Part shown: positions 1 through 64,000 of the stretch, piece after piece
Position numbering within the stretch: position 1 is the stretch's first letter
How the letters are laid out: the number at the start of each line of letters is the position of its first letter
IMG/VR virus record: IMGVR_UViG_3300024308_000018
Coordinates: 62,001 to 126,000 of that record
DNA length: 64,000 nt
Strand: one strand, 5' to 3'
Made by a program: the position numbers and the translations under genes
Notes under the pieces: model-generated
What the model was told of the DNA's origin: nothing
The model's input: only the letters and a program-made list of their open reading frames with translations
The model's database searches: none

Positions 1-8063: not shown

Positions 8064-8850
8064 GGAACGGTTAAGGTGGATTGGAATTGCTTAGTCACTC
8101 TCAACTCTATTTACCCAGTTTCCCAAACTGTAGAGCTTTTGGGTTTCTGGGCTAATGGGCTTGTTGATCCAACTTTTTGGGAATTCCGCTTTGCTTCATT
8201 CCCTGCTCGCTTCGCTTCGCAACTTGATCCTCTACTAGATCTCCAAAACGTTTGAACTTGATCCAAGCTCTGTTTGTCTCGCTTTGCTTTCTCGTCGCGT
8301 CGCTCGACAAACCTACACCCTAAGGTTTACAGATTTCAGACCCCTGCATTTGGACAACGTTCGGGTGATCACCAACGTTGCAATGAAACAAGGATCAGGG
8401 CCTATCCCAAGTCTAGCCATAGCCATACCCCAGTAGAAGCGCAATCCATTCGATTCGAACGTTGCATGAAAACAAAAACTCCTTACCTATCAATTGTTTA
8501 CAGTATCATCGCGAATAGCACGTCGTATACGCAAGGGATCAGGGGCTCTACTCAGGATTCACGACAATCTACGAAAAACGACGTGCTCGCAACGGCCGAC
8601 CAATTGAGTCCCCACGCTCCTAAGTCATTGACAGGCAACGAAATTTAGTTTTCAAGCAAACGTTGATCGCATGGATTTGGAATCCAGTGCAGTGCGCGCA
8701 GAATCCATAAAGGCTTTCGCGGAATCCATGCGTTTTGAACGTTGCCCAAACCACCCTCACCGTGCACGATTTTACAACGTTGGGCCCCTTTTCAATGTTG
8801 AACGTTGCAAGAATTCCAGAAATTCAGTTTAAGGATTTTGCGCACTGGAA
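8064..8850. other. long AT-richer non-coding region with clustered short repeats (candidate replication origin/control region)
   Basis: 8x AACGTT, 8x GATC, 3x TTGATCC, 2x CAAGG(G)ATCAGGG, 3x GAATCCA and two minus-strand CTGTAAAC motifs; no credible ORF. Confidence 0.45.
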
Positions 8851-8854
8851 ATGA

Positions 8855-8880
8855 AAATGGGGAAGCCGAAGCCTCCCCAC
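8855..8880 (-). terminator. intrinsic terminator
   Basis: GGGGAGGC-UUCG-GCUUCCCC followed by AUUUU, just after the 8886 stop. Confidence 0.75.
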
Positions 8881-8885
8881 GATCA

Positions 8886-9200
8886 CTACTTCACATTCAT
8901 CTTTTCTTTCTTCACCAGAATCTGCTTCACCATGCGATCCCGGATCCCGTCCATCACACTCGCCACTGCCTTTTCATCCAGTGCAGTGAGTGCGGCAGCC
9001 AGACGATCACCGTTGTCACCGGACAGCAAAGGCATCACGGTTTTCAGCATGGCACTACGCCCGCCCGCTGGCTTCTTCGCTTTGCCCTTCCCCTTCTTGG
9101 CGAACGGGTTCCCCTTCTTGCCTTTCGCCTTCTTGCCTTTCGCCTTCTTGCCTTTCTTGAAGCGCGATTCGCTTACCATAGAGATAGTCAGTTCGATCAT
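8886..9200 (-). CDS. small Lys-rich basic protein
   Basis: KKGKKAKGKKAKGKKG repeats; ATGA overlap with the upstream gene. Confidence 0.65.
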   Translation of the reverse strand: MIELTISMVSESRFKKGKKAKGKKAKGKKGNPFAKKGKGKAKKPAGGRSAMLKTVMPLLSGDNGDRLAAALTALDEKAVASVMDGIRDRMVKQILVKKEKMNVK

Positions 9201-10351
9201 CGTATTACGTTCCCATTGTGGATGTTGAACACACGTTCCTTGCGTTGGATCGTGCGCGTCTGCACTACCCATTCCCAAGTCTGATTCTGCGCGTTACGCT
9301 TCTGCGGCGCATCCGTTACCATCAGCACGTAGTTACGCGTCGGCAGCACCAAGATGTCCTGCGGCTGAATGTTGCCCATGTTCCACGGCAGCACGATACT
9401 CAGGTTCGCGACGGTCAACTCCTTGTCGTAGTCGAGCATCTGCGTCTCTTCCGAGATGTTGCACATCACCTCGTTGGCCCCCATGTCGAACACGAAGATC
9501 AAGTGTGAGAATCGTTGCGTGCGCACCCGAACCCTGCACTTGTTCCCCCTGAACGCGTTGAGTTCAAAGTTGGAGAGCGGGAGTTCGCGATTGCCGGAAA
9601 CGATAACAGGAATTTCGCTGGCGGGTAGTAATTCACCTTCATGATTGCGCATGCTCCACGTGCCCCTGCGGTAATACTTGGGCACCGTGATAACGAAATC
9701 GCAGTACGCGTCGTCCGCCATCTTGACGAAGCAGTTGGGCAGGGCCTCAAGGTCGATGCGGTAGCCTTCGTAGTAGTCAACGTTCAAGGGCGTCAGCGTC
9801 TGATAGTTGTAGCCTACAGGCTGGAAGGCAGGCACGTAACCTTCGCGGTAGCAGATCGGGCAGTTGATGATGTTGCCACCAAGCGCCAGTTCCTCATACA
9901 TGCCCGTGACGTCAGGCGGTGGCAACTGCGTTTGTGCGTCGCTCGTTGGTAGCAGGGAACCGAGTTCGATTTCACGGAAACTGGATTCGTAACGCATTTC
10001 ATCCAACACTGCGCCGCCTTCATCACCGAATCCCATAAGGCCACCGTTGAGCGGTTTGATACTGCGCTCGCCGACAGCTTTGGCAGGCGGCGCTTCCCTC
10101 ACGGCTTCAACGGAATCAGCGTTCACCACCATGTCCGGAATGTCGGCGTCGACTTCCACCATAGAGCAACTGCACGGCGTTCCGATCTTAGTTCGCTTGT
10201 AAACGATGCAGGGCAAACTTTCTACGGCCAGCGAATTTGCAATGCGTGCGCGATGCGGTTCAATCACGGACTCGATGCGCTTTTGCACGCGGCGGGTTTC
10301 GCTGTTCTTATACCCTTTGTGGCGTATACGTCTTGTGTTAGGCATAGGCAT
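9197..10351 (-). CDS. hypothetical protein, possibly neck/head-closure-like
   Basis: 384 aa with CSC and CPICYREGY motifs reminiscent of myovirus neck proteins; weak assignment. Confidence 0.5.
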   Translation of the reverse strand: MPMPNTRRIRHKGYKNSETRRVQKRIESVIEPHRARIANSLAVESLPCIVYKRTKIGTPCSCSMVEVDADIPDMVVNADSVEAVREAPPAKAVGERSIKPLNGGLMGFGDEGGAVLDEMRYESSFREIELGSLLPTSDAQTQLPPPDVTGMYEELALGGNIINCPICYREGYVPAFQPVGYNYQTLTPLNVDYYEGYRIDLEALPNCFVKMADDAYCDFVITVPKYYRRGTWSMRNHEGELLPASEIPVIVSGNRELPLSNFELNAFRGNKCRVRVRTQRFSHLIFVFDMGANEVMCNISEETQMLDYDKELTVANLSIVLPWNMGNIQPQDILVLPTRNYVLMVTDAPQKRNAQNQTWEWVVQTRTIQRKERVFNIHNGNVIR

Positions 10352-10380
10352 TCCTCCTGACCCAAATTAGAGGCAGTACC

Positions 10381-10950
10381 ATGACAACATTTCGCGTGCT
10401 AACGGGAGACCCCGGCACAAAGAACTTTGCACTGGCCGTTACCGAATACAGCAACGGCAAGATCAGATCGCTCGGCACCAAGATGTTGGAGTTCCCTTTC
10501 CACGACTTGAGTTCGCGGGAGGCAGCGGAAGCCCTGCATCAGGTAACGCGTGAGATTCGCCGACTGATCAAGAAGTACAACGTTGACGCCCTGTACTTTG
10601 AACGCTTCCAAGTGCGTGGCTCCGGCGTCAGTGCCATCGAGGGAATCAACGTCATGCTCGGCGTTGTCCTGCATCTTGCGTGGCTCTACGAAAAACGCTC
10701 GCGCCTGATCACCGCCAGCACGTGGAAGAACAACTGCAACCGCAACAATGCGGACGGCATGAAACTCGATGAAGCGTACAAGGAATTCAAGTTGACGAGC
10801 GTATACAGCCCGAAAGCGATTCATGAATTCGATGCCAGCCTGATCGGTGTCTACGCCATCTTTGACCAGCTGGTGACCAAGCGAAAACCGTTCCAAGGCT
10901 TCAGCATTCGAACGTGGTACGAACACCTCATGGAAGCGCCGAATCTGTAA
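10381..10950 (+). CDS. RuvC-like Holliday junction resolvase
   Basis: VLTGDPGTKNFALA, YFERFQ, ASTWK, HEFDAS catalytic pattern. Confidence 0.8.
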   Translation: MTTFRVLTGDPGTKNFALAVTEYSNGKIRSLGTKMLEFPFHDLSSREAAEALHQVTREIRRLIKKYNVDALYFERFQVRGSGVSAIEGINVMLGVVLHLAWLYEKRSRLITASTWKNNCNRNNADGMKLDEAYKEFKLTSVYSPKAIHEFDASLIGVYAIFDQLVTKRKPFQGFSIRTWYEHLMEAPNL

Positions 10951-10952
10951 AC
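10945..10952 (+). promoter_or_regulatory. CTGTAAAC phage promoter-like motif (representative copy)
   Basis: Exact copies on + at 10945, 20099, 23842, 38006, 46856, 51128, 63601 and on - at 5546, 8325, 8496, 14823. Variants at 18124 (+), 4756 (-), 3303 (-). Most lie shortly upstream of a co-oriented start codon. Confidence 0.7.
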
Positions 10953-10979
10953 AGTAGCGCAAACATTGAGGGATTCGCA

Positions 10980-11576
10980 ATGAGCAAAGTCATTCACGTA
11001 TGCCCCGCATACACCGAATACCGGTTCTGTGACAAGTGCGCCATTGAAACTTGCCAGCACCACACGAAAGTAACGCAACGTGGTTGCCTCGCTCTCGACA
11101 GAGCAGAAGGTGATCGCGGCTGCACCGTTACCGAAGTGAACCATTACAAGGCTTACGCGATCACCCGCGTAAGCGGCCAAGGCGGCGCTCCCCTCACGCT
11201 CAAAGGCGTGGAGACAAGTTTGCGCCGCACGAACTTGGCAGTTCGCGAAGCGATTCGCCTCTACCTTTACATCTGCTATCTCGACGAACGGGGAATGCGT
11301 GTTGATCACGATATGCTCGAAGTCGACGAGATGCAAATGCTCTTCGATGATCTCTCCAAGACGTTCCATGAGCTGCGCCCATACATGTGGCCGTTCCTGT
11401 TCGACGAGGCGGAGATTGCAAAGTTCGCAAGAGCGCAGCGAAAAGGATTCTCCACTGAGCCGTTTAATTTCAGGCTCCTACTCGGGAAGAACTCCCGATT
11501 GTCCAGTACACAACTCAAGGAACTCATAGCATCATGTCTGACGCCCAAACTAAAGCAGCGAATCCGCTCTCAGTAA
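10980..11576 (+). CDS. hypothetical protein with Cys-rich N-terminus
   Basis: CP..CDKC..C.H..C pattern; ATG just after the CTGTAAAC motif. Confidence 0.65.
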   Translation: MSKVIHVCPAYTEYRFCDKCAIETCQHHTKVTQRGCLALDRAEGDRGCTVTEVNHYKAYAITRVSGQGGAPLTLKGVETSLRRTNLAVREAIRLYLYICYLDERGMRVDHDMLEVDEMQMLFDDLSKTFHELRPYMWPFLFDEAEIAKFARAQRKGFSTEPFNFRLLLGKNSRLSSTQLKELIASCLTPKLKQRIRSQ

Positions 11577-12229
11577 AAACTCTGGAGCTGTCCACCTTCA
11601 ACCGTCTGTACGGCGGCGACCCGACTGCTCCCCTGTTCGTGCTGAACCGCTCCGGCAACAGGGCTGGCCCCAACAAGCCTGCCAAGCAGCGCGGGATCAT
11701 TCTGACCAACGTAACCAACGACGACAACACCCAGTCGATCATCAAGGTTCCGGTCACCTTCATCCCTATCGACCTGACCACTCAGGCCCCGCTGCACTCG
11801 CTGCTGAAATCCACCACCATCAAGCAGGCGCTGAGCCTCGGCAATCTGGTGATCGCTGATACCGCTTCCGCCATCGCGCTGATGCGTAACAGCAAGCGTG
11901 CACGCGACGAATACTTCAAGTTGTTCGGTGCCGAATGGCGTTCCCCGATCAGCGAAGAAGGCGAGCAGTCCGACGTTGATATGACCGACGCTGCCGACGA
12001 AGACGCACTGCTCAACGCGCAGACCGAAGGCGCGGCCGCCTCCAAGTACAGCGACAACCAGATCGTCAACGACCTGATCCTCGCTTCTCTGGCTGGTGAA
12101 GATAGCGACGCTATCAGCGCTTCCATCCTGAACCAGATCGACCTGCTGACTGCGGAAGATCTCAACTGCATCGCGCAGAATGTCACTGACAGCGCCGTGA
12201 AAGATTTCTGCCTGAGCAGTCTTTCCTGA
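11534..12229 (+). CDS. hypothetical protein
   Basis: 231 aa with strong phage codon bias, followed by a terminator hairpin at ~12238-12265. Confidence 0.7.
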   Translation: MSDAQTKAANPLSVKTLELSTFNRLYGGDPTAPLFVLNRSGNRAGPNKPAKQRGIILTNVTNDDNTQSIIKVPVTFIPIDLTTQAPLHSLLKSTTIKQALSLGNLVIADTASAIALMRNSKRARDEYFKLFGAEWRSPISEEGEQSDVDMTDAADEDALLNAQTEGAAASKYSDNQIVNDLILASLAGEDSDAISASILNQIDLLTAEDLNCIAQNVTDSAVKDFCLSSLS

Positions 12230-12266
12230 TGCACCAGAGGGGGACGCTTAGGCGTCCCTTTCCTTT

Positions 12267-12542
12267 ATGTCACTCAATAGCAAAGTTGTACGTCTCGTCG
12301 AACGCGACGAACCCAACGACATTTGGACAGACCCGAACATCGTTGGCGCTTACGAGGTAGCAACCTCGGTCGGGCGCGCGACTCTACAGCGCATCCAGTT
12401 CCAAGATTGGAGCAAAGCAAGTGGGCGGAATGGTGTTGAGGCTTCAGACATCATTGAAATCCTGATCCACAAGCTATCACAAGAAGGCAATCATGCTGCG
12501 GTAGGCGCACTGCTTAACGCACTATCCCACGTAAAGGACTAA
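12267..12542 (+). CDS. hypothetical protein
   Basis: 91-aa ORF tiling between neighbours. Confidence 0.55.
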   Translation: MSLNSKVVRLVERDEPNDIWTDPNIVGAYEVATSVGRATLQRIQFQDWSKASGRNGVEASDIIEILIHKLSQEGNHAAVGALLNALSHVKD

Positions 12543-12547
12543 GAAAA

Positions 12548-13666
12548 ATGACACAAGTGAAAGTTGATAAGGCCCTCGTTGACCACATCATGCAAAACGC
12601 GAAGATCCACCATCAGCTGTTCGACGCGGTTCCCGTGAATCAAGCGCGCATGATCACGCATTTCGGTTTCTGCCTGAAGAGCTTCGGTGAAGCGGCAGTC
12701 GCGGATCCCAAAGCATTCGACAAAGAATTCAGCGACAAGATGGCATCCGAGCGTCTGGCTCACGCCGCGCTGCCAGAAGTATGGGCGCACGAAGGCTGGA
12801 AGCTGATGCAGGCCATGAACGATCCGGAGCAGTACGTGATCCCGCTGATCGCTGAATCCGTCGAGAACGCACTGGATATGTTCGGCCTCACCTGCCCCAA
12901 CATCACGCAAGCATTCTGGGCCAACATCAACGGCAACACTGCGGGCGATCTGCGCCAGCGTCTGGAATTCCTGACCAAGGAACGTGACGCCAAAGAGGGC
13001 GTCAGCACCCCAGCACTGCCACTGCACTACGCTTCCCAGCTGGTGTGGCGCATCATTGAAACCCACATCTCCCACTACGAAACCCTGTACGAAGGGATCA
13101 CCGCGTACTGGAAGAACGACGTACTGCGCGCTGTGCCGGAAGACGACTGGGATGCGAGTTACGCCCGCATGATTCTGGCACAGCCTATGTTGATCGGTGA
13201 CATACTCGATGGAGTGCACCACTATGTTGCGGAAGACAGTTGCAGTGATCGCTTGCTGCAAGGTTGGGTCACTGCTCCGAGCCTGCGCTTCCTGACTCTG
13301 GCGATCTACCTGTCCTCCGGCTGCGACGTTGCACGCATGGATCCGCCGAATGTCATGCAGCGCGGCCTGCACTACGTTGGTGACCCGTCGGCCAAGGACG
13401 CTGACCACGAATGCAAGCAGCCGGTTCCCTATGCGGTGGCGCTGACGCGTGCAGTGACTGAGAAGGATATTCTCGCTCTGATTGTCGACAACCCCGCTGA
13501 GTTCGCTGACTGCCCGAGCAACACCAACGCGCGTCACAGCGACCTGCTGCTCGCCCGTTTCCACGAATCTCTGGTCAACGGCGTGAAGTATGCAGTCGAT
13601 TCTCTCAACGAGCTGGAACTCGACGCCGCAATCACGTGGGCACGCAACTTCCTGAGCGGTCGTTAA
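12548..13666 (+). CDS. hypothetical protein
   Basis: 372 aa, AAGGA-type RBS; convergent terminator at ~13688-13713. Confidence 0.7.
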   Translation: MTQVKVDKALVDHIMQNAKIHHQLFDAVPVNQARMITHFGFCLKSFGEAAVADPKAFDKEFSDKMASERLAHAALPEVWAHEGWKLMQAMNDPEQYVIPLIAESVENALDMFGLTCPNITQAFWANINGNTAGDLRQRLEFLTKERDAKEGVSTPALPLHYASQLVWRIIETHISHYETLYEGITAYWKNDVLRAVPEDDWDASYARMILAQPMLIGDILDGVHHYVAEDSCSDRLLQGWVTAPSLRFLTLAIYLSSGCDVARMDPPNVMQRGLHYVGDPSAKDADHECKQPVPYAVALTRAVTEKDILALIVDNPAEFADCPSNTNARHSDLLLARFHESLVNGVKYAVDSLNELELDAAITWARNFLSGR

Positions 13667-13722
13667 TCGGCACGTTTTGGACAAAAGAAAAGGGGGCCAA
13701 TGGCCCCCTTGTTGATCCCGCA

Positions 13723-14766
13723 TCATCCTGTTTTCGCCCATCCCAACTTCTTCGGATTGAACAACGTTCGTTTCGTTCCCCCGTGCTGCTCTTCCAAGAA
13801 ATCAAGAATGTCGTCCATGACGTCGACTGGTGCGTCGTCGGGATCCATCTTGATCAGCTTGCCCTTCGCGTTCTTGTCTTCCGGCAACCGTATCATCTTC
13901 AGCTTGACCACCGAATCCCGAAAGCCTTCCCGCAGACTGTCACGCAACTTGCGCCCGCCCTTGTCGTTATCGCTGATGACGTATGCTGTCTGCACACCCA
14001 GCGTCTCAATTAAGCGAGTCTTCTCCGGTGACCAAGTTTGAGCACCAAGTGCCGCGACACTGGGAACGCCTTCGGTCAGCATGCGGAACATATCGCGCGG
14101 GCCTTCCTCTATCGTCACGTACTTGAAGTTGTGCTCACGGATCAGGTTGCGTGTGATGTCATAGCCGAGCAATCCCGTTTCCTTTACCCACGTTCCGCGC
14201 GTTGTAAGGTACGACGTTCGACCGCTCTGCTTCTGTAAATAACCTGCGACACCACCTACCCAAGAGCGTCTGATTTTGCACGGCAAGAAACAGACAGGCT
14301 CGTCTGCTCCCGGCGGCATACAAACTTGCGCGCCGAAGTCACGCAGCAACTTCCCGTTGTATCCGCGCCAGTCCTTGTCTTCGAACCAAGGAAAGTAAGC
14401 TGGACGTCCAACCGCGTGCATCATATCCTTGAGTGATCTGAATTTACGGAATGAGCCGTTATCATCCTGAACGCTGCTACGCTCACCAACGACCAATTCT
14501 GACGCAGCGCGCAGCTCCCACTCCGGCACTGATTCCAGCCCGGCTTTCGGTGCCCACGTGTTCCAATGTCCCTTTGCGCCACAGCCTAAGCAGTTGAAGA
14601 ATCCCAGCGGGATCTCCATGCCTACGCCCACGAATATGCCCGCCGATGGCGAGCTATCGTCGTGGAACGGGCAACATACCATGATGGATTCGCCCGCCGA
14701 CATCTTACGTCCCGACAGACGGTGTACCTGATCAACGATGCGCTGTTGGATGTCGAGAATGTTCAT
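13723..14766 (-). CDS. DNA primase (DnaG-type: Zn finger plus TOPRIM)
   Basis: CPFHDD...FNCLGC zinc-binding domain; EGPRD and SDND TOPRIM motifs. Confidence 0.85.
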   Translation of the reverse strand: MNILDIQQRIVDQVHRLSGRKMSAGESIMVCCPFHDDSSPSAGIFVGVGMEIPLGFFNCLGCGAKGHWNTWAPKAGLESVPEWELRAASELVVGERSSVQDDNGSFRKFRSLKDMMHAVGRPAYFPWFEDKDWRGYNGKLLRDFGAQVCMPPGADEPVCFLPCKIRRSWVGGVAGYLQKQSGRTSYLTTRGTWVKETGLLGYDITRNLIREHNFKYVTIEEGPRDMFRMLTEGVPSVAALGAQTWSPEKTRLIETLGVQTAYVISDNDKGGRKLRDSLREGFRDSVVKLKMIRLPEDKNAKGKLIKMDPDDAPVDVMDDILDFLEEQHGGTKRTLFNPKKLGWAKTG

Positions 14767-14800
14767 ACTATCCTGCCGCTCTAAATGGTTCGATATTTGA

Positions 14801-15100
14801 TTGCCTAATTTCCTTACACGTCGTTTACAGTTACAAGGAGGCCCTGTGTTATCCCTACTCGGTTCTGAGCTGCATCTATCCGACTCTCTGCTCTACACGG
14901 TTAACGGCATCGGGGTCGGGTATGAAATCCCTTACACGTTCGTTCCGGAAACAACGTTGCGTACCGCTCTCGGGCGCTATCAGAAACTCAGTGAATCTCG
15001 CGCTGCTGGTCAACCTTGTGTTGCCTTGTATGTGGCACACGGTAGAAAGGTGGAAGTCCTTTTCTTTTATGACCACGCAACGTTGCGTGTAACGGAGTAA
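14801..15100 (+). CDS. hypothetical protein (start uncertain)
   Basis: ORF ends 2 nt before the next gene. Confidence 0.4.
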   Translation: MPNFLTRRLQLQGGPVLSLLGSELHLSDSLLYTVNGIGVGYEIPYTFVPETTLRTALGRYQKLSESRAAGQPCVALYVAHGRKVEVLFFYDHATLRVTE

Positions 15101-15102
15101 CT

Positions 15103-16200
15103 ATGCGCGGTATGAATGGTAGCTTTGGTTCCGGTGGCGACTTCGTGGAGAAGGGTGCCGAGTACAGATCGCACATAGACGTTCTGATTGACGATGCACT
15201 TGATCATTCGGAAATCACGTCGCACAACAAGAAAACCAAAATGAGCGCGTCCATGTTTCCCATGTGTAGTATCCTGCTGTTCACTCAGCTGCTGCACCAA
15301 GAAAACAGCGGGCGCTTCTGGCGCAAGACCAACATCCTGCTTGAAGTGTTCGCAGGGTCTGGTATCGCGATGCACGAGAAAATCCAATACGCTCTTGGTT
15401 TCTCTGGGCGACAGTTCGGTCATTACCACTGTAAGGACTATCGCTGCAAGGAAGGGTACATCGACACCAAAGGCTTCCGCCCCAAGGTCGACAACCCGAG
15501 ACTACACACGTTCACGACAGACAACATCTGTCCGCATTGCGGGCGGGGAATGGCATACGTCGAAATCGCGATTGAGCGCGACGACATCGTTATGTATTTG
15601 GATTCGGTGCTGGTCAGTGGGGAAGGGGACGACGCGACCGCCGAAGTTCTCGACCTTAAATCATGCACATCACGCGCCGCGTATGCTGCAACCAATCCAA
15701 AAGAGCTAACCAAACACAACAACATCGCACAGATACGCGCATACGCCGTCGAGTTCGAGAAGACGTTCAAGGTTCGAGTCACGCACTACGGGCTGGCCTA
15801 CGTCCCGCGCGACAACCCCAAGGGGTTCAAAGTCTACCGCAAAGAATTCGACGACCGCGAAGCATCTCTGGCGCTGAAGAACTACAAGAACGAGCGACGC
15901 AAATGGAAAGTTGCGAATCGCGCCGCCAAAGAAGTTGACCCGCTTTATTCTATCGAGGGCCGTCTTTGCACTTCGTCTTCTGACCACGACAAGTTGCACA
16001 AGTACGACCCATGCCCGTTGTCAGGAGTGTGTTTTTCTCAGTTGCAGCTCCATCGGGTGCTACGCGACTTTGTAGTGCTAAGTGCGAAGCATAAGGACAA
16101 GGATTACTTCACCGTTCTGGAAATGGCGACTGCTCCCAAGAAGTCCAAAGAGCTGCTGTTCAAATCGGAGAAGCCTAAAGCAAGGCACACCTCAATATGA
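15103..16200 (+). CDS. Cas4-like PD-(D/E)XK exonuclease
   Basis: PMC...G..MHE...LDSV...VLDLKS...QIRAY...C..CP...C (one N-terminal plus three C-terminal Cys) and an inserted CxxxxC/CPHC ribbon. Confidence 0.7.
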   Translation: MRGMNGSFGSGGDFVEKGAEYRSHIDVLIDDALDHSEITSHNKKTKMSASMFPMCSILLFTQLLHQENSGRFWRKTNILLEVFAGSGIAMHEKIQYALGFSGRQFGHYHCKDYRCKEGYIDTKGFRPKVDNPRLHTFTTDNICPHCGRGMAYVEIAIERDDIVMYLDSVLVSGEGDDATAEVLDLKSCTSRAAYAATNPKELTKHNNIAQIRAYAVEFEKTFKVRVTHYGLAYVPRDNPKGFKVYRKEFDDREASLALKNYKNERRKWKVANRAAKEVDPLYSIEGRLCTSSSDHDKLHKYDPCPLSGVCFSQLQLHRVLRDFVVLSAKHKDKDYFTVLEMATAPKKSKELLFKSEKPKARHTSI

Positions 16201-16601
16201 CTATCACCATCAACCCAAACGTGATCCGGTTTCGCATTAGCAACAGCGTCAACGTGCTGTCACGTAGTCTGAAGTTTGATCGCCACATGATCGAGGTCGC
16301 GAAATCCGTGTACGCGGATCTGCACAGCTACATGCGCTATCAGCGTGAGCTGTTCCTGTTCGCCACCGCGCTCTACGACATGGCGAACGCACAGGGCCGC
16401 CTCGAAATCGCCGAGGCTCACATCGGTCAGTTGCGCCAGCAGCAGATCCAGCGCGCCAATGCCTACGACGAGTTGGAGCGTATGGCAACCGCGCGGGCCA
16501 CCGATCTCTGTAAACAACGAGCAATGGAGACGAGTGCCGAGTACAAGCACTTGGAGTACCGCCTTAAACGCTTAATGGAGTGCGCAAATGCTGAGAGTTA
16601 A
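16197..16601 (+). CDS. hypothetical helical protein
   Basis: ATGA-coupled, 134 aa. Confidence 0.6.
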   Translation: MTITINPNVIRFRISNSVNVLSRSLKFDRHMIEVAKSVYADLHSYMRYQRELFLFATALYDMANAQGRLEIAEAHIGQLRQQQIQRANAYDELERMATARATDLCKQRAMETSAEYKHLEYRLKRLMECANAES

Positions 16602-16926
16602 CATACGGCTGAGCACTGGTCGAATGACCAGCTTGTCAGCAATCGCGGACGCCGGAGACCGCTACCGCCAAAACGACATGGAAGCGGAAACCGAGCACCA
16701 AGACCTTTCCAAGTTGGAGGAAGCGGAACGCAAGTTGCGGCTTGCACGCGAAGCCAACAACGAACGTGTCGACCAAGACACGTTGGCCGAACTCACCAAG
16801 CCAAAAGAGAAGCCGAAGAAAGAAGAGGAAGCAGCCGACGACGACGCTGCTCCCGAAGAAGAGGCCGACACCGAAGCCGCTGGTGATGGTGGCGAGGAAG
16901 AGGCGGGGGACGAGGAATTCGAGTGA
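16588..16926 (+). CDS. hypothetical acidic protein
   Basis: 112 aa with an E/D-rich tail. Confidence 0.6.
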   Translation: MLRVNIRLSTGRMTSLSAIADAGDRYRQNDMEAETEHQDLSKLEEAERKLRLAREANNERVDQDTLAELTKPKEKPKKEEEAADDDAAPEEEADTEAAGDGGEEEAGDEEFE

Positions 16927-17312
16927 TGGATATTTCGTTTCTGCGTAGACTCAAGAGCATTGCGGAGCAAGGCCAAGCTCGCGGCATGGCCGTTGATATT
17001 GGTGAATACGTTGACGCCGTAATCCATCTCCGTCCAACGCGACGCCTACCAAAAGACGTCGACGGGCGGCGGGGTGTACGCGGACAACGAACCCTGATCC
17101 AGCGCGACCTAATTGGTGCGCTTACTCACGCGGCGCGTATCTATCGAGTGGCGATTCACATAAAGGTTGATCCCACCGATCCACTCTGCGACCTGCTGCG
17201 CAAATCTCGATTCACTAACAACATGCTGTGTGAACTGTCTGACGGATCTCGCATAGAGCTTGACCGGGGAAGACTGTTCACCTACGACGGGAAATTCAAT
17301 GGCACCGTATAA
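16923..17312 (+). CDS. hypothetical protein
   Basis: Overlaps the previous stop; 129 aa. Confidence 0.6.
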   Translation: MMDISFLRRLKSIAEQGQARGMAVDIGEYVDAVIHLRPTRRLPKDVDGRRGVRGQRTLIQRDLIGALTHAARIYRVAIHIKVDPTDPLCDLLRKSRFTNNMLCELSDGSRIELDRGRLFTYDGKFNGTV

Positions 17313-17877
17313 ACCATTAGCTCGACAGAAGCGCCCTGCAACACGGGCCCCGAAGCCGAAGGTAATGACGCCTGAGACGAAACGTCGTGCAATCAAGATT
17401 GTGCGATACACGCCAAAGGCCGACGTACCTCAACCACCGATGACGCCAACGATGCGTAAAGGGATCAACATCAAGCAGATCCTGCGCAATCGTACTGCGG
17501 ACGTAATCAACCTTGGTCGCGAGATCATCGTTGAGAGTGAGCAGCGCGGCAAATCCGGTAAGGGCTTCCCCACGTACCGCGTCATGTGCTGGCACCGCGA
17601 TCCGCTGCGCCCGTTTGCGACGCGTCGCGACCACGAAGTCACAGTCGTGGGCCTCGACAGCCAGACTGATCCGATCAGCAGCCAAAACAAAGTCTACGTG
17701 TCATGTGACTGCGAAGACTGGGTGTTCCGTTGGGAGTACGCGGTCGCCAAACGTGGTGGCACCAGAATCCTCTACGGTAACGGCGATGCGCCAGTGATGA
17801 CGAACCCGACGGAAGTCCCCGGTTGTTGCAAGCACCTGAGCCACGTTCTGGAAACGATCCTGCGTAAGGGGTATTGA
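17299..17877 (+). CDS. SWIM-type zinc finger protein
   Basis: VSCDCEDW...CCKHL pattern. Confidence 0.65.
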   Translation: MAPYKPLARQKRPATRAPKPKVMTPETKRRAIKIVRYTPKADVPQPPMTPTMRKGINIKQILRNRTADVINLGREIIVESEQRGKSGKGFPTYRVMCWHRDPLRPFATRRDHEVTVVGLDSQTDPISSQNKVYVSCDCEDWVFRWEYAVAKRGGTRILYGNGDAPVMTNPTEVPGCCKHLSHVLETILRKGY

Positions 17878-17878
17878 T

Positions 17879-18082
17879 ATGGGCTGTAGCAGTTGCATGG
17901 ATAGAATGCGACGCGCGCAACAAAACTACCAGCAGCGGGGCAAACTCGTTACTGGTAGTTCAACGTTGTCGGGCGCAACGCTGACGCCAACGGGCTGGGT
18001 GAAAACCTGTGTCATGTGTGGCGTGCAAACTGACGCTGCACCATTCCCAGAAGCGTGCACCGCTAAATGTGATTGTGTCTAG
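17879..18082 (+). CDS. small Cys-rich protein
   Basis: 67 aa with CSSC, CVMC and C..CDC; followed by a palindromic terminator at 18081-18105. Confidence 0.5.
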   Translation: MGCSSCMDRMRRAQQNYQQRGKLVTGSSTLSGATLTPTGWVKTCVMCGVQTDAAPFPEACTAKCDCV

Positions 18083-18185
18083 GCTGCAACGTTGCAGCCT
18101 TTTCTCGTTCTGGATCCGAAAATCTGTAAAGAATAATACAAGCACACAACTCCCTTGAGCTGCTTTCAATAAGGACGAAACGAAA

Positions 18186-19070
18186 ATGTTTGAACCAAGC
18201 CGTCGCATTCTGCACGTAGTCGTAAACCCCTCGTCTCAAGACCCCAACGGGCCGGAACTGCGCCGCGTTATTGACGCCCTGCAACGCCGTATCGAGAACG
18301 ACGGCGGTTGCGGCATTCACCAGCCAGTCGAGCTGATCTCCACCGACACGCAATTCGACTGGGATACAGACATCCACAACGTTGTCGTGTTCGACCACGA
18401 TGGCGTTACCCCAGTCGGTGCCGCGCAAGCTGCTCCCGTCGAGTACATGGTGACTGACGCTGATGGTGAATACGTCTCCAAGTTCTTCACCCTGCTGCAC
18501 ACTCTGTACGTGTTGCCTGAGTGCCGCCGCCAAGGCATTGGCCGTATGCTGATGAACGCGCTTACTGCATGCACGGAAGGTTCAAGCCACATGGAGATCG
18601 ACGTTGCACCCAACAACGTGGTCGCCCGCAACTTCTACGCCAGTATCGGCTTCCGCGCCGAGAGCCTGAAGATGACGCGCACAGCGAACAGCGTAGTGCC
18701 TGCGGATTCCAGCGAACTCGACGCCGAGTGCGAAGATATTGCGCCGCCCGTGTTCACTTTCGGTACGCCGACTGACGCCGAGCTGATCGCCATGCACGCC
18801 GCACACCTGCGAGAAGTGCCGCACTCCGTAATCGAGATCATCCGTCCCGATCACGCCAAGGGCTACACCTCATTCTGCGCCCGTGTCGATGGCGAGCTGG
18901 CCGCCGTGATCCAGACCATTGCCACTGCGGGCCATGAGCGCGAGTTGCGCCGCATCTACGCGCTGCCCGAGTACCGCAAGTTGGGCATTGAGTCCAAGCT
19001 GTGCAGCTTCTTCAACGTGTCGCCGACGCTGCTGGCCCTGTCCATGCTGTGTCCGGAACTGCCTGCATGA
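18186..19070 (+). CDS. GNAT acetyltransferase (tandem GNAT domains)
   Basis: LYVLPECRRQGIGRMLM...NVVARNFYASIGF; second domain IYALPEYRKLGIESKL. Confidence 0.8.
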   Translation: MFEPSRRILHVVVNPSSQDPNGPELRRVIDALQRRIENDGGCGIHQPVELISTDTQFDWDTDIHNVVVFDHDGVTPVGAAQAAPVEYMVTDADGEYVSKFFTLLHTLYVLPECRRQGIGRMLMNALTACTEGSSHMEIDVAPNNVVARNFYASIGFRAESLKMTRTANSVVPADSSELDAECEDIAPPVFTFGTPTDAELIAMHAAHLREVPHSVIEIIRPDHAKGYTSFCARVDGELAAVIQTIATAGHERELRRIYALPEYRKLGIESKLCSFFNVSPTLLALSMLCPELPA

Positions 19071-20104
19071 TTCCAATCCGGAATCTAACCGGAGGACAGA
19101 TACATGAGCTGATGGATACGCTGCTGTATGCGGCGTTGAAACCGGTGATCGAGCACACCGACCTCTTCAATCCTCAGCTCGCTTACATTCTGTCCATGCT
19201 CGTCAGTAACAAGAAGCGTCGTCCCTGCACGATGGATACTGATGCCGCAACGTACACTTTGATTTGTGCGTTGCATGCCCCGCGCCATGAAAAGCTACAG
19301 TACATCAAGAAGCTCGGGCTGGAACGCCAATTCATCTACATGTTCCTGCGCAAGTTTCTTCAGACGTACCACAAGCCTTTCATGACCCACTACATCAACA
19401 TGTTGAATTCGCATGATGATAAGGCATCGTTCGCAATGCACCGCCGCAAGGTAGACGTGCTGTGTTCGAGCAGCGGGGCCCAACGACGGGTCGATCTCTA
19501 CAACACACTGATCCGTGTTGAGCGTTCGCTTCCCGAATTCACCAAGGTGTTCGACACGGTGGTGAACAACTTCAACAGCCTGTGTGAGCGCCAAGCTGCT
19601 GACCACGTGCAACGTTATCCGGCACACCAATACGATCAGCGCGACGTCGCGCAAGATCTGAAGCGTGCGGTGATCATCGGCATGAACAAGTACGACAGCT
19701 CGCGGGGCGCACAGACAAGCTACATCAAGTGGTGGTTGTATAACGCATTGACTTGCGGATCCAACGGCCACGAATACGGCTTGGCGTATACCCTGCCACA
19801 ATCGCAGAAGAAGCGCATCGCTACAGGTAACAACCAAGGCGTCAGCAACTTCAGCGTCAGTCTCGATCAGACTGCAAGTAATGACGATGACGAAGAGGGT
19901 AGTTCACTGCATCAACGGTTCGGTGGCGAGAGCCAAGACCTTGAGCAGGAGATCAACCTGACGCGTCAAGTGCGCCGCATGACGGAAGTCGCGAAGGCAA
20001 TGGATCCCTATGGCCTAGCGCGCTTGACCCTCGATATGGAAGAGGTGTTTAGCTCCGAAGAGATCGCACAAATGCGGGCGCACATGGCCCGCCAGAATCT
20101 GTAA
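19067..20104 (+). CDS. sigma70-family RNA polymerase sigma factor-like protein
   Basis: Region-2-like DVAQD...IGMNKYDSSRG...TSYIKWWLYNAL and region-3-like FSVSLDQ...DDEEGSSL; region 4 appears truncated. Confidence 0.7.
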   Translation: MIPIRNLTGGQIHELMDTLLYAALKPVIEHTDLFNPQLAYILSMLVSNKKRRPCTMDTDAATYTLICALHAPRHEKLQYIKKLGLERQFIYMFLRKFLQTYHKPFMTHYINMLNSHDDKASFAMHRRKVDVLCSSSGAQRRVDLYNTLIRVERSLPEFTKVFDTVVNNFNSLCERQAADHVQRYPAHQYDQRDVAQDLKRAVIIGMNKYDSSRGAQTSYIKWWLYNALTCGSNGHEYGLAYTLPQSQKKRIATGNNQGVSNFSVSLDQTASNDDDEEGSSLHQRFGGESQDLEQEINLTRQVRRMTEVAKAMDPYGLARLTLDMEEVFSSEEIAQMRAHMARQNL

Positions 20105-20136
20105 ACGAATACCGTACCCATTCAGGAGTGAAATCA

Positions 20137-21396
20137 ATGCGTGGTTTTGACCAAGTACCAGACGCCAACGGCAATGACAGCGCCAAGCTGGAAGAGCTGT
20201 TCCAACTGTTCGAGCCGAAGTCGGCCCAGAAATCCTACGTCGCGCTGCGCTTCATGCCGTACAGCATGCTGCCCGTTCGCCGCCACTGGATCCAGATCAA
20301 GACAGCGAAGGGCAAGCGTACCGCGATCCCCAAGATGTGCGTCGCGTTCGATCCTGACAACCCCGACAAGCCGCTGAAAGGCCGTCACTGCCCGTACTGC
20401 GAACTGGATCATGGCCCCGAAGACAAGGGCTTCCCGGCGCGCAAAGAAGAGTACATGCTGGCAAACGTGCTGGTGCGTGACCTGCAAGAAACGATCCGCG
20501 TTGGCAAGATGACCAACGAAGAGCGCGAGACCGGACACAAGGACATCAGCTCCAAGTCAGGTACTCCGATTCAGGTGTTCCGCATGCCGATGGGCGTTGC
20601 ACGTCGCATCAAAGAAATGGCTGAGATGAACGACAACAAAGCGGTGACCGACAAGAAAGCGGGCATCGACGTTCTGATCAAGTTCAATCCGAAAGCGGCC
20701 GCCGCCGAGATGTATAAACTCGAACGCGGCGAGCGCACTCCGATCACCAAAAAAGAGATGGAATATCTCTACTGGAATCTCGACGACGCCGACGAGATCT
20801 ACGACCTGATGGGTCGCCTTGATCCCAAGCGTGCTCTGGAAGAGTTCAAGAAGATGGACATTCAGGGCATCGAGCGCGACGAAGAAGAAGACGAGGAAGA
20901 AGACGACGACGGCTTCAGCGCACGCGGCAAGAACAAAGGCAAGAAGGGTGGCAAGTCCAAGGCCCGCAGCTTCGACGATGACGAAGACGAGGATGAAGAC
21001 GAAGAAGAAGACGAGCCGCGTGGCAAGTCCAAGTCGAAATCCAAGTCCAAGAAGTCCCGCTTCGATGACGACGAAGATGAAGAGGACGAAGATGACGAGG
21101 AAGAGGAAGACGAGGACGACGAGCCGCGTGGCAAGTCCAAATCCAAGTCCAAGTCCAAAGCGAAACCCAAGTCCAAGAAATCCCGCTTCGATGATGACGA
21201 AGACGAAGAAGACGAGGAAGACGAAGAGGACGAGGACGATGAACCTCGCCGTTCGTCCAAGGTGAAGCCCAAGGCTAAACCCAAGTCCAAGAAATCCCGT
21301 TTCGACGACGAAGACGAAGACGAGGATGAAGAAGACGAGGAAGAGGAAGAACCGCGTCGTCCGGCCAAAAAGAAAAAGCCTGTTAAGCGTCGTTAA
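20137..21396 (+). CDS. gp32-like single-stranded DNA-binding protein with long charge-block tail
   Basis: ALRFMP, H..., CPYCE, YMLANVLVRD, GIDVLIK; ~170-aa D/E and K/S repeat tail; located just before recA. Confidence 0.65.
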   Translation: MRGFDQVPDANGNDSAKLEELFQLFEPKSAQKSYVALRFMPYSMLPVRRHWIQIKTAKGKRTAIPKMCVAFDPDNPDKPLKGRHCPYCELDHGPEDKGFPARKEEYMLANVLVRDLQETIRVGKMTNEERETGHKDISSKSGTPIQVFRMPMGVARRIKEMAEMNDNKAVTDKKAGIDVLIKFNPKAAAAEMYKLERGERTPITKKEMEYLYWNLDDADEIYDLMGRLDPKRALEEFKKMDIQGIERDEEEDEEEDDDGFSARGKNKGKKGGKSKARSFDDDEDEDEDEEEDEPRGKSKSKSKSKKSRFDDDEDEEDEDDEEEEDEDDEPRGKSKSKSKSKAKPKSKKSRFDDDEDEEDEEDEEDEDDEPRRSSKVKPKAKPKSKKSRFDDEDEDEDEEDEEEEEPRRPAKKKKPVKRR

Positions 21397-21481
21397 TAGG
21401 TAACCAAAGTGGGGCCATTGTGCCCCACTTTCAGCAATGGATCCTCTGGACAAAACAATGGCTGAGATAGAGGTTAGTACG

Positions 21482-23839
21482 ATGGCTGAATCCAAGAAAG
21501 CAGCGGCTAAGAAAGGCAAAGCCGCTGCTCCGAAAAAGAGCAAGGCTGCTGAAGGCGTTGAGCAGGAGGTTGGTGGCAAAGTAGGCCGCTTTGATCTCAA
21601 CGCTGTAATGGCTGACTCGCTGCAAGAGATCGAGAAGAAGACTGGCCTGAGCAGCAACGGTTTTGGCCGTCACTGTCAGCGCTTGTCTACTGGACTTGTA
21701 GCGCTCGACATGTATCTCGACGGTGGCCTGATACCGGGCGGCTGGTACACCACGGCGGGCCCCGAGCAATCTGCGAAATCAACGTTGACCATGACGCTGG
21801 TTGCCGCGTGCATCAAGCAGAAATTCAACGGCGTGGGCGCACTGTTCGACTACGAAGGTTCGAGCGACGAAGACTACATCGTCAACATGATGAAGAACTT
21901 CGGCATCACCAACGCTGACCGCTCCAAGATCTTCGGCGTGCAGGATCCGGAGACGGGCAAGTACATCGTCAATGGCGTGTTCCGTTACTACGACCCGACC
22001 AACGGCGAGGCATTCTTCCAGTACATGCAAATGCTGCGTCGCCGACTGCCGGACAAAACGGTAACGGAGAAGGGTGAAGCGTACTACGTGTTCGAACACA
22101 CGGTGAAGAACAAGAAGATGCTCGCGGGCCAGTACGACATGGATTTCCTGCGCGTGCAAAACCTGCTGCGTGTTCCCGCTGCCGATACCAGTATGCAGTC
22201 ATTGACCGTAGTCGACTCGTATCCGGCAATGCTCCCCGACCAGCAGGACGACGATGATCCGAGCGGCGCAATGGCGTTGCAGGCGCGGATGTTCTCTGAC
22301 GGCATCAAGCGCTTCCGTGGTGGCATGCGTCGTAAGATGATGACCATCTTGGGCGTTAACCAACTGCGTGAGCGTCCGGCCCAGCAACATGGCGACCCCA
22401 ACTACGAGCCTTGCGGTAACGCGTTGAAGTTCTACTGCGTTCACCCCAATACCATCGTTGACTACCTCGACGAAGACGGCAACCCGGCCAAGTGCACTGC
22501 GCACGAATACCTCGAACGTTACGGCAACGAAGAAGCTGACATGCGCCCGCCGATCCGTGTACCGAGCGAGCAAGGTTGGGCGGTGCCGACCGAAGTGTTC
22601 GAGACCGATGGCGGCAAGTACGCGGATCGCGAAACCTTCATTGTCCGCACTCCGCGCAAAGTTCTGCGTGGCTCTGCGGGCCACAGCATTCTGACCGCTA
22701 CCAAGGTCAAGGTGCCGCACCCGTACAGCGACAACATGAACGGCTGGTCGGAAGACCTAGTTCTGCCGTCCGGTATTCCGGCGTTCAACGCTGCGGATGA
22801 CGAAGAAGACGAAGACGGTTTGTTCGGTGACTGGAACGAAATCAGTGCGCCGCGTGTTGGGTGGAGTCGACTGCAAAACATTCGCTATCGCGACAACGAC
22901 GTGTGGGCGTTCACCGATACCGAAGGGCTCGACACGTTCCACATCAACAGCATGTGGAGCAAGTTCATCAAGGAAGTCACGCCTGAGTTCCACAAGCTGT
23001 TTGCGCGCTGGACTGAGCACGAAGATTCGATCACCGAGCGCCTTGCGGCATTCAACGGTCTGGACTCGCAGTGGCTCATGCAGAATGCTGGCATTACAGC
23101 AGCAGCCTACGACGTTGCGTTCCAGCAATTCGCGTACATCGAAGAGCTGGTCAACGTGTACCTCAACTTCAGCGACGACAACCAGTGCGTGCCGGAACGC
23201 ATCACTGAGATTGCGCCTGCTGAGACCGAGATGCAGACCAAGCGCTACATCGACTTCAGCGTTGGCGGCAGCTGGTACAGCTCCGGCATCATCAGCCACA
23301 ACAGTGACGTGCGGATCCGGGTCATGCCGCGTGCCGTTCCCGACGCGTTCAAGAACTGCAACCCGCAACGTGGCGTGATCGAAGAGCCTAGCGTCGAGTT
23401 CGGTGGCAAGCGCGTCGACCGTTACAAGTTCATCAGCGGTCGCACCATCAAGAACAAACTTGGTGGCATCCCGAACCAAGAGTTCTGGGCGCGCATCTGG
23501 GAAGCGGACGGCAAGGGTAACGCGCGTGGTTTCGACCCCGTGTATGACTCTTATTTCTACTTGAAGCAGATCGGCCTGCTGGTTGGTCAGCGCAACAAGA
23601 TGAAGTTCCTTGATCCGGTTCCGTTGTCTGGTGCACGTCGCGCTATCACGTGGCAGGAACTGAAGGTGCTGATCGTAGGCAAGACCGAAGACCTGAAAGA
23701 GCTGTGCGCGGATCTCGGCATCAAGCCGTTCAACCTCCGCACGTGGTGCTTCAAGTATTGCAAGTCTGTCGAAGGCCGTCAGCGTTGCCGTGACTCCATC
23801 GTGGAGAAACAGCAAGCCGCTGCCACTGACGACGAGTAA
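21482..23839 (+). CDS. recA: RecA/UvsX-like recombinase containing an intein
   Basis: LSTGLVALD, Walker A GPEQSAKST, VVDS, NQLR, GNALKFY|intein|SDVRIR, KNK. An alternative start exists at 21437. Confidence 0.9.
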   Translation: MAESKKAAAKKGKAAAPKKSKAAEGVEQEVGGKVGRFDLNAVMADSLQEIEKKTGLSSNGFGRHCQRLSTGLVALDMYLDGGLIPGGWYTTAGPEQSAKSTLTMTLVAACIKQKFNGVGALFDYEGSSDEDYIVNMMKNFGITNADRSKIFGVQDPETGKYIVNGVFRYYDPTNGEAFFQYMQMLRRRLPDKTVTEKGEAYYVFEHTVKNKKMLAGQYDMDFLRVQNLLRVPAADTSMQSLTVVDSYPAMLPDQQDDDDPSGAMALQARMFSDGIKRFRGGMRRKMMTILGVNQLRERPAQQHGDPNYEPCGNALKFYCVHPNTIVDYLDEDGNPAKCTAHEYLERYGNEEADMRPPIRVPSEQGWAVPTEVFETDGGKYADRETFIVRTPRKVLRGSAGHSILTATKVKVPHPYSDNMNGWSEDLVLPSGIPAFNAADDEEDEDGLFGDWNEISAPRVGWSRLQNIRYRDNDVWAFTDTEGLDTFHINSMWSKFIKEVTPEFHKLFARWTEHEDSITERLAAFNGLDSQWLMQNAGITAAAYDVAFQQFAYIEELVNVYLNFSDDNQCVPERITEIAPAETEMQTKRYIDFSVGGSWYSSGIISHNSDVRIRVMPRAVPDAFKNCNPQRGVIEEPSVEFGGKRVDRYKFISGRTIKNKLGGIPNQEFWARIWEADGKGNARGFDPVYDSYFYLKQIGLLVGQRNKMKFLDPVPLSGARRAITWQELKVLIVGKTEDLKELCADLGIKPFNLRTWCFKYCKSVEGRQRCRDSIVEKQQAAATDDE
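22436..23302 (+). mobile_element. intein (289 aa) in RecA
   Basis: Begins CVHPNT, block B GHSIL, ends IISHN followed by Ser; no LAGLIDADG motif seen. Confidence 0.85.
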
Positions 23840-23901
23840 AGCTGTAAACAAAAGGGTAGGCTACGGCTTACCCTTTTTCAATTCTGTGCAAGGTACGCAC
23901 T

Positions 23902-24399
23902 ATGAAGAAAATCCGCTACATTGAAATCCCGCACCACGACAAAGGTAACGGTCTGCGGTACGGCAAGACAGCTCTCGAAATGATCAACGCTGTACGAACA
24001 GAGCTTCACGCGCTCGACGTTGATTTGTGGAAGCAGTACGGCCACGATGTTGAGGGCATAGGCCCCTCGTTGTACGCGTCGTTGGCTGACGTGTGGAATC
24101 CGCCGCGTTGTCGCGCGACCTTGATGTTGGTGGACGGTGAGCCAGCAGCGTTCGTAATGAACCAGCGGCCGACGCCGACTTTCGTGTCGTTCTGGCATTT
24201 CATTGTAGCGCAACCGTTCCGACGTAACGGGTACGGCAAGCTGCTGATGCAGCACAGTATTGAAATGCACCGCAAACTTGGCTTCACCGAGATGTCCCTC
24301 AACGTGCACGCCAACAACCCTCACGCGTTTGCCATGTATCACGCTGCTGGATTTGAGCCGAAGATGGTAACGATGTCACTCAAACTGCAAGGAACTTGA
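23902..24399 (+). CDS. GNAT acetyltransferase
   Basis: FIVAQPFRRNGYGKLLM...NPHAFAMYHAAGF. Confidence 0.85.
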   Translation: MKKIRYIEIPHHDKGNGLRYGKTALEMINAVRTELHALDVDLWKQYGHDVEGIGPSLYASLADVWNPPRCRATLMLVDGEPAAFVMNQRPTPTFVSFWHFIVAQPFRRNGYGKLLMQHSIEMHRKLGFTEMSLNVHANNPHAFAMYHAAGFEPKMVTMSLKLQGT

Positions 24400-24401
24400 A
24401 T

Positions 24402-24983
24402 ATGACTGAAGAGAACAAAGTAACTGAGAACGAAGAGCTGCCCGAAGTTCACGAAGGTGGTGAGGCCATTGATCTGTGGCGCGTTCCTAAGTCCCCCGAA
24501 GCACGCAGCGAGGTTGAGGTAGAGCTGCCGTTTATTGCGCCGCGCGTTGAAGATGGTTACCCGGTCAATGCGGGCGGTGCCAGCGTCAGTCACTTCAAGA
24601 TCCGGCTGATGGCGATGCAGCATTACGTGCGCTGCTGCGCTGAGCGGCTGGGTGACTCCAGCCCCGTCAAGTTGTTCAAGGACGTACCGGACAACAATCA
24701 CGGATTCGGTAGCTTCATCGTTGCGCACCTCGACGATAGCCAGTGCGTCTACAGCGTGGAGTACGTAAGCTGCGACGCAATCAACGGCATGCAGACTCGC
24801 GTGATCGTCCCGAGCCGTTCGCCGCTTGCTGTTAGCGCGGAGTGGGGCGACGTCGCCCTCAAGTACGAAGACCTTAGCCAACTGCAACGTTGGGGACAAA
24901 CGATCCTCGATCATCGTTGGATGCGTCACTACAAAAACACTGAGCTGTTCGACCTGCTGGCTAATGTGCCGCCGCAACGTTGA
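24402..24983 (+). CDS. hypothetical protein
   Basis: AAGGA RBS; terminator hairpin follows. Confidence 0.65.
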   Translation: MTEENKVTENEELPEVHEGGEAIDLWRVPKSPEARSEVEVELPFIAPRVEDGYPVNAGGASVSHFKIRLMAMQHYVRCCAERLGDSSPVKLFKDVPDNNHGFGSFIVAHLDDSQCVYSVEYVSCDAINGMQTRVIVPSRSPLAVSAEWGDVALKYEDLSQLQRWGQTILDHRWMRHYKNTELFDLLANVPPQR

Positions 24984-25023
24984 TCTCTGGGGCTGCCGCA
25001 TGGCAGCCCTTTTTCGTCTCCGT

Positions 25024-25118
25024 GACGAAAACCGGACTAGCCTCTGGGAGGCCCATTTGATACACTGTTTGCACGGTGAGGGAATGGCCCGCACCACATC
25101 CCAAAGAGGAATCAAACA
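25024..25118 (+). promoter_or_regulatory. conserved promoter plus leader element, copy 1
   Basis: GACGAAAACCGGACTAG-N~16-TTTGATACACT, then GGTGAGGG..CCC.CACC hairpin and CCCAAAGAGGA RBS. Confidence 0.8.
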
Positions 25119-25424
25119 ATGTTCGCACTCACTGAAAGCCAGATCGACTCCCTGCAATCTTTCGCTGCTGGCCTGCTCTCTGTTACCGACATCGCGCTGC
25201 GCCTGAAAGCCGACGACATCCACATTGTTGCGCTGACCGACAACCTCGATGCCGACATGCTGTACCTTCTGCAATCCGGTGAGAAGGAAGCCGTGCACGT
25301 TCCTTGCGTCGGCAAGGGCAGCGGGCAGTACGTGATGCAACTCAACCGCAGCACGCCAGCAGGTGACGACTTCGAAGCGCTTGTCGTGACCGTCAGCTAC
25401 TTACCCTCCACGATCCGCGCGTAA
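25119..25424 (+). CDS. hypothetical protein
   Basis: First gene after the conserved leader. Confidence 0.7.
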   Translation: MFALTESQIDSLQSFAAGLLSVTDIALRLKADDIHIVALTDNLDADMLYLLQSGEKEAVHVPCVGKGSGQYVMQLNRSTPAGDDFEALVVTVSYLPSTIRA

Positions 25425-25469
25425 CAAATGAGGGGCTGGGAAACTGGCCCCTATATAAGGAAGCGAACC

Positions 25470-25781
25470 ATGCAACGCCTTACCGAAAAACAGAAGAACG
25501 TGATCCAGTTGTTCAACGCCAGCGAGATAAGCGTAACGGAATTCGTGCAACGTCTGGCCGAGGACGGCATCGTTGTGGAAGAGCTGTGCCCCACACCCAC
25601 CGACGCGCAAGATGCAATGATCGCGTATGGGGTCAAAGAGTGCATTCGTCTCCCTAGAATTCGCGGCGCTGATTACGGGTCGCATGCCGCGCTGCAAGTT
25701 ATCGTGCTCAAGCACGTAGTGAAGACGCCGCGCAAAACAGTCAACCAGACCTACGTCGTGGAAATCAAAGGAGGCCAATGA
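25470..25781 (+). CDS. hypothetical protein (paralog of 27761-28036)
   Basis: ISVTEFVQRLAEDGIVVEEL vs IVTATEFIQRMYEHNIVVQSI. Confidence 0.6.
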   Translation: MQRLTEKQKNVIQLFNASEISVTEFVQRLAEDGIVVEELCPTPTDAQDAMIAYGVKECIRLPRIRGADYGSHAALQVIVLKHVVKTPRKTVNQTYVVEIKGGQ

Positions 25782-25987
25782 TGCGCACCACGTTATCTAA
25801 AGAGCGCCAAGCAATGTTGCTTACTCTTCTCAGCAAGATGTCGCCGGAAGATCAGCTGTTCGTGCACGACAAACTGCACAGCAAGATCGATACCGTCAGG
25901 GAGCAGGCCGCTATCCGCGCTCGCAAACATGGCGCACAGCGTCGCCGGGTGATGTCACGCATCCCTACCGATCCTGTGCAGTCATGA
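25778..25987 (+). CDS. hypothetical protein
   Basis: ATGA-coupled, GGAGG RBS. Confidence 0.55.
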   Translation: MMRTTLSKERQAMLLTLLSKMSPEDQLFVHDKLHSKIDTVREQAAIRARKHGAQRRRVMSRIPTDPVQS

Positions 25988-26298
25988 GCTGCGACCACAT
26001 CGTCGGCAGCGTTGGGGCCACATACTGCACGGCGGAAATGTGGCCCCGCTACGTCAGCGAGTTCGAAGCCGCCGTCGAGTTCTTCAACACAACGCGACTC
26101 GCTGTTCCACATCCGGGCTTCTGTGAACGTCACGCATTCTGTTTCAAGTGCGGCGAGCGCATTGACCCCAAAGTGTTCAATCAACCGATTCCAAAATTCC
26201 AAGGCGTGCCGCAAATCTACGCGCGGTTCGCAAAGTTCAATGAGAGGGTGAAGAATGTCAAACTGGAAAGTAAGCGAAAAAGGCGAGCCGTCCGATAA
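25984..26298 (+). CDS. Zn-finger-like hypothetical protein
   Basis: CDH...FCFKCGERI pattern. Confidence 0.55.
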   Translation: MSCDHIVGSVGATYCTAEMWPRYVSEFEAAVEFFNTTRLAVPHPGFCERHAFCFKCGERIDPKVFNQPIPKFQGVPQIYARFAKFNERVKNVKLESKRKRRAVR

Positions 26299-26821
26299 GT
26301 GGGAACTGTCCGTCATTGATATGGATGCGGAGGACGCCGCGCAGCTGGCACGCAGCTACGCATGGCAAGGCCCGCACAAGATCATCGTGTGGTCGAGTGC
26401 AGGATCCGCAGACTACAAAGCGCTGCCCGCACTTGCGCTGTTGTTGCGTCAATCTGCGCACGACTACGCAACGGAATTGAACACGGCGGCGCAACGTACT
26501 GGTCAGACTGACGGCGCAGCGCTCGACATGTACTCACTGCGCATTAAGTTGAATCGTGTGCTGGCCGAAGGGGTTTACTTCAAGGGCGAAGTGATACCCG
26601 CAGACCTTCCTGTGAATTCTGACACACTGCAAGAGTTCTGGGACAGTGTGCGGGGAGTAGGTAACTCGGTGCTCGACTCGCTAGATGTGGTTGACCTGAT
26701 GCTGGCAATAGAGGAAGAGTTCAACGTACCGATCCGCGAGAAGGAGATCGCGGCAGTAATTCAGGATCCGAAGTACGCTGACGTGGAAGATGTTCTGCGC
26801 TGGCTTGCAACCAAACCCTAA
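26255..26821 (+). CDS. protein with C-terminal acyl carrier protein-like domain
   Basis: LDSLDVVDLMLAIEEEFNVPI phosphopantetheine-site motif. Confidence 0.75.
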   Translation: MSNWKVSEKGEPSDKWELSVIDMDAEDAAQLARSYAWQGPHKIIVWSSAGSADYKALPALALLLRQSAHDYATELNTAAQRTGQTDGAALDMYSLRIKLNRVLAEGVYFKGEVIPADLPVNSDTLQEFWDSVRGVGNSVLDSLDVVDLMLAIEEEFNVPIREKEIAAVIQDPKYADVEDVLRWLATKP

Positions 26822-27168
26822 TGATGGAGAGCATGACAATGGGCAAACCTACTGCACGTGAAATCAGTGAACTGCGCAGCAAGATGATCAACGCTGCCAA
26901 TGACGGCTTCTTTCAATTCTGCGCCGAAGAGCTGGGCGGCAGCGAGAAGATTACGGAAGCGAATCTGCAAGCTGCATGGGACATCGTTCGCGATGAAGAT
27001 AACTCGAACTTTGACTCGCTGGATCGCATCGAGTTCTTGATGGCGGTCGAAGACGAGTTCAACTGTGACATCGACGAGCAAAGCCTGCTCGACGCAATGC
27101 GCAGTGACGAGTACAAAGACGTCAACGCCATTCTGGTGTGGATCGATAGTCGCACCAACAGCTGGTAA
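26821..27168 (+). CDS. acyl carrier protein-like
   Basis: FDSLDRIEFLMAVEDEFNCDI. Confidence 0.75.
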   Translation: MMESMTMGKPTAREISELRSKMINAANDGFFQFCAEELGGSEKITEANLQAAWDIVRDEDNSNFDSLDRIEFLMAVEDEFNCDIDEQSLLDAMRSDEYKDVNAILVWIDSRTNSW

Positions 27169-27179
27169 GAGGTAGTGCC

Positions 27180-27497
27180 ATGAACGCACAAGAGATCCGA
27201 AGTGCTTTGTTTGCAGAGTTCAACAACTACGGCGACATGCTGAAACGTCTCGGTCTCTCGCCTCCTATTTACGCGCCACAAGATTTAGCCGTCGCGTGGC
27301 GTGCCCTTATAGAAGGCAACGAGTTTGACGAGATGGACTTCGACCGGATCATGATGCACGTGCAGGAAGCAAACGCATGGCACATACCGACCAAAGTTAT
27401 CAGCGCGTTGTCTGGCGGCGGCCCCTTCATTGACGTAGAGGCGGCCATCCACCAGATTGAAATCCACATCATTTCAACCGGACTATCAGAGGACTGA
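27180..27497 (+). CDS. hypothetical protein, possibly degenerate ACP-like
   Basis: FDEMDFDRIMMHVQE sits at the equivalent position but lacks the Ser. Confidence 0.45.
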   Translation: MNAQEIRSALFAEFNNYGDMLKRLGLSPPIYAPQDLAVAWRALIEGNEFDEMDFDRIMMHVQEANAWHIPTKVISALSGGGPFIDVEAAIHQIEIHIISTGLSED

Positions 27498-27498
27498 C

Positions 27499-27750
27499 AT
27501 GGTAAGCAAAGAGCGTGCACGTAGCGCCATCTATAAAGCGCTGAGAGAAGAGTTCAACCTGACAGTCACTTGCGACGCTGACGCGTGGCGTGCTGTCCGC
27601 GATATTGACTCACGCGATCTCATGGATCTGGTGATGGAGATTGAATACGATCTCGACGCCAGCATTGACACCGACCAACTTGGGGCCGACTTCCTCGACG
27701 GGGAAGATACTGAAGTGGCTCTCGACCTGCTGGTCAAATCACTCTACTGA
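27499..27750 (+). CDS. acyl carrier protein-like
   Basis: IDSRDLMDLVMEIEYDLDASI; 83 aa, acidic. Confidence 0.7.
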   Translation: MVSKERARSAIYKALREEFNLTVTCDADAWRAVRDIDSRDLMDLVMEIEYDLDASIDTDQLGADFLDGEDTEVALDLLVKSLY

Positions 27751-27760
27751 AGAGGTTTGT

Positions 27761-28036
27761 ATGCGAGTAACTGAAGCAACCGAAGCCGTGCAGCTTATTG
27801 ACCTGCTGCGCCACCGCATCGTAACCGCGACTGAATTTATTCAGCGCATGTATGAGCACAACATCGTTGTGCAATCAATCCGGCCCGCGCGGGATGCTGA
27901 CGTAACGACAAACGAGTTTGTGCGTCAGGCTTTGGTGTGCGGCCCGTCTCTCGGTCTCACGCTGGAAGTCGTGGTCGCCGACGAACAATGCCGCATCGCT
28001 CCCGAAACTTGCACGCGCATGATCATCGTTATCTAA
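27761..28036 (+). CDS. hypothetical protein (paralog of 25470-25781)
   Basis: GAGG RBS; shared TEF.QR motif. Confidence 0.6.
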   Translation: MRVTEATEAVQLIDLLRHRIVTATEFIQRMYEHNIVVQSIRPARDADVTTNEFVRQALVCGPSLGLTLEVVVADEQCRIAPETCTRMIIVI

Positions 28037-28050
28037 CAAGGAATAGAACC

Positions 28051-28827
28051 ATGTACGAAATCAAAAACTATGAGGCAGTTGTCGACCAAGCAAACGCAAT
28101 GGTCGAGCAGATCGATCCGGCTAACGGTCTGGTGCAACGCGTCACGTTCGTGATGACTGTCCCGCAGGCAGTGACCCGCTTCCCCGCCAACCTCGCCACA
28201 TTCCAAGAGCGTGTCGGTGAGCAGCTGTCGTGGATCTACAACATTGCAGGCGCGAAAGCCAAACTGGTTCGACGCTTTGCAAGCAAGAGCATGCTGTTCC
28301 GTTCGAGCGGCACGCTCTCGCCGTCTCACCTTCTGACCTCCGAATATGAGGTCGAATTCAGCAACCCTGAATTCATGATGGCGTGGACTCCGGACGCACG
28401 TCGAGCACTGTTGGCGTTTTCGCGTGCGCTGTATTCCCTCCGCGCGGACTACAGCGGAAACGAAGATTACAACGCGCTGGCGAATCTGGTTCACAGCATG
28501 CTGAATGCTTCACTGGCCCCGTGGTTTGTTTGCGACGGCTGCGCAGAAGAGCATGAGTACAAGCGCATCATTGCAGAGCACAGCAAGAACCGCAGCAACG
28601 CCGTGATCCAAAGTATCCTGCAACGCGTCAGCAATATGTCAGCCGCCGCATTCTTCAACACTGACATCGGTGGCGACCTCGTTGCTGAAGACGGCGCGCC
28701 GATTCGCGCGTGGGTGCTGGATCGTGTGCGTTACGAAGAGCTGCTGTTCACGACCTTCACACATCGTTGCATTGGTGTGAAGGGTACACCTATCAAAGAA
28801 GCCGTCGCTGATGGCGCGGAGATCTAA
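28051..28827 (+). CDS. hypothetical protein
   Basis: AAGGA RBS, 258 aa. Confidence 0.65.
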   Translation: MYEIKNYEAVVDQANAMVEQIDPANGLVQRVTFVMTVPQAVTRFPANLATFQERVGEQLSWIYNIAGAKAKLVRRFASKSMLFRSSGTLSPSHLLTSEYEVEFSNPEFMMAWTPDARRALLAFSRALYSLRADYSGNEDYNALANLVHSMLNASLAPWFVCDGCAEEHEYKRIIAEHSKNRSNAVIQSILQRVSNMSAAAFFNTDIGGDLVAEDGAPIRAWVLDRVRYEELLFTTFTHRCIGVKGTPIKEAVADGAEI

Positions 28828-28836
28828 GGGGCAGCT

Positions 28837-29853
28837 ATGTCGTCAATTAAATTGAGTCAAGCAATTCAGGCTGTATTCGGTGCTGTCGTCTCACTGGGGC
28901 GCACCAGCACCGAAACCATGCAACGCCCGAGCGCTGAGACCGTGGGCAAATACCTGTCGATGGATCCTGAGAGTGCCCAGCGCGCTCTCAACAAAAAGCG
29001 CTCCGGCGTGTGGGAGATTCCCGTGTCGTTCGACGGCGTGGAAACTCCAGACGTGGAATGGGCACTGCACCTGATGGCAATGATGCTGAGCACGCGTCTT
29101 GATTGTGCATCCAACGTTGTGCGTCGTTCGTCTTCCGCCGCTGGCCTGTCCAAAGCAACGGTCGCCAGCAGAAATGGACGCGTGCACTTTACGGTGCTCA
29201 CCGAACGCCCGATCTGCGCTATCGCGTTTTCGTTCCCGCGTAACGCGCTGCATTTCACGGCGCTGGTGTCTGCCGCTGAAGTGTTCGCACTTCTGGAAGA
29301 CTGCGCGCAATACCATGCACGTGAAGATAACGATGTGATCCGGCCGCTGACGAAATTCATCCTTCGCCACGCTGCATCGTTGCGTGAGTGCCTGAAGCCT
29401 GAGAAGTGGTGCCTGTCACCTATCGACTACTCCACGATGTCCGCAGAGTTGGAGGTGCTGCGCAATCTTCCGGACGTTCAGCAAATGGTGTGGAACTTCC
29501 GTGGCGCTTTCCAGTACGCGCTACTCACGGGGCTGGTGAACAAGGACAAGCAATTCGACGCCAGCCCACAAGCCCAACGTGCTTACGCCAGTCAGTGGCC
29601 CGAGCTGACTCATACATGGATGGCTATGTGCGCATGTGAGCCGCTGGCTTTCCTGCACGCCGTGATCAATCTTCACGCGCCGATGTACGATGACCGCGAA
29701 GCCCCGAACAAAAATGTCCTGCAATTCCCCGACGTTCCGGCCCTACCCTCTACCGCATCCAGTTTCGACTACGCGGTAGAGCTGACGGCTGGCGGGCAGC
29801 TGGCGGCCCCAGTGACGAAAACCGGACTAGCAAGTAAGGGGCTCAATTGGTAA
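28837..29853 (+). CDS. hypothetical protein
   Basis: 338 aa; its 3' end overlaps promoter copy 2. Confidence 0.65.
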   Translation: MSSIKLSQAIQAVFGAVVSLGRTSTETMQRPSAETVGKYLSMDPESAQRALNKKRSGVWEIPVSFDGVETPDVEWALHLMAMMLSTRLDCASNVVRRSSSAAGLSKATVASRNGRVHFTVLTERPICAIAFSFPRNALHFTALVSAAEVFALLEDCAQYHAREDNDVIRPLTKFILRHAASLRECLKPEKWCLSPIDYSTMSAELEVLRNLPDVQQMVWNFRGAFQYALLTGLVNKDKQFDASPQAQRAYASQWPELTHTWMAMCACEPLAFLHAVINLHAPMYDDREAPNKNVLQFPDVPALPSTASSFDYAVELTAGGQLAAPVTKTGLASKGLNW

Positions 29854-29906
29854 ACTGTTTACACGGTGAGGGAATGGCTCTCACCGCTCCCAAAGAGGAA
29901 AGCATT
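29814..29906 (+). promoter_or_regulatory. conserved promoter plus leader element, copy 2
   Basis: GACGAAAACCGGACTAG...TTGGTAAACT, hairpin GGTGAGGG-AATGG-CTCTCACC, CCCAAAGAGGA. Confidence 0.8.
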
Positions 29907-30311
29907 ATGTCCGTACACTTCCACCTGATGACCGTTACCGCCAACCGCCACGACTTCGCCGCCGACATGATCGAAGGCACGATGACGGCACCCACCAGCT
30001 TGGGGCTCGACTCCGATCTGTTCGGGCCGGATGACGGCGTGCACTGGTCGCAGGCATTCGTCCCTTACCTCATGCTTGGCGAACGTGCTGAGCAGAGTGA
30101 AGGTCAATTGTGGGTCAGCGATAGGGCTGGTGCACAAGTGGAGCTGGCATTCATGATCGGGCAGATCACAACTGCGATGCAGTACGCTGACCCGTGCGCC
30201 AACTACTACGCGAGTCGCGCACACTTCGCCAAGATGCTTTGCCTGCTGCACGCGGCGCAAATGTACTCGGCGATCCACCCGGAGATCGTATTCGAGATCA
30301 GCTGGTTCTGA
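29907..30311 (+). CDS. hypothetical protein
   Basis: First gene after the leader. Confidence 0.65.
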   Translation: MSVHFHLMTVTANRHDFAADMIEGTMTAPTSLGLDSDLFGPDDGVHWSQAFVPYLMLGERAEQSEGQLWVSDRAGAQVELAFMIGQITTAMQYADPCANYYASRAHFAKMLCLLHAAQMYSAIHPEIVFEISWF

Positions 30312-30370
30312 TAACAGGGGGCATTGGCAACAGTGCCCTTGATTATCACAACGAGAGGGAAGACCGAATA

Positions 30371-30799
30371 ATGAAACTGACTATAGATGTTGCTGACGAG
30401 ATCATCGTGCAGATTGTAGCGCGCAATCCTGAATGTTCGGTAATAGAGACCGTGCAGAATTTAGTGCGTAGCGCAATCGTCGGCGAAAGCAAGCCCGCAA
30501 CACTGCGCAACACTCGCTACAAGAAAAATGACGTTGCCCACAAGATGGCGCAGGAGCTGCTGACCCACGTACTCAACGAGCTTCCTGTTGCGCGGACATT
30601 TCGCGCACTCGAAATCGCCGACACTTATTTCGGCGACCGCCTCGCCAAGAACGACCGTGGGCTACGTTCGTCGCTCGGCATCCATTTTGGTCGCTTATGT
30701 AGCGCACACCACAAAGCAGCGGCGACAGGCACCAAAGTCATTGTGCCGGATACAAACCTTGCACGCGGCGCATGCTTCTACGTAACCCTTATCGGTTAA
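30371..30799 (+). CDS. putative DNA-binding protein (RHH-like N-terminus plus winged-helix-like C-terminus)
   Basis: MKLTIDVADEI...VQNLVRSAI; TFRALEIA...LGIHFGRL. Confidence 0.45.
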   Translation: MKLTIDVADEIIVQIVARNPECSVIETVQNLVRSAIVGESKPATLRNTRYKKNDVAHKMAQELLTHVLNELPVARTFRALEIADTYFGDRLAKNDRGLRSSLGIHFGRLCSAHHKAAATGTKVIVPDTNLARGACFYVTLIG

Positions 30800-30859
30800 C
30801 TGATACCAAGAATTCCACAACCCAGCGCAATGAGCGCTACATCATAGAGAGAAATAGAG

Positions 30860-31303
30860 ATGAAAGCTAAACACGTTCAACTGCACCCTTACGCAAACAT
30901 CGACGTCAACAGCTGGGCGCTGCGCATCCGCATGATGCGTGAAGCCCTCGGCCTCTCCCGACCCAAGTTTGCTGAGCTGGTCGGTGTCCCGCCTACAACG
31001 TTGAAGAACTACGAGCTGGGCTATCGCGAAGTCAGCTGGTCATTCATCTACGCGCTGCTGGGTAAAGAGCAGACTCGCCAGCTGGCGCTCGCATTGTTCG
31101 TCGACACTCCGCTGTTCACTGTTCAGGATGATCTGAGCCGGGTCGGTGAAGTGCAATACACGATCCCGTCCGTCACTGGTTGTAGCCTGTATTCGGCGCA
31201 CGGCATGTTGCGCTTCCTTGGGCTGCGCATTACCAACGCAATGAGCGACGTGCCACTCGACGGCCTTTATATCAACCGCTGGATTAACTGCTTCAGCCAC
31301 TAA
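30860..31303 (+). CDS. XRE-family HTH transcriptional regulator
   Basis: IRMMREALGLSRPKFAELVGVPPTTLKNYELGYRE. Confidence 0.85.
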   Translation: MKAKHVQLHPYANIDVNSWALRIRMMREALGLSRPKFAELVGVPPTTLKNYELGYREVSWSFIYALLGKEQTRQLALALFVDTPLFTVQDDLSRVGEVQYTIPSVTGCSLYSAHGMLRFLGLRITNAMSDVPLDGLYINRWINCFSH

Positions 31304-31369
31304 TGCTCTACCTCGGCGGCGAACACACGTCCGCCGCACACTTTCAAATTTATCACGGAGATACAGCAA

Positions 31370-32437
31370 ATGAAAACCAACGTACAACTCACTATCGGTC
31401 AAGTCCTGCACCTCACCCAAGCTATGGCACTGGATGTTGCGGACAAGCAGCGCAGTTTCTTGTCTTCCTATCTGGAAGATTGCGGAACGCGCGGCGTGAT
31501 CAGTGTGCTGCTCGAAATGGCCGACGCGGATTTCAAGTTCGACTGGAAGGACATCTACTCCAACTTGAATGAGGATGAAGAGGACAACGACTCTGATTCC
31601 TACGTCAAGTATGCACAGGCGTGGCATGAGGGGACTTTCCCCGTACACATCCTGCACGCCGAAGTGCTGTCCGATGACGTAGTACGCAACGCACTCGTTT
31701 CCTACGCCGAACGCGTCAGCAGTGCGCAGACATTCATCGTTACTTACAACGATGTCAGGGAGCAGGCAGCCGAAAAATTCCTGTCGTACAATTCCGGTAG
31801 CGGCATTGCGTGCTCCACCCAGCGTAACTTCAACAAGCGGGTGACCACCAACCCCGTTGGACACATCGCGTTTTCCGGTACTGCTACCCCCGCAGCCCTT
31901 TATGCAAAACTCAACAATGCACGGGGCTGGGCACGTGACATGATCAGTATCCTGAACAAGGCACTGAAGAAAGATCGCTTCACGGCTGCCGTCATTCCCG
32001 TAGTCGAGCAGCTGGTCGCAGCGCTGGAAGCGGTCAAGAAAATAAAACCCGTGGATGGCGAAGGCTACAACATTTACCTGATGTCAGAAGCTATAGCCCA
32101 GCAGGTTCTCACCGCTGTTGGCGCAATCGAAGGTCTCGCAGCGTCGGAGATTCGTGAAGTCCTGATCCGCTCCGTGCTTGTCTGCCCGCCCAATATCGAC
32201 TGCGAGCCCAGCAAGAAAGTGAAGAAGCTCATAAAAGAGCACGGCGCGGTGCTGACCGACGATCTTGTGAAGCGCGCGATGAAAGAGTTCTACCATGACT
32301 GTGACTTCTGGGAGTGCATCGCACTGCTGGACGTGGTGGGCATCGCGCACCAGTACGTGCGCGACATGACTCTGGTTAAAGACGGGGAATCGCTGGCAGC
32401 TGACTGGCTGAGCTGGTCGCACATCACTGTCGCCTAA
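31370..32437 (+). CDS. hypothetical protein
   Basis: 355 aa, GGAG RBS. Confidence 0.65.
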   Translation: MKTNVQLTIGQVLHLTQAMALDVADKQRSFLSSYLEDCGTRGVISVLLEMADADFKFDWKDIYSNLNEDEEDNDSDSYVKYAQAWHEGTFPVHILHAEVLSDDVVRNALVSYAERVSSAQTFIVTYNDVREQAAEKFLSYNSGSGIACSTQRNFNKRVTTNPVGHIAFSGTATPAALYAKLNNARGWARDMISILNKALKKDRFTAAVIPVVEQLVAALEAVKKIKPVDGEGYNIYLMSEAIAQQVLTAVGAIEGLAASEIREVLIRSVLVCPPNIDCEPSKKVKKLIKEHGAVLTDDLVKRAMKEFYHDCDFWECIALLDVVGIAHQYVRDMTLVKDGESLAADWLSWSHITVA

Positions 32438-32493
32438 CTCAAACCAACAACGCACAGAAAGGGCGGGAATGTTCCCGCCCTTTGGAGATCAAG

Positions 32494-33381
32494 ATGGCTA
32501 TATACAAAATGATGGGCATTGCTGCCGCCGACGCTGCTGTGTCGTACCTGATCAAAGCTGCTGCCGAACACCGCTCCACCTACTCCCCACAACGTTCAAT
32601 CAGCGCACACCTGAAGGTCGACGGATTCGAGACCCTGTACGTTCGCGCATTCCCCGCCGCCGCAATCCCGCGACTGGTAATCTCGTCTATCTCTATCGGC
32701 ATCGATCATAGTGACAAGGGAGTGTTCACCGCGTTTCATGATCGCTTGATGCAGCGCGCCGATGGGATGATGGGCTTCATCGTCGAGTATGAGAACCTGA
32801 TCAGCGCCCGTCTGCTCAACTACCTGTTCCGCGCTGAGAAGTTTGCATTCCTCGGCGGCCGACTTCGCGAGTTTGAACGTGACCGCCTGACGCGCTCCTA
32901 CATTCAGGAAGCGGCCCGCATCGAGTGCGAGGAAGATTCCTGCGCCCTGATCACGTCACCCAGTATCGTGTGCCCGAAGTCGTTCTATCAGTGGCTCGTG
33001 TATGCGGCCGCCGCAGCGGCGAACACTCCGCGCGTTCCCCTCAATCCGCTGTACTACGATCACGTCACGAATGACGTGGACGAGAGCGAACGTTGGGCGG
33101 GCGATTTCCCGTGCACTGTTACCACGGTAACCGCTGGTGGGCTCACTGCACTTAACCTGATCGTGCGTAACGCTCCCGATGGCACTGACTGGGGCGAAGT
33201 CAACGCATGGTTGCGCTCCCGCGAATTCACGTACCATGACAGCAGTGTGGCGGCCCCGCAACGTTACGATCTGGAGAGTGCAAAACCGCGCGACAGAATG
33301 CACAACATGTTCGTCACGGTCTACGAGAAAACAACTGGCGTCGCTCACCAATTCACAGTAACCATTACACAGCAAAAATAA
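32494..33381 (+). CDS. hypothetical protein
   Basis: GGAG RBS, 295 aa. Confidence 0.65.
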   Translation: MAIYKMMGIAAADAAVSYLIKAAAEHRSTYSPQRSISAHLKVDGFETLYVRAFPAAAIPRLVISSISIGIDHSDKGVFTAFHDRLMQRADGMMGFIVEYENLISARLLNYLFRAEKFAFLGGRLREFERDRLTRSYIQEAARIECEEDSCALITSPSIVCPKSFYQWLVYAAAAAANTPRVPLNPLYYDHVTNDVDESERWAGDFPCTVTTVTAGGLTALNLIVRNAPDGTDWGEVNAWLRSREFTYHDSSVAAPQRYDLESAKPRDRMHNMFVTVYEKTTGVAHQFTVTITQQK

Positions 33382-33390
33382 GAGGCAACT

Positions 33391-36300
33391 ATGAACCATA
33401 ATAACTACCTGCGCGAATGTCTGACTGCCGCTCTGATCCAGCAAAACCAAGAAGTGGAATGCCTGAGCGACGCTATTGAATTCATCGAGCATGGTGCGCT
33501 GTTGGAAATCACTCTGGGCTCCGCGCACCAGTGCGGATCCACCAATGCCTACGTTGCGCATCTTCGGATCCGCAGCACGTCCGAGATTGATGACTTCGAA
33601 GAAGGCGACGGCGAGGGCATCGCCTACGATCACAGCCTGCTCTGGCACGCCAGCAATTACGTCGGCATTCGTTTCCGCCCCTACACAGACGCATCCCCTG
33701 CACTCGCACTGCGCCTGCTGGACGTCGCGAACATTGCACAGGTAGTTACTGAGATCGTTACCAAGTACGGGCCGCTGGGTCTGGTGAGCTGCGTTGAGTA
33801 CGCAACGGGCGACGAGATCCATTTGGTCGAAGGCACCAGATCTGGCGTGACCATGATTCTGGATGGTCAGGAACGTGGCGTCACATTCACCGAAGAGCAG
33901 CGCGCTTTCATGTTGGGCAACGCGCGCGGAAACAGACCGTACAGCATTCGCGATCTGTGGGCTACTCCGCTCACCATGCTGGACATGGATTCACCGATGG
34001 GGCAGCACGCTCAAGTCCTGCCGCGCAGCGTTCTGGTGGAAGAGTTCAACGCCATCTACACCAACATGCCCGCGCGTGACCCGGCGTTGCACGTCGACGA
34101 GTTTGATGAAGTCGAAGAAGTCCTCGAAGGGCTGGAATCATTCATTACGGAAACGCTCGGCCCGGCGTTCAGCGCGACTGAGTTGGTTACCAAACTCGGG
34201 CCGCTCGTTATTTGCAGCGATCCCCTGAACACTCACCAGAAAGAAGTGGCCGCCGTGTTCGGCACCAAGATCCTTTCTGACCTGCCGCTGTACGTGTCGA
34301 CTGTATTTGCCTGCTTCCTCGGACTGAAGGATGAAGCGTATGCGGCGATCAAGGAATCCAATACCACGGACACCGAAGCGCTGCGCGTGTGCAATCTCTT
34401 CCTCAGTCTGTACGAAGAGCCATGGGCTGCCGGAAGCACTGAAGTCCGTGAATGGATCCGGATCGCAACTGAAGATAACGCGCGTGAGCTTGCGAGCTTC
34501 TACGTGTCGAGCATTATCCATAATGACTCCCTCGACGTGATTGACGCACAAGCCCGCGTGATCATCGCGCGTCACGTTGCGGCCAACGAGGCAATGGTCA
34601 ACGTAATGGACGAGTCCTTCTGGACTTCCAGCATGCACCAACTGCTCGACGGCCCGCGCTTCAAAATGGCGCTGAACAATATCCGCCACCAAGACATCCG
34701 CGACGGCATTGGCTTGTTTGAAGCAACCCGCGATGGCAACGATACCAATGACTGGGCTTGGGCCAAGGCATCTCAGAAGCTGTTCCACGCTGACGGTGTG
34801 CTGACTGTACGTGGCTTGCTTGACTTTGCGGCGGCCTATGTTGGCGCAAGAAAGAACGCATGGGCTGACTACAGCGCTGAGATTCTGCGCCACTTGCCCC
34901 TGTCGCTGGTCGCGGCCTTGGCCGTATACAACGCTGTTGAGTTGTCGCGCAAACCTGATGATGTGGTCAAGGTTCACGCGTTGCGTACCTACATGGATAA
35001 AGTGATGGATACTTATCGCGATTATATGGGAAGCCTGCTGGACTATGGTGTCCCGCAGTATCCGGTGAATGCCGAGTACATTGAAGAAGTCGCAACCATG
35101 ATGCGCTCCGGTACTCTCGATACTGAGGCGTCCGTGCGAGACCTTATCATGAACAGTGCCGAGCACCATGGCGTGGATCTCTTGCAGCGGACGTTGCGTG
35201 ATTACAGCCAGATCACGAGTCGCGTTAAGGCCCACGCGCTGATCAAGTCGCATGCAGCACTGGGTGACATCTTCGATCACTCTGCGTCAACGTTGACGAA
35301 TCGCTTGGGCAACATTTCCGCGCTGTTCAAATCTGCACGTGTGCCAGCCGATCACTCGCGCCTCGTTGACTTCCTCGAAGCAAAGCTCGCCATGGAGTTC
35401 AAGGGGCTGCTGAGCTTGCGTAGTGAATTGCGCAGCATGCTGTGGGATACGCCGACTCGCAGTATCTATGTGCTGACCGCTGTGCTTGCGTTGTCCGATC
35501 TGGATGACCTTGAGGCGTTCCTGTCGCGCGCTTCCAAGTCTGTACGCAAAGACCCAACGTTGCGTGCGCTGGCCCGCGTCCTCTCTTCCATTCGCGAGAT
35601 GGTCGATGTAGAGCAAGACAGTAACGGTACACAAGCCCGCGCTGTTGCGGACAAACACAAAGAAGCGAACCCGGATGAAGACTCTGAGCCGTCCACCCGT
35701 GGCCGCCCGTTCACCGCAAGACTGCCGAAGTCAGAAGTCGCAACCTTCATGACTGCCAAAGCGTCGAACTGCAAACAGGCGCGTAAACTGTCTGCAATGA
35801 ACATTGCGCGTGCTGTATATGCGGAGTTCGGCCATGACGTCAGCGTCTTTGGTTACGTAGACTGCAACAGCTTCTGTCGTGCGATCTCCGACAAGGTTGA
35901 GGAAGTCACAGTCGCCGAGGTACTCCGGCACGCGGCAGCCTCTTGTGCAGTGGCCTGCGACCTTGAGTTCGATACGCTGCACAGTATTCTGCGCGGCGTA
36001 CCGCTCGTCGTTGCATGCACCGTGTACGTTGCTGATCTGCTCGGGGTGAAGCTGGAGACCATCGACGCAACCAACAAGGAACTGAAGGAAGATGACGAGG
36101 CTACCAAGTCTGCAATCTTCCTTAGCTTTGTGGTCAACGCTGATTTCGCGCAGATGGACACCGACGATGCGGATCTGGTCGACGACATCGTTGGCACGAT
36201 CAAAAACGAGCTGTGGCCGTGGGGTGAAGATGGCGCGGTGGATAATCCCAATTACAAGGGGCCAGCTCCGAGTTGCATAGACAAGGATCCGGATGAAATG

Positions 36301-36447
36301 ACGCTGGAAGATCTGATCGCCTACGTGACTTACTTCAAGCTGTTGCCGGAGGCGGAAGTTGTGGAGACGCGCGAGAGCGATCTTCGCCTGCTTGTGGTTG
36401 ACCACCAAGACGACCGCCTGAGTGAAGAGGACGAGGATTTAGAGTAA
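33391..36447 (+). CDS. large acidic hypothetical protein (1018 aa)
   Basis: Long uninterrupted ORF, GAGG RBS; no motif recognised. Confidence 0.75.
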   Translation: MNHNNYLRECLTAALIQQNQEVECLSDAIEFIEHGALLEITLGSAHQCGSTNAYVAHLRIRSTSEIDDFEEGDGEGIAYDHSLLWHASNYVGIRFRPYTDASPALALRLLDVANIAQVVTEIVTKYGPLGLVSCVEYATGDEIHLVEGTRSGVTMILDGQERGVTFTEEQRAFMLGNARGNRPYSIRDLWATPLTMLDMDSPMGQHAQVLPRSVLVEEFNAIYTNMPARDPALHVDEFDEVEEVLEGLESFITETLGPAFSATELVTKLGPLVICSDPLNTHQKEVAAVFGTKILSDLPLYVSTVFACFLGLKDEAYAAIKESNTTDTEALRVCNLFLSLYEEPWAAGSTEVREWIRIATEDNARELASFYVSSIIHNDSLDVIDAQARVIIARHVAANEAMVNVMDESFWTSSMHQLLDGPRFKMALNNIRHQDIRDGIGLFEATRDGNDTNDWAWAKASQKLFHADGVLTVRGLLDFAAAYVGARKNAWADYSAEILRHLPLSLVAALAVYNAVELSRKPDDVVKVHALRTYMDKVMDTYRDYMGSLLDYGVPQYPVNAEYIEEVATMMRSGTLDTEASVRDLIMNSAEHHGVDLLQRTLRDYSQITSRVKAHALIKSHAALGDIFDHSASTLTNRLGNISALFKSARVPADHSRLVDFLEAKLAMEFKGLLSLRSELRSMLWDTPTRSIYVLTAVLALSDLDDLEAFLSRASKSVRKDPTLRALARVLSSIREMVDVEQDSNGTQARAVADKHKEANPDEDSEPSTRGRPFTARLPKSEVATFMTAKASNCKQARKLSAMNIARAVYAEFGHDVSVFGYVDCNSFCRAISDKVEEVTVAEVLRHAAASCAVACDLEFDTLHSILRGVPLVVACTVYVADLLGVKLETIDATNKELKEDDEATKSAIFLSFVVNADFAQMDTDDADLVDDIVGTIKNELWPWGEDGAVDNPNYKGPAPSCIDKDPDEMTLEDLIAYVTYFKLLPEAEVVETRESDLRLLVVDHQDDRLSEEDEDLE

Positions 36448-37067
36448 TGAAAACTCCATTGGTATCTGTGCTGAAGATTGGGCACAAGGATACTGACGGC
36501 TATGACATTGTGCTCAAGCCAGTGTCGCGGGATTCGGAGGGGCGGGTGTTCAGCCCCTTCTTTCTCGGGCCCGTTAGTTTGCCTTCGTGCGTTGGCGGCC
36601 CGCGTGACGTGTTCCACAACTTCGAAAACGCGTGGCAATATAGCAAGGTGTATCCGAAGGCCGGACACCTCGACTGGGAGAACAACATCACCGACAAGTA
36701 TTTGGAGTGGCGACAGAAGGGCGTCGAGATGGAGCAGGCGCAACGTTACCCGATGGGGCGCGGCCAAGTTCCCGCCTTCTCTGTCTTCGGGCGCCGTCGC
36801 CTAAGTTACATCACCGCGCGCAAGGTGATCTACACTCCGTTTTACGCGCGCCTGATTGCCGACGTTCCAATGCTTGCGGAGCTACGTGCCGAATACCGCA
36901 AGGGTGCCAAGATCCTGCTGCTCGACTTCGATGCCAGCATTGATCAAAGCAAGGCGGCATTCGATGAACTGATCAACTGGCCGCACCGCAAGATGGGACA
37001 CAGCTACGTGCTGCGTGAATCAATAATCCGCGATGACCCCGATTGGTATCGCAAGATCATCCTGTGA
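36447..37067 (+). CDS. NADAR-like / DUF6939-like protein
   Basis: FSPFFLGP...NFENAWQYSKVY...ARKVIY.P.Y...LLDFD...GHSYVL, similar to the NADAR FSNF/E..Q.K/N.LG layout. Confidence 0.45.
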   Translation: MKTPLVSVLKIGHKDTDGYDIVLKPVSRDSEGRVFSPFFLGPVSLPSCVGGPRDVFHNFENAWQYSKVYPKAGHLDWENNITDKYLEWRQKGVEMEQAQRYPMGRGQVPAFSVFGRRRLSYITARKVIYTPFYARLIADVPMLAELRAEYRKGAKILLLDFDASIDQSKAAFDELINWPHRKMGHSYVLRESIIRDDPDWYRKIIL

Positions 37068-37073
37068 GGAATC

Positions 37074-37481
37074 GTGCTCTTAAACATTGCGCTTTACGCA
37101 TTCGTCGCAATTGGCGTGCTCGTTACTCTACTGTGGATTGTGGACTGCATCGAGGAACACATCGGCAAGGAATCTCCGCCGCGAGCGATCCCGCGACCCT
37201 ATACACCAAAGGTACAGCTCGGTGCCCTTACGCCATCTCTCTTGGAGAAACTTTACAAGCTGGAGTATGCAGCGCTGCCTATAGCGGATCGTAGAGACCC
37301 GAAAGCGAATCTGCCAAAAGATGCGTTCAGCTACCCGAACTTTATGAGCGGGCAGACTTGCAACTACCTGCTTGATGCCATTGACTACATCCGCCACAAA
37401 CGTGGCGTCTACCCGTTGGAGATTGCCGCGTACATGGATGACAGGCTGCGGCGCGCCATAGACCAACACCAACGAGACTAG
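37074..37481 (+). CDS. membrane-anchored hypothetical protein (paralog of next gene)
   Basis: N-terminal hydrophobic helix; LLEKLYKLEY...DPKANLP. Confidence 0.65.
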   Translation: MLLNIALYAFVAIGVLVTLLWIVDCIEEHIGKESPPRAIPRPYTPKVQLGALTPSLLEKLYKLEYAALPIADRRDPKANLPKDAFSYPNFMSGQTCNYLLDAIDYIRHKRGVYPLEIAAYMDDRLRRAIDQHQRD

Positions 37482-37489
37482 GGGGAACA

Positions 37490-37996
37490 ATGTTCGTCTT
37501 TAATATTCTGCTGTACGCGTTTGCACTGTTTGGTGTGATCTGTCTGGCCGTCTTGATTCTGCCTGACAAAGGGGCAGGCAAGAGCATTCTGGATGATATA
37601 GGCAAGCGCAGGCCGAGGATGGCAGGCTGGGGATTTGAGCCGATGCCCAAGAAAGAGCAGCGTTACGACCGCTCGACACCGAAGCTGATTCCCTCAACGC
37701 AGACCAGATCGCTGTTGGCGAAGCTACACAAGATCGAATACGACTTGCTGGCCGAGGGAACACATGACGCGTTCCGCAACGACCCGAATGCCCAGATTCC
37801 CGACGTCGTGTACGAAGAGCTGGACTACATGGACGCGCGAGGCTGTACCTTGATCATTCAGTCCATCAACTACATTCGCCAGCACATCAACAGTGAACCT
37901 TTGGAAGTCATGGCAGACTTCGACGCCATGCTGTGCCGCATAATCCAGCGCCACGAAGACGAGTTCAACTATCCACCCACCAACTTCCGCTGCTGA
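37490..37996 (+). CDS. membrane-anchored hypothetical protein (paralog of previous gene)
   Basis: N-terminal hydrophobic helix; LLAKLHKIEY...DPNAQIP. Confidence 0.65.
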   Translation: MFVFNILLYAFALFGVICLAVLILPDKGAGKSILDDIGKRRPRMAGWGFEPMPKKEQRYDRSTPKLIPSTQTRSLLAKLHKIEYDLLAEGTHDAFRNDPNAQIPDVVYEELDYMDARGCTLIIQSINYIRQHINSEPLEVMADFDAMLCRIIQRHEDEFNYPPTNFRC

Positions 37997-38025
37997 TGCC
38001 GAACACTGTAAACAGGGATACGACC

Positions 38026-38520
38026 ATGACCGACAAGAAGCACGACATTGAAAAGATCACCAACGAGCTGCGCACACGTTGGGCCAACCATCCAGAGTTG
38101 CTTGCAGTGTTGCATCGCAACGCCGACCCTCTCACTGGTCGGAAGCCGTTGGGGACAACGATCATGCTGCACAACGCGTCTGAACTTTGCCAGATCGATT
38201 TCCCTATGCGTTTCGATGGCGCAAAGCCGTTCATCATTGACTACGGCCAGAAAATGAACTTCGGGGACTTGGAACTTGTCACGCACGCGGAGATGGAATC
38301 GCTTGTCCTCAAGGTTCTGAAGGCGCGCACCGAAGCTGGCGACCACCGCTTCCTCATTGATTCAATGGGCCAGCTGGTCGACCCGTCGCTGCTTTCGGGC
38401 GACCCCGTGGGGATACCCAAGTGCGAAGAAGACCCGTCCCCAGTGAAGAAGGGTTTCAAGCTGAAGCCTAACGCCACTGGCATGTATCGCCAGTTTGTTG
38501 ATCGCAACCATAAACGCTAG
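38026..38520 (+). CDS. hypothetical protein
   Basis: Follows CTGTAAAC at 38006. Confidence 0.65.
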   Translation: MTDKKHDIEKITNELRTRWANHPELLAVLHRNADPLTGRKPLGTTIMLHNASELCQIDFPMRFDGAKPFIIDYGQKMNFGDLELVTHAEMESLVLKVLKARTEAGDHRFLIDSMGQLVDPSLLSGDPVGIPKCEEDPSPVKKGFKLKPNATGMYRQFVDRNHKR

Positions 38521-38528
38521 AGGCAATC

Positions 38529-39050
38529 ATGAACCCGAACCCCGAACTGTTTGACTATCAACTCAAAGCCATTCGCGACATTCAAGAGAACGGCCTGCCC
38601 GTCGGACGCACCAATGTCCTGTGCTCGCTGTTGGGCCGCAGTCAGCCCAGCGGCAAAACCAACGTGCTGCAACATTACATCCACTCGCTGCCCAAAGAAG
38701 AGCGTGACGCGTTCCTCGCCAGCGTCCGGATCATCGGCCCGATGGGTGACGCTTTCGATTCCCGCGAGCGCTTGGAAGAAACAATGCGTCTTGCGGAAGA
38801 GCGCATTCAAAAGAGCATGACCGTCATGGTAGCGTCCGACGTGCACGTTGCTATATCTGGCGGCGGCCAAGTTCCGCCACGTCCGATTGACCTGCAAGCG
38901 TTGGCGGGCCAGACGATCCACGTTGACTATTACGCGCGTGGCGGATGGCCGTCGAAGAACGCAACAGACTGTGCTGAGCGCCCGAACACCACGGACATGT
39001 TTCGCATGTTCCGTGACAACCACAACAAACCGAAGAGAGGTAAGAAGTGA
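38529..39050 (+). CDS. hypothetical protein
   Basis: GAGG RBS; N-terminus resembles a helicase Q-motif fragment (LFDYQ). Confidence 0.6.
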   Translation: MNPNPELFDYQLKAIRDIQENGLPVGRTNVLCSLLGRSQPSGKTNVLQHYIHSLPKEERDAFLASVRIIGPMGDAFDSRERLEETMRLAEERIQKSMTVMVASDVHVAISGGGQVPPRPIDLQALAGQTIHVDYYARGGWPSKNATDCAERPNTTDMFRMFRDNHNKPKRGKK

Positions 39051-39223
39051 AATCAGTTGTGAACTTTGTCCTTGTGGGCGAACCTGTTGAGAAAGAGTGT
39101 GCCCACAAGACAGAGATCTTGAAGCGTATGAAGAAAGCAGCGCGCGACCAGCCCAAGAGCTGGGAACGCGCGTTCGATGAATGGGCCGCCGACTTTGGAG
39201 CCCAACTTGCACGGGGAACGTAA
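39047..39223 (+). CDS. small hypothetical protein (58 aa, not in ORF track)
   Basis: GTG overlaps the upstream TGA, its TAA overlaps the next ATG; GAGG RBS. Confidence 0.5.
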   Translation: MKSVVNFVLVGEPVEKECAHKTEILKRMKKAARDQPKSWERAFDEWAADFGAQLARGT

Positions 39224-39669
39224 TGAAACGAATCGCACTCATTGGGTCTGACACGGAGGCCCTTGCTCGCATCAAAGCCATTTTGGAATCGCGGGACGAC
39301 ATCGAGCTGGTCGACGTCGGGGACGTTAGTGATCTGCGCGTCACGTTGGCGAATGGTCGCGTGCTTGTCGGTGACAAGGACTACTCACCGGAAGAGTTCG
39401 ACGCATGGCGCAAGGAAGCGGAAGAGCAGGCCGATAAAGCAGTGCGGCGCGTGCTCGCCTCACTCAATGGCAACCTTCGGCTGGAAGCAGCGATGGCTGA
39501 CATGTGCGAGCAGGAATGTGACTGGTTCTGCGACGAGGTTGCGTACAACACAAGCCAAGCAAACATGATGCGCCGTCGCGATCAGCACCGCGCAACCGTG
39601 AAGTGGCAGCACGTCCGTCCGGTCAAGCCACGCAAGCCACGCCGCAACAGCGTAAGGGGAAGACGATGA
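39223..39669 (+). CDS. hypothetical protein
   Basis: TAATG coupling. Confidence 0.6.
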   Translation: MKRIALIGSDTEALARIKAILESRDDIELVDVGDVSDLRVTLANGRVLVGDKDYSPEEFDAWRKEAEEQADKAVRRVLASLNGNLRLEAAMADMCEQECDWFCDEVAYNTSQANMMRRRDQHRATVKWQHVRPVKPRKPRRNSVRGRR

Positions 39670-39995
39670 ACATTGACCAACTCTATGAAGCGGCCCGTGC
39701 ACGTGAAGCCGAAGTCGCCGAAGAGCGCCGCCGCTGGACTGCAATATTCGCCAAGGCCAAGCCGGATGTGCAGCTGCCCCTTGATCTGATCGTTGCATCG
39801 CTGGGTACGCCGCGCCCCAGCGTCGTGGTGCCAACGTTTATGCTTCCGCCATGGGACAACAGCGACGGCCACGCCGATCCCGATGTCATGGTAGATTGGA
39901 GCCAAGAGCCGGAAGCTCGCATTCAATGGTTCAACGATCATCCGAACGCGGGCTGCCCCACGGGCTTCACCGTCAAGTATGATTTCGCTCGTTGA
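39666..39995 (+). CDS. hypothetical protein
   Basis: ATGA coupling. Confidence 0.6.
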   Translation: MNIDQLYEAARAREAEVAEERRRWTAIFAKAKPDVQLPLDLIVASLGTPRPSVVVPTFMLPPWDNSDGHADPDVMVDWSQEPEARIQWFNDHPNAGCPTGFTVKYDFAR

Positions 39996-40033
39996 CCACA
40001 CATTGCCTCAATATCTGAAAGCAGGTTGATCAC

Positions 40034-40552
40034 ATGAAAAACAAAAACGTTTCGCTGTTCCACTTTCCGTCGCACATCTTCCTCGACGTGCTGCTCACCT
40101 ACATGATCGCCGGAGCGTTCGTTACGTTCCAGTGTCCTGATTACAATGGTGTGATCTATGGGCTGAGCTTCATCTTTCTCGCGATCAAGTACGTGCTGCG
40201 GTCGATGACTGCCAACTATTTCTGGAAGGTGCACCGCTACCTTGCGGAAGTCCTGCATCCGGTTGCGATGCGTGCCCGCGAAGACGGCATGGTGCTGCGC
40301 CCGACTATCAACGATGCGGCGGTGTCCCGCTTCCTCTTCATGCTCAACGTTCCGTTGTTGTTGATCTGCGCCGCCAACCTGATCAGCAACGTGTATTTCC
40401 CAGACGTTAGAATCGGAGAGGGCCGCGTTGCCAGCGTTGTGTTCTGGGTGACGTCGCTGGCATACATCCCTGTGTTCTACTACGTGCGCCACGTTACTGT
40501 GAAGCGTTTGGTTCGTGAAAGCTGGGTGGCGAAAGCTACCCCTGTGAGGTAA
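40034..40552 (+). CDS. membrane protein
   Basis: About four hydrophobic segments. Confidence 0.65.
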   Translation: MKNKNVSLFHFPSHIFLDVLLTYMIAGAFVTFQCPDYNGVIYGLSFIFLAIKYVLRSMTANYFWKVHRYLAEVLHPVAMRAREDGMVLRPTINDAAVSRFLFMLNVPLLLICAANLISNVYFPDVRIGEGRVASVVFWVTSLAYIPVFYYVRHVTVKRLVRESWVAKATPVR

Positions 40553-40656
40553 GCATGGATTGTCGTGAACGTGCGGCGCTGGCGTTGTTCGCCTGCCGCG
40601 TAACAACCGTGATCATTGCATCCGTGTGCGCTACGCGCTACGCGATAGCCAACGTT

Positions 40657-40749
40657 GACGAAAAGCGGACTAGAACGTTGCTCACTCATTTGGTAAACTG
40701 TTTACAAGGTAGGGGGATGTCCCCTACCTATCCCAAAGAGGAAATGAAG
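40657..40749 (+). promoter_or_regulatory. conserved promoter plus leader element, copy 3 (1 mismatch)
   Basis: GACGAAAAGCGGACTAG...TTTGGTAAACT, hairpin AGGTAGGGG-GATGT-CCCCTACCT, CCCAAAGAGGA. Confidence 0.8.
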
Positions 40750-41232
40750 ATGATTATGACCCTGCACACTGGCATTACCGGATACCGTCTGGCTCGGGGC
40801 GAAGTTCAACCTGTGCTCGACTCACTGACCGCCCGCCTCGGGTTCGACATCCGCAACGTTGTCCTGCGCGACGTTGCGCACGTGGATGGTGCGCCGAACC
40901 TTGTGGTGGCCGCCGACGTAGTTGCTGGCGACCGCGCCAACGACTACCCAATGGTGATCGCACATAGCGGCCCCCTCTCTGACGCGGGTGACATCTGCGA
41001 CGCGCTGGCCCACATTGAAGCGGGCCGCACCAGCGAACCTATGTGCCCGAAGGCGCTGAAGCGCATCGACGATTTCAAGCGTCTTGCGAGCGTGACCTCC
41101 CTGAAGCCTGCACTGAATATGGTGTGGGCTATCAAGGTTCCTGAGCAGCGCATCTACTGGCTGATCGCCGCAGTGCGTGCACCTAACCCGAACGTTATGG
41201 CATTCACCCTAGACGTTTCCACTCCACGTTAA
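40750..41232 (+). CDS. hypothetical protein
   Basis: First gene after the leader. Confidence 0.65.
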   Translation: MIMTLHTGITGYRLARGEVQPVLDSLTARLGFDIRNVVLRDVAHVDGAPNLVVAADVVAGDRANDYPMVIAHSGPLSDAGDICDALAHIEAGRTSEPMCPKALKRIDDFKRLASVTSLKPALNMVWAIKVPEQRIYWLIAAVRAPNPNVMAFTLDVSTPR

Positions 41233-41292
41233 TTCCACCAAGGGCACTCAATGAAGTGCCCTTCATAGAATTCACTCGACGGAGAAACCAAA

Positions 41293-41886
41293 ATGAAAAC
41301 CAAGTACCCGCTTTATCTCTACGCATTTTACCCGGCCATGGGCGCATCGCTGTACGTCGCGCTCACCATTGCGCATACCGCACTTGCAGCGAACGACAAG
41401 CTGCATTTGGCATTCATCACCATACTGATCGGTACTGCCTACTTTGTCGCGTCGCTGTTCGCCGCCCGCAAGACGGTAGGGATCGCGCTTGAGGAGAACG
41501 TTGCAGAGACTTCGCTACGTGGTGTGTTCGCCCGCACGCTGTACGGCAACTGCCACGGCCGATCTGATATGGAAGTCGACATGCTGATCGACTCAACCTA
41601 TCAGGCGGCGGTCACTCACTTCATTCCCATCCGCGCAAAGCAGTACATCGTTTGGCGCGGCGTGCAGTTCCTGCTGTTCATGGTTGCCGTGTTCGCCTGC
41701 ACTGGCGTTGTTGTCGCACGTCCAGAGGCTTCGACGCAAAACCTCGCGCTGTTAGCCGCCGCGCTGGGCAACCTTGGGCTCCCGTGCGAGCTGTGGACGA
41801 TGACCCGCATGTGGCGACCGTACCAGAGTGACGTCACGCACTGGGTCGCACAACATCTCGGCTTGGAGAAAACATCGTCATGCTAA
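41293..41886 (+). CDS. membrane protein
   Basis: About four hydrophobic segments, GGAG RBS. Confidence 0.65.
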   Translation: MKTKYPLYLYAFYPAMGASLYVALTIAHTALAANDKLHLAFITILIGTAYFVASLFAARKTVGIALEENVAETSLRGVFARTLYGNCHGRSDMEVDMLIDSTYQAAVTHFIPIRAKQYIVWRGVQFLLFMVAVFACTGVVVARPEASTQNLALLAAALGNLGLPCELWTMTRMWRPYQSDVTHWVAQHLGLEKTSSC

Positions 41887-42359
41887 TCGGAGTGCACGCG
41901 CTACCAGACGCTAATATGCGTCATGCCTTGCACCTGACGGATCCGGCGCGCTTGATCGCTAATGTGCTCAAGCTGAAGCTGCACAAGGTTCTGATCCTCG
42001 AACCGATGGAGGGGAGAACCAACGACACGATCCTCGACGTCGTACTGTGGCCGCCGAAGACGCACGAACTTCACAAGGATCGTTTCGTGCAGCTGCACCA
42101 GATCCCGCCAGAGCAAGTGCCTGAGTTTCGATTTGAACTCGCTCGCACACAAGCCGCAAGGCGTGCGTGCCCTATCCACCGACGTGCCGTCAAGGTGCTG
42201 GACGTTGCTGATCAGATTGCAATTGAATTTGCTGCATCGCCTGACACCTTGTCGTCAACGTTCTTGGTGGAGGACAAGACGCATAACAACGCGTTTCTAG
42301 CGACCGACATCCAACGCGTCGACGCTTCCCTAACTACTTTCTTTCGGAGCCTTAAATGA
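41880..42359 (+). CDS. hypothetical protein
   Basis: Tiles between neighbours. Confidence 0.55.
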   Translation: MLIGVHALPDANMRHALHLTDPARLIANVLKLKLHKVLILEPMEGRTNDTILDVVLWPPKTHELHKDRFVQLHQIPPEQVPEFRFELARTQAARRACPIHRRAVKVLDVADQIAIEFAASPDTLSSTFLVEDKTHNNAFLATDIQRVDASLTTFFRSLK

Positions 42360-42865
42360 CCGGAGCCCAAGTTACCGCACGACGCGCGGTAAACGGAATG
42401 CTGTGTTTCATTTTCTCAATCGTCTTTCTGATGCTGACCTCTACCCATGTTCCTTGGATCATGCTTGGCTTGTTTGCTGGATGTGGTGCGCTCACCTACT
42501 TGGTGATCAACGCGCCGCTCCCTGCGTTCGACATGCAGGCCCACTTCGGCGACAAAGCGGAGTTCATTGCGTCAGTGCTTAGGGGTACGGATGCGACTAA
42601 CTGCGACAGACTACGCGCAACATATAATGCTCGAAATGCGGAGGCCAACGACTGCGCCGCCCATTCCAACGATACCGACACGTTACGTCAGCCACTTGGC
42701 GCAACGCTTGCCACGGTTGACCAACAAGCCGCCCTTTCGCGCACAGGGCGAAACCTTGCAGCTGGACGAAGAATTCGCTGGTGCCATCTTCACCTACGCT
42801 CTCACCGAAATGGGAAAGCGCGGTCACCAGTTTTCATTGTCCAACGCGGTATCGATCTTCAATGA
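42356..42865 (+). CDS. membrane protein; C-terminal half overlaps the next ORF and is doubtful
   Basis: GGAG RBS and two TM segments in the first 55 aa; ~275-nt overlap with 42591-43238. Confidence 0.4.
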   Translation: MTGAQVTARRAVNGMLCFIFSIVFLMLTSTHVPWIMLGLFAGCGALTYLVINAPLPAFDMQAHFGDKAEFIASVLRGTDATNCDRLRATYNARNAEANDCAAHSNDTDTLRQPLGATLATVDQQAALSRTGRNLAAGRRIRWCHLHLRSHRNGKARSPVFIVQRGIDLQ

Positions 42866-43238
42866 ACAAACTGGGACACCGCTAACGGCTGAATCGGTGT
42901 CTGGCCTCTACATCGACAACTGGGCCCTGTGCCCGATGCGGGTGGCAGCCCCACCCAACATGATCGTGAAGTTGAACAAGCGGCAATGGGAGCAGGCACT
43001 CGGCTCCCTTACGGTGTCCGCGTTCTGCTCCATGTTCCTTTCTGGCCTTGGTGAGTCGGGCAAATGCAACCACGTCGCGCAGCTAAGCAACCGCGTGTGC
43101 CTTGTCATGATCCCGCTGACAACGTTCCGCACCCAGCACTCCGCTAGGTGTGACACAACTCACCAAGCCATTCACGCGGCTGACCGTGCATTCCGCGCAA
43201 TCTCGGACGTGCTCGCAAGCCCAACCTTGCAACTCTGA
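42591..43238 (+). CDS. hypothetical protein (start uncertain)
   Basis: Coding-like ORF ending 12 nt before the next gene. Confidence 0.55.
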   Translation: MRLTATDYAQHIMLEMRRPTTAPPIPTIPTRYVSHLAQRLPRLTNKPPFRAQGETLQLDEEFAGAIFTYALTEMGKRGHQFSLSNAVSIFNEQTGTPLTAESVSGLYIDNWALCPMRVAAPPNMIVKLNKRQWEQALGSLTVSAFCSMFLSGLGESGKCNHVAQLSNRVCLVMIPLTTFRTQHSARCDTTHQAIHAADRAFRAISDVLASPTLQL

Positions 43239-43250
43239 TGGAGAAACAAT

Positions 43251-43748
43251 ATGAAACCCAAATCTAGCTCCCGCGTTAACTGGCGTCCGGTAGACGACAA
43301 GCCGAAGGCCAAAGAGGAACGCGTAGCGGTCAAGCGCCGTGACCCCGCACCGGAACCCGCGCCCGCAGCCAAGGCACTCAAACCCAAGCGTGCTGTGCGC
43401 AAGGTGAAAAAGGAAGTGCCGCCCGCACCCGTGGCAGCCAAGAAGAAGCCGATCAAGCGCACGGGCCAAGTGGTGCTGGACAAGGCACCGAAGAAGGCGA
43501 AGAAGGCGAAAGAAAACCTCTTCGTGATCCACGAATCGGACACCAAGAAGACGCGCGTCGTGTTGCTGTTGAGCCCTGCGGAAGGCGACCGCCAAGAGAT
43601 GATCGGCATTCGCCAACAGTTCCGCCGCGAAGGCCAAGAAGAATGGCAGTTCGCGAAAACGGGTGTGTCGATGATCAGCGACGTCGAGATCCTGCGCGCA
43701 CTGCGCGATGGCTGCGACGCACTGATCGAGGTAATGGAGAGCAAGTAA
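43251..43748 (+). CDS. PC4/YdbC-like ssDNA-binding protein with basic K/A/P-rich N-terminal tail
   Basis: MIGIRQQFRREGQEEWQFAKTGVSM resembles the PC4 IDIR.WY...EWKPTKKGI motif. Confidence 0.6.
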   Translation: MKPKSSSRVNWRPVDDKPKAKEERVAVKRRDPAPEPAPAAKALKPKRAVRKVKKEVPPAPVAAKKKPIKRTGQVVLDKAPKKAKKAKENLFVIHESDTKKTRVVLLLSPAEGDRQEMIGIRQQFRREGQEEWQFAKTGVSMISDVEILRALRDGCDALIEVMESK

Positions 43749-44191
43749 TGAAGCCATCTGTGCTGGTAACGTTTCACTCGCCTGACGCTGAGCCGTTTAC
43801 GTTCGCGGTGTTGGAGCCTACGCCCAAAACTCTGAGTCGACTCAACGCCTACGCGGCTTACGCTGCCAAGAACAAGGGCAAGCTCTGGGAAACTGCGAGC
43901 GGTTCGATCTACTACTTCGAGATCGCACTGCTCACCACCTTCCTTGCTGAAGTCGGTGGCCTCGGCCCCAAGAAGTTTTCCGCCACTGAGAAAGTGCTGG
44001 ACGACTTCAAGGATTACGTCGACGTCCTGAAGTCCGACTTCAAAGCAACCCGTGACGAGCTTGAGAAATTCCGCGCAACGATGCGCGACTGGCGCGGCCA
44101 AAAGTTGCAAGCGGTCAGTGCACCGTTGGGCACCGTGGTCATGCCACTCAACATCCTGATCAATCGTATCTACACGTTCCCTGACAACTAA
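43748..44191 (+). CDS. hypothetical protein
   Basis: TAATG coupling. Confidence 0.6.
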   Translation: MKPSVLVTFHSPDAEPFTFAVLEPTPKTLSRLNAYAAYAAKNKGKLWETASGSIYYFEIALLTTFLAEVGGLGPKKFSATEKVLDDFKDYVDVLKSDFKATRDELEKFRATMRDWRGQKLQAVSAPLGTVVMPLNILINRIYTFPDN

Positions 44192-44200
44192 GAGGCCACT

Positions 44201-44761
44201 ATGAACTTTGCAATCCAACCCATCAACGCACAATTCCAGTGCCGCACCCCGCTCACCCATGCGCAGACGCAAGCCCTGATGCTGCTCAACCTGAAATCTG
44301 AATCCGAGCTGGGTGATAAGCCGATCCCCGGACAGGGCCTACATACCATTGTGCAAAATGCGCTGCGTACTAATGGCGTTACCGCCCACGACGTAATGGT
44401 CGCATTGATCACAATGTCGGTCTACGGCAATCCCGGCGTTGCCCAAGGTATCGTCTACTCACTGGCGCGCAAGGCATTCGACCGCCGCCTTTCCCACATC
44501 GACGTTCGGGTGTTCACTGACACGTTCCCGCTGGGGCTGCCGAGTTATGAGGATTGCCAAGCGTACTGGGATCTCTACAAGGACGCGGCACGTAGCGCTC
44601 AACTCAATGAAACGGAATCTCTGTTCCGCCCCTGCCATATGCTCAACGCGTTGTGCGGCGCTGGGGTTTCGGTCACTGACAAAACCGACGACGAGATCCT
44701 GCGTGCGTACAACGAGCTGGACGACGACGCGGGCGACGAGAACTACGCGCTGCCCGCCTGA
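44201..44761 (+). CDS. hypothetical protein
   Basis: GAGG RBS. Confidence 0.65.
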   Translation: MNFAIQPINAQFQCRTPLTHAQTQALMLLNLKSESELGDKPIPGQGLHTIVQNALRTNGVTAHDVMVALITMSVYGNPGVAQGIVYSLARKAFDRRLSHIDVRVFTDTFPLGLPSYEDCQAYWDLYKDAARSAQLNETESLFRPCHMLNALCGAGVSVTDKTDDEILRAYNELDDDAGDENYALPA

Positions 44762-44763
44762 GT

Positions 44764-44871
44764 GACGAAAACCGGACTAGCCTTCCAAAGGCCCATTTGG
44801 TACACTGTATTCAAGGTAGGGGAATGGCCCTTACCTTGCGCTAAGTAGCAAATGCAAAGGACGATAATAAA
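44764..44871 (+). promoter_or_regulatory. conserved promoter plus leader element, copy 4
   Basis: GACGAAAACCGGACTAG...TTTGGTACACT, hairpin AAGGTAGGG-GAATGG-CCCTTACCTT. Confidence 0.8.
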
Positions 44872-45396
44872 ATGGCTAAGACAACAACAATGAAACTCGA
44901 ACGTTCCGCCTGTGGCAAATTCTTCCGCTTCAATGCGACCATACGTTGCTCGTATGTCGCGGACTTGCGTGAGAAGTTTGTCACCGAGTGGGTGGCTGTG
45001 CCGAAAGGCAACGCGGCTTTCCTTGCGGCGGTGGAACTGGAAGAGGACAAAGTTGCTGCCCGCCAGCAGGAGATGGATAGCCAGTGGCTTGAGGATAATG
45101 CTTGCGGGGTGCGTACCCTTGACGAGCTGCATTCGATTGTCGCCGACTGTGTAGTGATGCGCCGTGCTGGTGGCACCAATGTTCTGGTGTTCAAGCAGCC
45201 GCACTGTGATAGACACTATCCGCTGACTACGTTGCGTGACGCACGTTGCGCGGTAGCCGAAATCACTCTCATGCTGGAAGAGAAGTTGGACTTCAACCCG
45301 ATCACTGCTCTGCTTCCTCACTACGTGCGCCAACGTGCGTTCGAGTTGCTTGAGGCAAAGCAGTTTTTGAGTGCACGGCGAGTCTTTGATGTTTGA
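44872..45396 (+). CDS. hypothetical protein
   Basis: Followed by a UUCG terminator GAGGGGC-TTCG-GCCCCTC-TTCTTT (~45407-45430). Confidence 0.6.
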   Translation: MAKTTTMKLERSACGKFFRFNATIRCSYVADLREKFVTEWVAVPKGNAAFLAAVELEEDKVAARQQEMDSQWLEDNACGVRTLDELHSIVADCVVMRRAGGTNVLVFKQPHCDRHYPLTTLRDARCAVAEITLMLEEKLDFNPITALLPHYVRQRAFELLEAKQFLSARRVFDV

Positions 45397-45450
45397 CAAT
45401 AACACTGAGGGGCTTCGGCCCCTCTTCTTTCGCAGCGAGGTATATGCGAC

Positions 45451-45756
45451 ATGAGCCCACACGCTAGTATTCAAACCTTCATGGCGGGCATGCTGTATCC
45501 CGCCGACCTCATTGAAGATCGTGCTGCCGCCTTTGGCTGGTTGCTCGAAAACGTAAAGGCCGCCGAGTGGCCTGTGCACCTCGACGTGCCGAAGTCGGTT
45601 AACGGCCGCCCGCCACAAACCAATTGTATGTTTGGCCGTTGGAAGTTCGTAGACCTTGGCGACAGCGGCATTGTGTTCACCAACTTCACTGTGCCGTCGA
45701 TTACTCGCGACGAGTTTGCATTCACCATTGAAATGAATCCGGAGATCCAAAAATGA
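45451..45756 (+). CDS. hypothetical protein
   Basis: GAGG RBS. Confidence 0.6.
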   Translation: MSPHASIQTFMAGMLYPADLIEDRAAAFGWLLENVKAAEWPVHLDVPKSVNGRPPQTNCMFGRWKFVDLGDSGIVFTNFTVPSITRDEFAFTIEMNPEIQK

Positions 45757-46613
45757 CAAACCAAATCGACACAACCAACGTAACCCAGTTGGTGACAACC
45801 CGCAAATACACCCGCAAGGTTCGCCTTGCTCGTATCACTGCACACGCGCTGCCCGTTCCCAAGGTGTTGGGGTTCTCCCTCTTCAGTGTTGGCATGGACG
45901 CCAACGACCGCGCAGTAAACGGCGGCGTGCACTCGCGTCATATGCTGCACGCCCCGCTGACTGACGGCGAGCTGTTCACGCAAGCAATGTTGTACCTGAC
46001 TGCTGACTACGGCGCGCCCGTCCGGTCTACCGTCAGCGGCCAGTACGGCGAAGTGAGCGATACCATTGACACGCTGGCCGAAGAGTTCGCGCATCTGTGC
46101 GGTGGCCGCGATGCCGAAGGCTACTACTACACGCAGATGGCAGCGGCGCACATTGCACTCGCCTGCCTCAACGCGGTCACCGATGCAATGTGCGTTGATC
46201 TGCTGGTCAGCTACCTGCAATCGGCGGTCGGTCTGTTCGAAACTGACGGCGCGGTAACCGCAGTTTGGGAATGCACCGACTGGCAGGATCCGGCATTCGA
46301 GGTCGAGTACGTCAGCAGCGCTACTCACACGCCGGAGCAATGTTGCGCCAAGGCATTCGAAATGATGTTCCGCCGTATCAGCGACGGCCGCATCCCGCCG
46401 AACATGCAAGTCGACGACGCGTTGCGTACCCGGCGCGCCAGTACCCTTGCGCGCGAATACATGCGCCACCAAGGGAAGGCCACCACGCATTTCCTCGCAA
46501 CGATCAATGATCGTGCACCGACCTTCTGGATTGAGTGCGACGTACCGGAAGATGCCGACGCGGTACTCGACCTCGACTCGCTGGAAGGCAACTGCATCCG
46601 TGTTATGGAGTGA
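45753..46613 (+). CDS. hypothetical protein
   Basis: ATGA coupling, GGAG RBS. Confidence 0.65.
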   Translation: MTNQIDTTNVTQLVTTRKYTRKVRLARITAHALPVPKVLGFSLFSVGMDANDRAVNGGVHSRHMLHAPLTDGELFTQAMLYLTADYGAPVRSTVSGQYGEVSDTIDTLAEEFAHLCGGRDAEGYYYTQMAAAHIALACLNAVTDAMCVDLLVSYLQSAVGLFETDGAVTAVWECTDWQDPAFEVEYVSSATHTPEQCCAKAFEMMFRRISDGRIPPNMQVDDALRTRRASTLAREYMRHQGKATTHFLATINDRAPTFWIECDVPEDADAVLDLDSLEGNCIRVME

Positions 46614-46618
46614 CCACT

Positions 46619-46837
46619 ATGTTTTTCGATGATGACCAACTGAACGCCGGAGCACGCGCCTTAGCCCTGATGCACGAAGGCCGCTTGCAACAAGCCTCCG
46701 ATACGATGCGGGCAGGAGTCGAGGATCGCCCCGACTGGTTGCTGGCCCGCTTCCGTGTGCTGCTGAGTCAAGAGCCGGATCGTAAGAACGTGCAGCGGCT
46801 TATGGCGTTAGTCGAGCAAGACTTGCGGCCCCAGTAA
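46619..46837 (+). CDS. hypothetical protein
   Basis: GGAG RBS. Confidence 0.55.
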   Translation: MFFDDDQLNAGARALALMHEGRLQQASDTMRAGVEDRPDWLLARFRVLLSQEPDRKNVQRLMALVEQDLRPQ

Positions 46838-46901
46838 CGCAACACAACATTCAATCTGTAAACAATATGAGCCTAGTGCTCCAAACTTCGACAGGTGATT
46901 T

Positions 46902-47237
46902 ATGAAAGCTATTATCTTTGCCGCTATGCTCTCCCCATTCAGCAACCCTCTCGCCACCTTGCATAGCAACCTTGATTCCCTGACCTCCGTATACAGCGAG
47001 TGCAGTCAAGGGGATCAGGGTCTGGGCGATAGCTGTGACCGCATTCTCGATGACAAGGTGTTCAACCAACTGAACGCCGTCAACACCCAGCTGCAAACGC
47101 CAAACTGGTTCAAGTCACTGTCACCAGTAGAGCAGCGCAAACTCAGGGGCAAGGTTGATGAACTCAAAACCTTGACCCGCCAAATCGAGGAACGCCGCGT
47201 CCGCAACATGGAGGCAGCGCTATCCGCGATGCAATAA
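46902..47237 (+). CDS. putative exported small protein
   Basis: Signal-like N-terminus, C-x8-C pair; follows CTGTAAAC at 46856. Confidence 0.55.
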   Translation: MKAIIFAAMLSPFSNPLATLHSNLDSLTSVYSECSQGDQGLGDSCDRILDDKVFNQLNAVNTQLQTPNWFKSLSPVEQRKLRGKVDELKTLTRQIEERRVRNMEAALSAMQ

Positions 47238-47319
47238 ATAGTCTCGATGTCCGAGATGAACGTTGCAACGTTGACTTAATTTATATCGTCCACTCTCGGA
47301 CGTTGTAGATAGAGGAAAC

Positions 47320-47610
47320 GTGAAAATGTATCGTGTACGACCTAGACCTTCGCTCAACATCGTAACCCACAATCCTTATCGGTTCGAACCCGATGACGAA
47401 CCAAGTGCGTGCGTGCGATACCGAGCGGTCAGCGTTGGGCTGGCGAAGTTCATGACGTTCGTCAAGAGCCATGCCCCGCTGCGCGAAGAACACAGTGAGA
47501 CCACCGTGAACTACTTTGATCACAACGGTCTTCTCGTTGCTCAAATGGTATGGAACCCCAACGAAGTCGGGGAACGTTACTGTGAGCACCGAGTGTTCAA
47601 AAGGTCATAG
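47320..47610 (+). CDS. hypothetical protein
   Basis: GAGGA RBS. Confidence 0.55.
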   Translation: MKMYRVRPRPSLNIVTHNPYRFEPDDEPSACVRYRAVSVGLAKFMTFVKSHAPLREEHSETTVNYFDHNGLLVAQMVWNPNEVGERYCEHRVFKRS

Positions 47611-47690
47611 TGGCCGATCAGGCAGGAAGATCGGGAGCGGCTGCGCAAGGTCTTACACTCAACACCAATTCCCTTGGAGGGTCTTCTGTT

Positions 47691-48266
47691 ATGTGTAAGT
47701 TGATAACCGTACTAACCATGCTGTTCGTCGTGTCTATCGGAAGTGTGTCTGCCAGTTATGATTCCGAACCGCGAACGCCGTTGATATTGGCAAGCGACGT
47801 TGATGTCGTAGCCAGCTCCCCATCTCTCGCTGCTGCCTTGAAAAAGCAGCAGGCGAAGATTGAGGAAATCCAGCGCATACTCGACACCGACTATGCGAAG
47901 TACAAGAACAAGCCGCGCGATCTTGCAGCCTACGTCTACCACGCCGCGAGCTTGAACAACATTCCGCCCCGCCTGCTTGTGAACTTGATGGCGCGTGAAT
48001 CTGGATTCCGGCCGAACGCAAGATCCAAGTATGGGGCCATCGGCATTGCACAGGTAATCCCTCGACACTGGGACACCACCGCAAGCCGAATGCTGGACTA
48101 TCGCCAAGCGATCCATAAGTCAGCTGAAATCATTAGCTTCTATCGTGAGCGTTGCGGCGGTCTCCGTTGCGCGCTTCACAAGTACAACGTTGGGGAAGGC
48201 AACTACCGCAAAGGTAAACGCGCACCCCGTTACGTTGCTGCCCTCATGCGCAACGTTCATGTGTAA
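47691..48266 (+). CDS. lytic transglycosylase (SLT domain) with N-terminal signal/anchor
   Basis: LMARESGFRPNARS..GAIGIAQVIP...ALHKYNVGEG. Confidence 0.85.
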   Translation: MCKLITVLTMLFVVSIGSVSASYDSEPRTPLILASDVDVVASSPSLAAALKKQQAKIEEIQRILDTDYAKYKNKPRDLAAYVYHAASLNNIPPRLLVNLMARESGFRPNARSKYGAIGIAQVIPRHWDTTASRMLDYRQAIHKSAEIISFYRERCGGLRCALHKYNVGEGNYRKGKRAPRYVAALMRNVHV

Positions 48267-48377
48267 CTGAGTTTTATCCCGTGTTTGCCCGACAGAGTTT
48301 CATTGCGCTCTGCTCGGGCCTTTTTCGTTTCTGTGAGAAAATTTACCAAACGGATCCCACGAAATTCAGGAGGCACC

Positions 48378-49025
48378 ATGAGCGACATAGTAATCGGCGT
48401 TGTCGGTCGCAATCTAGTTGACGAACAAACGCGCTACGCGCCGGACGCGCTCGCCGTCTACGTGGCAGCCAACGCTGCACACCATATGCTGAACGCGATG
48501 TTCCCCGACCGCCTGCCGCGAGTCAACAAGCTCTATCCAGACGGCACGCTACCCATTTCGGTAGACAGCATTTCTTATCTCGGGCTGGGCAAGCGCCTCA
48601 AGTTCACCAACGGCGGGCCTTACCATTTGGCGTTGCTCGCAATGTCAGACGATGTGAAGTTCAACCCCTTCACTCCAAAGCTGCTGCGCGGCATGCCCGA
48701 CATGCTGGTGTTTCACGGCGACGAATTCACCGACCTGATCGACGACAGCGAGTTGCCAGCGCGCCGCATCATCAAGCAGACCATCGAGTGTGACCGCCGC
48801 GCCGTTGTCGAATCCGGCGAGCCCCTGTCACCGTCTGCTCTGCTCGCTCTGATATGTGCGGCGAGTCACGCACGGTCACCGATGAAGTTTGACCACCGCA
48901 TCATGCAGTGGATCGAAGGTGCGGACAGCAACGGACGCGAGCTGCAAAATTGCGTCTCCATAGAATGCGGAGTCAACGATCCTTGGCTACGCAAGTTTCA
49001 AGAAACTGGGCACTTTTATCTCTGA
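48378..49025 (+). CDS. hypothetical protein
   Basis: AGGAGG RBS. Confidence 0.65.
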   Translation: MSDIVIGVVGRNLVDEQTRYAPDALAVYVAANAAHHMLNAMFPDRLPRVNKLYPDGTLPISVDSISYLGLGKRLKFTNGGPYHLALLAMSDDVKFNPFTPKLLRGMPDMLVFHGDEFTDLIDDSELPARRIIKQTIECDRRAVVESGEPLSPSALLALICAASHARSPMKFDHRIMQWIEGADSNGRELQNCVSIECGVNDPWLRKFQETGHFYL

Positions 49026-49035
49026 GGAATTTATC

Positions 49036-49755
49036 ATGCACCCCGAACTCAAACACCTGATTACGAACCTGCCCAAACTTATCATCGCAGATTTCAATGT
49101 GCGCGCCGTGCCAGTCACGACTGACGTGGTATTCCCTCTGTCCGTGCCTGCAATCTTCGCCATCGTCCGTGAGGAATGTATGGCGCAAGCTGGCGTGGAT
49201 TCCGATTCAGTTCATTGCCAATCCTATGCCAAGGACGCACTCAACATCCGCTATAAACTGTATCGCACGGGCGCTAATAAAAACTTGTCTCGGCTGCTGC
49301 TTGAGGCGGTGCAGGCGGTGCTGGCAAGGATCGACCCTCAACTGCAAGTTGCGCTGTCTGCACTGCTACTGAGAACGAGCAGTGAGAGCGACATGATCAA
49401 GCTGCTTGGCGCACACTACGCCAATGACATGGATCGGGATCTTCCGCTCTACATTCAGTACGCGTTAAATTGGCATCGTAACTGGTGCGACTCAAAGCTG
49501 CCGAAGGGGATGGAGGGCACAGATTACCCCTACACTCACACCGAAGTTCCGGTGCTGACTTTCATGTACCTTATCGTAGGCCGTGCATCGGGCCGCGATT
49601 TGGAAACCAACAAGCCATGGGCAAAAGAAATCTCCGTGGTCGTGTACTCCAAGATGGAATGGCTTTCACCCACGGAAACTGAGATGCTGCGCATCAGCAC
49701 CAGCCGACTCGAACAACGCGACATCGAAAACGACTTCCTTAAATATTTCCTGTGA
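49036..49755 (+). CDS. hypothetical protein
   Basis: GAGGA RBS. Confidence 0.65.
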   Translation: MHPELKHLITNLPKLIIADFNVRAVPVTTDVVFPLSVPAIFAIVREECMAQAGVDSDSVHCQSYAKDALNIRYKLYRTGANKNLSRLLLEAVQAVLARIDPQLQVALSALLLRTSSESDMIKLLGAHYANDMDRDLPLYIQYALNWHRNWCDSKLPKGMEGTDYPYTHTEVPVLTFMYLIVGRASGRDLETNKPWAKEISVVVYSKMEWLSPTETEMLRISTSRLEQRDIENDFLKYFL

Positions 49756-49762
49756 GGCAATT

Positions 49763-50344
49763 ATGCGTGACATCAAACTCGAACTGACTTTCGCCCAACG
49801 TCAAAACGTGCTGGCTGCTCGTAAGCCTTACGAGAGCTTCAGCGAGACTTTGGATCGCCTGCTGCAAGAAATGCTGAACACCGTGCCCAAGGCCAACAAC
49901 GTTAAGGCGCTTCGTCGCAGCGACAAGCAATGGCGCATTCCCACCGAAGAGGGCAATCGCGAACGTGACTTCGAACTCTACGTCGAAGGCATCCGCAGCA
50001 TGGGCTTCAAGGATTCGCTTAAAAGTCTACGTGAGCAGTACGAAGACAGCCGCGAGTTCGAAGACGACGAACTCGCGAAAGACCCGCGCAGCTGGGAACA
50101 CGAAAGTGACGTGGATGACGATGTTGTCTACGGGCTGGTAATGAAGAAGCTCCGTGCTCGCCGCAAAGGCAACACATTCAAGCTCTATGACTTAATAGAC
50201 AAGGCTTGCCCGAAAGTTCACAGCCTGCCGGGGTCTGCTGGCCGTTCAGTCCTCGATTGCCTGCTGCAATCGCCGCAGTTTATGCGCAGCGTTCGCCACG
50301 TTGAGGGCCAAGGCTACTTCAACCTCAAACTGCAAAAGCTGTAA
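49763..50344 (+). CDS. putative DNA-binding protein (RHH-like N-terminus plus winged-helix-like C-terminus)
   Basis: IKLELT...YESFSETLDRLL; GNTFKLYDLI. Confidence 0.45.
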   Translation: MRDIKLELTFAQRQNVLAARKPYESFSETLDRLLQEMLNTVPKANNVKALRRSDKQWRIPTEEGNRERDFELYVEGIRSMGFKDSLKSLREQYEDSREFEDDELAKDPRSWEHESDVDDDVVYGLVMKKLRARRKGNTFKLYDLIDKACPKVHSLPGSAGRSVLDCLLQSPQFMRSVRHVEGQGYFNLKLQKL

Positions 50345-50353
50345 GGAGATGCT

Positions 50354-50782
50354 ATGAAGCTCGCCCTGCCCAACCTGCCGACTCTGGCAGTCCTCGAATT
50401 TGAATTCGCTGTCGACAGCGTAACGTGCCTCGTATTGGCAAACAACGGCGATCAAACTCTGATTACCCACGACGTCATAGTGGATTGCCTGCTTAGTCGG
50501 ATTGAGCGCCCTATTCTGTATAACCTGAGTGCTGCCCTGCGCGATGCCCCAAGTCTATCTGAGTCGACTCGACGACGTATGTCGGACGGCGTAACAACAC
50601 TGTCTATTGTGCAGACGCGCGTGCCCGAACTTAGCGAGCAGGATCAGCGCTTGCTGTGCCGAGCGATAGAGGGGGCACTGGATGGTATGCAGCACAAAGT
50701 TCAGCTGCGCATAGCCCAGCACGTCAAGCACGTGGGCCTAGCGGAAACGCGGGCCGAGCTGTGTGTTCCACAAGAGAAGTGA
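50354..50782 (+). CDS. hypothetical protein
   Basis: AAGGAG RBS. Confidence 0.6.
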   Translation: MKLALPNLPTLAVLEFEFAVDSVTCLVLANNGDQTLITHDVIVDCLLSRIERPILYNLSAALRDAPSLSESTRRRMSDGVTTLSIVQTRVPELSEQDQRLLCRAIEGALDGMQHKVQLRIAQHVKHVGLAETRAELCVPQEK

Positions 50783-50785
50783 GCC

Positions 50786-51133
50786 ATGACCAAACTTGTA
50801 ATTCCGCTTCGCGTTACCATTGAACTTGAACTCGCAATGCTCAACCTTGAGCACCTGATTACCTACGACGATCAGGTAACGCGTCAGCACATGGGCACCG
50901 CGCTTGTCATGTGTCTGGGGCGGGCCGCCCATAGTGGCGCATACGCCATCAGTGACGTAGTGCCCAACGTCTACCGCGACAGTCGCGAGTATTACGGCGA
51001 CTATCTGGACATTGCGTGCAAGGACGTGCACAAGATTGTGCGCCATTACCTGCAAAACATGATCAGCCGCAAAGTCCCTTCCTCCGAAGTTTGGGATGCG
51101 GTAGAGAAAGCCATTCAGAAACTGAATCTGTAA
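50786..51133 (+). CDS. hypothetical protein
   Basis: Tiles; CTGTAAAC lies at its stop. Confidence 0.6.
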   Translation: MTKLVIPLRVTIELELAMLNLEHLITYDDQVTRQHMGTALVMCLGRAAHSGAYAISDVVPNVYRDSREYYGDYLDIACKDVHKIVRHYLQNMISRKVPSSEVWDAVEKAIQKLNL

Positions 51134-51168
51134 ACAATCAACGTAACCCCTAACCAAAGAGAACTGAA

Positions 51169-51978
51169 ATGACTGAACCACGTTTCCCCCGCGCCGTTAT
51201 CCAAGAAGTTGAGCTGGCCGCCGAAATCATGTGCCACACCAGCACCAAGTACCAGCTGACCATGGAACAGGCGATTACGTTGATCGCCCATCGCATCAAC
51301 CAAGTTTGCAGCAACTCCGGCGGCCCCACCTCGTTAGTTGCCAGCGTACTGGCCGACGCCTCACTGACCAGTGAGCAGCAGATCGAAGTCTCCAACGTCA
51401 TGCAGTCCGCGATCATGGGAATGCAGACTAACACTCGCGTCCGCATCGAACTCGAAACCTTGCAGCGCGGCCTGCCCGACATCGTTGCAATGCTGATGGC
51501 CGACTTCCCGCTGCCGTTCCAAGTGTTCACCACTGACGGCGTTCCGTTGAGCGAGCGCCTGAGCCGTGCAACCGACGGCAGTGCCGCTTACGACATTCTG
51601 GCACCGCACGACATCCTCGTTACACGGGAGGCGCAATTCATCGGGCTGGGCTTCAAGTCCCGTATGGACTACCGCCAAGCAGCGTTGCTGCTGCCGCGTT
51701 CGGGCTTCGGTGTGAAATGGGGCTTCGCCTTGGTCAACACTGTTGGCCTGATCGACAGCGACTATCCCGACGAGTGGATGGCGAAAATCTACCTCAACGA
51801 AGTTGAGGGCGTACCGTTCCCCGAAGACGGCGGCCTGAAGATTCCGAAGGGCGAGCGTCTGGCGCAGTTTGTTCTGGCGCGTGTCGAACATCCTGAGATG
51901 GTACAGGTAACTGACGAGAGCGAGCTGCGCGCTACTGGCCGCGTCGGTGGCTTCGGCTCCAGCAACATTCACAAGTAA
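51169..51978 (+). CDS. dut: trimeric dUTPase with N-terminal extension
   Basis: GSAAYDI, PRSG, GLIDSDY, GERLAQ, R.GGFGSS motifs. Confidence 0.85.
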   Translation: MTEPRFPRAVIQEVELAAEIMCHTSTKYQLTMEQAITLIAHRINQVCSNSGGPTSLVASVLADASLTSEQQIEVSNVMQSAIMGMQTNTRVRIELETLQRGLPDIVAMLMADFPLPFQVFTTDGVPLSERLSRATDGSAAYDILAPHDILVTREAQFIGLGFKSRMDYRQAALLLPRSGFGVKWGFALVNTVGLIDSDYPDEWMAKIYLNEVEGVPFPEDGGLKIPKGERLAQFVLARVEHPEMVQVTDESELRATGRVGGFGSSNIHK

Positions 51979-52027
51979 CACGTAATGCGCTCACATCGTT
52001 GAGCGCATTTCTGTTTCCGGAGCCAAG

Positions 52028-52234
52028 ATGAAAACCTTATCTCAGAAGGCGGCCCGTGCATCGTTGGGCGAGCCCGCTACGTTTCGCGGTGGCGTGTACG
52101 TGACCACTAACGGAACAGCAACGCTTCACATAATGACTGCCGAAGAACGAGAGCTTGAACGCGCGAATATCCACCGAGAGCGCGCATTCGAAGTTAGACT
52201 CAAAACCTTGAAGGAAAGAGGTACGCCATGCTAG
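52028..52234 (+). CDS. hypothetical protein
   Basis: GGAG RBS, 68 aa. Confidence 0.5.
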   Translation: MKTLSQKAARASLGEPATFRGGVYVTTNGTATLHIMTAEERELERANIHRERAFEVRLKTLKERGTPC

Positions 52235-52339
52235 TAGCAGCAATCACTGATCATTCCTATACTTCGTCAGACGCCGTGGTGTTGGCTGACGGCACGTTAG
52301 ACTTCGCACTCAAGGCCGGATGGTAACAAGGAGAACCCT

Positions 52340-53176
52340 ATGTCCATAGCGAGACCGATTAGTATGCGCCACACTGCTTACTGCTGCCCGAAGTGTCACG
52401 GCCCGATCAGGCTAATGCCCAACGTAATGTCCGGCCCCGAGAACCATTACGCCTACTGCGGATCCTGTTACTGGATGCAGTGGAAGATTGTGAGCGACAC
52501 GGCCCTCGGCGCAATCACTGCATGGAATAAGGCGGTGTGCGAAGAGTCGGATACGAAGGGGCTGCCGCCAGCAGCGCTGCCTATTTCGGACGCCGCGATC
52601 ATTGACGCGTGCGCTCGCGTGCAGGGCTGGGTCAACTTCCCAAGCGATGGGGCGGAAGGTGCGCACACGTGGTACTTTGACGTGGATCGCGCACCGTTCT
52701 GTGAGTGCATCGACCAGATGTATTACGATCCTATCAAGCACGCACACCAAGCAAGCGATCTGGCTTTCGCACTTCGCATGCACCTACAATATGACGTTGA
52801 CCACGTTACGGCCACGACGCCAGAGCTGCAATGTCTCGGCGTTCACGTCACTGTCCCCGTGGATAAGTCCGACAAAGCGGCCTCGGTTGCCGGAAGCAAG
52901 GCGATGCAGCGCGCAGTCGCAACCGCTGCCGCACGCCATTTCCAACATGGCTTCCATCTGGCGAACACAGGCGACGTACAACTGGCCGCAGCACTCACAG
53001 ACGTTGCAACGTCCGACCTGCGGGCACGTGCGATTGCCACACGTACACCGTGCCCCACGTGCCACACCGAACAGGTTGAATTCATCGGTGTGCGCCCAGA
53101 GCCCAAAGGACACAACGCGTTCTGGCGCTGCCGACACTGCAAACACGCGTGGGAGCGTAAAATCGACGACGCGTAA
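52340..53176 (+). CDS. Lar-like Zn-ribbon plus phage ABA-sandwich-like multidomain protein
   Basis: CPKC...YCGSC...AITAWN; YDPI..AHQA..LA...RAVATAAA; C-terminal CPTC...CRHC. Confidence 0.45.
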   Translation: MSIARPISMRHTAYCCPKCHGPIRLMPNVMSGPENHYAYCGSCYWMQWKIVSDTALGAITAWNKAVCEESDTKGLPPAALPISDAAIIDACARVQGWVNFPSDGAEGAHTWYFDVDRAPFCECIDQMYYDPIKHAHQASDLAFALRMHLQYDVDHVTATTPELQCLGVHVTVPVDKSDKAASVAGSKAMQRAVATAAARHFQHGFHLANTGDVQLAAALTDVATSDLRARAIATRTPCPTCHTEQVEFIGVRPEPKGHNAFWRCRHCKHAWERKIDDA

Positions 53177-53209
53177 CCAAGGGCCTTCGGGCCCTTCTGG
53201 CGTTCTGGT

Positions 53210-53303
53210 GACGAAAACCGGACTAGCTAGATAGGGCCCCATTTGGTAAACTGTTTCTAAGGTGAGGGGATGTCCCGCACCATTCCCAAAGAGGAAACGA
53301 ACC
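53210..53303 (+). promoter_or_regulatory. conserved promoter plus leader element, copy 5
   Basis: GACGAAAACCGGACTAG...TTTGGTAAACT, hairpin GGTGAGGG-GATGT-CCCGCACC, CCCAAAGAGGA. Confidence 0.8.
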
Positions 53304-53846
53304 ATGATCACCATACTCAACGGCGAAGGCAACAACGACCTTCCCGCAACGCTGCGCCGTCGTTTTGAAAACACCAACTGGTTGAGCAACGATTCGTTCG
53401 CAGAGTTCGAACAAGAAGTTGCCGACTCCGGCCCCTGCACAATCTTCAACTTTGAAGAGGGCAGCAAGAAGCTGCTGATCGTACACTGCCACCGCAGCGA
53501 GGCCGTCTTGGTTATCAGCCGCGAAGGCATCCGAGCCAAGTTCCGGTCAACGACCATCTACCCGATCAACCTCGGCCAAGGTGCGCCGCGTTACATGGCG
53601 TTCGAGGCTCTGACACGTTGGCTGAAACTTAGCGGCTGGCTGCGCTGGAACCCGCGCCTGTATGCGCACTTCCCGCTGTTCTTTATCGCGACTCCGATGC
53701 AGGTTGATTACGCGATGCACGTAGAAGAAGTCGATGCCGAAGACTTCGACCCGAAGATTTATTTCGGCGACGAGAAGCCGACACTGCGCCAACGTTGGGC
53801 CCGCTTCCGCGACATCGCCAAGCTCTACGCCCCGAATCACGATTGA
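53304..53846 (+). CDS. hypothetical protein
   Basis: First gene after the leader; shares W.PRLY with the next gene. Confidence 0.65.
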   Translation: MITILNGEGNNDLPATLRRRFENTNWLSNDSFAEFEQEVADSGPCTIFNFEEGSKKLLIVHCHRSEAVLVISREGIRAKFRSTTIYPINLGQGAPRYMAFEALTRWLKLSGWLRWNPRLYAHFPLFFIATPMQVDYAMHVEEVDAEDFDPKIYFGDEKPTLRQRWARFRDIAKLYAPNHD

Positions 53847-53854
53847 GGTTCAGT

Positions 53855-54424
53855 ATGTACGAAATACGCAAGCCCCACATTGACTACCGCCCGAAGGGTG
53901 CAGGATGGAGAGAGTTTGCAGCGGCCGATGCGATGCGCAAATTCAACGAAACCACGCACCGCGACCAGTACGACATGGAAAAGCTACTGCACGCACTGTA
54001 CTACATTGGCGACGTTACAACGCTGCGGATTACGCACGACAAAAATGAAGTGCCGCACCTGACGGAAATCCTCAACGGCATTTACTTCGTCGACCACAGC
54101 ACGGGCAGCGTACTCTGTTGGGGCATCGAACATGACGGGGTTTTCGCGCTGCGCACACTCGGCACCTATTTCTTCGACGGCTGCATTGCGCCACTGAGTG
54201 ATGCCGACATTGCACGCATTCTCTGCTCCTGCGCCAGACAGCACGGTTTCTTTTTGTGGAGCCCGCGACTCTACACGCTGCCACCGCTTACCCTGTTTGC
54301 GGAAGAGGGGAGCAGCCGCCGTGCGTTCGCCCGCTACGTCAATCTGCTGACGTGGCCTACTCAATTCTGCAAGACAGGCGGCCACGCTGCCCGTGTATCA
54401 ACTGCCATGACAATAAGGAAGTGA
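53855..54424 (+). CDS. hypothetical protein
   Basis: GAGG RBS; WSPRLY. Confidence 0.65.
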   Translation: MYEIRKPHIDYRPKGAGWREFAAADAMRKFNETTHRDQYDMEKLLHALYYIGDVTTLRITHDKNEVPHLTEILNGIYFVDHSTGSVLCWGIEHDGVFALRTLGTYFFDGCIAPLSDADIARILCSCARQHGFFLWSPRLYTLPPLTLFAEEGSSRRAFARYVNLLTWPTQFCKTGGHAARVSTAMTIRK

Positions 54425-54426
54425 CC

Positions 54427-55509
54427 ATGAACATTTTAGACCGCAATGAAATCCAACGCATCATCGAAGATCTGGACTGCCGCGCAATGTCGGATCTCTA
54501 TCTCCATTCGACTGACGTTCACAGTTTTGTGATCGAAGACATCGAAGAGAAGGGGCGCTACATCCTGCTGCACGTTAACCACCACGCGCAGCATACGCTG
54601 TTGGTCATCGAGCAGGGCGGCACGACTGCCGGAACCCACTACACCAACTACGACAAGGTAATGTCGCTCGGTGAACTGCTGGGGCACGAACTGCACTCTG
54701 TGCTCGACCTGTTCCTCGGCGAGCACAACAACGATCCGGAAACGCAACGTCGCTTGCTCAAGAAAGTGGCCGACGATATGCTGGACGGCGGCCCCCTCTA
54801 CACTGGACTGTATGCACTGTTCGAGGCCACGGGCTCCAACATCAAGCCCACGGTTACGCCGAACCAGTTGGCGCTCGCCCTGCTGCACGGTATCGCGGAA
54901 GAGGAAGCGAAGAGCACCGAAGAATCTGATTTCAGCAAGCGTGCACGTGAAAGCGGATCCATCGGCGAGGTCGAGGCCAGCCCCGCGTGCGACGAAGAGA
55001 CGACAGTCGAGCTGGATGCCGAAGGCGAAGCGTCTCCAGAGACGTGGCAAGAGCGCGAACGTAAGCAGGCGGCAGCATTCGCTGCTGCCGTTACCCAATC
55101 GCGCCAGCGCGGAAAAGAAGCCGTCTCGCGGCTATGGCCCGCGCCGGAAATCAAGTTGACCACAACGCTGCTTCCGACTGCAAGCAAGCTCGCCAACTTG
55201 CTCATTGCCGACAGTGTGGCGGCGGTACGCTGCATCGACGTGCGCAGCGAAATCACCAACACGATCCCGAGCGTGACTGTTGCGTTCCACCCTGACCAGA
55301 CCACTGCCTTTATCATCATTGAGCATGTGGGCCAAGTAACGATCCATGCTGTTGACGCCGTGCACTACGCAGACGGCGACCGTGCGACGACACGCTGGGC
55401 CCCGCTCTACGAAATGCTGTCCGGTGTTACCGAAACCCAAGAGGTTACGAGCACCGTTCGCGAATACATCAAATGCCAAGTTGAACTCGGCACGCTAAAG
55501 AGTACCTGA
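54427..55509 (+). CDS. hypothetical protein
   Basis: AAGGA RBS, 360 aa. Confidence 0.65.
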   Translation: MNILDRNEIQRIIEDLDCRAMSDLYLHSTDVHSFVIEDIEEKGRYILLHVNHHAQHTLLVIEQGGTTAGTHYTNYDKVMSLGELLGHELHSVLDLFLGEHNNDPETQRRLLKKVADDMLDGGPLYTGLYALFEATGSNIKPTVTPNQLALALLHGIAEEEAKSTEESDFSKRARESGSIGEVEASPACDEETTVELDAEGEASPETWQERERKQAAAFAAAVTQSRQRGKEAVSRLWPAPEIKLTTTLLPTASKLANLLIADSVAAVRCIDVRSEITNTIPSVTVAFHPDQTTAFIIIEHVGQVTIHAVDAVHYADGDRATTRWAPLYEMLSGVTETQEVTSTVREYIKCQVELGTLKST

Positions 55510-55510
55510 T

Positions 55511-55945
55511 ATGAAAACATCCGAGCACACTACACGCACCGTCCGCCATTCAATCGTGACGGGCCCAGTCCCACCAAGCACCGCGCAGTTAATGGCGGTT
55601 GCGGCAAAGGGTCTGGCGGTGGCCGCCACCGCGCAGCAACGCGTTCACTACATCGGGCGTCTGCGCCGCCTGTACGCTATCGCCAAGGCCACCATGTGGA
55701 AAGAAAGCAACTTCGCTTTTGACTCGCGGCTGTTCCGTCACGTCGGGCACTTCTGCTATTGCGGCATTGACCCCGAGACCAACGAAACGCTGTGGATTGA
55801 CGAAGCGCAGAAGCGGGTGCTCTGGATCCCCTTCTACGAAACCGAACTCGAAATGGAATTCGACGCCAACGATGCGTGCGCCGATCCCAAGTTCCGTTAC
55901 CGCCGTTACCTGTACGCCAAGTTGCGGCCCCTGACAATTTCCTGA
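55511..55945 (+). CDS. hypothetical protein
   Basis: Tiles. Confidence 0.6.
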   Translation: MKTSEHTTRTVRHSIVTGPVPPSTAQLMAVAAKGLAVAATAQQRVHYIGRLRRLYAIAKATMWKESNFAFDSRLFRHVGHFCYCGIDPETNETLWIDEAQKRVLWIPFYETELEMEFDANDACADPKFRYRRYLYAKLRPLTIS

Positions 55946-55953
55946 GAGGCAAT

Positions 55954-56520
55954 ATGCGTTACTTCATTGAAGACCTGCAAGCCATGGCACTCGACCAGCG
56001 CGACCCGTTCGCGCTTTTCGTCAACGCGAAAGTCAACCGTGTCCCCAACAACGTCCGCACGGTTGACGACGCTTGGATCATCAACGTCCATGCCAGCACC
56101 GACCCCAAGGACATTCCGGATTACGTGAGCTACTACGCGACGCAAGACACACGCGACTGCATCCTTCGCAACGTGTACGCCGTGCAGATGGACGGACTAC
56201 TGCGCACGCCGAAGGGCAGCGCCACGTTCACCATCTACCGGATCGTGAATCGCAAAGACACGCGCTTCTTCCTCGTTCAGCATGAAGGCGACGAGATTAC
56301 CTATCACGTGTCGGAACATGGCGAGTGCCGAGTTACTACGCTGAACCAAGCACGTGACCGATTGACTTACATCGTCACGCAAGCCGACAACGGGATCTAT
56401 CAGCTGGCCGAAGTCATGGACTTCGACGCGCGCCAGCCGATTGAGAAAGACCGCATCGCGGAGATCGAAGCACGTTACCCGCTCACCAATTTTGACCCTG
56501 ACTACGGAGACCAATTCTAA
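55954..56520 (+). CDS. hypothetical protein
   Basis: GAGG RBS. Confidence 0.65.
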   Translation: MRYFIEDLQAMALDQRDPFALFVNAKVNRVPNNVRTVDDAWIINVHASTDPKDIPDYVSYYATQDTRDCILRNVYAVQMDGLLRTPKGSATFTIYRIVNRKDTRFFLVQHEGDEITYHVSEHGECRVTTLNQARDRLTYIVTQADNGIYQLAEVMDFDARQPIEKDRIAEIEARYPLTNFDPDYGDQF

Positions 56521-56723
56521 TGCACCCATCTTCCAAAGCCGCTGGCTCCTTCATCGAGGGCATGGTCGGGGCCATGACTGTCCTCGCCGTCTTTGCACTC
56601 ATTGGAGTTATCGCGCTACTTGCTGCTGCTGGCACTGCTCTGTACTTCTTTGTCATTTGGTCGTACCCGCACGTCCAGCAGTTGGCAGACCTCTTCACTG
56701 TCTGGTTGGTGGACAAACTATAA
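56520..56723 (+). CDS. small membrane protein
   Basis: TAATG coupling, hydrophobic. Confidence 0.55.
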   Translation: MHPSSKAAGSFIEGMVGAMTVLAVFALIGVIALLAAAGTALYFFVIWSYPHVQQLADLFTVWLVDKL

Positions 56724-56924
56724 TGCCTCCAAATCGTAAAGCCTCTGGCTCCTGTTTAGAAAACTTGGTCGAGGTCATGCATTCGTCGCTCACCTAGTCC
56801 TTATTGGACTTATCTTGCTTGTAGTCGCCATAGTTGGCGATGCGCTGTATCTCACTGTCGTGTGGATCGCTCCTTACGTCGAGCGGCTGTATGACGCCAT
56901 CATGCTATATTTTGGGGATACGTT

Positions 56925-57368
56925 ATGACAGACAAAAATAATCCGTTCGAATTTCCGCCCGCTGGCAAGGTGCGGTTTATCGACGTGCCCGATATTGAGC
57001 AGGCTGAAAAGCCCACGCTCCTGACCACTGGGTGGCACAAGCTCCAAGAAGTGCTGGCCGCGCAACCGCTGCCGAGAGTGTTTCATATCACGCACGGGCT
57101 TCCGGCACGTGACCCGCGCGGCGTCATGCAATTGCAGATCGGTGAAGCATACGCCTACATGGTAGAGCAGCGTTCACGGTTATGGGCCGTTGTCTACGAA
57201 GGCGGTTTCTGGGTAGCGCGCACTCTCGACGGGACATTCATTCAACGTTGGGGTGCTCCGCCGACTCGCCGACAACTACGCGACGCGAACCGCTTGCTGC
57301 AAGCGCAACGTCGATTGTCCGCACAACTCGCAGAGATTCAAAATGCCCAAGTACCAGAAAGCCACTGA
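56925..57368 (+). CDS. hypothetical protein
   Basis: 147 aa. Confidence 0.55.
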   Translation: MTDKNNPFEFPPAGKVRFIDVPDIEQAEKPTLLTTGWHKLQEVLAAQPLPRVFHITHGLPARDPRGVMQLQIGEAYAYMVEQRSRLWAVVYEGGFWVARTLDGTFIQRWGAPPTRRQLRDANRLLQAQRRLSAQLAEIQNAQVPESH

Positions 57369-57496
57369 GACCGTCTGGCGCACTTGTCAGCCACAACAAG
57401 GCCGCGTCGTTGCCCACTACCTGTCGCCTGACGACGCACGCATTCCCCACTATCCGACAACCGGATGTGAAGTTATCTACGAAGAGGAACAAACCG

Positions 57497-64000: not shown

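What the first reader, a model, noticed from the sequence alone, without database searches (positions are those of the whole stretch)
26255..27750. Tandem cluster of three to four acyl-carrier-protein-like genes without any fatty-acid or PKS enzymes
Seen: consecutive genes carry LDSLDVVDLMLAIEEEFNVPI (fused behind an unrelated ~115-aa domain), FDSLDRIEFLMAVEDEFNCDI, FDEMDFDRIMMHVQE (no Ser) and IDSRDLMDLVMEIEYDLDASI. No PPTase or synthase is visible in the window. Established: DSL is the phosphopantetheine attachment motif, and host AcpP is a hub partner of SpoT, MukB and lipid A enzymes. Inference: diversified ACP mimics or decoys expressed early to rewire lipid metabolism or to block ACP-dependent host or defence proteins.
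Basis: partly seen in the sequence, partly recalled or inferred. Interest (0 to 1): 0.6.

Follow-up and report, generated by a model that had tools for sequence, protein, structure and literature searches.

The report
Four tandem phage ACP-like genes
An uncultured 230-kb jumbo phage carries four adjacent, long-diverged genes for acyl-carrier-protein-like proteins; two have lost, or can lose, the cofactor-attachment serine and no carrier-dependent enzyme is found in the genome, so they more likely bind proteins than carry fatty acids.

Summary
Window 26255-27750 holds four co-oriented, tightly packed genes (A1-A4) that all belong to the carrier-protein (ACP) fold.

- **Family membership:** A1's C-terminal domain and A2 are clear paralogs. 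A4 hits only ACPs by its own profile. A3, the serine-less gene, joins the family by profile-profile comparison (94.9%).
- **Fold:** an AlphaFold model of A2 (pLDDT 82) superposes on whole ACPs (Z up to 7.1).
- **Age and selection:** each paralog has orthologs in related metagenomic phages and is under purifying selection (dN/dS 0.07-0.41).
- **Attachment serine:** it is kept in every A2 and A4. It is Glu in every A3. It is lost in one A1 subclade whose ACP domain is still constrained.
- **A1 fusion:** A1's N-terminal ~85-aa domain is a separate neighbouring gene in more distant relatives.
- **Missing enzymes:** the genome has no PPTase, ketosynthase, adenylation, condensation, FabD, PlsC or LpxL homolog.
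- **Copy number:** it ranges from one to four among relatives.

My best reading (about 0.4) is that these are ACP-fold protein-binding modules acting through the acidic helix II on ACP-client proteins, with A2 and A4 probably modified by host AcpS. Early expression, targets and any lipid effect are untested. I rate it a new variant of a known kind.

The parts
26255..26821 (+). A1: 188-aa fusion protein. Residues 1-88 form a conserved alpha/beta domain of unknown function. Residues 89-187 form an ACP-like domain with the DSLD motif in this phage.
   Evidence: ORF. The C-domain matches A2 at E 1e-13. PHROG 5934 'ACP' E 3.5e-5. In the AF2 model the N-domain has pLDDT 80-92 and the C-domain 41-63. 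Orthologs at 55-77% identity appear. Asp-Ser is replaced (LAEID / LAVID) in the L005/L009/L010/L011 subclade, where the C-domain still has dN/dS 0.13-0.18.
26839..27168 (+). A2: 109-aa ACP-like protein (115 aa if the TAATG-overlapping ATG at 26821 is used). The DSLD motif is strictly conserved.
   Evidence: Pfam PP-binding 19.4 bits (cutoff 20.8) and PP-binding_2. PHROG 5934 E 2.7e-8. AF2 pLDDT 82. VIA-align Z up to 7.1 to ACPs. Orthologs at 71-84% identity start at the equivalent of 26839. A GGAGAG site lies 7 nt upstream.
27180..27497 (+). A3: 105-aa strongly diverged, Ser-less member of the family (FDEMD, with Glu in place of Ser).
   Evidence: No Pfam or PHROG hit. It is the best non-training hit of the family HMM among 1441 genome ORFs, E 0.048. 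hhalign of A3 orthologs against the family: 94.9%, E 4.4e-8, 93 columns. Orthologs P0009, L012 and L016 all carry Glu. dN/dS 0.09-0.21.
27499..27750 (+). A4: compact 83-aa ACP-like protein. Asp-Ser is conserved (DSRD here, DSLD in relatives).
   Evidence: Family HMM 67.7 bits. Its own profile hits only ACPs in the PDB, E 7.6e-4, covering AcpP residues 8-72. Orthologs start at MVSKE, which is the ATG at 27499. dN/dS 0.11-0.22.
24989..25010 (+). Intrinsic-terminator-like hairpin (9-bp stem, 7 G-C pairs, T-run) after the preceding gene. It marks the probable 5' boundary of the transcription unit that contains A1-A4.
25119..26298 (+). Upstream genes of the same unit: N1 (25119-25424), N2 (25428-25781), N0 (25778-25987) and Nz (25984-26298). 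All are small proteins of unknown function that are syntenic with the ACP-like genes in relatives.
27761..28036 (+). N3: 91-aa third member of the N1/N2 paralog family, directly downstream of A4.
   Evidence: N2 against N3 E 1.5e-4. Family alignment. 93% identical ortholog in L005.
23902..24399 (+). GNAT acetyltransferase (165 aa). It is always found at the head of the syntenic module, but it lies upstream of the terminator.
   Evidence: Pfam PF00583 E 2.9e-13. It is syntenic in L005-L012, L014 and L019.

Best explanation
A1-A4 are four old paralogs of a rare, phage-restricted branch of the acyl-carrier-protein fold. I think they work as protein-binding modules rather than as carriers of a phage biosynthetic pathway.

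Shown:
- They have the ACP fold and ACP homology.
- The residues conserved across the family all lie on helix II, the surface through which AcpP docks on its client enzymes. The Asp of DSL-D is invariant. The Asp before Ser, a Met, a Glu and an Ile are nearly invariant. These correspond to AcpP D38, D35, M44, E47 and I54.
- All four proteins are very acidic (pI 4.0-4.6).
- A3 always has Glu for the attachment Ser.
- One A1 subclade lost Asp-Ser, yet its ACP domain stays under purifying selection.
- A1's ACP domain is fused to an ~85-aa domain that is a separate adjacent gene in distant relatives (a Rosetta-stone link).
- The genome encodes no PPTase and no carrier-dependent enzyme.

Inferred:
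- The proteins dock through helix II on proteins that normally bind ACP. Candidates are host AcpS, type II FAS, PlsB or lipid A acyltransferases, SpoT and MukB. They may also dock on the A1 N-domain partner. Either way they would compete with or divert host AcpP during takeover.
- A2 and A4 never lose the Ser, so they are probably phosphopantetheinylated by host AcpS and act in holo form.
- A3 and the Ser-less A1 cannot be modified and would act as pseudo-ACPs.

Which host protein is hit, and when the genes are expressed, is unknown.
For: - **Fold and homology:**
- **Helix II conservation:**, read against the AcpP alignment printed.
- **Acidity:**
- **Serine pattern:**
- **Purifying selection, including the Ser-less domains:**
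- **Fusion and fission of the N-domain:**. A stand-alone homolog exists in Klebsiella phage N1M2, and BFVD holds small-protein look-alikes.
- **No PPTase, KS, AMP-binding, PlsC, FabD, condensation or LpxL homolog in 230 kb:**
- **Accessory behaviour:** relatives carry one to four copies through deletions and insertions, which is typical of host-interface loci.
- **Rarity:** only 33 representatives at E<=1e-3 among 1.84 billion, about ten of them true family members.
Against: - No host target is identified and no interaction is shown.
- Ser is strictly conserved in A2 and A4 across every relative, although the position tolerates Glu or Val in the paralogs. This points to real phosphopantetheinylation and fits a genuine carrier role at least as well.
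- Many neighbouring genes (g195, N family, Nz, g263, g338) have no detectable family. Any of them could be a novel enzyme.
- Timing of expression is unknown.
- The A1 C-domain model is of low confidence.
- The Foldseek E-values for A2 are not significant on their own.
Confidence: 0.4

Rival explanations
1. They are genuine carrier proteins of a phage-directed pathway. Host AcpS converts A2 and A4 (and A1 in Ser-bearing phages) to the holo form. An unrecognised phage enzyme among the syntenic neighbours (the GNAT, g195, g263, g338 or the N family), or a host enzyme, then loads an acyl or aminoacyl group that is transferred to a phage or host macromolecule. A3 and the Ser-less A1 would be degenerate regulatory or scaffolding subunits of that system.
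For: Asp-Ser-Leu/Ile/Val-Asp is invariant in all A2-like, A4-like and single-copy members, including distant ones such as P0022, P0023, P0027 and P0029. Paralogs show that the position can be substituted. A GNAT acyltransferase heads the syntenic module in every relative down to 56% identity. Most neighbours are unannotated and could hide enzymes.
Against: The genome has no PPTase, KS, AT, adenylation, condensation, PlsC or LpxL-type enzyme. The GNAT is separated from the ACP-like genes by another gene and a strong terminator. Close relatives delete A2-A4, and even g263 and g338, while keeping A1, so no fixed enzyme-carrier set is maintained. Two of the four paralog types cannot carry a cofactor yet are constrained.
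Confidence: 0.3
2. They are structural or regulatory adaptor subunits for phage proteins. The ACP fold would be reused purely as a small acidic binding module, much as mitochondrial ACP is a structural subunit of complex I and of LYR-protein complexes. The partners would be phage-encoded: the A1 N-domain family, the basic neighbours N0, Nz and N2, or replication and recombination proteins encoded upstream. Host ACP clients would not be involved.
For: The Rosetta-stone fusion and fission of the N-domain with an ACP-like gene. Alternation of very acidic (A1-A4, N1) and basic (N0 pI 11.2, Nz 9.6, N2 9.2) small proteins in one operon. Co-occurrence of the N family with ACP-like genes even in distant contigs L017, L019 and L021.
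Against: The conserved residues are exactly those of the canonical ACP recognition helix, and Ser is retained in A2 and A4. A purely phage-internal adaptor would not need either. No interaction was tested, and neighbourhood alone is weak evidence.
Confidence: 0.2
3. They are degenerating duplicate genes or chance motif matches with no present function.
For: Copy number varies. A2 is reduced to a 45-aa stub in L013/L014. Pfam scores are below threshold.
Against: dN/dS is 0.07-0.41 for all four genes over dS up to about 2. Each paralog forms its own clade with members from several phages. Profile and fold evidence is consistent. The frames are intact and preceded by ribosome-binding sites.
Confidence: 0.03

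Closest known systems
Bacterial type II FAS acyl carrier protein (E. coli AcpP; Pfam PF00550 PP-binding)
   Same: The helical-bundle fold is the same: the A2 model superposes on whole ACPs with Z 6-7 and rmsd 2.4-2.9 A. The D-S-L-D ... E ... M ... E-E-F ... I helix II signature is shared. The charge is acidic. A4 aligns to nearly the full length of AcpP.
   Different: - Scores fall below the Pfam gathering threshold.
- A1c, A2 and A3 carry a longer helix I and an extra helix with a conserved L-Q-x-A-W motif before helix II, plus a conserved C-terminal Y-x-D-V-x(3)-L-x-W.
- A3, and A1 in one subclade, lack the Ser.
- A1 is fused to another domain.
- There is no FAS, PKS or NRPS context and no PPTase.
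[quoted passage not shown]
   Same: These are also phage-encoded ACP homologs without a pathway and of unknown function. ACPs are described as rarely found in phages (PMC7760394), as having unclear function (PMC5463345), and as duplicated within a multigene island (PMC13573597). A2 matches PHROG 5934 at E 2.7e-8.
   Different: - The PHROG match covers only about 31 residues of helix II.
- tblastn of A2 against 50,697 phage records finds nothing.
- There are four paralogs here rather than one or two, they include Ser-less members, and one is a domain fusion.
- The family is confined to a small clade of uncultured jumbo phages distantly related to Alexandravirus.
Mitochondrial ACP (NDUFAB1/ACPM) as a structural subunit of complex I and LYR-protein complexes
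   Same: This is a precedent for the ACP fold serving as a protein-binding module outside fatty-acid synthesis. These chains are among the structural matches.
   Different: Mitochondrial ACP keeps the Ser, and its acyl-phosphopantetheine arm inserts into the LYR partner. That point is established knowledge recalled from memory, not tested here. No LYR-like partner is identified in this phage.
Toxicity of apo-ACP in E. coli (recalled from memory: excess unmodified ACP inhibits glycerol-3-phosphate acyltransferase)
   Same: It shows that an ACP lacking the prosthetic group can act as an inhibitor of a host ACP-client enzyme. That is the mechanism proposed here for A3 and the Ser-less A1.
   Different: It is an overexpression artefact of the host's own ACP, not a viral protein. 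It is a lead from memory, not tested or found in the paper searches here.

Membership tests
Carrier-protein superfamily (ACP / PP-binding, PF00550) | Helical-bundle ACP fold | tested here: met
   The A2 AF2 model has pLDDT 82 and pTM 0.74. By VIA-align all 50 top chains are carrier proteins, with Z up to 7.1 and rmsd 2.4-2.9 A over 76-80 of about 80 residues. A1c was modelled only at low confidence.
Carrier-protein superfamily (ACP / PP-binding, PF00550) | Score at or above Pfam's gathering threshold | tested here: not met
   A1 scores 17.5 bits and A2 19.4 bits against the 20.8 cutoff. A3 and A4 get no hit. Custom family profiles nevertheless hit only ACPs in the PDB (E 1e-5, E 7.6e-4).
Carrier-protein superfamily (ACP / PP-binding, PF00550) | Conserved Ser at the N-terminus of helix II (the D-S-L motif) for 4'-phosphopantetheine attachment | tested here: inconclusive
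   Met in A2 and A4 and all their orthologs, and in A1 of this phage. Not met in A3 (Glu in 4 of 4 orthologs) or in A1 of the L005/L009/L010/L011 subclade (AE / AV).
Carrier-protein superfamily (ACP / PP-binding, PF00550) | Actual phosphopantetheinylation by a PPTase | not testable with these tools
   No PPTase (PF01648) is found in the phage genome. The host AcpS docking prediction gave no verdict.
Carrier-protein superfamily (ACP / PP-binding, PF00550) | Cognate partner enzymes (KS, AT, A, C or acyltransferase) encoded with it | tested here: not met
   PF00109, PF00501, PF01553, PF00698, PF00668 and PF03279 all give no match in the 229,746-bp genome, while the control genomes gave matches. 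Only GNATs are present.
PHROG 5934 / 4154 'acyl carrier protein' (phage ACPs) | Significant full-length match to the PHROG profile | tested here: inconclusive
   A2 has E 2.7e-8 and A1 E 3.5e-5 to phrog_5934, but only over profile positions 41-74 of 93. A3 and A4 have no ACP PHROG hit.
Known anti-defence or defence proteins (PADLOC-DB) | Match to any PADLOC model | tested here: not met
   A1-A4, N1-N3, Nz and g263 give no hit at E<=0.1.

The most novel reading that the evidence does not exclude
A jumbo phage deploys a set of pseudo- and holo-ACPs as viral mimics of the host's acyl carrier protein. A Ser-less member (A3) and a fusion member (A1, tethered to a dedicated small phage domain) would block or redirect ACP-client hubs of the host, such as lipid synthesis, SpoT or MukBEF. 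A2 and A4 would hijack host AcpS. This would be the first described case of viral ACP mimicry and the first functional class of 'pseudo-carrier' proteins.
Probability: 0.3. Interest if true: 0.75.

Novelty: new variant of a known kind. Interest (0 to 1): 0.5.

Why it matters
Phage ACP homologs have been noted for years with 'function unclear' (PMC5463345, PMC7760394, PMC13573597). This locus offers a natural experiment. Within one operon there are paralogs that keep the cofactor serine, paralogs that have replaced it yet stay under selection, and a fusion that names a likely partner domain. That makes the question 'carrier or mimic?' directly testable with four small soluble proteins. If they prove to be mimics, they would reveal a new host-takeover route through the ACP interaction hub. 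They would also give tools for probing AcpP-dependent processes such as lipid synthesis, the stringent response and chromosome condensation.

Tried and rejected
- **Complex prediction of A2 with three copies of E. coli AcpS.** The score was 0.52, but a control with AcpS replaced by an unrelated protein scored 0.55. There is no verdict, and the job is not used as evidence either way.
- **Foldseek of the whole A1 model against the PDB.** Nothing significant; only a local ACP match.
- **VIA-align wide search of the A1 model.** The best match to the N-domain is ZapA at Z 5.2, which is within noise.
- **ESM Atlas by features, by structure and by shape.** No usable lead for the N-domain.
- **megablast of the locus and tblastn of A2 against 50,697 phage records.** No match.
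- **The search for related loci with A1 in IMG/VR.** Nothing. With A2 it gave only two marginal hits, L003 and L004 at E 2e-4 over 44 residues, which I did not follow up.
- **BLAST of A3 against the genome's ORFs.** No paralog was detected; only profile methods link it to the family.
- **A4 against A3 by hhalign.** Not significant (6.8%). A3 is tied to the family through A1c and A2.
- **N-family profile against PDB sequences.** No hit.
- **Laying RNA-library contigs.** Pieces of relatives cover A2, A3, A4 and N3 in two wastewater metatranscriptomes. Contigs show neither strand nor level, and DNA carry-over cannot be excluded, so I do not count this as proof of expression.
- **Weak ORF hit considered and dropped.** The hit at genome 207704-208465 (DYDSTD motif, E 0.58) is not significant.
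- **Order of the duplications.** The tree does not resolve whether A4 arose by in-phage duplication or by separate acquisition: its clade joins canonical ACPs on long branches.
Full report
**Setting**

The window is bases 62001-126000 of a 229,746-bp IMG/VR virus record that CheckV rates as complete. GC content is about 56%. The 800-aa RecA/UvsX gene at 21437-23836 is 41-51% identical to those of Erwinia jumbo phages of the genus Alexandravirus and their relatives. Those phages share the SSB-UvsX synteny but have no counterpart of the genes studied here. Near-identical DNA occurs in subsurface and wastewater metagenomes from eight studies.

**The observation**

Four co-oriented ORFs lie at these positions:

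| Gene | Coordinates | Length |
|---|---|---|
| A1 | 26255-26821 | 188 aa |
| A2 | 26821 or, more likely, 26839-27168 | 115 or 109 aa |
| A3 | 27180-27497 | 105 aa |
| A4 | 27499-27750 | 83 aa |

- The genes are separated by -1 to 11 nt, and each has a Shine-Dalgarno-like site.
- Orthologs begin at the equivalents of 26839 and 27499.
- A strong terminator-like hairpin at 24989-25010 precedes the block N1-N2-N0-Nz-A1-A2-A3-A4-N3-g263-g338. The block therefore looks like one transcription unit.

**Are they ACP-like?**

- Curated libraries give only near-threshold answers. Pfam PP-binding scores 17.5 bits for A1 and 19.4 for A2 against a cutoff of 20.8, and A3 and A4 get nothing. PHROG 5934 'acyl carrier protein' gives E 3.5e-5 for A1 and 2.7e-8 for A2, but only over helix II.
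- A1 residues 89-187 and A2 are clear paralogs: 31% identity over 100 residues, E 1e-13.
- A profile of A1c, A2 and A4 orthologs finds only ACPs among 177,635 distinct PDB sequences, best E 1e-5.
- A profile of A4 orthologs alone also finds only ACPs (E 7.6e-4), aligned over AcpP residues 8-72.
- A3 has no BLAST similarity to anything in the genome. It is the best non-training hit of the family HMM among 1441 ORFs, at E 0.048. With its orthologs, including a 58%-identical one in L016 that carries the family's L-Q-x-A-W motif, hhalign links it to the family at 94.9% probability, E 4.4e-8, over 93 columns.
- An AlphaFold2 model of A2, built on a 31-row alignment, has pLDDT 82 and pTM 0.74.
- Foldseek ranks ACPs first, but at non-significant E-values.
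- VIA-align gives Z up to 7.1 with rmsd 2.4-2.9 A over 76-80 of about 80 target residues, and all 50 listed chains are carrier proteins.

All four genes therefore belong to the carrier-protein fold. The family differs from canonical ACP by a longer first helix, an extra helix carrying L-Q-x-A-W before helix II, and a C-terminal Y-x-D-V-x(3)-L-x-W. A4 is the compact form closest to canonical ACP.

**Real, old and constrained genes**

The word search and contig look-ups recovered related uncultured phages.

- Pairwise dN/dS against the window is 0.15-0.39 for A1, 0.07-0.41 for A2, 0.09-0.21 for A3 and 0.11-0.22 for A4, at dS up to about 2.
- In a maximum-likelihood tree each paralog forms its own clade with members from several phages: A1c 95/93, A2 core 98/98, A3 100/100, A4 96/90. 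The duplications therefore predate the divergence of these phages.
- The branching among the groups, and relative to canonical ACPs, is unresolved. A4 could be a separate acquisition.

**Rarity**

An exhaustive profile search of 1.84 billion representatives gave only 33 proteins at E<=1e-3. About ten belong to this family, and the rest are ordinary ACPs and tandem-ACP proteins.

**The serine**

- A2-type and A4-type proteins, and the single-copy members of more distant contigs (P0022, P0023, P0027, P0029), always keep Asp-Ser.
- A3 has Glu at this position in all four orthologs.
- A1 keeps Asp-Ser in this phage, L006, L012, L013 and L016. It has Ala-Glu or Ala-Val in L005, L009, L010 and L011.
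- Within that Ser-less subclade the ACP-like domain still evolves at dN/dS 0.13-0.18. Part of the family therefore functions without phosphopantetheine.
- The position tolerates substitution, so its invariance in A2 and A4 suggests that those two are modified.
- The columns conserved across the whole family all lie on helix II: the Asp after Ser-Leu is invariant, and the preceding Asp, a Met, a Glu and an Ile are nearly invariant. By the alignment printed they correspond to AcpP D38, D35, M44, E47 and I54, which is the surface used for partner recognition (established knowledge).
- All four proteins are strongly acidic, with pI 4.05-4.55.

**The A1 fusion**

- A1 residues 1-88 are the best conserved part of the protein. 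They are confidently modelled (pLDDT 80-92) as three strands, a short helix and a long helix.
- No convincing solved fold or Atlas cluster matches them.
- In more distant relatives this domain is a separate gene. L019:3938-4189 (83 aa, 51% identical) sits 40 nt upstream of an ACP-like gene. L021:661-960 (99 aa) sits 1.6 kb from one.
- A homolog also stands alone in Klebsiella jumbo phage N1M2 (92 aa; 25.8 bits against my domain HMM), with no ACP nearby.
- BFVD holds six small viral proteins of 79-195 aa that match the A1 model at probability 1.00, the best with TM 0.86 and rmsd 1.8 A. The tool does not say which domain they match.
- The fusion and fission pattern is Rosetta-stone evidence that this domain and an ACP-like protein act together.

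**Context and flux**

The module GNAT-g195-N1-N2-N0-(Nz)-A1-A2-(A3)-(A4)-N3-(g263)-g338 is syntenic down to 56% GNAT identity, but its content varies among relatives:

| Contig(s) | ACP-like genes present | Other differences |
|---|---|---|
| L012 | A1, A2, A3, A4 | Same as the window |
| L010, L011 | A1, A2, A3, A4 | An extra N-family gene lies between A2 and A3 |
| L005 | A1, A2, A4 | Lacks A3 |
| L016 | A1, A2, A3 | Lacks A4 |
| L006-L008 | A1, A2 | Deleted from after A2 to the last 40 codons of g263 |
| L013, L014 | A1 only | A2 reduced to a 45-aa stub |
| L017, L021 | One ACP-like gene | Distant contigs |

The copy number is thus one to four, and A1 is the most persistent member.

- The whole genome has no match to ACPS (PPTase), ketoacyl synthase, AMP-binding, PlsC-type acyltransferase, FabD-type acyltransferase, condensation domain or lipid A acyltransferase. 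The same searches found these families in the control genomes.
- Only GNATs are present, at window 24094-24354 and 18345-19001.
- None of the neighbours has a Pfam, PHROG or PADLOC assignment.

**Interpretation**

- **Best reading (about 0.4).** These are ACP-fold protein-binding modules that use the conserved acidic helix II to dock on ACP-client proteins during host takeover. A2 and A4 are probably converted to the holo form by host AcpS. A3 and the Ser-less A1 act as pseudo-ACPs.
- **Main rival (about 0.3).** A2 and A4 are true carriers of an unrecognised pathway whose enzymes hide among the unannotated neighbours or belong to the host. The invariant Ser and the ever-present GNAT speak for this. 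The terminator between the GNAT and the cluster, the dispensability of A2-A4 in close relatives, and the absence of any known partner enzyme speak against it.
- **Third reading (about 0.2).** They are adaptors for phage proteins only.
- **Decay or chance** is excluded by the selection analysis.

RNA-library contigs covering parts of the locus cannot prove transcription.

**Literature**

- Phage ACP homologs are on record as rare and of unclear function (PMC7760394, PMC5463345).
- Duplicated ACPs inside a multigene island were recently noted in Flavobacterium jumbophages (PMC13573597).
- I found no paper assigning a mechanism to a phage ACP.
- Phages do attack one AcpP-dependent machine, MukBEF, by another route: a DNA mimic (PMC7617805).

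The new elements here are the four-member diversification, the Ser-less members under selection and the domain fusion. I therefore rate it a new variant of a known kind, with interest 0.5.

**Not done**

The single complex job, A2 with E. coli AcpS, returned no verdict.

Noticed in passing
window 25119-25424 (N1), 25428-25781 (N2), 27761-28036 (N3); L005:8335-8619, L017:3382-3672, L019:2778-3454, L021:362-652: A second paralog family of ~90-117-aa proteins flanks and interleaves the ACP-like genes. It co-occurs with them even in distant contigs, and in L005, L009, L010 and L011 a fourth copy sits between A2 and A3. It has no Pfam, PHROG or PDB relative.
   Followed up: partly
window 26255-26518 (A1 residues 1-88); L019:3938-4189; L021:661-960; L022:4956-5234 (Klebsiella phage N1M2 gp71): The A1 N-terminal domain (W-x-V-S-E-K-G-x-P ... 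H-K-I-I-V-W-S) is a recurrent small phage protein domain that occurs stand-alone in other jumbo phages. Its fold and function are unassigned.
   Followed up: partly
L005:1472-5008, compared with window 21437-23839: The RecA/UvsX ortholog in relative L005 is 1178 aa and has Hint and LAGLIDADG hits, which suggests an intein insertion. The window's copy is 800 aa and L010's is 781 aa.
   Followed up: no
window 25984-26298 (Nz): A 104-aa basic protein (pI 9.6) with conserved Cys/His spacing (C-x-R-H-x-F-C-F-K-C-G). It is 85-89% identical in relatives, which makes it far more conserved than its neighbours, and it overlaps the A1 start by 44 nt. It may be a zinc-binding regulator.
   Followed up: no
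window 18186-19070 and 23902-24399: Two GNAT acetyltransferase genes lie in the replication/recombination region. One is a 294-aa protein with two GNAT-profile stretches. The other heads the ACP-containing module in every relative.
   Followed up: partly
window 15103-16200: A 365-aa protein matches PHROG 1706 'CRISPR/Cas system associated' (Cas4-like nuclease). It is syntenic with the same annotation in Erwinia phage phB78.
   Followed up: no
L006:4436-4716; L013:1493-1630: Deletion scars appear in relatives. One is a 40-codon remnant of g263 after A2 in L006-L008. The other is a 45-aa N-terminal stub of A2 in L013/L014. In both cases the scar is followed by the same 132/133-aa gene, which suggests recurrent deletions that end at a common downstream point.
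   Followed up: partly
window 24900-28900: Contigs from two wastewater metatranscriptome runs (X19, X20), at 90-99% identity, cover parts of N2, Nz, A2, A3, A4 and N3. This hints at transcription, but DNA carry-over is not excluded.
   Followed up: partly
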